Source of the DNA: Chthonomonadaceae bacterium
Lineage (GTDB): Bacteria > Armatimonadota > Chthonomonadetes > Chthonomonadales > Chthonomonadaceae
DNA: 48,986 nucleotides
Assembly: GCA_035650735.1 (NCBI GenBank)
Contig: DASRGZ010000204.1
Coordinates: forward strand, 1 to 48,986
Reading direction: 5' to 3'
The notes under the pieces are model-generated. The model did not search any database, was not told the origin of the DNA, and saw nothing but the letters and a program-made list of their open reading frames with translations. Shown here one piece after another: positions 1 to 48,986 of this stretch. Both the position numbers and the translations under genes were made by a program. The stretch's first letter is position 1, and each line of letters opens with the position of its first letter.

Positions 1-5
1 GGGGG

Positions 6-108
6 TCGCGAGGCGGGGGCTGTGGCAAGGCGGAGGCAGGGGCCGTAACCCTGCCGACCCTGGCAGTCCATTGCAGGGCCGACCCTGGCAGTGGGGACCG
101 GGGGTGAG
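6..108. repeat. REP/MITE-like family A element (GC-rich, CCGACCCTGGCAGT modules)
   Basis: About 6-85 is nearly the reverse complement of about 19699-19778. The GACCCTGGCAGT module recurs at 24850, 26775, 42865-42915 and 43195-43270. Lies downstream of atpC. Confidence 0.8.
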
Positions 109-188
109 AGCCTGGAATCAAATCGCCCCGTGCTTAGCTCAATTGCGGCACGGAGCGATTTTCGTTTGGGTGCTTGGTCGGCGCGATT

Positions 189-599
189 TTAGGAGTTGCG
201 CAGTTGGGCCACGCGAATGCGGTTCAGGGCGCGATCCAGCGATTGGCGTACCTCTTCGGCGTCAATGTCGCTGCCGGGAACTTCCAGCAGGGCGCGTAAC
301 CGCGCCGCCTCCGCCCGCGCACGCTCAATATCTATCTCCTCGGAAAGCTCGGCGGAGTCGGCCAGGATGATGACCTTCTCGCGGGTGACCTGCAGGAAGC
401 CGCCGCCGCTGGCGACGTAGGCTTCCCGGCCATCGGCGAGGGTGATCTTGATCAATCCGGTCGCCAGCTCGGTCAGCATCGGCGCGTGGCCGGCCAGCGC
501 CCCAAAAGAGCCTTCTACGCCGGGAGCGCGCACCGCCTGCACATCCTCGGAAAACAAGAGCCGTTCCGGGGTTACCAGTTCGAGCGGAAAAGTGGGCAT
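189..599 (-). CDS. atpC: F1F0 ATP synthase subunit epsilon
   Basis: MPTFPLELVTPERLLFS...PGVEGSFGALAGHAPM...GGFLQV motifs; directly downstream of atpD; ATG at 599 with GGAG RBS. Confidence 0.97.
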   Translation of the reverse strand: MPTFPLELVTPERLLFSEDVQAVRAPGVEGSFGALAGHAPMLTELATGLIKITLADGREAYVASGGGFLQVTREKVIILADSAELSEEIDIERARAEAARLRALLEVPGSDIDAEEVRQSLDRALNRIRVAQLRNS

Positions 600-642
600 A
601 CAGGTCTCCGATAAGCCGCAAAGGAACGCCTCCACCCTCGGC

Positions 643-742
643 CCCTCGCTTGAACTAAGGAGAGAGGGACCGCGTTAAATCAGGGTGTAGGGGATAGGGT
701 GTAGGGTGTAGGCCCTCGCTTGAACTAAGGAGAGAGGGACCG
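643..742. repeat. Repeat-spacer-repeat unit: 30-bp exact direct repeat flanking a 40-bp insert
   Basis: ccctcgcttgaactaaggagagagggaccg at 643-672 and 713-742; insert 673-712 contains AGGGTGT heptamers. Confidence 0.9.
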
Positions 743-781
743 GGTTGGTTCTTATTCGCGTTCCTTCGCGGCTAAAGTTGT

Positions 782-2191
<1,410 letters not shown>

Positions 2192-2344
2192 TTAATCTCG
2201 CCTCAATCGTTGGATCGGCCTCGCGTCGGACGAGCCTGTCCAGAGTGGGGCCTGTGTGGGCGCGGCCCAGCGTCCGTTGGGCGTATGGCGACAAGATAAT
2301 CTGGAAGAACGCTCCAGAGAGATTGTTCCGAATTTCACAATGCT

Positions 2345-2374
2345 ATTTTAGCAGATTTAAGGGGCCTAATGCAA
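2345..2374 (-). promoter_or_regulatory. Putative sigma70 promoter of atpDC
   Basis: Minus strand TTGCAT-18 nt-TAAAAT with extended -10 TG. Confidence 0.5.
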
Positions 2375-2516
2375 GGGGAAAGGCCGGGAACAGGTAACCC
2401 TCTTTTCCCGAGATCGGTGCGTATTAAAGCCTTTGCCGGCCTGCGCAGATGGGCCATGAGCGCCGGGCGACCACAGTGGCGAGTCCGCCTGCCCGCTTTC
2501 CCGGTAAAAATCCCTC

Positions 2517-2545
2517 TTGCATTGCCGGAGCTCTTGTGATAAAAT
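2517..2545 (+). promoter_or_regulatory. sigma70 promoter of 6S RNA
   Basis: TTGCAT(2517-2522)-17 nt-TAAAAT(2540-2545) with extended TGn. Confidence 0.7.
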
Positions 2546-2566
2546 GAGGCAGTTTTGATAGTCCCG

Positions 2567-2750
2567 ATACCCTGCAGGTGTGCGTGATGCCTCGGCGAGT
2601 GCTGAGCCAACACTCACAAAAAGTGGTAGGCGTCTCCGCCGGCTGAGTGGCAGCCCGACTTCACCTCGGGAATCGCGTAAGCCTGTGGGCGCTTGCCCGC
2701 CCGTGTCACACGGGTTCAAGCACTCTGATGCACACGGCACCGCGGGGTAC
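2567..2750 (+). ncRNA. ssrS: 6S RNA
   Basis: About 184 nt with a closing stem (taccctgcaggtg / caccgcggggta). The 3' motif CCCGCCCG..CGGGTTCAAG...ACGGCAC...GGG resembles Gram-positive-type 6S RNAs. Has its own promoter upstream and an intrinsic terminator downstream. Confidence 0.85.
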
Positions 2751-2758
2751 TCAGGCAG

Positions 2759-2797
2759 AGAGGGCGGCGGAAGCACCGTCGCCCTCTTATTTTGTTT
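2759..2797 (+). terminator. Rho-independent terminator after 6S RNA
   Basis: Stem agagggcggcgg / ccgtcgccctct, loop aagca, tail tattttgttt. Confidence 0.8.
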
Positions 2798-2816
2798 GCC
2801 GGCAGAGCTGGTGGCT

Positions 2817-3758
2817 CTATGCCTTGTCCCATTGCCGTCCGATCCATTGGAGGACCGGGTCCAGGGGAAACTCGTTGGCCTTGGCGAGCAGCGTATCAAT
2901 GCGATCTACGGCGTCCAGGCCGATGTCTTCGCCCAGGTCCGGGTTCAGTCGAATGTAGCAGTCGTCCAGAAGCTGCTGGCACTGATAATCGGCCAGGCCG
3001 ATCCCGGCCTCAAAAAGAAGTTCCACAATGGTAAAACCCCACTGCTTTAGCCCCCAATCCCCATCGCGCGATTTGATGTTCCTGAGCCGCATGCCGGTGC
3101 CGATGGACATCAGCACGACATCCTCCAGGCGCTGCTTCCCGCCCACCTGGGGATTGATCGCCTGGGCCAGGGCGCACATGCTGGGGTTGTTGGCTACCAC
3201 GCCGCCATCAATGAACCCCTGGTAGATGGGAAAGTAGGTTGGCGCGGCAGTGGAGCGCATGATCACATCAATCGCCCGCTGCGGGCCATCCGAGTCCGGC
3301 CCCTCGTAGTTATGGAAGAACTTGGCCTTCCAGGTTTGGGGCTTGCCGGGCGGTACAGGATCGATCGGGTTCTGGCTGTCGAGCTGGTAGGTGGCGACGA
3401 GCACGTGCTTGGGGAGCAGATCGTTGAGGGTGATGTCGCCGATATAAGGATAGATATTCTTGTAGCGGTTTTCCGTGGAGTAGCGCGCGCCGACCAGGCC
3501 CCAAAGGTCGCCAATGTTATGCAGCAAGTCATCATGGAAGATGTCTCTGCCGCGGTCTCGATACAGGCCGACCAGTTCCGCGGGGGTAAGGCCCTTGGCC
3601 AGGGCGATAGCGAGCACGGCTCCGGTCGAAGTGCCCGCGAAGAGATGCACCTGGGAGAGGAAGTTAGGCTTGGCGGCAACGATGCGTTCGAGGAGCCGGG
3701 CGGTGAAGATGCCGCGGATGCCGCCGCCGTCAAGGGAGAGAATGCGATAGGTTGCCAT
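2817..3758 (-). CDS. Patatin-like phospholipase
   Basis: LSLDGGGIRG, GTSTG nucleophile elbow, AAPTYFP and DGGV motifs. Confidence 0.93.
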   Translation of the reverse strand: MATYRILSLDGGGIRGIFTARLLERIVAAKPNFLSQVHLFAGTSTGAVLAIALAKGLTPAELVGLYRDRGRDIFHDDLLHNIGDLWGLVGARYSTENRYKNIYPYIGDITLNDLLPKHVLVATYQLDSQNPIDPVPPGKPQTWKAKFFHNYEGPDSDGPQRAIDVIMRSTAAPTYFPIYQGFIDGGVVANNPSMCALAQAINPQVGGKQRLEDVVLMSIGTGMRLRNIKSRDGDWGLKQWGFTIVELLFEAGIGLADYQCQQLLDDCYIRLNPDLGEDIGLDAVDRIDTLLAKANEFPLDPVLQWIGRQWDKA

Positions 3759-3930
3759 TGGTTTGTACTCCTGAGGATAAACCGAGACGCTGCCGCCCTG
3801 ACCGGGAACGGTTTCTCGGCGATCGGTATGATCTGTAACCTTCGACGGACGCCTCGGGAAAGCCTGCTCCTTGCAAAGGAGGGGTGAGGTCGGGTCCTCG
3901 GGGTCCGCGTAGCAGGAATACCAAGTTTTG

Positions 3931-3964
3931 TAGCGAATATATCATAATAGCGAATATATCATAA
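3931..3964. repeat. 17-bp perfect tandem duplication in a divergent promoter region
   Basis: tagcgaatatatcataa x2 (3931-3947, 3948-3964). Confidence 0.85.
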
Positions 3965-4059
3965 TGAGGTATATCGCCGTCCTAAAGACAGTAATCACGG
4001 CATTATTTTCAGGTTTATCGGCGTGTAAAGCTAACACAACGCATGAGGGGAGTAACCAG

Positions 4060-4449
4060 ATGGCTTCGCCTTCGCAATCCAGCGCAGCGCCCAACGAACT
4101 TAAAGTGTTCCTCATCGGGGCCATTGGTGGCCTGCTCCTACTGATGGCCCTGGTCACCTGGGCCACAAATGCCCAGAAGCAGCCCCCTCCGCCGGCGCAG
4201 GCGTCCGAGGCGCAGCGCGCGCAGATAGAATATATCCAGCATCCTGAAGAGGCGTCGGCGCGTGTGGATGAGATGGCCAAACAGACCGGAGGCGATTTTA
4301 GTCGGCTTACGCCCGAGGATCAACAATGGCTGGATGGGATGACGGCGGGCCACGGCGCCCAGATGCTCTATGCCAGGGCGCAGGCGCAAAAGCGCAAGGT
4401 CGCGGCAAAGACGCACCGAGCAAATACCAGCCGGGCAAAAATCTATTGA
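4060..4449 (+). CDS. Small single-TM hypothetical protein
   Basis: ATG at 4060 after GAGGGGAG RBS; hydrophobic stretch VFLIGAIGGLLLLMALVTW. Confidence 0.7.
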   Translation: MASPSQSSAAPNELKVFLIGAIGGLLLLMALVTWATNAQKQPPPPAQASEAQRAQIEYIQHPEEASARVDEMAKQTGGDFSRLTPEDQQWLDGMTAGHGAQMLYARAQAQKRKVAAKTHRANTSRAKIY

Positions 4450-4474
4450 CATTATGAGTAACTTTCGATACTAT
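4446..4474 (+). promoter_or_regulatory. Near-consensus sigma70 promoter upstream of the DUF1559 operon
   Basis: TTGACA(4446-4451)-17 nt-TACTAT(4469-4474). Confidence 0.75.
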
Positions 4475-4646
4475 ATGTGCAATGGGATTGCGCAGTAGGT
4501 TGCAGCTTGCGGTGACGCGGAACACATGCGGGTCAGTAGAGCGTTCTCATCGTACAGCATCCCTTGCATGGGCTGTGGGTGACGCGGAACACATGCGGGT
4601 CAGTAGAGGCCTATGTGTGCAGTGGGATTGCACGGTAGATTGCAGC
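4471..4646. repeat. Nested repeat-spacer-repeat units: outer 36-bp degenerate pair, inner 31-bp exact pair with 36-bp insert
   Basis: Outer copies 4471-4506 and 4611-4646 (31/36 identical). Inner ggtgacgcggaacacatgcgggtcagtagag at 4511-4541 and 4578-4608. Confidence 0.9.
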
Positions 4647-4859
4647 GGAGCGGCTCGCAGGGGCAGCAGCGAGCAGAATAGTAGGCCCCGCCGCGACTGA
4701 GAGCAGTAGAGCAGTGTTGTAAGTGTGTCTGGCCTGAGCCGCCACGCAGCGTTTGTGGTCCTTTCCCGATAGGGAAAATCTACCACATGGGGCTGCGCGG
4801 GGGCTTAGCAAGCCAGGGCCGATGAGGCAAGTTAGCCATTAAGAAAGAGGAGGAAGCTT

Positions 4860-5690
4860 ATGCAACGTCGTAGAGGCTTTACCCTGATTGAATTGCTCGT
4901 CGTCATCGCCATTATCGCGATTCTTGCCGCCATCCTATTTCCGGTCTTCGCCCAGGCCCGCGAGCGAGCACGCGCCATCTCCTGCGTCTCTAACCTCAAG
5001 CAGATCGGCACGGCGACCAACATGTATGTGCAGGATTACGACGAGACGTATCCATGCGGTTGGGGCTCGCAGGACGCCGGACTGTCCATGTGGCGAGTCT
5101 CCCTCCAGCCCTATGTTCAGAAGTACGGCAATCCGCAAGACCCCGTAGGCTATAGCAATCCGCGTGGGAACTATGGCGTCTTCGTCTGCCCCGATCAGCC
5201 CGGCTCAGCGGAAAGCTACGGCCCGACCAGCTATGGCTACAATGCCTTTGGCGGCATGACCATCGGCTGGGTCGCCACAACCCCCGACGGCTCGCAGGGA
5301 GCCTTCCCGGGCGCCAAGCTGGCTTCCATCAAGAAGCCGGCCGAACTAGTCTCCTATGCCGATGCAGCAGAAGTCGGCAAGCGTTCGAAGAGCCTCGATC
5401 CGAACTTCGACCAGGGCGGCGCCGGCTGGACGGGCTGTGGCGACGATAATCCCGGTCCCTACTCCTTCAACCCCGACGTCTGGCAGGAGGACTGGAGTGA
5501 CGACTGGGACTTTGGAGTCCCGCTCCAGGAGGACTGGCCCAGCTGCCGCAACGGCGGACGACGGCCCATGCCGCGCCACCATAAGCATGTCAATGCGGCT
5601 TTTGCCGATGGGCATGTCAAGGCGCTCCCCTCCAGCTTCATGAAGGTCAAGGTCAATAGCCCGGAGGACCTGCTGCACAACCACGACTGA
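4860..5690 (+). CDS. DUF1559 / prepilin-type N-terminal cleavage-methylation protein with H-X9-DG motif
   Basis: [43 protein letters not shown] and C-terminal RH...[10 protein letters not shown]. Confidence 0.95.
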
Positions 5691-5710
5691 CAGGACCCTA
5701 CGGAAGACCC

Positions 5711-7927
5711 ATGGTAGGAAAGCGCATGGGGGCGGCATCTGCCGCCCCCGCACACGTAATAACTTCAAAGGCGGCCTCGCTCTGGAAGGGCCGACGCTTC
5801 GTATGGATGCTCCGCCTGGCCTTCCTGCTTGCGGCGGCCGGTATCGGGACATGGGGCGTGCTGCATGGCCCCTGGTATCAAGAGCGGCGCCTCGCGCATA
5901 TGTCTCTGCAGGCCCTGCAGCGGGAGCGCGGCAACCGCCTGGACGATCCGCGCCTGCTCTATTACATCGGCCTGCGGCTCAATCAGCAGGGGCGCTTTGC
6001 CGAGGCCGACCCGCTCTTACGCCAGGCCGTCGGCCTTGATCCCGACTCGCCGCGCCTGCGCGATGAGTGGGCGAAGGCTCTGCTTGGCAGCGGCCTGACC
6101 ACCGCCGCCTTCGGCCAGCTGCGGGAGTTCGCCGGGACCCACCCTGACTCGGCACAGGCCCATCTGCTGCTGGGCAAGTTCTACTTCACGCAGCGCTCGA
6201 TGCGCCGCGCCAGCGAGGAGCTGGAGCGCGCGGTGGCGCTCGATCCCGGCTCCGGGGAAGCCTGGTCTTACCTGGCGGGAGCGCGCGACGCCATGGCCGA
6301 GCTGCAGGCGGCGCGGCAGGCTGCCCAGAAGGCGGTCGCCTTGCGGCCGGAGAATGCGGCGGACCACCTGATGCTGGCCTCGCTCCTGGCCCGGTCAAAT
6401 CTGCCGGAAGAGGCCCGCAAAGAATACGCTGCCGCGGTTCGTCTCGCGCCGCGCTGGGCGGCGCCACATCGAGAATATGCCGTCTGGCTGCTGCGATCGG
6501 AGGGGCGTCCTCAAGGCAATCTGCTGGCCGAGTCCGAGGCACGCCAGGCCGTCGCTCTCGATGCCAATGACGCGCGCGCCCAACTGGCGCTGGGACGTGC
6601 CCTCGTGGGCAACGGGCAGCCCCAGGCGGCGATTGCGCCGCTGCAGCGTGCCGCTGCGCTCGCGCCTTATGATCCTGCCGCTGCGCTTGAACTGTCCCAG
6701 GCGTATCATCAGCTTGGACGCGCGGCGGAGTCGGCCCAATGGCAGCGCACCTACCTGACTCGGCAGCACCAGGCGACCGAGCAGCAGATGCTCTACGAAG
6801 CGATACGAGTCCACCCCAACGATCTCAAACTCCATGCGCGCATGGCACGCCTGCTGGGGCTGCGCGGCGATGTGGCCGGATGCATCCATAACCATGCGAT
6901 GGCGCTGCGCTGTCCCATAGACGCGCCGGCGGCGCTGATCGCCGCCGCCAACGACCTGACAGACGGAGGTCATGCTGCCGAGGCCCTGCCCCTGGCCCGG
7001 CGTGCGGTGAGCGTCAGGGTTTCCAATCCTGCGGCCCATGAAGCCCTGGGGAATGCGCTGCTGGGCCTGGGGCAGATCCGCCTCGCCGAGAAGGAGTATC
7101 AGACAACGACTTCCTGGCAGCCAAAGCGCCTCCCCATCTTGCAGAAGCGGCTGGAGCGCTACCTGGCGTACCGTGCCGCGCATCCGTCCCCTGCCGAACT
7201 TGCCTATCGCGAAGCGCGCCGATTGGAGCACGCGCAGATTGGGCCCAAGCGCATGACCGCGCAGGTCGAGAAGCTGGCCCAACGTGCTGTAGAACTGGAT
7301 CCGACCAATCCGGATTATCTGTGGTATCTGTTGCGGATTCAGGTCGCGCGCCGCGAGAACGAGGCGGCCATACGAACGGCGAACCAACTCCTGACCGCCC
7401 CGCCGCTGGAGGTCTGGAAGGATGCGCGCGCCCATGCGATGCTGGCCATCCTGCTGCTGGAGACGGCGAGCCGACCGGAGCAGTTCGCCGAGATAGATGC
7501 GCATCTCCAGGCGGCTGCCTCCGATCCGGTGGTTGCCGCCACACGCCACTATGGCCTGGGCCTGCTGGCGCTGCGGCGTCAGCAGGGCGCGGTCGCCGTC
7601 CGCGAGCTGCGGCTGGCGGCGCAGCTAGATCCACATTCCGACATCATTTATTACAAGCTCGCCCTGGCCGAGCAGATGGCAGGCAATCCGGCTGCGGCGG
7701 CGCGGGCGATGGCAGTATATACTCGGCGCCAGAGCGCCAAGCGGGAGGAGATAGACGCCCTCAGCGCCGTTGGACAGCATCCGAACCGGCCAGACCTTTA
7801 TCTCCAGGCTGCCAGCCTTTTTGACAGGCACGGCCAGCATGGGCAGGCGGAGGCCATTCGCGCGGAGGCACGCCGCCGCTTTGGCGCGCTGGCCGCGCCG
7901 TCTCCGGCAGCCCATCCGCGCCGCTAA
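5711..7927 (+). CDS. Membrane-anchored tetratricopeptide repeat protein
   Basis: N-terminal TM segment; many TPR units ending in (A/V)LDP. Exact start uncertain (5711, 5726 or later). Confidence 0.9.
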   Translation: MVGKRMGAASAAPAHVITSKAASLWKGRRFVWMLRLAFLLAAAGIGTWGVLHGPWYQERRLAHMSLQALQRERGNRLDDPRLLYYIGLRLNQQGRFAEADPLLRQAVGLDPDSPRLRDEWAKALLGSGLTTAAFGQLREFAGTHPDSAQAHLLLGKFYFTQRSMRRASEELERAVALDPGSGEAWSYLAGARDAMAELQAARQAAQKAVALRPENAADHLMLASLLARSNLPEEARKEYAAAVRLAPRWAAPHREYAVWLLRSEGRPQGNLLAESEARQAVALDANDARAQLALGRALVGNGQPQAAIAPLQRAAALAPYDPAAALELSQAYHQLGRAAESAQWQRTYLTRQHQATEQQMLYEAIRVHPNDLKLHARMARLLGLRGDVAGCIHNHAMALRCPIDAPAALIAAANDLTDGGHAAEALPLARRAVSVRVSNPAAHEALGNALLGLGQIRLAEKEYQTTTSWQPKRLPILQKRLERYLAYRAAHPSPAELAYREARRLEHAQIGPKRMTAQVEKLAQRAVELDPTNPDYLWYLLRIQVARRENEAAIRTANQLLTAPPLEVWKDARAHAMLAILLLETASRPEQFAEIDAHLQAAASDPVVAATRHYGLGLLALRRQQGAVAVRELRLAAQLDPHSDIIYYKLALAEQMAGNPAAAARAMAVYTRRQSAKREEIDALSAVGQHPNRPDLYLQAASLFDRHGQHGQAEAIRAEARRRFGALAAPSPAAHPRR

Positions 7928-7985
7928 AAGTGGCCTGGCTCCCCGTCTCCATTTACCGACAAAGTCTCCATAGAAAGGATGCACC

Positions 7986-8240
7986 ATGAAGCAGAAAGTC
8001 GGTCCTGCGGCTATCATTATTGCCCTAGTTGTTCTTATCGGCGTGCTATTTGCAATGTATCGAGTCTCCTTCCGGCCGCAAAGCCCGCCCCCTTCACCGG
8101 ACAACGCGCCCGACTACGTCAAGAAGATGCGGCAGGGAGGGCGGCCTTCGGCCGCCTATGGGCAGGCACCCGCAGCGCCGGGGGGCAATCCGGCAGTGCC
8201 GGGAGGCAATCCGGCCGGCGGCGCCTCCACGGGACGATAA
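7986..8240 (+). CDS. Small membrane protein with Pro/Gly-rich tail
   Basis: AGAAAGGA RBS; TM segment AAIIIALVVLIGVLFAMY; lies within the operon. Confidence 0.75.
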   Translation: MKQKVGPAAIIIALVVLIGVLFAMYRVSFRPQSPPPSPDNAPDYVKKMRQGGRPSAAYGQAPAAPGGNPAVPGGNPAGGASTGR

Positions 8241-8276
8241 GATGCCCCTTAGACTGACCACTGCGAGCATCTGTCC

Positions 8277-9977
8277 ATGAAGTTTGCTGCTGGTGTTTTG
8301 TCTGCCTTGAAATGCGGGCCTGTCCTGGCGCTGACCGCTCTGCTGGGAGCGCTTTCCCTGTTGAGCGGCTGCCTGCGGATCGGCGGAGGCGCGGCCTCGG
8401 CGAACGCCAAAGACAGGCCCTCCGCCGCCCGCTTTGTAGACGTAGCCGAGTCTGCCGGCCTTCATTACCAGTGGACAATTGAAGGCAAACGTCCCCTGAA
8501 CATCCTCCAGACCATCGGCAACGGCTGCGCCTTCCTGGATTATGATAACGACGGCTTCCTCGATATTCTGCTGGTCGGACCCAAGCTTGCCCTCTACAAA
8601 GGCGACGGCAAAGGCCACTTTACCGACGTGACTGCGGCTACCGGGTTGGAGAAGTTCTCCGGTCACTTCCTGGGCTGCGCGGTCGGGGATGTGGATGGCG
8701 ACGGCTATGAGGACATCTACATCAGCGGCTATCGTGCGGCCTTATTGCTGCATAACGAGGGTGGGCGGACGTTCCGAGATATCACCAGGGAGGCCGGCCT
8801 GAAACCCCAGCCCTGGGGGACCTCCTGTGCCTTCGCCGAGACCGTTCCCGGCTCCGGGCGTCTGGATCTCTACGTGGCCAACTACGCCGTCTTTGGCCCG
8901 CATACCGTGCCCCAGCTCTGTAAGGAGCAAGGTATTGAAACCTCCTGCGGCCCCCGGTACTACAAGCCGCTGCTCGGCGTGCTGTATCGCAATGACGGAC
9001 ACGGCCACTTTACCGATGTAACCAGAGCGAGCGGATTGTCGGCAGCAAACGGGAGAGGGCTGGGCGTGGCCTTTGCCGACTTCGACGGCTCCGGCCATCC
9101 CGGCCTGGCTATCGCCAACGACGAGATGCCCGGCGATCTCTTCAAGCCGGTCGGGCGCGGCCTGCGCTACGCCAACATCGGAGAGAAATCGGGCACGGCC
9201 TTTGATCGGGATGGGGGCATTCACGGCGGCATGGGCATTGATTGGGGCGACTATGACAACGACGGCAAGCTGGACCTGTGCGTCGCCACGTTTCAGAATG
9301 AGGCCAAATCGCTTTACCACAACGAGGGAGAGGACCGGTTCAGCGATATGGGCTTTCCGACGGGCCTGAGCGCGGCCACGATCCCCTATGTCGCCTTCGG
9401 CTGCAAGTTCTTTGACTACGATAACGACGGCTGGCTCGATCTGGTGATCGCCAATGGCCACGTGCAGGACAATATCCAGCAGATCAACCAGACGGCCACC
9501 TATCGCCAACCCACCCAGCTCTTCCACAATAAAGGCGATTCGCCTACCACCTTTGAGGATGTCAGCCGCCTTTGCGGCCCCGATCTGGAGCGTCCGATTG
9601 TCGGGCGGGGCCTAGCCGTGGGAGACTACGATAACGATGGGCGCGAGGACATTCTCATCGCCGATGCGGAGGGCAGGCCCCTGCTGCTGCATAATGAGAG
9701 CAATACCAGGGGACATTGGCTCGGCGTGCGGCTGATCGGGACCAAAAGCAACCGCGACGGATACGGGGCGATGGTGACGGCAGTGGTGGGCGGGCGCACG
9801 CTGACGCGCCAGTGTCAGACGGATGGCTCCTACCTGTCCGCCTCCGATCCGCGCGTTCATTTTGGCCTGGGATCGGCGTCGCGGGTAGACAGGCTGACGG
9901 TTCGGTGGCCCAGCGGACGGACGACGACCCAGGAGAACCTTCCTGCGGATCGGTACGTCACTCTGACGGAAAGATGA
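8277..9977 (+). CDS. CRTAC1-family protein (FG-GAP/VCBS repeats plus ASPIC/UnbV), possible lipoprotein
   Basis: Repeated DYDNDGxxD motifs; C-terminal SNRDGYGA...GSYLSASDPRVHFGLG...VRWPSG; LSGC lipobox-like motif. Confidence 0.93.
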   Translation: MKFAAGVLSALKCGPVLALTALLGALSLLSGCLRIGGGAASANAKDRPSAARFVDVAESAGLHYQWTIEGKRPLNILQTIGNGCAFLDYDNDGFLDILLVGPKLALYKGDGKGHFTDVTAATGLEKFSGHFLGCAVGDVDGDGYEDIYISGYRAALLLHNEGGRTFRDITREAGLKPQPWGTSCAFAETVPGSGRLDLYVANYAVFGPHTVPQLCKEQGIETSCGPRYYKPLLGVLYRNDGHGHFTDVTRASGLSAANGRGLGVAFADFDGSGHPGLAIANDEMPGDLFKPVGRGLRYANIGEKSGTAFDRDGGIHGGMGIDWGDYDNDGKLDLCVATFQNEAKSLYHNEGEDRFSDMGFPTGLSAATIPYVAFGCKFFDYDNDGWLDLVIANGHVQDNIQQINQTATYRQPTQLFHNKGDSPTTFEDVSRLCGPDLERPIVGRGLAVGDYDNDGREDILIADAEGRPLLLHNESNTRGHWLGVRLIGTKSNRDGYGAMVTAVVGGRTLTRQCQTDGSYLSASDPRVHFGLGSASRVDRLTVRWPSGRTTTQENLPADRYVTLTER

Positions 9978-10070
9978 TGCTCAGCGCCTCCGCGTACCCG
10001 ACGGCCAGTGCCGCCGTCGTGACGACGTTGCGGCGCAGTTACGGCTCTCCGCACGCAAAGGAGGAGGAAC

Positions 10071-10856
10071 ATGTCCCTTCCCGAATCGCAGCCGCCTGCC
10101 GGCTCCGATACCGGTCAGGCGATCCGCCGCCTGGATATTACCGACCTGGAACGCATCCAGCGGTTTCGCCGTGCCGGCTACGGAGGCTCCGTTTCCGATG
10201 CCCTTCACAGCCTGGGGGTTGATACCACCGTCTTCTCGGACCGCTTTAAGCCGCTGCGCCAGGGCATGCAATTGGTGGGGCGGGCCTTGCCCATCAAGCT
10301 GCATTCCCTGGTCGAGCCCCGCACGCCCGCACATCAAGCGGCCCTGGAGGCCAGATGGGCCGCAGAAGGGGGCCATCCCCAGAAACGGATGATGCAGGCA
10401 GTGGCCGATGCCGAAGACGGCACGGTGCTCTGCTTTGATTGCGGCGGCGACCTCCAACCGGCGCATTTTGGAGAGATGAGTTGCCAGGTCGCCTACGCCC
10501 ACGGCTGCCGGGGAATGCTCCTGGCGGGCAACTGCCGGGACACGCAGTACATCCTCAAGATGCCTGACTTTCCCATCTTCTCCTTTGGAACTCGGCCCAA
10601 TGCCTTTGGCGGCTGGATCATCACCGAGGTCAACACCCCCATCTACCTGCCCGGACATCTCACGCACTATGTACGGGTTAATCCGGGGGATTTTATCTTT
10701 GGCGATAATGACGGAGTCCAGTTGATCCCTGCCGCCGTGGTAGACGAAGTATTGCTCCGTGTGGAGGCCACCTTCGAGTTTGAGAACCGGGAGAGGGAGC
10801 TACTGGCTGCCGGCATGCCGGTGGATGAGGTCTACCGCACGTTCGGCGTGCTGTAG
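10071..10856 (+). CDS. RraA family / HMG-aldolase-like protein
   Basis: SDAL..., FGEM, G..RD and VNPGDFIFGDNDGV motifs; strong GGAGGAGG RBS. Confidence 0.85.
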   Translation: MSLPESQPPAGSDTGQAIRRLDITDLERIQRFRRAGYGGSVSDALHSLGVDTTVFSDRFKPLRQGMQLVGRALPIKLHSLVEPRTPAHQAALEARWAAEGGHPQKRMMQAVADAEDGTVLCFDCGGDLQPAHFGEMSCQVAYAHGCRGMLLAGNCRDTQYILKMPDFPIFSFGTRPNAFGGWIITEVNTPIYLPGHLTHYVRVNPGDFIFGDNDGVQLIPAAVVDEVLLRVEATFEFENRERELLAAGMPVDEVYRTFGVL

Positions 10857-10964
10857 CTGCCGGTGGCCCTGCCATAGAGCGTGGTTGCCTCTCGATGGCT
10901 CCCCTCCGACCATTGTTTCGTCAGGCGCTCCGGTAGATGCCGACGCCGGAAGGAAGAGCGAACC

Positions 10965-12140
10965 ATGTCTTGCCAAGAGACCACACGCCGTCAATTTCTA
11001 CAGAGCCTGGGCGCCTTCGCGGCGACCACAGCGCTGGATGGCTTTCCGCAGGGGGCACATGGGCCGAGCCGCCACACAGCGCCGACGGCTCCGGTTGGCA
11101 TTGCCCGCTGCGATACCTATGCGCTGCCCCAGGTCACCCAGCGACTGCAAACGCTGCTGGACCAGATTGGCAGCCTCCGGCGTCTGGCCGCCGGCAAGAC
11201 CGTTGCCGTCAAGGTCAACCTGACCGGCAATCCTGCGCAGCCCGCGCTGGGACTGCCCGCCAACCGCACCTATCAGGTCCATCCGCATATCGTGCAGGCC
11301 CTGGCGATTCTGCTTGACCGGGCCGGAGCCAGGCGCATCCGGTTTGTGGAAAGCACCTATAGCCCGGCTCCCTTCCAGCAGACCCTGCTCGCGGGCGGCT
11401 GGAACCTGTCTGCGCTGTCGGCCCTGCATGCCCGCGTCGAATTTGAGGATACGCGCAATCGGGGGCAGGGCGCAAAGTATCACCGGGTTGCCGTGCCCTG
11501 GGGAGGCGATCTGTTTCCTGCCTACGAGCTCAATCATTCCTACGTGGATTGCGATACCTATATCTCGTTGGCTAAGCTTAAAAACCACGTGACGGCGGGC
11601 GTCACGCTCTCCCTGAAGAACAATTTCGGTATCACGCCCACGGCCCTGTACGGCCAGCACGAGCCCAACGAGAATAGCTTCAGCAACCGGGGCAGCATTT
11701 TTCATGCGGGGATTGAGCGACCGGCGGCGGGCTTGCCGCAAGAGGTAAACCCGCACGGTCCGCGCCGTCCCAGCTACAGGGTGCCCCGTCACATCGTGGA
11801 TGTGGTCGGGATACGTCCTATCGATCTGGCCCTCATTGATGGGATCGAGACGGTTTCCGGTGGAGAGGGTCCCTGGTGTCCGGGCTTAGCCTTGCAGCGC
11901 CCCCATCTACTGATCGCAGGACGGAATCCCGTCTGCACCGACGCCATTGCGATGGTCTGTATGGGCTATGACCCCCAGGCGCGGTCCGCAACCGGGCCGT
12001 TCCCCGGCGACAACCATCTGGCGCTGGCGGCGCGGCGGGGCCTGGGCGTCCATGATCCACACCGCATCGAGGTGGTGGGCCTGCCCCTGGCGCAAGCAGC
12101 ACATCCGTTCCATTGGGAACCGGCGTGGCGCAATACCTAA
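10965..12140 (+). CDS. DUF362 domain protein with Tat signal
   Basis: TRRQFL twin-arginine motif; VAVKVNL, LAKLKNH...GVTLSLKNNFG, IDGI...GGEGP and NPVCTDA motifs. Confidence 0.88.
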   Translation: MSCQETTRRQFLQSLGAFAATTALDGFPQGAHGPSRHTAPTAPVGIARCDTYALPQVTQRLQTLLDQIGSLRRLAAGKTVAVKVNLTGNPAQPALGLPANRTYQVHPHIVQALAILLDRAGARRIRFVESTYSPAPFQQTLLAGGWNLSALSALHARVEFEDTRNRGQGAKYHRVAVPWGGDLFPAYELNHSYVDCDTYISLAKLKNHVTAGVTLSLKNNFGITPTALYGQHEPNENSFSNRGSIFHAGIERPAAGLPQEVNPHGPRRPSYRVPRHIVDVVGIRPIDLALIDGIETVSGGEGPWCPGLALQRPHLLIAGRNPVCTDAIAMVCMGYDPQARSATGPFPGDNHLALAARRGLGVHDPHRIEVVGLPLAQAAHPFHWEPAWRNT

Positions 12141-12294
12141 GAACAAACCGGTCGCTGGCATGTGGGCGATACCATCTATTTTCACCAGGAGATTCGCGCA
12201 ACAGGTGGGCGGGGCCGGTGTCGAACAGATTCGAGAGCGTGTGGAAGGTGGCAATGTCCTATAGCGCTTTCGTTCAACAGAAAGGGAACCGTTG

Positions 12295-13446
12295 ATGCGT
12301 ATCCAGAATGTCTGCCGCTTCTTCGCTATGGGAGTGGCCGTTATGGGAACGCTGCTTTCCGCGTCTGCGGCAGAAAAAGATGTTGCCTGGGTGGATCGGC
12401 GCGTGCAGCAGTGGCAGCCGACGGCGCGGGAACGGCGGTGGGAAGGAATCGGGTGGGCGAAAGATATTCGCACCGCTATCCAACTGGCAGGCAAGCATCA
12501 GAGGCCGGTGTTTCTGTTTACACTGGATGGGCACATGAGTGTGGGGCGCTGTTGAGGCGGCGCTTTTGCCATGAGAGCCGTGTCGCTCTCGGATCTGCGT
12601 GTGATTGCCATGTTGAACCGGTACTTCGTTCCGGTCTTCGTCAGCAATGAAGATTATGGGGAGAAGGGCTGCGCGCCTCCGGAAGAACGGGCGGAGCTGA
12701 ACCGTATTCATCAGGAAGGCTACGCCGCGCATCTGTCTGTGGGAACCGTGCACGCGTTCGTCCTCTCTCCAACGGGGCATACGCTGGACTCGCTGCATGT
12801 GGCCCAGGCGTTCAAGCCCGATACGCTGCTGGCCATGCTGGAGCGAACCGTTCAGAAGCTGGGAACGACACCGGGCGAACCGGTCTTCCCGCCCGCGCCG
12901 CGGCCTGCGCCCCAGACTCCGCCGGGCGCTTTAATGCTCCACTTAACGGCGCGCTATCTGCAACGCAAAGGAGACGATTACGCGCTTATCGAGGATACGG
13001 GAGGCAACTGGAGCGCGCTTCCTGGGGAAGACTGGATCACGCTGACGCAGGCGCAGTGGAAGCGGCTGCTGCCGCCCGGCCCGGTACGTGTCGGAGGAAC
13101 GTGGGACATTGACCCGGAAGTTGCCGCCAGCCTTCTCCTCCATTTCTATCCCCCGACCGAGAACAACGACCTGACCACGAACCGCATTGACCGCGAGTCG
13201 TTGCAGGCGACGATTCTCTCCGTATCCGGAGGCATTGCGCGCGCCCGTATAGAAGGCGCGCTGACGATGAAGCATCCCTTCTACCACAAAGATGATCAGA
13301 AATTCGCAGAGGCGACTCTGCTTGGATACATCACCTTCGATACCAAGAAACGCAAGGTGCGCTCTCTCCGCCTGGTCACCGAGGATGCGGTCTATCGTGG
13401 CGATGGGTCTCAACTTCCTTATGGGGTGGCCGTTACCAGCCGGTAG
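12295..13446 (+). CDS. Putative secreted thioredoxin-like selenoprotein (Sec at TGA 12553-12555)
   Basis: The two listed ORFs share one frame, joined by TGT TGA GGC GGC GCT TTT GCC ATG. The joined sequence RPVFLFTLDG..GRC-U-GGAFAMRAVSLSDLRVIAMLNRYFVPVFV resembles a DUF255/Thioredoxin_7-like fold. N-terminal signal peptide; SECIS-like hairpin downstream of the TGA. Confidence 0.8.
12556..12600 (+). promoter_or_regulatory. Bacterial SECIS-like hairpin
   Basis: Stem GAGAGC(12573-12578)/GCTCTC(12585-12590); loop CGTGTC with G at loop position 2, 23 nt after the UGA; lower pairing cc/gg and gcgc/gcgt. Confidence 0.7.
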
Positions 13447-13631
13447 ACACTCCCAGCCGTGTGGATCAATCTCACGCAGCCTGCTGCTGAGGAGATACGT
13501 CAGCACCGTTGGGAGGGATTACCTACCAGCCTGTGAAGCGGTTGTATAGGGTCGGACTGAAGAGGCGGGGAGGACCTTTAAGGCATCGAAGCGGCTACGG
13601 ATAGGCAAGGGCCGAGAGAAGGGAGCGCGGG

Positions 13632-14588
13632 ATGCGCGTCTTTGTGGCGGGAGCAACAGGCGTGATGGGACGGGCGCTGCTGCCCCAACTGTCGGCGGCG
13701 GGGCACGAGGCCATCGGGCTGGCGCGCTCGCCGGAGAAGCTGCCGCTGGTGGAGAAGTTGGGCGCGAGGACGGCGCGCGGCGATGTGCTGGATGCGGAGA
13801 CGCTGCGCCGTCTTATCCGCGAGACGCAGCCGGAGGCCGTTGTCAACCTGGCGACAGCGATCCCGCGCACGCTGCGGATGAGCCCGAAGGACTGGGAGGC
13901 CAACGACCGCGTGCGCGTGGAGGGAACGGCCAACCTGCTGGCGGCGGCGCGGGAGGCGGGCGTGCGCCTGTTCGTGCAGAATAGCTTCGGCTACGTCTAC
14001 CAGCCGCGCGGCGACCAATGGATAGAGGAGGACGCGCCGCTCACCTCGCAGGACTTTCGACGCTCGGAGGTGCAGGCGGAGGAGGTCGCCCGCTCCGGCA
14101 GCATTCCGGCTACCATCCTGCGCTTCGGGATGCTCATGGCTGCCGATGCCTGGCATACCGAACAGACGATTGCGATGCTGCGGCGCGGCCTGCCCTCCCT
14201 CGTCGGCGCGGGAGACAACTACCTCAGCCTGATCTATGCGGAGGATTCGGCGCGGGCGATCCTCTGTGCGCTGGCCAATTCGCAGGCCGCTGCCGGGCAG
14301 ACCTTCAACGTCGTGGACGATGAGCCGGTTCGCATGCGCGATATGCTCGCCTACGCTGCGCGCGTCCTGCATACGCCCCCGCCCAGGCACATCCCGCCGT
14401 TTCTGGTCAAGCTAAGCTACGGGGCCTTAGCCCTCGAAGTCCTGACCGCCTCCTACCGGATAAGCAACGCCCGGATCAAGCGGACGCTTGGCTTTGCGCC
14501 GCGCTATCCCACCTACCGCGAGACCTGGGCGCAGATCGCTCAGGAAGTCGGTTCCCGCGACCTTACGCCGTCGGAGGAGCTAAAATAG
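13632..14588 (+). CDS. NAD-dependent epimerase/dehydratase (atypical SDR)
   Basis: MRVFVAGATGVMGR Rossmann motif, FNVVDDEP, SNARIKRTLGFAPRYPTY. Confidence 0.9.
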   Translation: MRVFVAGATGVMGRALLPQLSAAGHEAIGLARSPEKLPLVEKLGARTARGDVLDAETLRRLIRETQPEAVVNLATAIPRTLRMSPKDWEANDRVRVEGTANLLAAAREAGVRLFVQNSFGYVYQPRGDQWIEEDAPLTSQDFRRSEVQAEEVARSGSIPATILRFGMLMAADAWHTEQTIAMLRRGLPSLVGAGDNYLSLIYAEDSARAILCALANSQAAAGQTFNVVDDEPVRMRDMLAYAARVLHTPPPRHIPPFLVKLSYGALALEVLTASYRISNARIKRTLGFAPRYPTYRETWAQIAQEVGSRDLTPSEELK

Positions 14589-14634
14589 CCCGGCCTCTCT
14601 CAGCGGCGGGTGCGCCGAAAGCCCCTTTGCGCTC

Positions 14635-15813
14635 TCACCAATCCCCGACGCTGCCATCGGCATAAAAGGTGCGCTGCATCAGTTCCGGCTGGTACGGGTG
14701 TCGGGCGACCTCCTGCTCGTTGATCTCGATGCCCAGGCCGGGCCGGTTGCCAGGACAGACCGTGCGGCCCTGCCGCTCCACCGTGAAGCACTCGGAGACG
14801 ACGTCCTGCCGCCAGGGCACGTCCAGATGCACTGATTCGCAGATGATGTAGGAGGGCGTGGCGAAGCCGAACTCCAGGGAGGCTGCCGTGCTTACCGGCC
14901 CCTGCGGATTGTGCGGAGCCATCGCTACGCGGTAGGCTTCCGCCATCGCCGCGATGCGCCGCGCCTCCGTCAGTCCGCCGCAGTGGGTGATGTCGGGCTG
15001 GATGACGCTGCAAGCCCGCTGCTCCAGGAGTGGGCGGAAGGCGTGCTGCGTGACCAGTCGCTCGCCGGTGGCAATCGGCGTGCTGACGGCGCGCTGGATG
15101 AGGGCGATGTCCTCGATGGTCTCCGGCCAGCACGGCTCCTCGAACCAGTAGAGGCCGTAAGGCTCCAGCGCTCGGGCGAAGAGCAGGCCCATGCGCGGCG
15201 ATGGGCGGGCGTGGGCGTCCACCATGATGTCTATGCTATCTCCGACCGCCTCGCGCACGGCCCGCACGCAGGCTTCTGCGTACTTGATGGGCCGCAGCCC
15301 TTCGAGGGGCATGGTCTCCGGCACCGCCATCATCTTGAAGGCCGTAAAGCCTTCCTCGACGGCCTGCCGGGCCAGGTCGGCAAAGCGCGATGCGTCGGCG
15401 GGCGAGGTCTCGTAAAAATCCTCCATCTTACCGCCGCCCAGGTGGCAGTAGAGGCGGATCGTGTCGCGCACCGGCCCGCCCCAGAGCTTGTGGCAGGGAA
15501 CGCCATGCACTTTGCCCAGAATGTCCCAGAGCGCCAGGTCAATGCCGCTGATGGCCGTGCCGCGCACGATGCCGTTGCCGTGCCAGAAGTGCTGGCGGTA
15601 CATGATCTGCCAGAGGTACTCGATGCGCGTGGGGTCTTGCCCGATGAGCAGCGGCACGATGTCCTCGATAGCGCCCAGCACCGCTTTCGTGTGCCACTCC
15701 AGCGTCGCCTCGCCCCACCCATACAGCCCCGGCTGATCGGTAAGCACCTTGACAAAAATCCAGTTGCGCATCCGCGCGTGGCACACCAGCGTTTCAATCT
15801 TGGTAATCTTCAT
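14635..15813 (-). CDS. dgoD: Galactonate dehydratase-like enzyme (mandelate racemase/enolase superfamily)
   Basis: [47 protein letters not shown] motifs and C-terminal DGSVGDW. Confidence 0.85.
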
Positions 15814-16118
15814 CCTTCGCTCCTGTCGTTATTCGGCAGGCTCGCCAATCCATTCCCTTCCAGCATTACGCACAGGCGCATAACGAGCCTTTCTATTCCA
15901 CCACAGGCTGCCGTTTATCTCTTCGACGGAAACGGGCCGGTTCCTGCTGCCTGGCAAGGTATAAGCGGATAGGTGAGGGGAGCGGGAAGGCCAGTCAAAA
16001 ATAAAAATCCGACGGCGGGGCAGGAATCCAGAGCCGTTGTGGTGAAAAGCTAGGGTATAATGAACTGATTTCAACCGGATTGCCTGCCTCTCTCCCGACC
16101 CATTGCGCGTCTGCTGTT

Positions 16119-16229
16119 CGGGCGAATGAATTCGCGGCAACAAAGGCACGAAGTCGCCCTGCGGCGATTAAAAACCCGAACCTGCGAAGGCAGGTTTTGT
16201 GCCGTTGTTGCTGCGGTTTTAACTGCCCG
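16119..16229. repeat. Family B multi-hairpin interspersed repeat, copy 1 (about 110 bp)
   Basis: Highly similar to 34289-34397; terminal cgggc/gcccg, long stem and two internal hairpins. Confidence 0.9.
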
Positions 16230-16404
16230 CAGAGAGTTGCGCATGGAGGCAGTCGTCTGGTGAATGGCCGCCTTCGCCCCCCGGTTCCAGGTAAGATCGG
16301 CCCGCGCCGCGCGATCTCCCCCGTTCGCATTCCCGCGCCAGGCCGAAAGGACGACCGAAGCCGCGTTCCCAACGCCGAACTCCGACGCGGCATAGGGTGG
16401 ATCT

Positions 16405-19400
16405 ATGCTCACATCGTACCAACGCCGGGCTTTTCTCCTCATCGCGCTCGCCGCGCTCGAACCTGCGGCTCTCTCTGCGGCCCATGCGCAGGCGCCTGCC
16501 GATTCGCTCTGGGATGTCCTGTCCCGCGCCGAGAGCGCCCCGCGCCTTGTCGTCAACAACGCCGACAACGGCGGGCACAATACCGGCCCCTTCCCGGAGC
16601 CCGCGCCCGTGACGCGCCGCCCGCTCGGCCCGGTGCCCGGTTTTACCCTGCCCTCGACCCGCCGCGCGGGCGACCAGGCCGACTCCCTGTTTGGCAAAAA
16701 GCGGCGGCACGGGGGACTGTTCGGCCCGATCGGCGACTGGTTTGACCATCTGCAGCGCGTCACCGGCAGCCGCATCAAGATGACCGGACACCACACGCTG
16801 TCGCTGCGCCTGGAGAACGTCTCCGGCAACGACTCTTCCTACCGTGACGAGCAGTACTATGGGCGCGGCTCCAACGGCATCTATAACGATACCGACCTGA
16901 CCATTGACGCCACGTTCCTGAAGTATTTCCACTACGCGACCCGCATCAGCAACAGCCCGTTTGGCAATCCGAACGACAACCGCGTGAAGCTCGACTACAA
17001 CACCAAAAAGCTGCGCGTGGAGTGGGGCGACCTCAACGCCGGGTTCCAGGGCAACTCGCTCATAGATTTCAACCGCTACCTCAACGGCGTGCAGGTCAGC
17101 GCGCAGTGGGCGCCCCAGTTCCGCAGCACTCTCCTCTACTCGCAGACCAAGGCCGAGACGCGCACCCTCACCATCCCCGGCAACGACTCCGCCGGACCCT
17201 ATTACGTCTATGCCGGCCAGATCGTCGAAGGCAGCGACCGCGTGCGCGTGGACAACCGCGAGCTGGTCAAGGGTCAAGACTACACGCTCGATACCTACAC
17301 GGGCGAGCTGCGCTTCCTGCACGGCAACATCGTCCTGCATAGCTCCACGATTGCCGTTACCTTTGAAACTCTGGGCTACAACCAGACGCGCGGCAACATC
17401 TATGGCTTCCGCACCGAGTTCACCCCCCACGGCGGCACGCAGTTCGGGCTGACCTACGTGATGCAGCAGGCGCGCGGCTCCAGCGGCCTCCAGACGCGCA
17501 AGCAGGAATGGCTCGGCCAGATCAACCCCAACGAAGTGCTCTATCTGGACGCGCCGATGGACCTGACCAAGCCGCTGAACGTGACGATGGGCGGTCTGCC
17601 GCTGCAAAAGGGCGTGGACTACCTGATTGATACGAACCTGCTCAACCAAATCCGCCTCGTGCATGGCGTACCGCCGGGCACCAACCTGATCGTGGAGTAT
17701 TATCCGCTCGATGTCAGCCCCACGCCGGGCAATCGCAGCGTGCTTGGCCTGGATGGACGCATCTCGCTCGGCGCGCTCGGCGCGCTCACGGCGGAGGCCG
17801 CGCTCTCCGGCCTGAGCCTGCTGAGTAACAACGTCAGCGGACACGCCTGGCAGTTTCGCGCCGACCTCAACCCGCTGCGCAACCTGCATACGAATCTGAC
17901 CCTGCGCGACATCAGCCCGACCTTCTCCTCCATCCAGAGCCCGGGCTTTAACCGCAACGAGCGCGCCATCGAGTTCTCCGGCGATTATGCGCCCATCAAG
18001 AACCTGCGCCTCAATTTCGACTGGCAGAAGGCCAAGCGTCCCTCTTACAGCACCGGCCTGGGGATTGGCGTGAGTCAGTTCAATATTACCTCCAACGGCA
18101 ACGACGACTACGACCAGTACACCTTCGGCCTCTCCTACAACTTCGCCAAAAACGGCACGATCAGCCTGCTGCGCAACAGCCTCTCCACCCGCTACGCGCT
18201 GGGGGGCAGCAGTGCCAACGTCAACGACAGCTTCACCATCAGCTATGGCCTGCGCGCGGTGACCTTCGATGCCGGGCTGAGCCGTAACGAGAACCGGAGC
18301 ACGAGCCTCCTGGACCTGAGCCTGCTGGGCCTGACGCCGACCGGCAGCAGCACGCCGTCGCAGCCCTCCAGCTATGCCGCCTCCACGTTCAGCAAGCACT
18401 TTGGCGTGCGCTGGCGGGCCTCCACCTGGCTCAACCTCCAGGGCACCATTTCGGACAACGACATCACCAACAGCGGCTTCGGCTCCAGCGGAACCTCCAA
18501 TGCGCGCGACATTCAGCTTACCGCCAACGTCACCCCGCTGCGTAACCTGCGCTTCTCCTACTCCTACGACCTGTCCGACACCGGCAACGCCTCCAGCTTC
18601 TTTAACCAGATAACCGGCGCTACCGGCACCTCCACGGGCGCGACGGGTGGGACGAGCACGGGTTCGCAGGGCACCTCCGGTTCTACAGGCTCCAGCGGCT
18701 CAACCGGCAGCGTCATCGGCGGGCCTATCCGCTCCGTGCTCCCGCCGTTCCCCCTGCACACGCGCGATGTCCTGGCAGGCGGCAGCACGGCAGGCACGAC
18801 GACGTCCTCTTTCGGAAGCTCGTTCCCGACCCTGTTTGGCAGCGGCGGCTACAACGCCAACCTGGGCGGCTACGGCAACTACAGCGGCTTCTACGGCAGC
18901 GGCTACAACTACGGCTACGGCTACACCAGCTTCGGCGGGAGCAGCCGCTCCCACCGCTTCTCGCTGGACTATCAGCCGCGCCAGAACCTGCAACTGAGTC
19001 TGCAATATGACAGCGCCGCCAGCAACGGCGACTATCAGTACAACAGCAACCGCAACAACTTCGCCGTCAACATCGGCTGGCAGCCCTCCGAACGGCTCCA
19101 GCTCAACGCCGCCTATGGCATCCAGCGCATCGCCTATAATAACGGCTTCGGCAGCACCAACAGCAACTCGATCCTGATCTCCATCCAGGGCCGTCCGTTC
19201 GGGGGCAAGCTGGGCACGCAGCTAAGCTGGCAGATGCTGCGGACCAGCAGCGCCGTCAGCGTTACCGGGCAGACCTCAAGCGGGATCGGAACCGGCATCG
19301 CAACCGGAACAGGCTCCTCTGCGGGTTCCTCGCTGCTGGATACCAGCACCAACCTGAGCTCTCTGGCCCTCCGGCTCGACTATCCGCTCTTCCGGAACCA

Positions 19401-19614
19401 GACGCTGTTTGTGGAACTGCTGCGCTCCGACGCCTCCGGCTATCTAGGCAGCGTAGAAAGCGATTTTCGTGTCGGCATTGATTTCGGCCTGACGCAGACG
19501 CTCAAGCTTTCGCTCGGCTGGCAGGCGCTCAGCCGCATCAACAAAGACCCGCAGAACGCCACCTACAACTATAAGGCTAACTCGCTCCTGGCCGAGTTGG
19601 GCTTACGCTTCTAG
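16405..19614 (+). CDS. Large secreted, probably outer-membrane beta-barrel protein with SprA-like motif
   Basis: Signal peptide (AHA-Q), many amphipathic beta strands, C-terminal LAELGLRF, two copies of L.(K)G.DY..D, Gly/Ser/Thr-rich loops. Confidence 0.75.
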   Translation: MLTSYQRRAFLLIALAALEPAALSAAHAQAPADSLWDVLSRAESAPRLVVNNADNGGHNTGPFPEPAPVTRRPLGPVPGFTLPSTRRAGDQADSLFGKKRRHGGLFGPIGDWFDHLQRVTGSRIKMTGHHTLSLRLENVSGNDSSYRDEQYYGRGSNGIYNDTDLTIDATFLKYFHYATRISNSPFGNPNDNRVKLDYNTKKLRVEWGDLNAGFQGNSLIDFNRYLNGVQVSAQWAPQFRSTLLYSQTKAETRTLTIPGNDSAGPYYVYAGQIVEGSDRVRVDNRELVKGQDYTLDTYTGELRFLHGNIVLHSSTIAVTFETLGYNQTRGNIYGFRTEFTPHGGTQFGLTYVMQQARGSSGLQTRKQEWLGQINPNEVLYLDAPMDLTKPLNVTMGGLPLQKGVDYLIDTNLLNQIRLVHGVPPGTNLIVEYYPLDVSPTPGNRSVLGLDGRISLGALGALTAEAALSGLSLLSNNVSGHAWQFRADLNPLRNLHTNLTLRDISPTFSSIQSPGFNRNERAIEFSGDYAPIKNLRLNFDWQKAKRPSYSTGLGIGVSQFNITSNGNDDYDQYTFGLSYNFAKNGTISLLRNSLSTRYALGGSSANVNDSFTISYGLRAVTFDAGLSRNENRSTSLLDLSLLGLTPTGSSTPSQPSSYAASTFSKHFGVRWRASTWLNLQGTISDNDITNSGFGSSGTSNARDIQLTANVTPLRNLRFSYSYDLSDTGNASSFFNQITGATGTSTGATGGTSTGSQGTSGSTGSSGSTGSVIGGPIRSVLPPFPLHTRDVLAGGSTAGTTTSSFGSSFPTLFGSGGYNANLGGYGNYSGFYGSGYNYGYGYTSFGGSSRSHRFSLDYQPRQNLQLSLQYDSAASNGDYQYNSNRNNFAVNIGWQPSERLQLNAAYGIQRIAYNNGFGSTNSNSILISIQGRPFGGKLGTQLSWQMLRTSSAVSVTGQTSSGIGTGIATGTGSSAGSSLLDTSTNLSSLALRLDYPLFRNQTLFVELLRSDASGYLGSVESDFRVGIDFGLTQTLKLSLGWQALSRINKDPQNATYNYKANSLLAELGLRF

Positions 19615-19645
19615 GGCTTCTTCCCTGCCTCCTCGCTTCTCGCCC

Positions 19646-19778
19646 CGCCCTCACCCCATTTCGGCAGGCTGAACCCTGCCGCTGTGGGGTCTGCAAAGGT
19701 CGGGCCTGCAATGGACTGCCAGGGTCGGCAGGGTTACGGCCCCTGCCTCCGCCTTGCCACAGCCCTCCGCCTAGCGAG
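19646..19778. repeat. REP/MITE-like family A element
   Basis: Its 3' part is the reverse complement of the element at the window start. Confidence 0.8.
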
Positions 19779-19779
19779 G

Positions 19780-19866
19780 CCCGTCGCCCACCTGCGTGGG
19801 CGAAAGGACAAGCGGCAATTCCGTATCGGTCGCGGCATCCCCGTCGCCCACCCGCGTGGGCGAAAG
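19780..19866. repeat. Two palindromic 27-bp repeats separated by 33 bp (type I-E-like mini-array geometry)
   Basis: cccgtcgcccacc(t/c)gcgtgggcgaaag at 19780-19806 and 19840-19866; period 60. Confidence 0.8.
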
Positions 19867-19988
19867 ACTTTCTGCCTGTTTCGCCGCTTGAAAAGCAACC
19901 TGGCGTCGAACAAAAAAGGAAATTCCGCTGTAACGAGCGAACTGGAAACTAGCCTGATAGACCGAGAAGAACCAGGGAGGAAGAGCTT

Positions 19989-21011
19989 ATGAGAGCGCTT
20001 GGTGTCGCCATAAATGGGGCTGGATGGGTGGCCGGAGAGCATATCAAGGCCTATCAGAAGAACCCGCATACGGAGGTCGTGGCGATTTGCAGCCGGACGC
20101 GCGAGTCGGCGGCGGCGCGGGCGCTGGAGGCGGGCCTGGAGGATATTCAGATCACCACCGATTACGCAGAGGTGCTGAGAAATCCGCGCGTGGACATCGT
20201 CTCCGTCTGTACGCCGCCCAATTGCCACCCGCAGGATACCATCCGGGCGGCGGAGGCCGGCAAGCACATCCTCATCGAAAAGGCGGCCGCCAACGACCTG
20301 CAGAGCCTGCGCGCCATGCAGGAGGCGGTGCGCAACGCCGGCGTCAAAACGGTGGTCAGCTTCGTCCTGCGCTGGAACCCGCAGTTCATGTGGATCGACC
20401 GCATGCTCGATGAGGGCGCCATCGGACCACTCTTCTATGCCGAAGTGGACTACTGGCACAACATCGGCCCGCAATACAAGCAGTACGCCTGGAACGTCAA
20501 GAAAGAGATCGCGGGCTCCGTGTTCCTCTCGGCGGGCTGCCATGCCGTGGACGCGCTGCGCCATTTCGCCCGCGATGAGGTCGTCGAAGTCACCGCCTAC
20601 GCCAACAAGCGCAACCCGGAATACGAGTACGAGACCAACGTCGTCGGCATCGTTAAGTTTGCGGGCGGGGCCATCGGCAAAGTGTCGGCCTCCTTCGACG
20701 TGCGGTGTCCCTACGCCTTCAACATTGACCTGCTCGGCGAGAAGGGCACCATCCGCGACAACCACATCTACGCCAAAGACTTCTTCGCCGGACAGACCGA
20801 CTGGATCACGGTGCCCACCATCCGCCCGGATAGCGGCGACGTGACCCATCATCCCTTCGTCGGTGAAATCAACCACTTTGTGGACTGCATCCTCCACGAC
20901 AAAGAGTCCTTTGTCAATCTGGAGGACGCCGCCAAAACGCACGAGGTCTGCTTCGCTCTGGATAAGTCGGTGGAGACGGGCGGCCCGGTGCGCATCGCCG
21001 ACCTGGGATAA
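19989..21011 (+). CDS. Gfo/Idh/MocA family oxidoreductase
   Basis: INGAGWVA, VDIVSVCTP, AGKHILIEK, GCHAVD motifs. Confidence 0.93.
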   Translation: MRALGVAINGAGWVAGEHIKAYQKNPHTEVVAICSRTRESAAARALEAGLEDIQITTDYAEVLRNPRVDIVSVCTPPNCHPQDTIRAAEAGKHILIEKAAANDLQSLRAMQEAVRNAGVKTVVSFVLRWNPQFMWIDRMLDEGAIGPLFYAEVDYWHNIGPQYKQYAWNVKKEIAGSVFLSAGCHAVDALRHFARDEVVEVTAYANKRNPEYEYETNVVGIVKFAGGAIGKVSASFDVRCPYAFNIDLLGEKGTIRDNHIYAKDFFAGQTDWITVPTIRPDSGDVTHHPFVGEINHFVDCILHDKESFVNLEDAAKTHEVCFALDKSVETGGPVRIADLG

Positions 21012-21022
21012 AAACCAATTAA

Positions 21023-21252
21023 ACCACTCGCTGCGCTAGAGACACGGAGGCACGGAGGAAAAGCCACACGGAGAAAGGCAAAAACCCTTTGGACAGGATT
21101 AACGGGATGAACTGGATTTCCACCTCACAGAGAAGCTCTGCTACTCTATCTTTGTGCAATCCTGTCTCAAACTTTGGTCTTTTCTCTGTCTTTCTCTTTG
21201 TCTTTCTCCGTGTATTCTCCGTGTCTCCGTGCCTCTAGCGTTAGCGGGTGGT
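21023..21252. repeat. Inverted-repeat element built from tandem CACGGAG units (MITE-like)
   Basis: accactcgctgcgctagagacacggaggcacggag...ctccgtgtctccgtgcctctagcgttagcgggtggt; inner gacaggatt/aatcctgtc inverted repeat. Confidence 0.75.
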
Positions 21253-21278
21253 GAAAAAGTTTCGTTGAGGAGGCTACG

Positions 21279-22211
21279 ATGCCGTTTGCGTATGAACTGG
21301 CCCGCTTTATTCCGTTTCGGGATGCCGGGGCCTGCGCCCGTGTCCGCGCCATTACCAAATCGGAGCTGACCCGGCACCCCAACCCCGACTTTCAGATCCG
21401 CATCATCGAAGCACCCGCCGACTTCTACTTCGCCTTCGCCCTCGACATCGTAGAGCGCATCCGGCAGGCCCGCGACGAAGGGCGGGAGTGCACCCTGATC
21501 CTGCCGGTCGGCCCGGTGCCCCAGTTCACTTTCGCCGCCGAGCTTATTAACCGCCTCCGCATCCCGCTCTCGCATGTCCATACCTTCAACATGGACGAGT
21601 ACGCCGACCAGGACGGCAACACCGCGCCGACGGATTGGGAAGGCTCGTTCCAGCGGGCCATGTGGGAGAACTTCTTCAGCAAGATCGATCCGGGGCTGCG
21701 CATGCCGGAAAGTCAGATCCACTTCCCGACCAGGGAGGCCCTCCCGGACTACGGCAAGCGCATCGCCGACCGGGGCGGCGCGGATGTCTGCTACGGGGGT
21801 ATCGGCTGGTGCGGCCATATCGCCTTCTGGGAGGCGCACCTGGGCGATGAGTTCATCAAGGCAGATGGCACTGCCGACATGGATGCTTACCGACAGGCCG
21901 GGCCGCGCTGTGTGGAATTGCATCCCATGACCATCATGCAGAACGCGCTGCACTCCTTTGGCGGCGACTGGAGCTGGGTGCCTCCGAAGGCCAACACCAT
22001 CGGCCCGGCAGAGATATTGGGCGCGAAGCACCGCTCCTTCTGGCTGGACGGCGACCTGGGCGGCGGCGTGAGCTGGCAGCGGTTCATCGCGCGGCTGGTG
22101 GCGCACGGCCCGATCAACGTCTATGTGCCCGGTTCCATTCTCCAGACCGTCCGCACGGACTACACCTTCCTGGGCGGTGTCGCCGACAACGTCGAGATCC
22201 ACATGGCTTGA
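21279..22211 (+). CDS. Glucosamine-6-phosphate deaminase/isomerase-like protein (NagB/RpiA fold)
   Basis: LILPVGP, HTFNMDEY, GGADVCYGGIGWCGHIAFWE motifs. Confidence 0.85.
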   Translation: MPFAYELARFIPFRDAGACARVRAITKSELTRHPNPDFQIRIIEAPADFYFAFALDIVERIRQARDEGRECTLILPVGPVPQFTFAAELINRLRIPLSHVHTFNMDEYADQDGNTAPTDWEGSFQRAMWENFFSKIDPGLRMPESQIHFPTREALPDYGKRIADRGGADVCYGGIGWCGHIAFWEAHLGDEFIKADGTADMDAYRQAGPRCVELHPMTIMQNALHSFGGDWSWVPPKANTIGPAEILGAKHRSFWLDGDLGGGVSWQRFIARLVAHGPINVYVPGSILQTVRTDYTFLGGVADNVEIHMA

Positions 22212-22417
22212 CGCCTTCCCGCCGGGGGAAGAGGCGGAGAGGGGTGGGGCTTCCTGGGAAAACAGGAGGCCCCTGGCTGTTTGGTTTGAGTGCCTTGATG
22301 CCCTGATGGTGAGCGAGAAACGGCTGCTTGAGCGCCTGGGGGAAATCCTCCCAGTGCTGCTCGTATTGCGATATATTTTGCCGCGTGACGTGACGATTGC
22401 CGGGGAATCGGCCAACT

Positions 22418-22434
22418 TTGGCATAGATTATGCA
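22418..22434 (+). promoter_or_regulatory. sigma54 (-24/-12) promoter of the glycosyltransferase cluster
   Basis: TTGGCATAGATTATGCA = GG-N10-GC, about 70 nt upstream of the start codon. Confidence 0.65.
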
Positions 22435-22505
22435 ATGCCGATCCCCGTAGATATACTGCTCTGCGGATTGACAGCGTGCTGCGTATTCTCCGGAGGGAAT
22501 ACTTA

Positions 22506-23471
22506 ATGATAGAGCGAACGCGCGCCGGCATCCCAGACCGGATAAGCCTGGAATCAATATCGGTTGTTATCCCTATTCGCAACGAAGAACAGACCATCCG
22601 TCCCCTCTATGAGCAGCTTACGACGGTGCTCCAGTCCCTGACCGGCGATTACGAAATTCTCTTTCTTGACGACGGTTCCACCGATAGCTCGGCGGCCATC
22701 ATGGAGAGCCTCTGGCAGCAGGACAGCCACGTTAAAGCACTCCAACTGCGCCGCAACTTCGGCAAGGCGGCGGCGCTGGCCGTCGGGTTCGCGGAGGCGC
22801 GCGGAGACATCGTCCTTACCCTGGATGGCGACCTGCAGGACGATCCGCAGGAGATCCCGCGCCTGGTGGACGCCCTGCGCGAAGGCTACGACGTCGTCTC
22901 CGGCTGGAAGCGGGTGCGCCACGACCCGCTCTCCAAGACCGCGCCCTCGCGCCTGTTCAACTGGGTCGTCTCCCGCACTACCGGCATTCATCTCCACGAC
23001 TTCAACTGCGGCTTCAAAGCCTACCGCCGCGAAGTCGTCAAGAACGTCCGGCTCTACGGCGAGATGCACCGCTTCATTCCGGTGCTGGCCCATAGCCGGG
23101 GCTACAAGGTGACGGAACTGCCGGTCACGCACCATCCGCGCAAGCACGGCAAATCCAAATACGGCATCGAGCGCCTGCTGCGCGGCTTCTTCGACCTACT
23201 GACCATCCTTTTCCTCACCCGGTATCTGTATAAGCCGCTCCACTTTTTTGGGGCGCTGGGCCTGCTCACCTTCCTGGTCGGCTTCGGCATTGACGCCTAC
23301 CTGGCCGCCCTCTGGTTTGCCGGCGTCGGCATCGGCACGCGCCCGCTCCTGAGCCTGGGCACGCTCCTGCTCGTCATCGGCATGCAGCTTATCTGTACCG
23401 GCTTGATCGCCGAGCTAATGATCTACCTGAAGCGCGACCAGGACAACATTATCGGCAAGCGTCTGGAATGA
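22506..23471 (+). CDS. GT2 polyprenol-phosphate glycosyltransferase (ArnC/DPM1-like)
   Basis: ISVVIP, DDGSTD, RNFGKAAAL, LDGDLQDDP, DFNCGFKAYR, YGEMHRFIP; two C-terminal TM segments. Confidence 0.93.
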   Translation: MIERTRAGIPDRISLESISVVIPIRNEEQTIRPLYEQLTTVLQSLTGDYEILFLDDGSTDSSAAIMESLWQQDSHVKALQLRRNFGKAAALAVGFAEARGDIVLTLDGDLQDDPQEIPRLVDALREGYDVVSGWKRVRHDPLSKTAPSRLFNWVVSRTTGIHLHDFNCGFKAYRREVVKNVRLYGEMHRFIPVLAHSRGYKVTELPVTHHPRKHGKSKYGIERLLRGFFDLLTILFLTRYLYKPLHFFGALGLLTFLVGFGIDAYLAALWFAGVGIGTRPLLSLGTLLLVIGMQLICTGLIAELMIYLKRDQDNIIGKRLE

Positions 23472-23565
23472 CCTCCAACGGCTGCGCCCCAAAAACTGAA
23501 CAAGCCGGCCAGCGGGCTAGAGGAATGGACATGGTGACCGCCCAACGGCTGTACCCCGGAAACGC

Positions 23566-24822
23566 ATGAACGTCCCGGCTTTCCATCCCCCTCAAGAGAG
23601 CGGCGGCAGCCTGCGCGTCTGCCTCGTCACGCACGTCTTTCCGCGCCATCCCGGCGATAGCGTCGCGCCGTTCCTGAACGGCTTCGTCAAGGCGCTGCAC
23701 CGGCAGGGCGTCGTCGTGGAGGTCGTCTGCCCGCACGCCGCCGGGCTGCCCGGCCTGGAGGAACGGCAGGAGGCGACCATCCATCGTTTCCGGTACGGCC
23801 CGGCGTCGCTGGAGACCCTGGCCTATCACGGCGACATGCACGAGCGGGCGCGCACCCTCTCCGGTCTGCTGCGGCTGCCCGCCTTTCTGGTCGGCTTTCT
23901 CGGAGGCGCACTCGCGCACGCCCGCCGCGCCGATCTGATCCACGCCCACTGGTGGATACCGGGCGGAATCGTGGGTGCCCTGGCGGCACGCATCTTGCAC
24001 AAGCCGCTCGTGATTACCCTGCACGGCACAGACGCCTATATGCTCGGCAAATCGCCCCGGCTCGTCCCGGTCGCCCGCTGGGTGTTGGGCCGCGCCGCGC
24101 GCGTGATCGCCAACTCTCAGCGCACCGCCGAAGAGGTCGTAAAGCGCCGCCTCGTCGCTCCGGAAAAGATCGCCATCGGCGCGGTCGGCGTAGACGCCGA
24201 CCTCTTCTTCCCGGTCGCAGAGCCGCTCGCGGAGACGCCTGCGGAAACGCCCGCGCCGCGCCTCCTCTATGCGGGACGGCTGGCCGCCATCAAGGGCGTC
24301 GAATACCTGATTCGCGCCGTCCCGCCGATACGCCGGGAATTTCCCGACGTGCGCCTGCACGTCGTCGGCGACGGGCCGGAGCGGGGCCGCTTGGAGGTCC
24401 TGATCGCCGAGTTGGACTTGCAGGAGAGCGTGCAGATACTCTCCGGCGTCTCGCAACAGTGCCTCGCCGATCACTACCGATGGAGCGATGTCGTTGTCGT
24501 TCCCTCCATCGTCGAGCCGGGAGGGCGTCAGGAGGGCCTGGGCGCGGTCATCCTGGAGGCGATGGCCTGCGCCCGGCCGGTGGTCGGCACGCGCACGGGC
24601 GGAATACCGGAGGCGGTTTGCGATGGGGTGACGGGCCTGCTGGTCCCGGAGCGTGATCCCGGTGCTCTCGCGGAGGCCCTTCTCTCCCTCCTCAAAGACC
24701 CGGCCCGCAGGCGGCAGATGGGGCAGGCGGCGGTCGCCCGTTGCGCGGAAGAATTCACGCTAGACGCGCTTGGCCGGCGCACAGTGGAGGTCTATCGCTG
24801 CGCCCTGGAAAGGAAAATGTGA
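23566..24822 (+). CDS. GT4 glycosyltransferase
   Basis: DLIHAHW, TLHGTD, GRLAAIKG, EGLGAVILEAMAC, GGIPE motifs. Confidence 0.93.
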   Translation: MNVPAFHPPQESGGSLRVCLVTHVFPRHPGDSVAPFLNGFVKALHRQGVVVEVVCPHAAGLPGLEERQEATIHRFRYGPASLETLAYHGDMHERARTLSGLLRLPAFLVGFLGGALAHARRADLIHAHWWIPGGIVGALAARILHKPLVITLHGTDAYMLGKSPRLVPVARWVLGRAARVIANSQRTAEEVVKRRLVAPEKIAIGAVGVDADLFFPVAEPLAETPAETPAPRLLYAGRLAAIKGVEYLIRAVPPIRREFPDVRLHVVGDGPERGRLEVLIAELDLQESVQILSGVSQQCLADHYRWSDVVVVPSIVEPGGRQEGLGAVILEAMACARPVVGTRTGGIPEAVCDGVTGLLVPERDPGALAEALLSLLKDPARRRQMGQAAVARCAEEFTLDALGRRTVEVYRCALERKM

Positions 24823-24832
24823 GCTGAAACTA

Positions 24833-25014
24833 GCCCTCACCCCCAACCCCTACTGCCAGGGTCGGCGCTCAACAGTTCGCGCTTCCGCCTGGCGATCAAA
24901 AAGAACAGGGGAGGGGAGAGCAGAAGCCGGGTTACCCCCTTCCCTCGCAGGGTCGCAAGGCAGAGCCGCGAACCGTTGAGTGGCGTCCCTTGCAGTGGGG
25001 GCCGGGGGGTTAGG
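24833..25014. repeat. REP/MITE-like family A composite element
   Basis: ccctcacccccaacccc...ggggccggggggttagg ends; internal segments shared with 42848-43282. Confidence 0.75.
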
Positions 25015-25038
25015 TCAGCCCGCGCGGGGAGGACTGAG

Positions 25039-26751
25039 GTGATCGAGGCCGGTCAGGAGAGAGAGCAAGCCTGCACCTTGCGGGAGGATCAGGCCGTTGT
25101 CGGCAGGCAGATGCCCAATCGCCTGCTCCGGCTCCTCTCGCACCGGCTGGCGCTTCCCCTGCTGCTGCTGGCCCTGCTGCTCTATTATCTTCCCGGCATC
25201 CGACCGGCCCTGGCGACCAGCCACGACGACGGCACCTACGTGGTCACGGCGCGCGCCCTGGCCGAAGGGCACGCCTACCGCATCGAGTCGCTGCCCGGCG
25301 CGCCGCTCCAGACCAAATATCCGCCGCTCTACCCGGAGCTGCTGGCCGTCCTCTGGAAGCTCTCTCCGCAGTTTCCGGCCAATTTGCTGCTGTTCCACCT
25401 GGCGACCATTGGACTCTGGCTGGCGGCTCTCGCCCTGACGTACCGGCTGCTGGTGCGCTTTGGCTACGCATCGCCTCCCGTCGCCTGGCTCGTGGTCGCC
25501 CTGTGGGGGCTGGCCTTCAACAGCGCGCGCTACACGTCGGCGCTGCGCTCGGAGCCGCTGTTCACCCTGCTGATGGTCGGCAGCCTCTGGTATGCCGAGC
25601 GGACGCTGGAGGCTAGGCCGGATCGCAGCGCGCTGCGCTTTGCCGCCCTATCGGGCCTGCTGGCCGGGCTGGCCTTCCTGACGCGCACTACCGGCATAGC
25701 CTTGCTGGTCGGGCTGCTCTACGCCCTGTTTCGGCCACAGCGCCGTGTCCTGCCGGCCCTGTGCGCGGGCGCGTTGCCCTGCGTCGCCGGGTGGACGCTC
25801 TGGTCGCGCCTGCATCCGCGCCTGGCTCCCTGGGACCTGCGCACCTACTATCTCGACTATGCCGCCTGGACCGCCCGGCAATTAGCCCAGATCCCGCTGC
25901 CAACGGTCGTCATGGCTAACCTCACCAAGCTGGCAACGTCGGCGCTGCCCGGCCCGGCGATCCACCTGCTCAACCAGGTGACGGTGGGGCAATGGGCGCA
26001 GAGCCGCCTGGCTATCGTGATCTGGCTCCTGGGGCTGGCCACGACCGGGCTGATAATCTGGGGCGGGCTGGCGCTCTGGCGGGCCGGGCGTCCCCTGCTG
26101 CCCTGCGTGGTTTTGCTGACCGCGCTGCCACTCTGCCTCTACCCGTTCGATGTCGAGCGCTTCCTGGTGCCCATCGGCGGCCTTTCCGTCCTGCTGCTTG
26201 TCGAGGGCTGGCGGCGTCTGCAGCGCGCCCTCGGACGCGGCGCCCTGGCCCTGAGCGTGCTTACCGGCCTGATCCTGCTGCTGGGCCTGACGCGCGATCT
26301 GCGCTACCTGCGGGACACGCTGCGGCCCTCCTACGACCCACAGGAGGCGGCCATCGCCTGGACGCGCGCCCATGTCGCCCCCGGCGAGGCGGTCTACTCC
26401 CTGATCGATCCCTGGATCTACCTCTATACCGGGCGGCAGGGCATCAGTGACCACGCCTGGATAGGACTGGAAGGGAGCGGCCTCGCGGTGCACTGGAAGT
26501 ACCGCGCCGATTATTGCCCGGCAGCAGATCGGCAGCGTGAGCAACTGCGCCAGATGAACGTGCGCTGGATTCTGGATATGGGCGACCTTCAGGAGCCGCG
26601 GGAGTACCCGCCGCCCGGTATCCTGGCCACGCATCCGCAGTGGTTTGACCTTGTCTATTCGGCAGGCTCCGGCAGGCTCCACGTCTACCGCCTGCACGAT
26701 GCAGGGTCCTTGACGCCAAATCTCCCCTCCCCTAGAATTGGGGATCGCTAG
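25039..26751 (+). CDS. Polytopic membrane GT-C (ArnT/PMT-like) glycosyltransferase
   Basis: DDGTY, KYPPLYP, SEPLFT, LTRTTG motifs; multiple TM segments. GTG start at 25039 with GGAGG RBS; alternative ATG at 25111. Confidence 0.78.
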   Translation: MIEAGQEREQACTLREDQAVVGRQMPNRLLRLLSHRLALPLLLLALLLYYLPGIRPALATSHDDGTYVVTARALAEGHAYRIESLPGAPLQTKYPPLYPELLAVLWKLSPQFPANLLLFHLATIGLWLAALALTYRLLVRFGYASPPVAWLVVALWGLAFNSARYTSALRSEPLFTLLMVGSLWYAERTLEARPDRSALRFAALSGLLAGLAFLTRTTGIALLVGLLYALFRPQRRVLPALCAGALPCVAGWTLWSRLHPRLAPWDLRTYYLDYAAWTARQLAQIPLPTVVMANLTKLATSALPGPAIHLLNQVTVGQWAQSRLAIVIWLLGLATTGLIIWGGLALWRAGRPLLPCVVLLTALPLCLYPFDVERFLVPIGGLSVLLLVEGWRRLQRALGRGALALSVLTGLILLLGLTRDLRYLRDTLRPSYDPQEAAIAWTRAHVAPGEAVYSLIDPWIYLYTGRQGISDHAWIGLEGSGLAVHWKYRADYCPAADRQREQLRQMNVRWILDMGDLQEPREYPPPGILATHPQWFDLVYSAGSGRLHVYRLHDAGSLTPNLPSPRIGDR

Positions 26752-26830
26752 GCGGAGGCGCGAACCATTGAGCGCCGACCCTAGCAGTGGGTGGCCGCAG
26801 GCCGGGGCGGGGGCCAGAACTGAAGAATCC

Positions 26831-27781
26831 ATGCGTAAACTACTCGCTAACCTCAAAAGCCGGCAGCTTAAGGGCGCAATCGGGCTGGTGGCGGTGCTCT
26901 TTCTGGCGCGGTGCCTGGTTCGCTATGGGTATCAACTGCCCCCGATGCGGTTGGCCGATCTGGCGCCTGCCCTGGCCGTCTGCCTGCTGCTGATGACATT
27001 GCAGCGGCTCGTCGGCGCGGCCCTGTGGTTTGGCGTGCTCGGCTCCTGCGGGCCGGGTCTTCCCCTCTGGGATGCCCTCCGCATCCATACGCGCGCGCAG
27101 TTGGCGCGCTACATTCCCGGCAACGTCTGGCATATCTTCAACCTCTCCTACTGGTGCCGGCAGGAGGGGATTCCCGTCGGCCCGGTGGTGGCGAGCCTGC
27201 TGCTGGAAAACGTCTACTCGGTGCTCGGCGGGGCCTTTTTTGCCCTCGTCACCGCGCCGCTCTGGCTGCGCAGCGGCTCCCGGTACTCGTTTGTCCTGCT
27301 CTGTCTGGCCTTTCCGGTCGGGCTGCTGCTGGTGCATCCGCGCGTGTTTCGCCCATTGCTGGCGATCCCGGCACGCCTGCTGCGCAAAGCGCCGCCCGAT
27401 TGCGCCCTGACCTTCGGCCAGAGCCTGCTTTTCGTGCTGCTTTACGGGGTCTCTTTCCTGGGGCATGGCCTGGCGCTCTGCGTGCTCGTCGCCGCCACCC
27501 ATACCGGCCCGGTGGCGCTGTTCACGCTGGCAGGCATCTGCGCGGCATCCTGGACCGTCGGGTTTCTGAGCTTCCTGACGCCGGCGGGGCTGGGAGTGCG
27601 GGAAGGCGTGATGACCCTGATGCTGGCACAGTTTCTGCCGATGGGAACTGCGCTGCTGCTGCCGCTGCTGCTGCGCTTTCTGATGGTGCTGGGGGAGCTG
27701 GTCGCGGCGTGTCTGCCGTTCCCGCAGCAGGAACGAGCGCTGCCGCGCGTGGAGGGAGAATTGGTGAAGGAGCGTGAATGA
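26831..27781 (+). CDS. Lysylphosphatidylglycerol synthase TM-domain / flippase-like protein (UPF0104)
   Basis: QLARYIPGNVW and TPAGLGVREG motifs; multiple TM segments. Confidence 0.85.
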   Translation: MRKLLANLKSRQLKGAIGLVAVLFLARCLVRYGYQLPPMRLADLAPALAVCLLLMTLQRLVGAALWFGVLGSCGPGLPLWDALRIHTRAQLARYIPGNVWHIFNLSYWCRQEGIPVGPVVASLLLENVYSVLGGAFFALVTAPLWLRSGSRYSFVLLCLAFPVGLLLVHPRVFRPLLAIPARLLRKAPPDCALTFGQSLLFVLLYGVSFLGHGLALCVLVAATHTGPVALFTLAGICAASWTVGFLSFLTPAGLGVREGVMTLMLAQFLPMGTALLLPLLLRFLMVLGELVAACLPFPQQERALPRVEGELVKERE

Positions 27782-29328
27782 TGGGCCTGGCAGTAGATAG
27801 CCCTGCGGCCACGACGTCGCATGCAGTGGTCAAGGACAAGGCGCGCACCCGCTCGGAGGTCGGGTACGTTCTCGGCATTCTGCTTCTGGCGCTGGCGCTG
27901 CGCCTCTATCAGCTTGGGAGACACAGCCTGTGGCTGGATGAGGGCTTCAGCATCGGCGATTCGCAGCACTTGACCGGCTTCAACCGCGCCCGCCCGCTCT
28001 ACTATCTGCTGCTGCGTTTCTGGATGCAGTTCCGAATGGATGAGTTCTGGCTGCGGCTGCCCTCGGTCGTCTTCAGCGTGGCGAGCATCGGTCTGCTCTA
28101 CCTGATCGCCCGGCGGCTGGCGGGGGCGCGCGTCGCCTGCCTGGCCTCCCTGCTGATGACGCTTGCGATAGGCGAGATGGACCACGCGCAGGAGGTTCGC
28201 ATGTATACGCTGGCGACCTTCCTGACGCTCGGCTCCGTTTATATGCTGCTGCGCTGGGTCGAGAGGCCGTCCTGGGGACTTCTATCCGGTCATATCGTCT
28301 TTGCCTGGCTGGCGCTGGTGACCACGCCTGCCACCCTCTTTGCCCTGCTTCCGGCAGCAGGTCTGGCCCTTTATGCGGTGCGCCAGAATCGCCAGACGCT
28401 GCTGGCGCTGCTGACGGGCTACGCCCTGCTGCTGCTGGCCTGGGCACCTCTTGCCCTCTACGCGCGCCGAATGGAGCAGGGTCTCGGCGGCGCGGATCGC
28501 TGGCTCAATTGTCCCACCGCAACCGATTTCTTCTTCCTGCCCTACCAGTTGTTGCTGGAGTACCTGGTCTTTAGCGGCCAGAGCCTGCCGACAACGCTTC
28601 TCGTCTGGGGCTTTCAGGCCCTCCTCTGGCTTTTAGTCGGTGCGGCCCTGGTCGGCGCGGGCGAGTCCTCCCCGGTTCGCTCGGGCCGCCTTGTGGCCGC
28701 GTGGTTTTTCGCCGCGCTCCTGGCCGTCTTCATAATCTCCGTGTTGCGCACGCCCATCTGGTCGGCCCGTTACTTCCAGCCCATCGCCCCTGGCCTCTAT
28801 CTGCTGCTGGCGATTGGATGGGTCCGCCTGGCGCAGCGGGCACGTCCGGCTGCCCGGATCCTGGGAACCGTGCTGCTGGGGACGCTCTTGCTCGCTCTGA
28901 CCCGGTACTACCCCAAAATGCTGCATGAGGACTGGCGGGGAACTGCCGCCTGGGTGCAGGAGCGGGCGCAGCCGCAGGACGTCATCTGCATCATCGCCCC
29001 GATAGCGCACAACGCCGCCTATAACGGCGAAACTCTGCTGTGGCGCTACTACTACCACGGGGCCGCTCCCATTCAGACCCTCTTTGCCAACCTGCACATC
29101 ACCGATCACGCCGATGCAAAGGCGGTTGCGGCGCTGCTGGAGCAGATTCCGGCGCATTCCGGTCGGGCCTGGCTCGTATTCCGCAACGATCCGCGCCTTA
29201 TCCAGGCTGGCCTGCTGCCCGTTCTGGAAGCGGAGCTGCGCCGCCGCTACGTCGTTGGCGATACGCGCACTACGGAGTACATGGAAGCGTGGGGCGTAGC
29301 GCCCCGCCCGAAGACTGTCCGCCGCTGA
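27778..29328 (+). CDS. GT39/PMT-2-like membrane glycosyltransferase
   Basis: LRLYQLG..SLWLDE, PLYYLLL, LRLPSV, AQEVRMY, EDWRG motifs; ATGA overlap with the upstream gene. Confidence 0.88.
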   Translation: MMGLAVDSPAATTSHAVVKDKARTRSEVGYVLGILLLALALRLYQLGRHSLWLDEGFSIGDSQHLTGFNRARPLYYLLLRFWMQFRMDEFWLRLPSVVFSVASIGLLYLIARRLAGARVACLASLLMTLAIGEMDHAQEVRMYTLATFLTLGSVYMLLRWVERPSWGLLSGHIVFAWLALVTTPATLFALLPAAGLALYAVRQNRQTLLALLTGYALLLLAWAPLALYARRMEQGLGGADRWLNCPTATDFFFLPYQLLLEYLVFSGQSLPTTLLVWGFQALLWLLVGAALVGAGESSPVRSGRLVAAWFFAALLAVFIISVLRTPIWSARYFQPIAPGLYLLLAIGWVRLAQRARPAARILGTVLLGTLLLALTRYYPKMLHEDWRGTAAWVQERAQPQDVICIIAPIAHNAAYNGETLLWRYYYHGAAPIQTLFANLHITDHADAKAVAALLEQIPAHSGRAWLVFRNDPRLIQAGLLPVLEAELRRRYVVGDTRTTEYMEAWGVAPRPKTVRR

Positions 29329-29365
29329 GCCGGATAGGTTTAGAAGCGGCTACCTTGTGGCCGAC

Positions 29366-29480
29366 GGGCTAATGAATTTGGATTAATGGATACCGAGCGT
29401 GCGAGCCTCGCTGCCTCAAGGACGCGAACTCACTTTACTAAATGAACGCTCGGTGCTAATTTGTCAATCTTCATAAGCCC
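29366..29480. mobile_element. AT-richer 115-bp MITE-like element
   Basis: Terminal inverted repeat gggctaatgaa/ttcataagccc and inner accgagcgt/acgctcggt. Confidence 0.55.
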
Positions 29481-29485
29481 TTCGC

Positions 29486-29610
29486 TGGGTAGCCTACGGC
29501 TCAGTGTCGGCCTACACCGACACATCCTGCCGGTAGGCTCTCTAGTGCCCGCGTAGGCGGGCACTTGGCCGTAGGCCCTACAGCGGCAGGGTTTAGCCTG
29601 CCGGGTTTTT
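29486..29610. repeat. Cluster of GTAG/CTAC REP-like hairpins between convergent genes
   Basis: gtgtcgg-cctaca-ccgacac, gtgcccgc-gtag-gcgggcac, cggcagg-gtttag-cctgccg. Confidence 0.6.
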
Positions 29611-30473
29611 TAATGCCCGACAGCTTCACGCCAGGAGTGTTTGGGCTGCCAGCCCAGAACCTCTTTGGCGTGCGTGCAATCCACCAGGGAACGGTAGGGG
29701 TTGCCGGCCAGATAGGTTTGCCGATCTATCCTCCAGGGCGTCTCCGGGTAGAACTGATCCACCAGCTCGGCTGTGGGAACGTCCATCGTCGTATCGTCGG
29801 CGGCCAGCAAAAAGGCGTCGTGAGTGATGTTCTGCGCCGTCAGGCCGAGCAGGGCCGCCTCGCACACGTCGCGCACATCCACATACGCCCAGTAGTCGCC
29901 TTTGCCCCACTCCAGACGCATCTCCGGGTTGCGGGAGAACCAGCGGGCGTAGTGGTCGGGCGCCGCCACGTACATGGGCCGGAGGCAAACGGTGACGATG
30001 TCGTGCTGATTGGTAAAGCTGCGGCAGGTCTCCTCGCCCAGATGCTTGGAGAGCTGATAGGGCGTCATGGGATGGCGCGGATAGGCGTCGTCAATGGGCA
30101 GGTAGGCTGAAGGGCGATGCCCGCCGAAGTTGCCGAGCGCGTTGACGCTGGAGAAGTAGACGACCCGCCCCACGCCGGCCTCCGCGCAGGCCAGAAGCAC
30201 ATTCCACGTCCCCTGCACGTTGACCGCCAGCACGTCCTCCGGGGCGCCGCCTCTATCGCTGGCGATGGCGCCCAGATGCGCCACGGCGTCCACGCCCTGC
30301 ACGGCCTGCCGCACCGCCGCAGCGTCGCGCAGGTCGCCGGGCAGATGTTCGCTGCCCTCCTCCGGGCGCTGCGCCGCCCGGTCGAACGTCCGCACCGCAT
30401 GTCCCGCTTCGCGCAGGGCTTGCACCAGCCAGTGCCCGATGTGCCCTGCGCTTCCCGTCACTAATACACGCAC
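29610..30473 (-). CDS. NAD-dependent epimerase/dehydratase (extended SDR)
   Basis: VLVTGSAGHIG, YQLSK (YxxxK), YVDVRDV motifs. Confidence 0.92.
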   Translation of the reverse strand: MRVLVTGSAGHIGHWLVQALREAGHAVRTFDRAAQRPEEGSEHLPGDLRDAAAVRQAVQGVDAVAHLGAIASDRGGAPEDVLAVNVQGTWNVLLACAEAGVGRVVYFSSVNALGNFGGHRPSAYLPIDDAYPRHPMTPYQLSKHLGEETCRSFTNQHDIVTVCLRPMYVAAPDHYARWFSRNPEMRLEWGKGDYWAYVDVRDVCEAALLGLTAQNITHDAFLLAADDTTMDVPTAELVDQFYPETPWRIDRQTYLAGNPYRSLVDCTHAKEVLGWQPKHSWREAVGH

Positions 30474-30612
30474 GTTCCTGGTCTCGCTTTCTATAGAAAA
30501 TCCGCAGCTACCCCACGGATGCCAATGCCGAGAAATAGAGAGAAGGCAATGGACCTGGTCTGGAGCAGAGCGTGAGGTTCGTTGTTTCCACTCCGGCGGC
30601 GGGCGTTCTCCC

Positions 30613-30638
30613 GGAACCTATCCCGGATCGGAAACGTC
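30613..30638 (+). promoter_or_regulatory. Possible ECF sigma promoter
   Basis: GGAACC-16 nt-CGTC upstream of 30672. Confidence 0.4.
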
Positions 30639-30671
30639 AGGCGGATACCTTAAAGTTTCCGGAGGAATGGG

Positions 30672-31139
30672 ATGACCCTGATACAAGCACAGCGCCGGTA
30701 CTGGGCCTATGAGGATATGACTCTGCAACTTGAAGATGTCCTGCAAGATCTGGATGATCCGGATGCCCAGCGGGCCGCGCCCTACCTTACCGCAATCCAG
30801 GCCGAATACGAGCCCACCGGAAGCCTGCTGATCCACTTTGCCAGCCCGGACGGATTGCGCTACCGGGGGCGCGTCTATGCCGTCCCACCGGACGAGGAGG
30901 ACGTATCGGCCTATAACTGGATCGTCGAGATCGAGCCGGACGCGGAGGGCGAACCCACGGTAGTGGACTATGAGGAGACATTCTATCAGCCGCCCAACGG
31001 CCCGCCCATCCGGTTCCAGGATCTGATGGGCGCTCTGGTCGCCATTGCGGAAGCCGTCTATGCCGAGTCGGATGTGGATTACGGTTCCCCGAACTCGGTC
31101 ATGTGTGCGGACGGCTTGGACGGCTTCGAGTACGAATGA
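30672..31139 (+). CDS. Acidic hypothetical protein
   Basis: GGAGG RBS; 155 aa; GC3-biased codons. Confidence 0.75.
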   Translation: MTLIQAQRRYWAYEDMTLQLEDVLQDLDDPDAQRAAPYLTAIQAEYEPTGSLLIHFASPDGLRYRGRVYAVPPDEEDVSAYNWIVEIEPDAEGEPTVVDYEETFYQPPNGPPIRFQDLMGALVAIAEAVYAESDVDYGSPNSVMCADGLDGFEYE

Positions 31140-31181
31140 GGTCCGGCCCTCGTTTGTGCTTAACTCTTCGGGCGTGGGCGC

Positions 31182-32246
31182 TTACTTGCGGCGGTTGGGA
31201 CCGATGGAACCGTCCTCCACCATCGCCAGCAGGGCCGAGTCCTCGGCTTGGAGCGGCAGGTCAATGCGCCCGCGCCGCCGGCTGGACTCGTACGTGGCGA
31301 AGATGACCTCCGTGGATTGAATGGCGTTGTCCACCGACAGCAGGGGCTTGTATCCAGGCTCGTCCAGGGCGCGAACCAGGTCGGCGCAGGCACGATCAAT
31401 GGCCTGGCTGCCGTGAATGCCTTCGGTAAGCTCCACGAAGCGCCAATCGGCATCGCCCTTGCCGCGCATCCGCACCCGGCTCTCCGGGGTCAACTCGATC
31501 ACGCCCTCGGTTCCGATCAGACGATGCTCCGCGCCCAGATTGGACTCATAGCCGGTGACCAGCAGGCCGCGCACGCCGTTTTGCCACTTAAAATGGCAGA
31601 CCGCCTGATTCTCGTGATAGGCCCCGAAAATCCGCTTCTCCTCCCGGCTGTCTATCTGCCCGATCACCCACTCGGCGGGCGTCTCGTCGTTGTAGAAGAA
31701 GAACATATCCAGCCAGTGGGTGCCCCAGTCGAACATATTCTCACACCGGCCCTCGATCAGCTTCAGCTCGCCGATAGCCCCCTCTTTAAGGAGCCGCCGA
31801 ATCTCCTGGAACGCCTGTAGGAAGCGCCGCTGGTGATCAAAAGTGAGAATCGTGGCGTTGGCGTCCGCGGCGGCCTTCATGCGCTTGGCCTCGCCCCAGG
31901 TGATCGCCATCGGCTTCTCGCAGTGGATGGCCCGCACGCCAGCCTCGCAGGCGGCAATGGTCATCTCGGCGTGCAGGTGGGGCCAGGTGGTCACGCTGAC
32001 GATGTCCGGCTTTTCTGCAGCCAGCATCTCATGGTAATCGTTATAGATTTTGGCATCGCTTTCGTACTTTTCGACGAAGAGGCGCGCATTGTCCTCGCGA
32101 ATCTCGGCGATGGCGACCAGGTCTACTCTGCCGGTCTCATGGAAGCCGTGATAATGGGCATGGGCCATGCCAAAGCCCGTGTGCCCCTCGGTTTTCCAGG
32201 GGCGGCCTGTGCCGATGATGGCATAACGGTAACGGTTGATGCTCAT
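31182..32246 (-). CDS. Gfo/Idh/MocA family oxidoreductase
   Basis: PDIVSVTT, HCEKPM, DWGTHWLD motifs. Confidence 0.92.
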   Translation of the reverse strand: MSINRYRYAIIGTGRPWKTEGHTGFGMAHAHYHGFHETGRVDLVAIAEIREDNARLFVEKYESDAKIYNDYHEMLAAEKPDIVSVTTWPHLHAEMTIAACEAGVRAIHCEKPMAITWGEAKRMKAAADANATILTFDHQRRFLQAFQEIRRLLKEGAIGELKLIEGRCENMFDWGTHWLDMFFFYNDETPAEWVIGQIDSREEKRIFGAYHENQAVCHFKWQNGVRGLLVTGYESNLGAEHRLIGTEGVIELTPESRVRMRGKGDADWRFVELTEGIHGSQAIDRACADLVRALDEPGYKPLLSVDNAIQSTEVIFATYESSRRRGRIDLPLQAEDSALLAMVEDGSIGPNRRK

Positions 32247-32326
32247 AAATTCCTTCCTGCGATGGAGAATAGCTGTCGGCGCAAAGCGCCGGAGGAAGAT
32301 TAGGGAACAGAGCGGTCAACTCCTCT

Positions 32327-33439
32327 TTAATCTGCCGGAACCATCCAGAGGGCGTCTCTGTAGACAAAACTTAGCTGCTTGCCATCCGGCAGCCAGTGGA
32401 TATGGACCGGCCACAGACGCGCCCATTGTTGGATTGGCACCCGGTTGTGCTCCTGCCAGGAACGGGTAACCGGCACACAGCCGACTTCGCGCATCTGCGT
32501 GCCATCCAGCCGGCTGATCCAGATCCCGAGAGCGGGGCCGGAGGAGGCGGAGTATTCAGGGCACACGCGATGCAGCCAGGCAGAGACTGGGGGAACGTAG
32601 CTCTCTTCCAGCAGCCAGACCACGCGATCCCCGTTGGGAGAGAACTCTAGCTCACAGAGCTTTCTCCCTGGCGGCAAGGCAATCGTAAACCGGCGGTGTG
32701 GGGCCCGATTATTGCCTAGACCGGCCTGCTGGATGGAAACTCGGAAGCGGCTCCCATTCAAGCGTCCTTCAGGAACGGAAGCCGTCAGAAGATGTTGGTG
32801 TGAGGTGAGGGTGATCAGGAAAGGAGCGCTCAGCCTGGGAGTGACCGGCACCCTCCGGAGCCGATGCGGGGAGGATACACTATGTACCAGCGCGTGACAG
32901 CAGGCAGCCCCCTGATCGCCCCAGAGGCACTCTACCCAGCGGCCACTGCGCCCCAGCCAGTGAAACGAGCTGGGGGCCGACAGGAAACCTCGGAAGGAAC
33001 GGGAGCCATCGAGCCTGGCCCCGCAGATGCGGTTCCGATGCGCGCTGGCCCAGATCAGCCACTGACCGTCTGGAGAGACCTTGATGGTCGCCGGGTCCCC
33101 TGCGGAGGCTTGCAGCAGGCGGCTCAATGCGGGGAGAGGCTTCTCCTGGCCTGTTGCCGGCACAAAGCAGAACAGCGGCTCTCTTCCCCGGGAATCTTTG
33201 CGGCAAAACAGGACCTTCTGGTTGGAAAGCCAGTAATAATCGCCGCTAACCACGTTCCAGCTTGCCACCGTGCCTACCCTGCTGGCCCGACTCGCTAACG
33301 ATTGCTGCTGCCACAGGCCCCCTAAGAGCAGCAAGACCAGCAGGCCGGCCAAAGCCAATCCCAGGATCCATCGGCTTCTGGGCCTTGCAAGCCGGTCACG
33401 TCTGGCTTCAAGCCCAGACTCTCTCCACTCCTTGTTCAT
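32327..33439 (-). CDS. Membrane-anchored hypothetical protein with TolB/PD40-like repeats
   Basis: N-terminal TM segment; VSPDGQWL, FSPNGDRV, WLPDGKQLSF motifs. Confidence 0.7.
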   Translation of the reverse strand: MNKEWRESGLEARRDRLARPRSRWILGLALAGLLVLLLLGGLWQQQSLASRASRVGTVASWNVVSGDYYWLSNQKVLFCRKDSRGREPLFCFVPATGQEKPLPALSRLLQASAGDPATIKVSPDGQWLIWASAHRNRICGARLDGSRSFRGFLSAPSSFHWLGRSGRWVECLWGDQGAACCHALVHSVSSPHRLRRVPVTPRLSAPFLITLTSHQHLLTASVPEGRLNGSRFRVSIQQAGLGNNRAPHRRFTIALPPGRKLCELEFSPNGDRVVWLLEESYVPPVSAWLHRVCPEYSASSGPALGIWISRLDGTQMREVGCVPVTRSWQEHNRVPIQQWARLWPVHIHWLPDGKQLSFVYRDALWMVPAD

Positions 33440-33577
33440 CGGAAGCGTATTTCTCCGTCTCGATTAGTGTCGCTACCACTCTTCTTCGACACAAACCGCC
33501 AGGTTCCTGCTTCCTGCCAGGAATTCCAGGGCTATTCTGAGAGTCGGTTGTCGCCTGATTTTCGACGGAGCGGAGGT

Positions 33578-34270
33578 TTAGCGAAGGAGGGCGTAAGCCA
33601 GCACGTTGACGTTGATGAATTCGGCCCGGTTGATCTCATCACCGCCGCAGCAGCAGCAGTTTTCGGCGTGGGCCGTGTCGTTGAGGCCGTCGGGGGAGAA
33701 GAGGAGGACGATCCGGCCCTTATGGATGAAGGCTTCCAGCGCAGCGCCGCTGGGCCGATGCCGCGTCGCCAGGCTCTCGATCTTATAGACCAGGCGGAAC
33801 AACGGATGATCCAGCTTCAGGGGCATCAGTTGCCGACCGGGGAACAGGCGCGCAAATTCGGCGCGGAACGAGCGCGCCCAATCGCGGTTGGAGCAGCCTG
33901 CCGAGGCCAGCAAAAAGCCGCCGTGCGTGAGGTAGTAGCGCAGTTGCAGACGCTCCTTCTCCGTCAGCCGAAAGCCGCCTTCGCCGGTCATCACGGCGAA
34001 GGGATAGTTACAGAGGTCGCGGCTGTCGAGGCGCACCTGGCGAAAGTGCGGCTCCGTCTGGATTTTGGTTTCCACCTTCAGCCGCATGAGAAAGCGGTCG
34101 CTGAAGCACTGAGAGGTTTTGTTGCCGGCGTAGATCAGATTGGCGCACTGCACCCGGTCGCCGCGCAAGCTAACGGGGGAACGGCCCTGCGGCACGGCAA
34201 ACGAGGTGGTCAGCGCCAGCAAACCGGCCAACGCCAGGGGAGTTTTCCAGCGATCAATGCGAATTTGCAT
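33578..34270 (-). CDS. DUF4159 domain secreted protein
   Basis: YPFAVMTGEG.F.L...E...LR.YL..GGFLL and L..DHPLF motifs; C-terminal CCCCGG. Confidence 0.85.
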   Translation of the reverse strand: MQIRIDRWKTPLALAGLLALTTSFAVPQGRSPVSLRGDRVQCANLIYAGNKTSQCFSDRFLMRLKVETKIQTEPHFRQVRLDSRDLCNYPFAVMTGEGGFRLTEKERLQLRYYLTHGGFLLASAGCSNRDWARSFRAEFARLFPGRQLMPLKLDHPLFRLVYKIESLATRHRPSGAALEAFIHKGRIVLLFSPDGLNDTAHAENCCCCGGDEINRAEFINVNVLAYALLR

Positions 34271-34288
34271 GCGTATTCCCTCGGATAG

Positions 34289-34397
34289 CGGGCGAATGAA
34301 TTCGCAGCAACAAAAGCACGAAGTCGCCCTGCGGCGACTAAACCCAAACCTGCGCAGGCAGGTTTTGTGCCGTTGTTGCTGCGGCTTCAGCCGCCCG
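34289..34397. repeat. Family B multi-hairpin interspersed repeat, copy 2
   Basis: Highly similar to 16119-16229. Confidence 0.9.
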
Positions 34398-34423
34398 AAA
34401 GAAAACGGTTGGCAGAAGCGCCC

Positions 34424-35638
34424 TCATCCTTCTTCCTTCGCCTCCGGAGGGGGAACGCGGTTGGTGAGAAAGACCCGGTCGGCCTGCGGCGTCAGGCACA
34501 GCAGCAGGTCGTCCCCCTCGCGCTCAACGCCCGTCAGCGGCAGCCAGTTCTCTTTGCCATCGCCACTAAACAACTCCGGTATTCGCCCGGCCTCTGCGGG
34601 CCAGCGCACCCGCAGCGTCACCGGTACGCCGTTGGCCCAGTACAGGCCGACGCGCCAGTAAGGAAAGTCTTCCGGGTCGCTTGCTTCCGGGGGAGGGAGC
34701 GCGCAGGAGCCCACCGCGCGCACAGGCCGCCCGTTGACCTCGCGGATCGTCTCCATGCGCAGGTCCGCCGCGCCGGCTCCGGCAAAGTCGGCCTCCAGAG
34801 CAACGGGCGGGTGCGCCCATCCATAAGGACATTGCGTCTCGCCCACGCGCACCGCCCACGCCGAATCGCCCCAGGAGTAGTGCCAGAACTCATCCCGACA
34901 GTTGGAGAAGCCCGCGCCGAGCATGGCCTCGACCATCAGCATCCGGTTTGCTTTGGCCTCCGGCCCGATTTTGTCCGACCAGGTATAAGCCGCCTCCCAG
35001 CCCTCGGTCGGCGCGGTCATATCCAGGGGGTTGCCGTCCGGGCCGAGCAGGCCGACATCCACGGCGCCGCCGGTGCAGTGACCGGGCGGGGCCTTCTGAT
35101 CGTAGGGAGCGAAGTATTTGTTGGTGGCCCGGCGCAGCGCAGACAGCGGCCAGTTCGGGTGCTGCTCCTGCATGCGCTTGAAATAGCCGTCCCAGCCGCC
35201 TTTCTGCATGGACAGCGTGCGCAGCGCCGTGCCGACTTTGAGCTTGTAACCGGAGGGCAGCGACGCCTGCGCCCGGTTGAGCATATCCGCGACGGTGCGG
35301 CGCAGGTAGGGGCAGAGGCCCTCCGCGCAGGCGACATCCAGGCAGTAGCGCCGGATGTCCACCAACGGCTCCCGCTCCTCCCAGGGATGGGCGTACTCCA
35401 GGATTTTGACGCGATTGAGCGCGGCAATCGGTTCGGGAGCGCCTTGCAGGGGCACTTTGCTCAGGCGCGGCGACGCGGCAGGAGAGGCGGCAGGCCGTTC
35501 GGCGGACCAGTCGGCAGGCCGTTCGGCGAGCCGTTGGCCGTCCGCAATCGGCAGGCGATTGTGGGTGCGGCCTGTTTTCCCGCCTGCCGCTTGCCGATTG
35601 CCGACTGCCGGGGGATTGCTGGGGTCGGCGGACGGCAC
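34424..35638 (-). CDS. M15 (VanX-like) D-Ala-D-Ala dipeptidase with C-terminal extension
   Basis: YLR..VA..L..AQ..LP.GY.L, PPGHCTGGAVDV and EFWHYSWGD motifs. Start uncertain; N-terminus is repeat-derived. Confidence 0.85.
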   Translation of the reverse strand: MPSADPSNPPAVGNRQAAGGKTGRTHNRLPIADGQRLAERPADWSAERPAASPAASPRLSKVPLQGAPEPIAALNRVKILEYAHPWEEREPLVDIRRYCLDVACAEGLCPYLRRTVADMLNRAQASLPSGYKLKVGTALRTLSMQKGGWDGYFKRMQEQHPNWPLSALRRATNKYFAPYDQKAPPGHCTGGAVDVGLLGPDGNPLDMTAPTEGWEAAYTWSDKIGPEAKANRMLMVEAMLGAGFSNCRDEFWHYSWGDSAWAVRVGETQCPYGWAHPPVALEADFAGAGAADLRMETIREVNGRPVRAVGSCALPPPEASDPEDFPYWRVGLYWANGVPVTLRVRWPAEAGRIPELFSGDGKENWLPLTGVEREGDDLLLCLTPQADRVFLTNRVPPPEAKEEG

Positions 35639-35640
35639 GG

Positions 35641-35979
35641 CTATTCCTCCCGCCCCTCGTCGTCCTCGTCCAGGTCGTCCATGGCGCCGGAGCAGTCGGT
35701 ATAGCGGCTGATCTCCTCGCCCCGGAAGACGTGGGCCACGAAATCTTCTCGCTCAAACCGGGGCAAATACGAGGAGACGATGTCGTCGTCGATCTGGGTC
35801 AGGAGGTCTTCTTCCTCCCGAATGGAGAGGTCCGCCTCAAAGATGACGGTTGCGTGGATGGTGTCGTGGGCGAAGTGGATGTCCACCTGCCCGACGCGCT
35901 TCTCCCCGTCCCAAACCAGGTAGATTTCCGATGACTGCGTGCGCACAAGGCGAGTGAGTTTGAAGCGTGTTGGTTCCAC
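35641..35979 (-). CDS. Acidic hypothetical protein (112 aa)
   Basis: GTG start at 35979 after GGGGAGG RBS; lies between fapA-like and peptidase genes. Confidence 0.75.
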   Translation of the reverse strand: MEPTRFKLTRLVRTQSSEIYLVWDGEKRVGQVDIHFAHDTIHATVIFEADLSIREEEDLLTQIDDDIVSSYLPRFEREDFVAHVFRGEEISRYTDCSGAMDDLDEDDEGREE

Positions 35980-36040
35980 GATAACCTCCCCTCTCGCCAG
36001 ACGCGCCTGCTGCAAGGGCCGGATGGGCCGGAGGCGCCGC

Positions 36041-37408
36041 TCAGGCAGCCTGTTGCAGCGGTTCGGCCTGTACCGACTTGCCGCCGCTGGCTTCCACGAA
36101 GCGCACGCCCTCCATCGGCACCTCGACCTGTATCGCGGCGGTATGTATCCCGATCCAGACGCCGGGATGGACGGTGCGCGCAACCGTGACAGTGCCGGCA
36201 ACCTTTTCTTTGGCCCCGATCGACAGCGAGCGCCGCTCGTTATGCAGGTCTTTGAGGCGCGCTTCCTGGCTGCGCTTCTGCTCCTGCAGCTTCTGGAGGA
36301 GCTGGCGCATCTCCTCGGTGAGCGTGTCATGGATCGCCAGAGTGGCGAAAGGCTTGAGCGCCTGGCTTATGCGAGCTATATTCGCTTCACACTGGATTAA
36401 CTCCTCCTGAATCTCGCCGCTGCGTATATCCAGCAGGTAATCCACGCCGACGCGCACCTCGGTATCGGTAAAATCGGGCGCGCCCAGGGTAACCGCCTCC
36501 ACCCCCTCGGTTGCATAGAGCTTGCCGCCGAGCAACGAGGCCGATTCCAGGGCGGCTATCTTTTTGCGCGTGTTGACCTGGCAGTTTTTGAGCCCCTGCA
36601 TGACATAGACATTGCCGGAGACAATGAAGGTGCAGTTTTCTGCATAGCGGACAAAGACATCGCCGAAGGCCCGGATCTGGCAGCCGACGGCGTTCCCTTT
36701 GGCCGCCAGTACCCCCCCTACTTTCAGTTGGGCCTGGCGCAGATTGCCGTGGAAGACGGCGCCGTTCAGGAAGACATGCGGGCCGCCGGTCACATCCTCA
36801 TGGATCAGGCGCAGCGCATGGACGACGAGCTGGTCGCTCTGCAGGCAGGCATAGCCGTCAGCGGCGGCGTAGAAGCGCAGTCCATCGGCGGTGGTGCGCA
36901 CGTTGAGCCCGGCGCTCAGCGTGGAGGGTTTGCCCGGCTTGGGCGAGATGGTTTGAACCGGCCAGGTCAGCGTCTTTCCGGGCGTGCCGGGTTGGGCCGG
37001 GATGATGATGGCCAGCTCCTCGTCGGCCTTGACCATTTTGGCCGATTCGAGGGCAAGCCAATCGGGCAGTCCGCTGCCGTCCGTGCGCCGGGGCAGGGGA
37101 CGAGCGAGAACGTCCTGCGGCAGACGATAGACGACGCGGGCATCGTCGCCATCGCGGGGAAGGATACCCTGGGCGACGATGACATTGGCGACCGGCATCC
37201 GCGCATTGGCGGCATGGTGAACGGCGTCCAGGATGGCCTTATCGCGAATGCCATAGGTGACGCCCATCTGCTTGAGGCGTTCCAGAATCTCCCCCGCCGT
37301 CACGGCCTGGCCATCCTCAGCGGGTGGATAGATGGTTGCCAGCACCTGGGTGCGATCCTCGTTGAACTTGAGTTCCAGAGAGCCGTTTTTGCGAAAGCCT
37401 GCTGCCAT
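36041..37408 (-). CDS. FapA / DUF342 flagellar assembly protein A family
   Basis: I.PPAEDG......EI...L...GVTYGI, VAQG..P.DGDDA, GG...A..GV....LG, coiled coil, VHPGV motifs. Confidence 0.85.
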   Translation of the reverse strand: MAAGFRKNGSLELKFNEDRTQVLATIYPPAEDGQAVTAGEILERLKQMGVTYGIRDKAILDAVHHAANARMPVANVIVAQGILPRDGDDARVVYRLPQDVLARPLPRRTDGSGLPDWLALESAKMVKADEELAIIIPAQPGTPGKTLTWPVQTISPKPGKPSTLSAGLNVRTTADGLRFYAAADGYACLQSDQLVVHALRLIHEDVTGGPHVFLNGAVFHGNLRQAQLKVGGVLAAKGNAVGCQIRAFGDVFVRYAENCTFIVSGNVYVMQGLKNCQVNTRKKIAALESASLLGGKLYATEGVEAVTLGAPDFTDTEVRVGVDYLLDIRSGEIQEELIQCEANIARISQALKPFATLAIHDTLTEEMRQLLQKLQEQKRSQEARLKDLHNERRSLSIGAKEKVAGTVTVARTVHPGVWIGIHTAAIQVEVPMEGVRFVEASGGKSVQAEPLQQAA

Positions 37409-37555
37409 GATTTGCTGCCTTTCTGCGCCGACCCGTGCGCCGCCGTAGAGGCCCACGGCCAGGACAGAGGCCGCGGCAGGAGTCCTCACAGCGCTCCTGC
37501 GCAGTCCGCGTCCTGGATAGCGGGTGGAACAACTGCGGGTCGTTCTCGTTTGCCA

Positions 37556-37583
37556 TTTTCGGGCGCAAAGACAGGAAACTTTA
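37556..37583 (-). promoter_or_regulatory. Putative sigma28 (FliA) promoter
   Basis: Minus strand TAAA-16 nt-CCCGAAAA upstream of the FapA gene. Confidence 0.5.
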
Positions 37584-37635
37584 GCCGGTCGCTATTCCGG
37601 CTGTTTGCCTTGCTAGCTCAGGTTTCTATTTCCTC

Positions 37636-37719
37636 AACACGGATGAAACGGATAAAGGGAAACCGGACTTGCTTATCCGTGTTATCCGTGTCATCCGTCT
37701 CATCCGTCTCATCCGTGTT
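37636..37719. repeat. Inverted element of tandem 9-mers (ACGGATGA / TCATCCGT)
   Basis: aacacggatgaaacggata...tatccgtgttatccgtgtcatccgtctcatccgtctcatccgtgtt. Confidence 0.8.
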
Positions 37720-37721
37720 CC

Positions 37722-39140
37722 TCATAGGGCCGTTTGTACGACGACCTTCTGTGAGGCGACGACCTTGCCCTTGCTATTGAGCACTTCCAGCGAGATCGTG
37801 TGCTTGCCGGGACGCACGCTGCTCGCATCCCAGATGCAGTCCCACATATCGGGGCTGTAGGCTTTATAGATGCGGTAGCCGTCCACTTTGTAGATCACCG
37901 TGAGGAGGTCGGAGGGGCTGCGCGCCCAACAGGAAAGGACGACGCGCCCCCGCAGCAGCTCGCCTTTGCGCAGGGGCATCGGCATGGGCGGCGGGGGCGG
38001 CTGTGGGCCGTCCGGCACGGGCGCGGAGAGGTAGTAGGGCGAGGAGACGACGTAGCGGTACGTCGCCAGAACAACCGGGTCATCGGTAACGCTGTAGTCG
38101 TTATAAGGCCGGCGCGGTACGAAGTGGATGTTGTTGCTATCGAAGTAGTTGATGCACTTGACGCGCGGGAAGAGGCGGGGCAGCGCCTGATAGAGCGTGG
38201 CGATCTTGCGGCGGGCGAAGTCGGGGCGGGGGCGGCCCTCCACCGCGGCGAAGTGCGAGGCCGCAAACTCGCAGATCATGATCGGCTTGCGGGCGGCGTA
38301 GCGGTTGTAGACGTAGGCCAGCAGGTCGCAGGGATGCTCGTGCTCGCAGTAGTCGCTTTTCTGGTTGTTGTGATAGGTGACGTTGTAGAGGTTGACGCCG
38401 ACCCAATCGGTGGCGTCGTCGCCGGGATAGTAGTCGGGGATGTTGCGGGTCGGCGACATATAGGGGCACCAGACCAGCGCGACGTTGGGGGCGCGGCGGT
38501 GCATGACCTGGTAGACCAGGCGGAACTTCTTGCGGTAGAGCGGCGGATCGCTATGGTAGTTGGTCCAGTCGCCGTTCATCTCCGAGCCAAAGCGCAGGAA
38601 GATGCGGGCGCCGGAGCGGGCCATATCGTCGGCCAGTTTGCGCAGATAGGCGTCGTCTTTGACCTTATTCAGCCCGCTATCCGGCTGAAGGGCGATATGG
38701 ACAAACTTATGGTGCGCGCCGAGGTAGCGAACCCAGTCCACGGGGAGCGGACGGCCATAGCCCATGTAGAAAAAGTACATCGCGTGCGCTTTGCCCACTG
38801 TCGTTTCAAAGTCGGAGGGATCTTGATGCGCCGTGCGATTCTGATCCCGATAGGGCTGGTGGAGCGTGGCGTCAAAGTCAATGTAGGCGCCCAGGTAACA
38901 GCCCACCGGAGGCTCAAAGCGGGCGTGCGTATTGCGGCGGGCCACTTCGGCGGCGGTCGGCTGCCGGGTAAGGAAGAGTCGGGCCTGGGGCACGGCGGCA
39001 GAGCTGATCCGGCAAACGCCCAACAGGGCCAGCAGCAAAGCCATCAGGAGAGCCAATTGGAGTGCGGGCTTTCGAGAGAGCCGTCTCTTTTCAGGGCGCA
39101 GGGGAACGAAAGAACACACGCGAACGATTTTCCTCCTCAA
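37722..39140 (-). CDS. GH26-like glycoside hydrolase with C-terminal Ig-like domain
   Basis: FLRFGSEMNGDW, ALVWCP, YYPGDDATDWVGVNLY, KPIMICEF motifs. Start uncertain; TTG overlaps the upstream TGA. Confidence 0.85.
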   Translation of the reverse strand: MRRKIVRVCSFVPLRPEKRRLSRKPALQLALLMALLLALLGVCRISSAAVPQARLFLTRQPTAAEVARRNTHARFEPPVGCYLGAYIDFDATLHQPYRDQNRTAHQDPSDFETTVGKAHAMYFFYMGYGRPLPVDWVRYLGAHHKFVHIALQPDSGLNKVKDDAYLRKLADDMARSGARIFLRFGSEMNGDWTNYHSDPPLYRKKFRLVYQVMHRRAPNVALVWCPYMSPTRNIPDYYPGDDATDWVGVNLYNVTYHNNQKSDYCEHEHPCDLLAYVYNRYAARKPIMICEFAASHFAAVEGRPRPDFARRKIATLYQALPRLFPRVKCINYFDSNNIHFVPRRPYNDYSVTDDPVVLATYRYVVSSPYYLSAPVPDGPQPPPPPMPMPLRKGELLRGRVVLSCWARSPSDLLTVIYKVDGYRIYKAYSPDMWDCIWDASSVRPGKHTISLEVLNSKGKVVASQKVVVQTAL

Positions 39141-39421
39141 TCCTCCAGTATCTCGACTTCGATGCGTCCTCCGGCAGCGGCGGGCTGGGGCTTGCGGGCG
39201 AGGGCGAGCGTGGCGGGCGCGTTGGGCAGATAGGTGCGCAGGGCCAGGGCGTCCCGGTAGAGATTGTAGTGGCAGAGAGCGCGCACGCCCAGCAGCTCCG
39301 CCACCGCGACGGAGTCAGCTTTGCTTTTGGGGTTAGCTTTGCCGTCCAGGCAGCGGCGCTCCGCGCGGCTGTAGCGCGGGCACTGCCAGCAGGCCATTCC
39401 ACCAGACGCTTTCCTTGACAT
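39137..39421 (-). CDS. Small Cys/His-rich hypothetical protein (possible Zn-binding)
   Basis: ATG at 39421 after GGAGGAG RBS; CWQC..RC...CH. Confidence 0.75.
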   Translation of the reverse strand: MSRKASGGMACWQCPRYSRAERRCLDGKANPKSKADSVAVAELLGVRALCHYNLYRDALALRTYLPNAPATLALARKPQPAAAGGRIEVEILED

Positions 39422-39442
39422 CCGTGCTCCTCCCGTATTATT

Positions 39443-39471
39443 ATCATAGCATCTATCCCTGGTGCCGTCAA
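39443..39471 (-). promoter_or_regulatory. sigma70 promoter (partly duplicated upstream)
   Basis: Minus strand TTGACG-17 nt-TATGAT with extended TG. Confidence 0.75.
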
Positions 39472-39540
39472 TGTCATCCCCGCCAGCGAGGGCTTCCTCG
39501 TCGCCCCGCCCATAGCATCTATCCCTGGTGCCGTCAATGT
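39445..39540. repeat. Repeat-spacer-repeat unit: 30-bp exact repeat, 36-bp insert
   Basis: catagcatctatccctggtgccgtcaatgt at 39445-39474 and 39511-39540. Confidence 0.92.
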
Positions 39541-39579
39541 GCCTGAGCGGCAGGCTCTTGCTTTTGCTCAGAGCGGATT

Positions 39580-39678
39580 CCTCAACGCCGCGAGGAGAGG
39601 AATACGTGCCTGTAAGGCCCAGTCCTCGCAAAGAGGAAACGGAGTTCTGCCTCAACGCCGCGAGGAATACGGGCCTGT
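39580..39678. repeat. Repeat-spacer-repeat unit: 29-bp degenerate repeat, 36-bp insert
   Basis: cctcaacgccgcgagga[gagga]atacgtgcctgt at 39580-39613 versus cctcaacgccgcgaggaatacgggcctgt at 39650-39678. Confidence 0.85.
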
Positions 39679-39716
39679 GTGCTAGACAGAATCCCCTGCA
39701 AGAAAGGTGAGAACGG

Positions 39717-40136
39717 ATGCTGCGTCACACCTACACTCGGCTGCTGGTTTCTGATTTCCCCACCTCCTTCCGTTTCTATCGCGATATACTTTGGGCTTCA
39801 CGTCCACCTTTGGGGACGAGAACGATGTGTACGCGGATTTCGAGACAGGAGGCGCAACCCTGGCCCTCTTTCGTCGGGATTGCATGGCTGCAGCGGTCGG
39901 CACGGCAGACAAGCCTGCGGAGGCCGACTGTCAGGACAAGATCGCCCTCATCTTCGAGGTCGAGAATCGAGGTCGAGAATGTAGATGCCGCCTACGCGCA
40001 GCTCCAGGCCAAAGGGGTTCGTTTTGTGACCGCACCGCAAGACCACGCCGAATGGGGAATACGCACCGCCCATTTTCGTGACCCTGACGGCAATCTGCTG
40101 GAAATCTACTCCCCGCTGCCTGTTAGGGGCTCTTAG
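39717..40136 (+). pseudogene. VOC/glyoxalase family gene with two compensating frameshifts
   Basis: N-terminus (RFYRDIL) and C-terminus (WGIRTAHFRDPDGNLLEI) share a frame. The middle (GF...YADFETGGATLALF...IALIFEVEN) is in the +2 frame from about 39790 to a 13-bp tandem duplication at 39954-39979. Confidence 0.85.
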
Positions 40137-40282
40137 CGGGCATTTTACGGCCAGGAGAGGGCGCGGCGTTTAGATCGTATGGCAGGAAAGGAGAGGCATC
40201 GGCCTGCCCCGGCGCTTGTCATTGGCAGGCCGATGTAAAGGGAAAAGGCAGAAGGATAATGGGCCCATCGTTGCGCCGTCGA

Positions 40283-40519
40283 TCAGGCTGCGACTCTTTC
40301 CGCTTCGGCAGGCTGGGAGACCGTTTCTCCTGCCAGCGCCACCTCGCAGATGTGATCCAGGCGGATATCGTCGGCATCGGTGATGAGATAGCCTCCATAC
40401 AGTGGCACATAGGTAGCATCGTATATTTTGGAAACGACCAGCTGCTCCTTGCCCGATCGGTCGCGCCATCGGATAGAGCAGACTTGGCCGATATAGGTCT
40501 TGGCTTCCGACAGTAGCAC
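40283..40519 (-). CDS. Small hypothetical protein (78 aa)
   Basis: AAGGAGG RBS before GTG; beta-rich small domain. Confidence 0.7.
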   Translation of the reverse strand: MLLSEAKTYIGQVCSIRWRDRSGKEQLVVSKIYDATYVPLYGGYLITDADDIRLDHICEVALAGETVSQPAEAERVAA

Positions 40520-40678
40520 GTTTCGTCCTCCTTATGCACTCTCGCGCCGACGTTCTCCATTAACGGCTTCTGCGTCCCCCGTTTCTATCCGTCGAACTAC
40601 CGGTTCTGTGCAGAAAACGGGGAACAGGGCGCGGCGGCAGAGCGCGCAAGGCCGCCAAAAATTACGGCGGCAGTACCC

Positions 40679-40707
40679 TTGATTTTCGCCGGGCGCTGTG
40701 ATATACT
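40679..40707 (+). promoter_or_regulatory. sigma70 promoter of the tRNA
   Basis: TTGATT-17 nt-TATACT with extended TG. Confidence 0.7.
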
Positions 40708-40737
40708 ATCGTCGGTCAAAATGCGATACCTAAATAG

Positions 40738-40809
40738 GGGGCTATCGGCTAGCGGTCAGGCCGCCGGGTTCTCAGCTCGGTAACCGGGGTTCGATTCCCC
40801 GTAGCCCTA
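40738..40809 (+). tRNA. tRNA-Glu(CTC)
   Basis: Acceptor GGGGCTA/TAGCCCT; anticodon arm ccggg-ttCTCag-ctcgg; T arm cgggg-TTCGATT-ccccg; CCA not encoded. Confidence 0.96.
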
Positions 40810-40814
40810 CTTCC

Positions 40815-40860
40815 AAAGCAAAGGCTGGATGCGCCGATGGCATCCAGCCCTTTTGTTTTT
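40815..40860 (+). terminator. Rho-independent terminator after the tRNA
   Basis: ggctggatgc-gccgatg-gcatccagcc stem followed by a T-rich tail. Confidence 0.85.
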
Positions 40861-41012
40861 GGCTCCTACTTTTCTCCCCGCCGTCTCGGTGTCTCCGCGC
40901 CTCTCACGCTCAATTAAGCGGGATTTTACACTCTTCGCTGGGATAGATACCTATTTCAGCACAAACCGCACTCTTCAACTTAACGCAGCGCAGCGGACGG
41001 TTGACGCGGCTT

Positions 41013-41906
41013 TTAGAGCCCGGCCATTTTGCGCACGGTATCCCAGGCGTATTGGGGCGTGCGAGTTGAGCCATGCTCCATGCCGATATCGCCGGCGTAG
41101 CCGACGCGGCGCAGGAAGCGGAAGATGTTGACGTAGTTGGTCTCACCGCTGCCCGGCTCTTTGCGGCCCGGCACGTCCCCGATCTCGATGAACCGAATAA
41201 GGCCCTTGCGCAGCCCCTCGGCAAGGTTATTGAGGAGATTGCCTTCCCCCAATTGACGGTGATACAGGTCGTAATCCACTTTGATGCGTGGATGATCGGC
41301 AGCGGCGGCGAAATCGAAGGCTTCGCGCGCCGTCAGCATGGCCATCTGGGGCGATTCGACCCGGTTAAGCGGCTCCAGGGTGAGATAGACGTTGTGCTTC
41401 TCTGCGATGGCGCCTGCTTTTTTCAGCCCGGAGACGATCTGCTCGCGCTGCTGCTCGCGGGCAACCTCCGGCTCGACAGCGCCGACGAAGGTAATCAGGT
41501 TCTCCGCACCGAAGCGGTTGGCAACCTGGCAGACCTCCTCAATGTCCTCCAGGAACGCCTGCTCATGGCCCGGTTTGGTCAGGCCGGTGCTCCAGCCCGT
41601 GCGGGGATTGCCGGAGATGCTGACGCAGCGCAGGCCGTGTTTGTGGTGGACCTCCAGCATCTTATCCAGAGGCTTGCCCTGCCATCCCCAGAAGCCGTAG
41701 CGGTTGGCCCCACAGCGGGCGACGGCTTCCAGGCGCTCCTCATAGGGCATGGTTTGGGGAAACATCAGCTCCAGGTTGATCGCCAGGTGATAGCGGGGCG
41801 GCGGCAGCGCCTCCTCCTCGGGCGCGGCTTGGGCTGCGCCCAGCGTCGCAACCAGCGGCGCGACGGCAGCGGTGGTCAGGAATTGGCGCCGTGTGCTTTC
41901 CATCAT
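41013..41906 (-). CDS. Hydroxypyruvate isomerase-like TIM barrel (AP endonuclease 2 family) with Tat signal
   Basis: TRRQFL; LTLEPLN, DLYHRQ..EGN, DVPGRKEPGSGETNY, IGMEH motifs. Confidence 0.9.
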   Translation of the reverse strand: MMESTRRQFLTTAAVAPLVATLGAAQAAPEEEALPPPRYHLAINLELMFPQTMPYEERLEAVARCGANRYGFWGWQGKPLDKMLEVHHKHGLRCVSISGNPRTGWSTGLTKPGHEQAFLEDIEEVCQVANRFGAENLITFVGAVEPEVAREQQREQIVSGLKKAGAIAEKHNVYLTLEPLNRVESPQMAMLTAREAFDFAAAADHPRIKVDYDLYHRQLGEGNLLNNLAEGLRKGLIRFIEIGDVPGRKEPGSGETNYVNIFRFLRRVGYAGDIGMEHGSTRTPQYAWDTVRKMAGL

Positions 41907-42027
41907 GATTCCTCCAGATGTAGTGAAATTCGGCTGTTCGATTGGCTGAGGCGGTGAAACAGGTGCTCGCAGCCACTTCGTAAATTTCCAATCTCGGAGA
42001 ATGACGAGGGTACTTCGGCGTGGATGT

Positions 42028-42750
42028 TCAGGCGCGGCCATAGACGGGGAGGGAGGCGCCGCTAATGTCGCGGGCCGAGTCGGAGGCCAGGAATGCGATC
42101 ACGTCCGCCAGCGACTCTGGGGCGACCCATTTGCTAAAGTCGGCGTCGGCCATGGCCTGCCGGTTGGCGGGTGTGTCTATCACGCTGGGCAGCACGGCGT
42201 TGACGGTGATGCCATGCTCCAGGAGTTCCGCCGCCATGCTCTCGGTCAGGCGCAGCACGGCGGCTTTGCTGGCGCTGTAGGCGGCTATGCCTGCCGGGCC
42301 GCTCAGGGCTGCCCGTGCCCCGACGTTGATGATTCGGCCTTTGGTTTTTGCCCCAACCATGGCGCGCGCCACGGCGGCGCTGAGCAGGAACGCGGTTTTG
42401 GTGTTGATGGACAGCATGGCATCGAGATCGCCCATATCCATCTCATGCACCGGGCCGCTGAAGGCAAACCCCCCGGCAATGTTGGCCAGAATATCTATCC
42501 GCCCGAAGGTCGCCGCCGCCTGCGCGACAAAGGCGTCCACCGCCGCTTTCTGCGTTAAATCCAGCGCGCCGATGAGAACGGAACCTTGCTGTAACCCCAG
42601 CTCGGCGCTCACTTTCCGCAGCGCCTCTTCCCGCTGATCTATCAGGGCCAGGCGGACGTTTTCGGCGTGTAGGCGGCGCGCGACCGCCCTGCCCAGGCTG
42701 CCGCCCGCTCCGCTGATGATCGCGACCTTACCGCTCAGTTCCGGATACAT
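42028..42750 (-). CDS. Short-chain dehydrogenase/reductase
   Basis: SGAGGSLG, ANIAGG, YSASK, VNAVLPSVIDTPANR motifs. Confidence 0.93.
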   Translation of the reverse strand: MYPELSGKVAIISGAGGSLGRAVARRLHAENVRLALIDQREEALRKVSAELGLQQGSVLIGALDLTQKAAVDAFVAQAAATFGRIDILANIAGGFAFSGPVHEMDMGDLDAMLSINTKTAFLLSAAVARAMVGAKTKGRIINVGARAALSGPAGIAAYSASKAAVLRLTESMAAELLEHGITVNAVLPSVIDTPANRQAMADADFSKWVAPESLADVIAFLASDSARDISGASLPVYGRA

Positions 42751-42847
42751 CGGCTCTTCCTTCCCTTCGTCTCCTTGTACTAGGATGGGAAACGCCCGAC
42801 TGTGTCTATCGAATAGCGCGGCGGCAGGCTCGCCAGGTGAACTCCCA

Positions 42848-43282
42848 CCTAACCCCCCGGCCCCCACTGCCAGGGTTGGCGCTCAACGGTTCGGGCCACT
42901 GCCAGGGTCGGGCCTGCAATAATTCGGCCCTCCGCCTCGCGACACCTTGCGGCCCTACTGCGTTCGCTCCGCTCACAGGGAAGGGGGTAACCCGGCTTCT
43001 GCTCTCCTCCAGACCTCACCCCCTGCCCCTCTCCTTCGTAAGGAGAGGGGAGAGTCGGAGTTGGCTTCTGCTCTCCCTTCTCCCTTGCAGGGAGAAGGGC
43101 CGGGGATGAGGGTAGAACCCAACTTCTCCTCTCCCTTCTCCCGCAGCGCCGGAGGTCGCAAGGTGTCGCGAGGCGGAGGGCCGAATTATTGCAGGCCCGA
43201 CCCTGGCAGTGGCCCGAACCGTTGAGCGCCAACCCTGGCAGCCCATTGCAGGCCCGACCCTAGCAGTGGGAAGGGAGTGAGG
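42848..43282. repeat. Large nested palindromic REP/MITE-like family A composite
   Basis: About 42868-42951 is an inverted copy of about 43156-43240; internal ccctctccttcgtaaggagaggg hairpin; shares modules with 24833-25014. Confidence 0.85.
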
Positions 43283-43305
43283 GCGATTTATGGTTGAGGC
43301 CCTGC

Positions 43306-44286
43306 TTAGAGCCGCCAGTCGGCCAGAAGCTCTTCGGGGGTGACGGTGGCGACGCCGACCTTGCGCACCACGCAGGCCGCCGCATGGTTGGCAACCTCGG
43401 CAGCCTCTTCCACTGAGGCGCCCGCCGCCAGGCCGAGCGTGATGGCGCTGATGACCGTATCGCCCGCACCGGCCACGTCGTAAACCTCGACGGGGTGGGC
43501 CGGAATATGGCGTATGCTGCCGTCGGCGTGCCAGATGGAGAGCCCTTTGGGGCCGCGCGTGACGACGAGCGTTTCGACATGCAGTTGCCGTATCAGCGCG
43601 GCGCCCGCTTCATCCAGCCCGTCTTCGTCGGCAAAGCGCGGGTCGTCGGCGGTGGTCTGCGCTTCCACCTGGTTGAGGGAGACCAGCTTTGCGCCTGCCA
43701 GCGTGCGCACGTTGGGCGGCTTCGGGTTGCTGGTCAGGATGCGGCCCGCCTCGCGGGCGATCTGGACGGCGGCGCGGGCCACCTGCGCCGTCAGAACCCC
43801 CTTGTTGTAGTCGGAAACGACCACCGCCTCCGCCTCGGAGACCTCGCGCCGGAGATGCTCTATCAGGCAGTGGGCCACCGAGGGAGAGATGGGATGGGTC
43901 TGCTCGCGGTCCACGCGCAGCACCTGCTGGCTGTGGGCCACCACGCGCGTCTTGCGAGTGGTAGGGCGCGAGGGGTCGATGACGATGCCGGTCACGTCGG
44001 CGCCGCGCGCTGCCAGGTCGGCCCGCAGGGTTTCGCCAGCCAGGTCCTGGCCGATCACGCCGATGATAGCCACGCGCGCGCCCAGCGCCAGCAGGTTGTT
44101 GACGACGTTGGCCGCACCGCCGGGAACGCAGCGTTCTTTATCCACCTCCACCACCATCACGGGCGACTCGGGCGAGATGCGCGTAGCCCGCCCCAGCAAG
44201 TACTCATCCAGCATCAGGTCGCCCAGCACCAGGATGCGGCGGTCGGCAAAGCTATGCACGAGCCGTTGGTAGTATTCCAGCCTCAT
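43306..44286 (-). CDS. rfaE1: D-glycero-beta-D-manno-heptose-7-phosphate kinase (HldE/RfaE domain I, PfkB family)
   Basis: GDLMLDEY..G...RISPE.PV, GGAANV, TTRKTRV, SDYNKGVL, EVYDVAGAGDTV motifs. Confidence 0.92.
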   Translation of the reverse strand: MRLEYYQRLVHSFADRRILVLGDLMLDEYLLGRATRISPESPVMVVEVDKERCVPGGAANVVNNLLALGARVAIIGVIGQDLAGETLRADLAARGADVTGIVIDPSRPTTRKTRVVAHSQQVLRVDREQTHPISPSVAHCLIEHLRREVSEAEAVVVSDYNKGVLTAQVARAAVQIAREAGRILTSNPKPPNVRTLAGAKLVSLNQVEAQTTADDPRFADEDGLDEAGAALIRQLHVETLVVTRGPKGLSIWHADGSIRHIPAHPVEVYDVAGAGDTVISAITLGLAAGASVEEAAEVANHAAACVVRKVGVATVTPEELLADWRL

Positions 44287-44369
44287 ATCCGGTCTCTTCC
44301 CTCTGCTATCCAGGATACCCCAATTCCGCGGCGAATGCCACCGTCAGCGTGCGTTTTGCCAGGGCCAGG

Positions 44370-44469
44370 CGCTAAAAAATACCCATCTCAGGGGAGCAAC
44401 TCCTCGCAAAACATCGTCTGGCGTTGTCCTGACTGCAACGCTAAAAAATACCCATCTCAGGGGAGCAAC
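44370..44469. repeat. Repeat-spacer-repeat unit: 31-bp exact repeat, 38-bp insert
   Basis: cgctaaaaaatacccatctcaggggagcaac at 44370-44400 and 44439-44469. Confidence 0.92.
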
Positions 44470-44491
44470 GCCGCTCCCGAGATGGGTATTT
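44443..44491 (-). terminator. Rho-independent terminator downstream of the nucleotide-sugar dehydrogenase
   Basis: aaatacccatctc(ag)gggagc / gctcccgagatgggtattt stem with a T6 tail on the minus strand. Confidence 0.8.
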
Positions 44492-44576
44492 CAATGTCCG
44501 GCCCACAATTTGACATAACCCCTGCACAGGGGGGCTGTCCTCTAGCAGCCCGGTCCTTTAGGGCCGGGCTGCTAGG

Positions 44577-45914
44577 TTAAAACGAATAGGCGTGCGAGAC
44601 GCCGGCGCGGATGTCTTTGAGCGCGTTGCGGGTATCCATAATCAACGGCGCGTGCTCGGCGATGAAGTGCCAGTCATAGCTGCTGTGGTCGGTAACGATA
44701 ACGCAGCAGTCGGCGGATCGGAGCAATTCGGCAGAGAGCGGGACGGAGTGGAACGTCACCTTGCGGCCCTTAACGGTCAGCTCCAGCGAAGGGATATAGG
44801 GATCATGATAGCAGACGTTCCCGCCGCGCGCGCTGAGCAGCTCGATGATCCGCAGGGCCGGCGACTCCCGCAGGTCGGCCACGTCGCGCTTATAGGTCAC
44901 GCCCAGCACCAGGATGCGCGAGCCGTTGATGCACTTCCGGTGCTCGTTGAGCACGGAGGCGACCCGATTGCAGACGAAGTAGGGCATGTTGTCGTTGATG
45001 CTGGCGGCCAGCTCAATGAACTTGACGTGGAAATCGTAGTGCTTGGCTTTCCAGGCCAGGTAGTGCGGGTCCACGGGGATGCAGTGCCCGCCCAGGCCGG
45101 GGCCGGGATAGAAGGGCATGAAGCCGTAGGGCTTGGTGGAAGCTGCCTCAATGACCTCCCAGACGTCGAGCCCCATGCGATTGCACAGCAGCGCCAGCTC
45201 GTTGACAAAAGCGATATTGACGCACCGAAATACGTTCTCGTAGATTTTGACCATCTCGGCGGCGGTGGGAGAGGAGACGGGCACAATCTGTTTGATGAAG
45301 CTGCCGTAGAAGGTGATGGCAGCCTGCGCGCACTCCGGAGTCAGGCCCCCGACAACCTTGGGGATGTCGGTCAGCTTGTAGCGCATATTACCCGGCTCCA
45401 GCCGCTCCGGCGCAAAGGCAAGCTTAAAATCCTGGCCCGCCTTCAGCCCGCTCGCCTCCAGGATCGGCTGCACCACTTCGACGGTGGTGCCGGGGTAGGT
45501 GGTGCTCTCCAGCACGATCAACTGGCCGGGCCGCAGTGCGCGCGCCACCGACTGCGCCGCCGCAATCACCGGACCCAGATCGGGCTCTTTGGACTGGTTG
45601 ATTGGGGTAGGAACACAGATCAACACGACATCGCATTCCGCCAGGCGCGTCATATCGTGGGTAGCGCCAAATCGTTCCAACCGGATGAGGGCGCTTAAAT
45701 CGTCGTCGGAGACATCCGCCACATGCGAGGCCCCGCTATTGAGACGCTCTACCCGCTCGGCGTCAATATCAAAGCCCAGTACGTGCCAGCCGCTGCGTGC
45801 GGCGGCGACCGCCGTTGGCAAACCGACATATCCCAGGCCGATGATACCGGCCACTCCAGGGGTATATTCCAGCGCGGAGGCCGTAGCTGTTGGGGTCGTT
45901 AATTCCATCTCCAT
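44577..45914 (-). CDS. Nucleotide-sugar dehydrogenase (WecC/WbpA/TviB family)
   Basis: GLGYVGLP, ICVPTP, ESTTYPGTT, PGPGLGGHCIPVDP, DLRESP motifs. Confidence 0.95.
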   Translation of the reverse strand: MEMELTTPTATASALEYTPGVAGIIGLGYVGLPTAVAAARSGWHVLGFDIDAERVERLNSGASHVADVSDDDLSALIRLERFGATHDMTRLAECDVVLICVPTPINQSKEPDLGPVIAAAQSVARALRPGQLIVLESTTYPGTTVEVVQPILEASGLKAGQDFKLAFAPERLEPGNMRYKLTDIPKVVGGLTPECAQAAITFYGSFIKQIVPVSSPTAAEMVKIYENVFRCVNIAFVNELALLCNRMGLDVWEVIEAASTKPYGFMPFYPGPGLGGHCIPVDPHYLAWKAKHYDFHVKFIELAASINDNMPYFVCNRVASVLNEHRKCINGSRILVLGVTYKRDVADLRESPALRIIELLSARGGNVCYHDPYIPSLELTVKGRKVTFHSVPLSAELLRSADCCVIVTDHSSYDWHFIAEHAPLIMDTRNALKDIRAGVSHAYSF

Positions 45915-46025
45915 ATCCTCCTGATTATGAATCCAGCCCGGACGAGAAATAGGGTGGATACGCCTGGCCGTGCGTAAGGGGACGGCGCTACGGAAGCATC
46001 CTGAATAACAGCATAAGGTTGGTTA

Positions 46026-46042
46026 TACAAGATGCGTGCCAA
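46026..46042 (-). promoter_or_regulatory. sigma54-type promoter
   Basis: Minus strand TTGGCACGCATCTTGTA (perfect -24; -12 is TTGT rather than TTGC). Confidence 0.55.
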
Positions 46043-46326
46043 ATCCTCGCAAAATACACTTTTCTCTGCGAAAAAAGTGCAGCCGCAAGGCGTATCGCGC
46101 TTCTAGCCGTCCCCGCGCCGTGCTTTCTTCCCTATACAATGGCCGCAACGCCTGCAAGCTAGGTTCTCAGGCTTTCTTCTTTCTGAAAATGAGGTTGCAG
46201 CGCTTGCAACGGCATGAATGACTGTGCCGGGCTGAAGGCTTTTCGGTATAAACTCGGTATAAAAGCGTGGCCGCAACTACGGACAAGCCGATGGCGGCAG
46301 GCCAATCGGCCTGAAGACAGCCGGGC

Positions 46327-48750
46327 TTACTCTTGCAGACGCGCCAGCAGCCGCAGAGCACGCTCCTGCATGTGGTCGGCAGCGGTGCGATCCTTGGGGC
46401 TTTCCCAGGCCAGGTCTTTCTCGCCGGAAGGCGGCAGCACGCTCCGGACTCCTGCGGTGAGGAGGTCTTCGGCTTCGTGCGCCAGCGGGTCCTGCGGGGC
46501 GCGTTCCCGGCGCCGTGCGGCGGCGCGGGCCAGCATGGCCAGCGTGGCGTAGTCCTCCACGCCTTCCCGAATGGCCTCCATCTGCTTGGCGGTCGTGACG
46601 CTCTCGGACGCGATATACAGCGGCGTCTCCGGCGTGCGCACGGCCAGGTACGGGTTCCAGCTGGGCGCCTCGCCTGTGGCGGTAAACGACCAGAAGTGCT
46701 CCTCCCGCGCGCCGATGGCAAAGCACTGCCAGGCTTGCAGGCGGTAGAAGGCGTAGGGGTCGCGCGGCGCGTGCAACCCGCTGGCCGTGTACAGTCCCAG
46801 CCGTTTGCCCCGGGCCTGCCAATCCCGATAGAACTGCGCGAACGCCGGCCCCGACTCCAGCCACTGAATGCGATTGGGACAGAGAATATCGCTCAGCGCC
46901 GGCACCTGCGGGTCCATCTGGCGCGGGTCGGGCCAGATCGGGTCTTCAAAGAGCAGCACCTGCGGGGCCGTCTGCTTGATGACCTGAGCCCAGGCAGCGA
47001 AGCGCTGGTCACGGGCAGGCGAGTTGGGCTCATCCACCAACAGGAGGGCCAGTTGTCCCGCGCGCAGGCCCCGCTCCTGGGCGTGCCGCCACCAGAAGCG
47101 AATCCACTCCGAGACTTTGCGGGCAAACTCCGGCGTGCCCATGCGCGCGCCCTCAAACGTCTCGCCTGCCTCCACATAGATCGCGTAGCGGCTCGCGCCC
47201 TGCCAGTGGGCGAGCCAGTCATCGAAGCGGGCCGTATCGGGTTGGGCGGTCATGTTTCCGCCGGCATCGTAGCGCCCTGCGGTCAGCAGCCCGGGGGAGC
47301 CCCAGGGAATGTCCACCAGGTGCTCCTTCAGGGCGGCGATGAGCGCGTCTCGATTTTGCGGCGTGACGCCCTCGCCCCGCTCGCGGTCGGTATAGTCCCA
47401 CCCTCCCAGGTGCAGCGCCTCCGCGCGGGAGAACTTCACCGGCGCCACATACAGATGAAGCACGATCTCATGGGAATTTCCGGCCTCGGTTTCCAGCACA
47501 ATGCGCCCGTTGTAGTCGCCCGGCGGCAGGGAGCCGCCCGCATGGATATTGAGCCATAGCTGCCCGAGCAGGCCGGAAGGAACCATGATCGAATAGACGC
47601 CGCCCTCCCGCCGTACCTCCGGCAGAGCGGCGGCGACCGCTTCGCCGGAGCGCGTGTCCGTCCAGACGGCCTGGCGCACCTGAATATAGTCCGGGTTGGC
47701 GCCGCCCGGCAATCCGGCGATATGCACGCGCACCGTAACGGGCTGCTCCCGCCCGTTGATCAGGTTGACGGCGACGGGCCGGGTCACTCCTTGCATCAGG
47801 GCCACCGAAGCGCTGTTCCGGGCCGGGTTGGGAAGGGGATGGTCCGTCAGGTACGGCACCGGATCGTAGGGCGAGGCGGGCACCCAGGCCGCAAACGCGG
47901 GCACGCCTGCAGCTCGCCACAGCCGCGCCTGCGCCTGAAGTAGCTGCGCATGCCGCGTATTGAGCGGGAGGGTAGCGCGGAAGCTGCCGGGAGCGCCCTC
48001 GGGCCATTCCCCGGCTTCGGCAGGCGTGTTCTCCAGATCGCGGCGCAGGCGGGAGCGTTCCGCCTCAGGGATGGAAGCGCGCTCGGCGAGCTGGCGCAGG
48101 CGCTCTTTATCGGTTTGCAGGCGGCGCGCGATGGCCTCGCGGAGCATCAGGCTGCTCATGTTGGAGACCGGCCTGCCGGACAGAGGCTCTCTAAGCATCT
48201 GCGGCGTGCCCTGGTAAATCTCGACCTCATCCGTAAAGATAAAGTCCCCCTGTCCCGTTACCACAAAGCGGACCCAGCGCCCATGCGTATGCCATTGATC
48301 GGTCCAAAAGCGATAGAGGGCGTACCCTTGCTGGGGAGGCGGGCCGTTCTGGGCATTGCTTGCCGCTACCAGGTCGCCGACGGGATGCCAGTTTTGCTGA
48401 TCCAGGCTCGTGAGCACCAGGATAGAGGCGGGCCACTGCACGCCGCCTCCACCCGCCGCGGTATTGAATGACGCGCCTGAGATCGGCATGTCGCGCCCCA
48501 GATCCACGGTGATCGTCACTGGGCTGATCCGGCTCCAGCCCACCGCGCTCTTGTGTGTCCACAAGCGGCCGTTGGCGTCGGCATAGCGGCCATCGGTCAA
48601 TTGCACGCTGTCTTCAAGGTCGGTCGTAAGGGAGTAGTTGGGAGGCGGCGTCAGCGTATAGGGACGATGCAGGGCAATATTATTATGGGCTTGTGCAACG
48701 CAGAACAAGAGGAGAACATTATACAAGGTGATCAAATATCCGTGTGACAT
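46327..48750 (-). CDS. Secreted carbohydrate-active-like protein (N-terminal F5/8-like domain, C-terminal DUF4091-like)
   Basis: Signal peptide; QLTDG, ITVDLG, GRWVRF, DEVEIY; LVDEP; EAIREGVEDY. Confidence 0.72.
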   Translation of the reverse strand: MSHGYLITLYNVLLLFCVAQAHNNIALHRPYTLTPPPNYSLTTDLEDSVQLTDGRYADANGRLWTHKSAVGWSRISPVTITVDLGRDMPISGASFNTAAGGGGVQWPASILVLTSLDQQNWHPVGDLVAASNAQNGPPPQQGYALYRFWTDQWHTHGRWVRFVVTGQGDFIFTDEVEIYQGTPQMLREPLSGRPVSNMSSLMLREAIARRLQTDKERLRQLAERASIPEAERSRLRRDLENTPAEAGEWPEGAPGSFRATLPLNTRHAQLLQAQARLWRAAGVPAFAAWVPASPYDPVPYLTDHPLPNPARNSASVALMQGVTRPVAVNLINGREQPVTVRVHIAGLPGGANPDYIQVRQAVWTDTRSGEAVAAALPEVRREGGVYSIMVPSGLLGQLWLNIHAGGSLPPGDYNGRIVLETEAGNSHEIVLHLYVAPVKFSRAEALHLGGWDYTDRERGEGVTPQNRDALIAALKEHLVDIPWGSPGLLTAGRYDAGGNMTAQPDTARFDDWLAHWQGASRYAIYVEAGETFEGARMGTPEFARKVSEWIRFWWRHAQERGLRAGQLALLLVDEPNSPARDQRFAAWAQVIKQTAPQVLLFEDPIWPDPRQMDPQVPALSDILCPNRIQWLESGPAFAQFYRDWQARGKRLGLYTASGLHAPRDPYAFYRLQAWQCFAIGAREEHFWSFTATGEAPSWNPYLAVRTPETPLYIASESVTTAKQMEAIREGVEDYATLAMLARAAARRRERAPQDPLAHEAEDLLTAGVRSVLPPSGEKDLAWESPKDRTAADHMQERALRLLARLQE

Positions 48751-48788
48751 AGGTAACTCTCCTTGGTTAACGCTTCCCAGAGGCCCGG

Positions 48789-48805
48789 CGCAAGGCGTAT
48801 GCCGG
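48789..48805 (-). promoter_or_regulatory. sigma54-type promoter
   Basis: Minus strand CCGGCATACGCCTTGCG = GG-N10-GC, about 40 nt upstream of the ATG at 48750. Confidence 0.5.
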
Positions 48806-48843
48806 GCTTCTGGGAGACTATCTCCCTCTATCTGATTGCGCTC

Positions 48844-48986
48844 TTAAGCCGACGCGGGGACGCTGGCATGCCTCTCCAGAACATCTAGTATCCGCTCGGC
48901 CGCCTGCCCATCCCACAACTCCGGGATCCGTCCCCCTGGATGCTTGCCCTCCAACACGGCCTCCACCGCCGCTGCCACCGCGCACG
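48844..48986 (-). CDS. wecB: UDP-N-acetylglucosamine 2-epimerase, 3' end (partial)
   Basis: Manual translation ...GRIPELWDGQAAERILDVL...; PELWDG.AAERI is the WecB C-terminal motif; stop TAA at 48844-48846. Confidence 0.8.
   Translation of the reverse strand, partial: CAVAAAVEAVLEGKHPGGRIPELWDGQAAERILDVLERHASVPASA

Follow-up and report, generated by a model that had tools for sequence, protein, structure and literature searches.

Off-target integration of spacers tends to be regarded as a by-product of laboratory work, rare and held in check by host factors. In Escherichia coli cells that overproduce type I-E Cas1-Cas2, spacers are integrated at off-target 'neo-CRISPR' loci, and circumstantial evidence has been put forward for two other species (Nivala, Shipman and Church, 2018, as cited in PMC7054753, 10.1101/148544 and PMC6698737). 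In vitro, Cas1-Cas2 of Pyrococcus furiosus performs full-site integration at repeat-like non-CRISPR sites of a plasmid, marked by G or C 30 bp apart (available text of PMC6698737). The fidelity of integration is controlled by DNABII proteins, namely HU in Thermotoga profunda's type III-A system and IHF in type I-E, and HU suppresses off-target integration in vitro (available text of PMC13769266). Cas1 is also described as binding stem-loops (PMC9456107, in the part available).

The DNA considered here (the window) is a stretch of 48,986 nucleotides from a Chthonomonadaceae bacterium (contig DASRGZ010000204.1 of assembly GCA_035650735.1; genome G000), in which one pair of direct repeats encloses another behind a promoter consensus. 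Judging from its geometry and sequence, this arrangement very probably arose by two off-target CRISPR spacer integrations, one within the other: an older event of a 36/37-bp, I-C-like class, and a younger one made by the resident type I-B Cas1-Cas2-Cas4. The features of the region are listed below in window coordinates, with their basis in brackets.

4060..4449, + strand: small gene without Pfam family, in relatives often beside DUF1559 genes (gene neighbourhoods)
4446..4474, + strand: sigma70-type promoter consensus TTGACA-17-TACTAT, predicted start ~4481 (sequence; similar promoter before the orthologous gene in relative G023)
4471..4506, + strand: putative older target duplication, copy 1, 36/37-bp class, I-C-like geometry (repeat pair; target-matrix score of its ends)
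4476..4494, no strand: DNA palindrome with 8-bp arms over the predicted start, a possible operator, duplicated by the older event (sequence, folds)
4507..4510, + strand: left remnant of the older 37-bp insert (sequence)
4511..4541, + strand: putative younger target duplication, copy 1, 30/31 bp, I-B geometry, within the older insert (repeat pair, cut-site motif)
4542..4577, + strand: 36-bp spacer-like insert from the sense strand of the genome's own mutY (donor G000:C93:29051-29016, 35/36, 5' flank CCG)
4578..4608, + strand: younger target duplication, copy 2, exact (repeat pair)
4609..4610, + strand: right remnant of the older insert (sequence)
4611..4646, + strand: older target duplication, copy 2, 86% identical to copy 1 (repeat pair)
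4733..4810, no strand: dispersed hairpin element in the leader, separate from the nested scar (z -5.7; 4 other copies at 67-74% identity)
4860..5690, + strand: DUF1559 / N-methyl (pilin-like) gene 3' of the leader, ribosome site intact (family match)

The anatomy described in an earlier note on this DNA is exact, as the outer pair, the inner pair, the 36-bp insert and the overlap with the -10 box were all reproduced. The outer copies are 36 bp long and differ at five positions, all A/G (4475, 4482, 4492, 4494 and 4499, with their partner positions). Copy 1 begins inside the -10 hexamer of a promoter that agrees with the consensus at 10 of 12 positions; promoter-like sites in the surrounding 1.3 kb number three, against 0.8 in shuffled sequences. 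The inner pair is identical over all 31 bp. When the inner unit is taken out, the outer period of 140 less the inner period of 67 leaves 73, which equals 36 + 37. An exact 17-bp tandem duplication (3931-3964) also lies nearby, in the AT-rich gap between the small gene and a divergent patatin-family gene.

These nested repeats are not due to chance, since 119 of the genome's 136 unique-repeat pairs with periods of 40-130 crowd at periods 58-80, leaving three at 40-57 and 14 at 81-130. Nor are they an assembly artefact: the repeat is present in the reads, because unitigs of two studies (runs X2 and X6) break exactly at the 31-bp repeat. They stop at 4540, resume at 4579 and show no differing letters, which is what an exact repeat of 31 bp forces; runs X7 and X8 leave the repeat uncovered. 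These four runs, all as contigs, are the ones covered out of eight listed, among which there is no RNA run. A second assembly (L206), which may be the source sample, is identical to the window over 3091 of 3091 bp. Among metagenome contigs, a 24-mer of the inner repeat has a single locus with the same allele, and among viral contigs it has no match. Zero- and single-insert alleles, which the earlier note had proposed as a check, were sought and none was found; unitigs are unable to show one, the 40 relatives have no homologous leader and the metagenome contigs carry the same allele.

The inner insert is identical at 35 of 36 bases to the coding strand of a gene with HhH-GPD and NUDIX_4 families on contig C93, which from family knowledge we take to be mutY. 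Its only other copy in the genome lies inside this gene, where CCG stands directly 5' of the donor, and a type I-B cas locus is found on the same contig, 21 kb away. For the older 37-bp insert, no donor was found in the genome itself or in viral contigs. An IS or MITE insertion was rejected as a source, as such an element would be expected to show a multicopy insert, terminal inverted repeats and a short duplication, whereas this insert has one other copy and a duplication of 31 bp. A canonical CRISPR array was rejected as well, the two pairs consisting of unique local sequence that is unlike the C93 repeat beyond the cut-site motif. Two further candidate matches were dropped. Positions 4652-4671 match a recF-like gene at 20 of 20 bases (G000:C171:37396-37415), with no flanking duplication and a weak E value (0.04), and this match is probably chance. 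A 23-nt match to contig C145 belongs to the dispersed hairpin family represented at 4733-4810, a very stable 77-bp hairpin with at least four other copies and no Rfam match.

Comparable units are spread over the genome. A scan for direct pairs at periods 40-130, covering the whole 6.52-Mb assembly of 224 contigs with the large array left out, returned 272 pairs, including the 136 with unique repeats. At periods 58-80 there are 201 pairs, and removal of 28 multicopy units leaves 173 on 109 of the 224 contigs; most counts below are based on the 151 of these scars with repeats of at least 26 bp. The scar load of the genome is placed at 119-173, the set being heuristic and including some pairs that are repeat-element or protein-repeat artefacts. 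Periods peak at 61, 66-68 and 72-75. In the 64-70 class, which includes the inner unit, exact duplications of 29, 30, 31, 32 and 33 bp number 9, 25, 12, 7 and 1, lengths that fit a 30-bp ruler with chance extension, and insert lengths peak at 36-38. The same scan of relatives, which took in 15 of 40, each in part (55-400 kb), with G007, G010, G015, G017 and G023 among those left out, gave six raw pairs outside arrays in 2,267,643 bp, where about 70 would be expected. These six comprise two microsatellites, two repeat-element pairs, one I-C-type repeat and one unclear case.

The size classes also differ in age. Pairs are exact in 60 of 86 cases at period 64-70 and in 17 of 52 at 71-80 (p 4e-5), which supports a 36/37-bp class older than the 30-bp class. 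The proposal of the earlier note that two sequential insertions occurred, an older 36/37-bp class followed by a younger 30-bp class, is supported by the genome-wide comparison. The window holds the only true nest of the genome; were scars scattered at random over non-coding DNA, the chance would be about 0.035. Four more duplication-insert-duplication units occur in the window, at 643-742, 39445-39540, 44370-44469 and 19780-19866 (periods 70, 66, 69 and 60); the insert of the first (673-712) comes from a multicopy repeat element, and the last looks I-E-like. Elsewhere, a unique 30-bp flank is present in three copies around two inserts (G000:C224:43547-43710), as in a neo-array that has grown twice, and at C198:74296 a young scar abuts one of the older class.

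The type I-B locus on C93 contains cas6, a gene without Pfam match in the cas8 position, cas7, cas5, cas3, cas4, partial III-A genes, cas1, cas2 and a WYL gene. The partial III-A block lies between cas4 and cas1 and includes a Cas10-family gene (G000:C93:12660-14258) of 532 residues in which no HD domain was detected. Cas1 (G000:C93:8250-9428; L126:251-1429) has a conserved catalytic region and, internally, an acidic insertion some 60 residues long, which is found throughout a clade of I-B Cas1 that is present in at least 12 relatives. The resident array (G000:C93:2501-7721) has 80 repeats of 29 nt, a period of 65-67 and 79 spacers, 72 of which measure 36-38 bp. Its leader junction (G000:C93:7692-7730; L125) is without GG, and its far end abuts an ATPase gene, presumably IS21-like. 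The repeat is 29 nt in this array and 30 nt in four relatives, while scar duplications are mostly 30 bp.

In relatives, arrays beside cas1 have 29-nt repeats with period 61, 30-nt repeats with periods 63-73 or 37-nt repeats with periods 71-79; from repeat shape, we take these to be types I-E, I-B and I-C, respectively. The three scar size classes match these array geometries of the order. No I-C or I-E cas1 was found in the assembly, which is 97.6% complete (I-C by tblastn), and the genome has four solitary 37-nt I-C-type repeats (C33, C89, C97 and C173). Away from cas genes there are also solitary I-B-type repeats (C89, C121 and C152) and degenerate I-E mini-arrays (C109 and C126). About 100 bp separate the I-B repeat of C89 from the I-C repeat there, and the solitary repeat of C121 stands between two promoter-like sequences.

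A target code can be read from the scars. When both ends were read 5' to 3' in 30 scars of length 30, 24 of the 60 ends had GG at -3,-2 (background 8.7%, p 6e-11); just three had T at +1, 39 had A at +12 and 31 had C at +13. A matrix trained on these ends gave 6.4-8.1 bits to the real I-B leader-repeat junctions of G008, G040, G012 and G025, all outside its training set, which places them in the top 0-0.12% of intergenic sites. The genome's own junction reaches 1.2 bits in the 29-nt register (top 9%) and 3.8 when read as 30 nt (top 1.4%). The whole on-target site of its own array is surpassed by about 1.6% of intergenic sites, and none of the other four genomes examined has a leader junction decayed in this way. 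In the window, the inner repeat, also outside the training set, is among the highest 0.24% of intergenic sites (in the most favourable of three registers), with A12-C13 at its left cut and GG at -3,-2 at its right cut. Its target resembles a leader-repeat junction. In this mutY-derived scar, GG stands on the side opposite to the leader side implied by PAM orientation. With a matrix from other 37-class scars, the outer repeat's ends are among the highest-ranking 0.7% of intergenic sites. The likeness of 37-class ends to the end of the repeat ATTGAAAC averages 4.4 of 8, against 3.3 of 8 in controls.

The inserts also preserve a record of their donors. Full-length self donors were found in the assembly for eight of the 86 young scars (seven single-locus, one from a repeat element), for two of 13 in the 58-63 class and for none of the 52 in the older class. 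For the other 78 young inserts, no donor was found in the assembly. Self donors exist for none of the 79 array spacers, compared with the eight of 86 young scars (p 0.005). Among the seven single-locus young donors, the 5' flank is CCG in four and CTG in two (chance p 0.006), a result from seven cases with one-base boundary choices: one CTG comes from reading the opposite strand and shifting by one base, and the seventh flank is CCG only if a G is counted into the insert. CCN appears as an I-B PAM in Table 1 of PMC8482600. The array's own PAM is not readable, because its spacers have no match in phage records. Three of the 151 inserts share 16-17 nt with array spacers, whereas random controls give 0.27 at 14 nt or more. 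The 43.5-kb contig C15 supplies four of the nine single-locus self donors, of two size classes, at 2024, 4215, 17136 and 32865 (P 6e-6). A replication terminus was considered as the reason for this cluster, and neither a skew switch nor a dif-like match was found there.

Scars avoid genes. On a map from a simple gene caller (79.5% coding), 141 of the 151 lie outside coding sequence (101 intergenic, 40 touching a gene edge) and 10 lie within genes, compared with 3850 of 5000 random 30-mers within genes. Eight of the 10 intragenic scars are in frame, some of them ordinary protein repeats, and those at C125:44700, C68:4604 and C198:74296 add 22-23 residues to proteins. At C125:44700, in a glyoxalase-family gene, exactly the 23 residues of the scar are missing from the G001 and G038 orthologues (two of two aligned), so that duplication and insert are the derived state there. 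The locus in the window is probably neutral.

The earlier note had regarded the promoter as a hot spot, which the genome does not bear out: a sigma70-like promoter is near five of the 140 scars in non-coding DNA and near 179 of 4000 control sites (p 0.76). The older insert may simply have offered the younger event a harmless landing place. The A/G-only divergence of the outer copies is mildly unusual (p ~0.01, post hoc). Transitions make up 97 of 142 mismatches in scars genome-wide, and same-type concordance is absent (25 vs 20 pairs).

The sequence of events would then run as follows. A Cas1-Cas2 of 36/37-bp repeat length, I-C-like, would have joined a 37-bp fragment to the palindromic site over the promoter start, where staggered strand transfers and gap filling, following established adaptation chemistry, would have duplicated 36-37 bp. 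The stem-loop binding described for Cas1 (PMC9456107) fits the palindromic nature of this site. The resident type I-B Cas1-Cas2-Cas4 would later have cut a 36-bp prespacer from chromosomal mutY beside a CCG PAM and joined it inside the older insert, at a site like a leader-repeat junction, with duplication of 30-31 bp. The younger event could be fixed because it landed in already dispensable DNA. No crRNA would be expected from the scar, as its flanks are not the cognate repeat, and a mutY spacer with a valid PAM could therefore be tolerated.

Several other explanations have to be set against this reading. A Cas-independent process, either templated repair of staggered breaks or some unknown integrase, might make 30-37-bp duplications around captured fragments. 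It would account for an assembly with no cas1 that belongs to the 37- and 61-period classes, for a scar ruler of 30 where the array repeat is 29, and for relatives of the same Cas1 clade without such a load. However, the scars fall into three narrow size classes that each have a CRISPR geometry of the order, their motif recognises real leader junctions, their donors share a flank, their inserts overlap array spacers and the genome retains solitary I-C and I-E repeats, which makes such a process very unlikely. A chimera of assembly or amplification has a negligible chance of being the answer. The assembly is fragmented (224 contigs) and no listed run contig spans the whole stretch, but the unitigs break at the repeat in two studies, one mismatch separates the insert from its donor and five separate the outer copies, and gene avoidance, frame bias and a sequence motif are beyond what a chimera can yield.

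Two further alternatives concern function. The repeats could act through RNA, either as a conserved cis-regulatory leader or as a small array that produces guides, as their place behind a strong promoter consensus, the hairpin kept in both outer copies and the three of five changes that face U would allow. This is extremely improbable: 4446-4850 is unmatched in the 40 relatives, whose matches cover just the ribosome site and gene start, and orthologous leaders are unrelated. The conserved leader RNA, which the earlier note had named as an outcome that would refute its reading, is therefore not supported. G023 has the same gene order and an unrelated leader; its distance from -35 to ATG is 266 bp, and the one here is 274 bp after subtraction of 140 bp, a weak agreement in length only. 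Over positions 3700-5000 of the window, Rfam gave nothing at gathering level and one weak hit (E 4.6), which was rejected; the fold of the whole leader has z -1.7. The preserved RNA pairing also suggested in that note is unlikely as well. Both outer copies fold the same hairpin, which is a DNA palindrome, at z about -1.4 (not significant), and the hairpin of copy 1 is cut by the predicted start. The flanks are unlike a Cas6 substrate repeat, and the predicted transcript cannot pair with mutY mRNA since the insert is mutY sense. An effect on control of the DUF1559 operon is unlikely but deserves more weight. On this account the origin is the same and the outcome not neutral, the older event having duplicated an operator-like palindrome and the younger having moved its second copy from 73 to 140 bp. 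The palindrome does have 8-bp arms over the predicted start, and its symmetry is broken by one A-to-G change in one copy and by two in the other; on the other hand, its arms are decayed in both copies, no regulator was identified and 4476-4494 has no further genomic occurrence within two substitutions.

Under the preferred reading of two nested integrations, the high load calls for a cause of its own. The HU/IHF family PF00216 occurs in one of 41 genomes of the order, not in G000, and in nine of 14 control genomes; the order is largely without DNABII proteins. This absence is rejected as the sole cause and is at most permissive, because relatives without HU/IHF show no scar load. The internal insertion of Cas1 was likewise rejected, being clade-wide, with sampled clade members free of the load. 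The decayed leader junction is the genome's own and can account for the young class only. The load may thus reflect the lack of HU/IHF in the order and, for the young class, the decayed junction. Tentatively, and with the balance slightly against it, the lineage could be a natural CRISPR-integrase mutator, in which I-C, I-E and I-B modules successively wrote chromosome-wide under these conditions. Its scars would supply in-frame peptides, duplicated promoter elements and array seeds, and would preserve the target code, the PAM and an unfiltered prespacer pool, including those of lost integrases. If so, they form a record of integrases in an uncultured organism, with a donor hot spot on one contig.

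More than 100 fixed events point to Cas1-Cas2 as a steady supplier of insertion mutations, from which in-frame protein inserts and new arrays also arise. Such scars yield an integrase target code and a PAM without experiments, a code that can be checked against real leader junctions, and they reveal self-derived prespacers that autoimmunity purges from true arrays. Comparison of genomes then makes it possible to test what adaptation costs and how new arrays originate. The mechanism itself is known from overexpression in E. coli; what is new here is the scar load, the three integrase classes, the cross-class nesting and the target code validated on real junctions. A search of the openly available literature found no paper on genome-wide natural scars, and an earlier report may exist.

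The young class resembles the canonical I-B array of the genome (G000:C93:2501-7721) in its spacers of 36-38 bp and period of 65-67, and the same integrase is likely; unlike in the array, scar flanks are unique local sequence and self-derived inserts persist (8/86 vs 0/79). The situation recalls the promiscuous integrases of T. profunda and type I-E without their host factor, as far as the available text of PMC13769266 describes them, in that G000 lacks PF00216, whereas its relatives without PF00216 carry no scar load. As with P. furiosus, non-CRISPR targets share positionally conserved bases with the repeat; there, the available text concerns plasmid targets in vitro with other conserved positions, and here the targets are fixed chromosomal scars whose code would be GG at -3,-2 and A12-C13. 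The E. coli neo-CRISPR loci, as portrayed in the citing texts, resemble these scars in that, away from the array, a spacer-length insert is flanked by a chromosomal site duplicated over the length of a repeat. Those loci are rare events of laboratory overproduction, while this genome carries 119-173 fixed natural sites in three size classes, with one cross-class nest and one site with three repeats (C224:43547).

Follow-up and report, generated by a model that had tools for sequence, protein, structure and literature searches.

DsbH and DsbD-gamma work in an extracytoplasmic setting, and a cis-Pro loop is typical of the DsbH/DUF255, DsbD-gamma, AGR and UAS families of the thioredoxin fold. In thioredoxin reductase, Sec is the nucleophile of the GCUG motif, whose chemistry is that of a selenenylsulfide ring. 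The thioredoxin domain of selenoprotein N (SELENON/SEPN1) lies at the C-terminal end of the protein. Bacterial SECIS elements are, as a rule, stem-loops located a short distance 3' of the UGA, and their apical loop has a G among its first positions. Selenoprotein N carries the motif SCUG in a thioredoxin-like domain facing the ER lumen (PMC12839072, PMC7474598), and its family is almost always found in the Sec form (PMC7539508, in a passage on algae). The likeness of SCUG to the GCUG of thioredoxin reductase is stated in PMC12839072. The SEPN1 mutant C427S,U428C traps SERCA2 (PMC7474598); that paper states that no SEPN1 structure exists, and bacteria go unmentioned in it.

We compared these systems with a locus of the window, that is, the whole stretch of 48,986 nucleotides that was analysed; its features are collected in Table 1. 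Positions 12295-13446 are a single gene and not two. The 87-aa and 291-aa open reading frames have one frame in common, the sole interruption being the TGA at 12553-12555, and the five sense codons GGC GGC GCT TTT GCC separate this TGA from the ATG at 12571. This is the arrangement given in an earlier note on this DNA, which was correct in every detail; the note had also seen no convincing ribosome-binding site at ATG 12571, and by eye we found no Shine-Dalgarno-like purine run in the 15 nt of sequence preceding it. Read through, the frame yields a product of 383 aa containing ...SVGRC-U-GGAFAMRAVSLS..., and orthologues align across the TGA over the full length of this product. Among the 120 best database matches, 109 are shortened gene calls that start within a few residues after the TGA site, as expected from the earlier suggestion of a protein of about 383 aa mis-annotated as two genes, and 6 N-terminal database fragments stop exactly at ...GRC. 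The modelled thioredoxin fold described below also spans the TGA and, like these matches, points to one protein rather than two. The promoter/terminator scan gave no promoter-like site and one terminator-like site 180 nt downstream, no more than shuffles give. Among the sequencing runs listed as containing this DNA, none is recorded as RNA.

Table 1. Coordinates of the features of the putative selenoprotein gene.
Feature	Positions	Strand	Remarks
Whole putative selenoprotein gene	12295..13446	+	383 codons plus TAG stop; alternative start TTG 12292, one codon upstream
Upstream ORF	12292/12295..12555	+	87 aa from TTG 12292, 86 from ATG 12295; ends at TGA 12553-12555
Downstream ORF	ATG 12571 to TAG 13444-13446	+	291 aa, same frame as the upstream ORF
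Predicted Sec-type signal peptide, residues 1-25, MRIQNVCRFFAMGVAVMGTLLSASA	12295..12369	+	A-S-A motif before A26; putative cleavage site
Thioredoxin-fold domain, residues about 44-192, DsbH/DUF255/Thioredoxin_7 type	12424..12870	+	AlphaFold model, fold searches
Vicinal C-U pair: Cys86 (codon TGT) and predicted Sec87 (codon TGA)	12550..12555	+	TGA in 34/34, Cys in 32/34 orthologues
SECIS-like hairpin	12573..12590	+	6-bp stem GAGAGC (12573-12578)/GCUCUC (12585-12590; GCTCTC in the DNA); loop CGUGUC (12579-12584; CGTGTC in the DNA), beginning 23 nt after the UGA
C-terminal beta-rich domain, residues 200-383	12892..13443	+	no assignable fold or family

Looking at the codon that interrupts the frame, we found TGA at the same place in every one of 34 distinct orthologous sequences (42-73% identity) from Armatimonadota, Planctomycetota, Verrucomicrobiota and Acidobacteriota. 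The frame was always continuous, and the check on codon identity in homologues proposed earlier thus turned up no TAA, TAG or frameshift. TGA also occupied the same alignment column in 12/12 orthologues at 45-66% identity (relatives search), and it was present in 22 of the 23 genome-contig loci covering the site (four phyla), in the 14 orthologues found in a 401-genome phylum sample (14/14) and in all 5 matches from a 251-genome Planctomycetota sample. In most of the 34 orthologues it lies inside an invariant GRC-U-GGA. The two that have no Cys directly before the TGA, both from Verrucomicrobiales, carry a Cys at +4 instead (RQ-U-GGAC), which suggests that a nearby Cys is required. The genome holds the Sec machinery that the earlier note had listed for checking: a tRNA-Sec with anticodon TCA (71.7 bits, above the Rfam cut-off), together with selA (535.7 bits), selB (368.8 bits) and selD (374.5 bits), all above their curated cut-offs, selD itself having 1 in-frame TGA. 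Furthermore, selA was found in 14/14 ortholog-carrying genomes of the phylum sample, compared with 215/401 overall. Judging from these comparisons, the in-frame TGA at 12553-12555 most likely encodes selenocysteine. Every refuting condition that the earlier note had set out was answered in favour of its reading.

The SECIS-like hairpin lies 17-18 nt downstream of the TGA, and its stem and loop were located exactly as the earlier note had stated. It is a stem-loop of the bSECIS kind, and as such a predicted site of SelB binding. A hairpin was present in all 34 sequences with its loop (CGUGUC, CGGGUC, GGUC, AGUU or GGC) 20-24 nt after the UGA; in five orthologues of the Armatimonas group it is a different, shifted one (GACACGG/CCGUGUC). 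Over the 34 sequences, 84.9% of the cells were paired (compare with 39.5-64.3% when the partner was slid), a value reached by 0 of 500 shuffles. Third-codon entropy ranged from 0 to 1.1 bits within the stem (stem column 42 having 0.0 bits and column 39 having 0.43) and from 1.26 to 1.69 bits in the flanks. The hairpin is thus kept in homologues, a point raised for checking beforehand, with the same distance retained and the third-codon positions silenced. Covariation is thin, double changes being seen at 1 of 7 hairpin pairs (G-C to A-U, in 3 sequences), and part of the conservation is protein-level since the stem falls in conserved codons. The fold of the 76 nt around the TGA is unexceptional alone (z = -1.36), meaning that the support for the hairpin comes from its conservation across genes. 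Rfam gave two chance-level matches only in 12400-12800; therefore no curated SECIS family applies. An 8-bp hairpin lying upstream, with the UGA in its loop (12545-12564), was also considered and was rejected, as it showed no compensating changes in orthologues; it probably arises as a side effect of the codons for G-R-C-U-G-G-A.

The protein is predicted to be exported. The score of its N-terminal hydrophobic window is 2.12, and residues 1-23 are unstructured in the AlphaFold model (pLDDT 91.7). The signal-peptide-like N-terminus claimed earlier was recovered as a hydrophobic segment here and in 26 of the 34 orthologues; the five Armatimonas-group orthologues have no hydrophobic N-terminus. 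In the same model, a strand (72-77) is followed by a loop (78-87) and a helix (88-95), and Sec87 falls at the N-cap position of helix 1, the usual place of CxxC, in a thioredoxin fold resembling that of DsbH/DUF255. The model and the fold searches agree on this thioredoxin-like fold with C-U at the CxxC position, as had been claimed from the letters alone. U-G-G-C stands at the corresponding position of a paralogue encoded by the same genome, and His153 and His327 are conserved. The beta domain of about 180 residues that follows the thioredoxin fold gave no clear structural match, and a search of the PDB by sequence with the protein returned nothing below E 0.07. By analogy with thioredoxin reductase and selenoprotein N, we infer that the Cys-Sec pair would act as a redox centre.

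We then considered the relatives that do without Sec. Among 80 database homologues spanning or ending at the site, the pair is Ser-Asp (SD) in 22 and Thr-Asp (TD) in 12, and Cys-Cys in 6, which answers the earlier question about Cys in homologues at the UGA position; in most of the others this position holds Gly, Asp or Ser. Most full-length non-Sec homologues have Ser-Asp, Thr-Asp or Cys-Gly at the pair and not Cys at the Sec position, so the module can exist without redox chemistry. At least 46 of 55 full-length homologues (search at E <= 1) are fused via a membrane helix to ECF sigma-70 domains, and most of the ECF-sigma-fused relatives have lost the Cys-Sec pair; stand-alone non-Sec forms make up only 5 of the 55 matches of 353 aa or more. 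Two proteins with sigma domains, P0158 and P0160, end exactly at ...GRC, and sigma-tethered Sec forms therefore probably exist; a metagenome scan for the P0160 locus found only other sigma factors. No conserved neighbouring gene was seen among 35 loci, so that the neighbourhood gives no pointer to a redox partner or substrate. A DUF1501 gene adjoins in 5 of the 35 loci, mostly in Planctomycetota, accompanied in two cases by PSCyt2/PSD1 genes. Such pairs are very common in Planctomycetota, so the adjacency was given no weight.

In our view it is probable that 12295-13446 (+) is one gene, its TGA most likely standing for Sec, whose predicted-exported protein of 383 residues uses Cys86-Sec87 at the active site of the thioredoxin fold as a redox centre. 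In the mechanism that we propose, SelB and Sec-tRNA(Sec) would bind the mRNA hairpin and the UGA would be decoded as Sec, after which the N-terminal hydrophobic segment would route the protein across the cytoplasmic membrane. Sec87 would attack an oxidised substrate (disulfide, sulfenic acid or peroxide) as the nucleophile, and Cys86 would resolve the adduct. The product would be a selenenylsulfide ring of eight members between Cys and Sec, of the kind formed at the GCUG end of thioredoxin reductase and also put forward for SCUG in selenoprotein N. Some reductant would recycle the pair, while binding of the substrate or of a partner would fall to the C-terminal beta domain. Where relatives are fused to an ECF sigma factor, these two domains would together act as an extracytoplasmic sensor.

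It is also conceivable, though we hold it to be unlikely, that the selenoprotein is real and its Cys-Sec pair a ligand for a soft metal or metalloid (mercury, copper, arsenic and the like), which would make the protein a periplasmic metal chaperone, scavenger or sensor and not an oxidoreductase. Haft and Gwadz read the Cys-Sec of the SaoL, SaoB, SaoC, HgcA and MerT-like selenoproteins as heavy-metal binding (10.1101/2022.07.06.499078), this DNA is found in mine and soil metagenome runs, and the conserved His153 and His327 could supply extra ligands. However, the AlphaFold model puts the pair exactly at the nucleophile position of the thioredoxin fold, and the shift of the Cys from -1 to +4 in two orthologues suits a resolving residue more than a fixed chelate. 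Moreover, the 35 loci show no conserved neighbour with a role in metal resistance or transport. That the module is found joined to ECF sigma factors would suit a ligand sensor, but most sigma-fused forms are without any Cys at the pair (the SD and TD forms counted above).

The same fusions are what speaks for a selenoprotein whose main role would be to sense a ligand or the redox state, or to regulate, by way of a partner protein and not as a turnover enzyme, that is, like the sigma-tethered relatives; P0158 and P0160, ending as they do at ...GRC, are in line with this. We regard it as very unlikely, since the stand-alone forms have neither an output domain nor a conserved partner gene and nearly all of them retain Sec, which is usually tied to catalysis (5/55 long matches are stand-alone and non-Sec, against the 109 Sec-type shortened calls in the best 120). 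Finally, annotation pipelines do treat the TGA as an ordinary stop, homologue P0182 has Trp at the Sec position, and TGA is a normal stop codon in this genome that terminates 15/44 long open frames in the window, but it is very hard to believe that the locus is a pair of genes, a pseudogene or the result of a sequencing error, or that Trp or some other standard residue is inserted at the codon, given a TGA shared by all the orthologues of four phyla in a continuous frame, a fold that runs across it, an ATG 12571 with no ribosome-binding site before it, a complete Sec machinery, and contigs of three sequencing runs (possibly the source of the window) with the same letters throughout the stretch.

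The reading that we prefer is that of a probably exported redox selenoprotein. The family at 12295..13446 was absent from the selenoprotein catalogues checked and unrecognisable among the 119 families of a 2026 review, and no description of it was found in the searched literature; the earlier description of the family as a poorly described one holds as far as Pfam, NCBIfam and this literature go. It is widespread, with hundreds of database entries and members in four phyla that live in soil and fresh water, and is most likely an addition to the bacterial selenoproteome. Gene callers systematically split it into a pair of "hypothetical proteins", with the result that the use of selenium by these phyla is under-counted. 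For a thioredoxin fold the active site is an unusual one, with a vicinal Cys-Sec where CxxC normally stands, and the fact that stand-alone members almost never swap Sec for Cys argues that selenium does here what sulfur cannot. With the sigma-factor-fused relatives, the question of what the module recognises can be approached as a natural experiment.

As regards the known systems, the Cys-Sec dipeptide, together with gene calls that are cut there in databases, is shared with SaoL, SaoB, SaoC, HgcA, MbdU and KCU-star (Table 1 of PMC13188914; Haft and Gwadz preprint). Those families have unrelated folds (MerB-like, ABC-binding protein, corrinoid protein and others), and none of them was matched by the protein in NCBIfam at E <= 1. 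The Sao/HgcA-type families are organometallic systems linked to anaerobes, and their operons are conserved; the neighbourhood of the gene studied here is not. With mammalian thioredoxin reductase the protein has in common a vicinal Cys-Sec followed by Gly; there, however, GCUG is in the flexible C-terminal tail of a flavoprotein, whereas here the pair is residues 86-87 of 383 at a helix N-cap, and no FAD/NADPH or flavoprotein domain was found in the protein.

The predicted fold is of the DsbH type, and Thioredox_DsbH/DUF255 (PF03190) gives weak matches in 17 of 31 family members. None of these reaches the Pfam gathering score (best E 9.4e-4; 15.7 versus 27 bits for the protein studied here), the motif is C-U-G-G-A instead of CxxC with Ala at +3, and an additional 180-residue beta domain is present. 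At the position of the cis-Pro loop the protein has Val-His, which also sets it apart from DsbD-gamma, AGR and UAS.

The best NCBIfam match of the protein is VPGUxxT (NF041382/NF041383; 'hypothetical protein OS_HP5' in Table 1 of PMC13188914). Both begin with an N-terminus that is exported or hydrophobic and continue with a thioredoxin-like domain in which Sec occupies the same position, 23 residues separating U from the FVPV strand. Against L077, a true VPGUxxT member (658 bits, 1 TGA, motif VPGUATC), hhalign gave a probability of 92% (E 5.8e-7, 70 columns). In contrast, the protein scores 17.4 bits against a cut-off of 350 and 11.8 bits against one of 275, and the scores of 10 relatives are likewise far below these cut-offs. 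The motifs differ as well: GRC-U-GGA, with its vicinal Cys and Ala at +3, here, and VPG-U-x-x-T/C there. Beyond the first half of the thioredoxin domain the similarity is lost, L077 continuing with a Lys/Glu-rich C-terminal part and only our protein with the beta domain.

Selenoprotein N offers a parallel to C86-U87-G88, a Cys-Sec-Gly within a thioredoxin fold that is predicted to be extracytoplasmic, and the spacing from U to the LLN..F[IV] stretch is presumably alike in the two. The differences are that SELENON has a type II membrane anchor where the N-terminus here resembles a cleavable signal peptide, and that the extra domain is C-terminal here. SELENON has an EF-hand, a family for which the protein gave no match at E <= 1, and no protein named selenoprotein N was among the 55 matches at E <= 1. 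As a lead only, when P0008, a natural homologue, was the query of an ESM Atlas features search, a 'Selenoprotein N' cluster came first (score 0.89, 190/256 features); the cluster was gone from the top three when the thioredoxin part alone was the query. We tentatively entertain the possibility that the family represents the selenoprotein N lineage in bacteria, as a branch of it: a Cys-Sec-Gly thioredoxin module, exported and found almost only in the Sec form, that some bacteria may have wired via a membrane helix onto an ECF sigma factor as a selenium-dependent transmembrane redox switch acting on transcription. If this kinship with animal selenoprotein N is true, the soluble bacterial members could be used as a tractable model for the chemistry of a human muscle-disease protein.

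The gene at 12295..13446 is almost certainly a genuine selenoprotein gene, and it is mis-annotated as two genes. The earlier note had described two open reading frames lying in one frame and split by a TGA, and on rechecking, each of its coordinates proved right. With TGA read as U, the readthrough product has 383 residues (...RPVFLFTLDGHMSVGRC-U-GGAFAMRAVSLSDLRVIAMLNRYFVPVFV...), Sec87 following directly on Cys86. The predicted mis-annotation was also found in public databases: out of 459 database hits the best 120 include 109 that fall below 340 aa and open at whichever start codon comes first past the site, with N-termini such as MRAVSL, VRAVSL and VSLSD and, where a name is given, the name 'hypothetical protein'; six further entries terminate exactly at ...GRC.

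Features of the selenoprotein gene and of its flanks
Feature	Position	Strand	Remark
Upstream flanking gene	10881-12140	+	DUF362 protein, twin-arginine-like N-terminus (TRRQFLQSLGAFAATTAL)
First ORF	12292..12555	+	closed by TGA 12553-12555
Second ORF, 291 aa	ATG 12571 to TAG 13444-13446	+	same frame; five sense codons after the TGA
Hairpin GAGAGC-CGUGUC-GCUCUC	12573-12590	+	loop begins 23 nt past the UGA
Downstream flanking gene	13632-14588	+	NAD-dependent epimerase/dehydratase

At the 35 loci compared, neither flanking gene accompanies the selenoprotein gene in a conserved way. A DUF1501 gene adjoins it in five of these, L061 (834-3833), L062 (887-3968), L027, L051 and L052, and is preceded in L061 and L062 by a PSCyt2/PSD1 (DUF1549/DUF1553) gene.

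Which residue homologues carry at the TGA codon had been left to be checked, and it was TGA in all or nearly all genes of each genomic set. A six-frame search of 61 genomes of relatives recovered orthologues in 12, the window's own included (E 1e-84 to 1e-265, 45-66% identity), each with exactly one internal TGA, which falls in a single alignment column within an invariant G-R-C-U-G-G-A. The scan of genome contigs gave 24 loci, titled Armatimonadota, Gemmataceae/Planctomycetota, Verrucomicrobiales, an Akkermansia-labelled MAG and Acidobacteria; TGA occupies the site in 22, the others being a sigma-factor fusion with GGG (L051) and a locus without that part of the gene (L066). The motif becomes HC-U-GGA in the Acidobacteria locus and RQ-U-GGAC in a pair of Verrucomicrobiales loci, which have no Cys at -1 but one at +4. 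An orthologue (E <= 1e-30) was found in 14 of 401 genomes sampled across the phylum, with one TGA in all 14, and the five matches from 251 Planctomycetota genomes likewise had one each. All 14 carriers are among the 215 of these 401 genomes that have selA, an overlap given without a p-value since related genomes are not independent. A further version of the gene, diverged and belonging to another organism, is present in the soil metagenome run X1 (24 kb contig, record 2); it matches the window at 12403-12590 and 13266-13292, and near the TGA and hairpin 4 of 50 nt differ.

Judged by the gene content of its assembly (224 contigs, completeness 97.6%), the genome can decode Sec, and the mechanism is the ordinary one. 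The machinery looked for was all present: tRNA-Sec (71.7 bits, cut-off 47; tRNA-SeC with anticodon TCA according to ARAGORN), selB (368.8 bits), selA (535.7) and selD (374.5), the three genes each exceeding the curated cut-off. selD and tRNA-Sec are neighbours on one strand, separated by ~1.5 kb (G000:C198:18925-21512, loci L001 and L018), and selD itself has an in-frame TGA (...VRCAG-U-ASKIG...). Since TGA closes 15 of the 44 long open frames of the window, it is not reassigned genome-wide.

The SECIS-like hairpin proposed downstream of the TGA matched its description in sequence and loop distance. Its 76-nt fold is unremarkable on its own (z = -1.36), so that the case for it rests on comparison. 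TGA-anchored segments of 63 nt, taken from 34 distinct orthologues, aligned without gaps. A 7-pair helix (columns 27-33 with 38-44) had 84.9% of its cells paired, a value reached by 0 of 500 shuffles, against 39.5-64.3% when the 3' partner was slid by 1-3 columns. The encoded peptide varies while pairing is kept (RAVSLS, RAGPLS, RTGPFS, RASSLS), and silent sites are nearly frozen in the stem, with third-codon entropies of 0.0 and 0.43 bits (columns 42 and 39) vs 1.26-1.69 bits outside. At one helix pair three sequences have A-U in place of G-C, both sides having changed, and another is A-U or G-U. The evidence for this candidate SECIS is good but, because such covariation is thin, not conclusive. 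Five Armatimonas-labelled MAG loci (L048, L049, L050, L054, L060) have a different hairpin, GACACGG/CCGUGUC, ~4 nt further upstream; they keep GRC-U-GGA and have a shorter C-terminal domain. The hairpin region had no match in Rfam. An 8-bp hairpin with the UGA in its loop (12545-12564, GGCGCUGU-UGAG-GCGGCGCU) was rejected: it shows no compensating changes in orthologues and is probably a by-product of conserved codons.

The expected thioredoxin-like fold was borne out by an AlphaFold2 model built with a 31-sequence alignment (pLDDT 91.7, pTM 0.85) and by Foldseek, with a match to 7tkv_B (E 2e-4). The model has a strand at 72-77, a loop at 78-87 and a helix at 88-95 with U87 as its N-cap, which would put the TGA codon midway through the fold. 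The C-terminal 184 residues, modelled separately (pLDDT 94.3), gave no convincing match in the structure search. Export is suggested by the hydrophobic N-terminal stretch that 26 of the 34 orthologues have; the other eight are cut by contig ends (three) or of the Armatimonas type (five).

Pfam returned only a sub-threshold match to Thioredox_DsbH (E 0.015), a model that matched 17 of 31 relatives weakly and none above its cut-off, and NCBIfam only VPGUxxT models, far under their cut-offs. To a true VPGUxxT type-1 gene (L077), which scores 658 bits and has one TGA, the similarity covers the front half of the thioredoxin domain (hhalign 92%, E 5.8e-7, 70 columns), with identical U-to-FVPV spacing; its motif and C-terminal part are unlike. 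By motif, Pfam identifier and NCBIfam identifier the family was not recognisable among the 119 prokaryotic selenoprotein families that a review of May 2026 tabulates (PMC13188914, Table 1); we could not find a description of it, in keeping with the poorly described family of the earlier note. According to the Haft and Gwadz preprint (10.1101/2022.07.06.499078), which lists the small number of selenoproteins known to contain a Cys-Sec pair, such pairs are rare; it also mentions 'redoxin domain proteins related to WP_012872293.1'.

We compared the pair in 80 database proteins spanning or ending at the site. It is Ser-Asp in 22, Cys-Gly in 13, Thr-Asp in 12, Cys-Cys in six, Cys followed by the protein end in six, Cys-Pro in four, Cys-Asp in three, Ala-Ser in three and Cys-Leu in two, the remainder being single cases that include Cys-Ser and Cys-Trp. 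Cys homologues of the Sec codon thus exist, and the Cys-Cys forms are its classical counterpart. In nearly every case a full-length form without Sec has ~580-690 aa, in which ECF sigma-70 regions 2 and 4 are followed by a linker, a single hydrophobic helix and the two-domain module; only five stand-alone examples came to light. In P0122 (668 aa), ECF sigma-70 is fused through one membrane helix to a module with Cys-Cys. Sigma-tethered Sec forms probably exist as well, because P0158 (360 aa) and P0160 (372 aa), which have the ECF sigma-70 part and the membrane helix, break off right at ...GRC, as though truncated by a Sec TGA. From the sigma fusions we infer that the module can also act as a sensor. 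The stand-alone homologue P0182 (387 aa) reads GRC-W-GGA; its Trp may reflect a genuine TGG codon, or else a TGA read by the gene caller under another genetic code. The interest of what appears to be a new family lies in Cys-Sec at the CxxC position, near-exclusive Sec use and sigma-tethered relatives.

The same genome encodes a paralogue of 446 residues (G000:C224:42246-42842; L040, 1462-2799 +) with 27% identity and one in-frame TGA (...NDERC-U-VFAGAVRE...), and therefore has a second Cys-Sec thioredoxin-like gene. Further subfamilies in relatives' genomes read ERC-U-GYA, GCT-U-NNG and ALC-U-TNA, with one TGA each. A thioredoxin-like ORF at G000:C48:19076-19276 (L067), with an in-frame TGA in a U-x-x-C motif (...LLDFSAAPA-U-GGCVRLE...), looks like another unannotated selenoprotein of this genome; it lacks an obvious signal peptide, and its C-terminal part is helical.

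As to function, we lean towards a redox centre formed by the two residues, where Sec would attack and Cys would resolve. This fits because Sec occupies the nucleophile position of the thioredoxin fold, because a paralogue of the same genome has U-G-G-C at the matching place, because a Cys stays near (at -1 in 32 orthologues, at +4 in two) and because Cys-Cys homologues exist. The chief competing reading is that the pair binds a metal or metalloid; gene neighbourhoods at the 35 loci gave no clue to a substrate. The favoured Sec-attack, Cys-resolve chemistry is that of the GCUG end of thioredoxin reductase, and for selenoprotein N it is supported by the C427S,U428C trapping mutant described in PMC7474598. 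A profile search listed no protein named selenoprotein N among 55 of at least 353 aa, and an Atlas features search with the thioredoxin part alone did not rank the 'Selenoprotein N' cluster first; with the natural homologue P0008, this eukaryotic cluster was top-ranked (0.89, 190 of 256 features), and kinship to animal SELENON is a lead.
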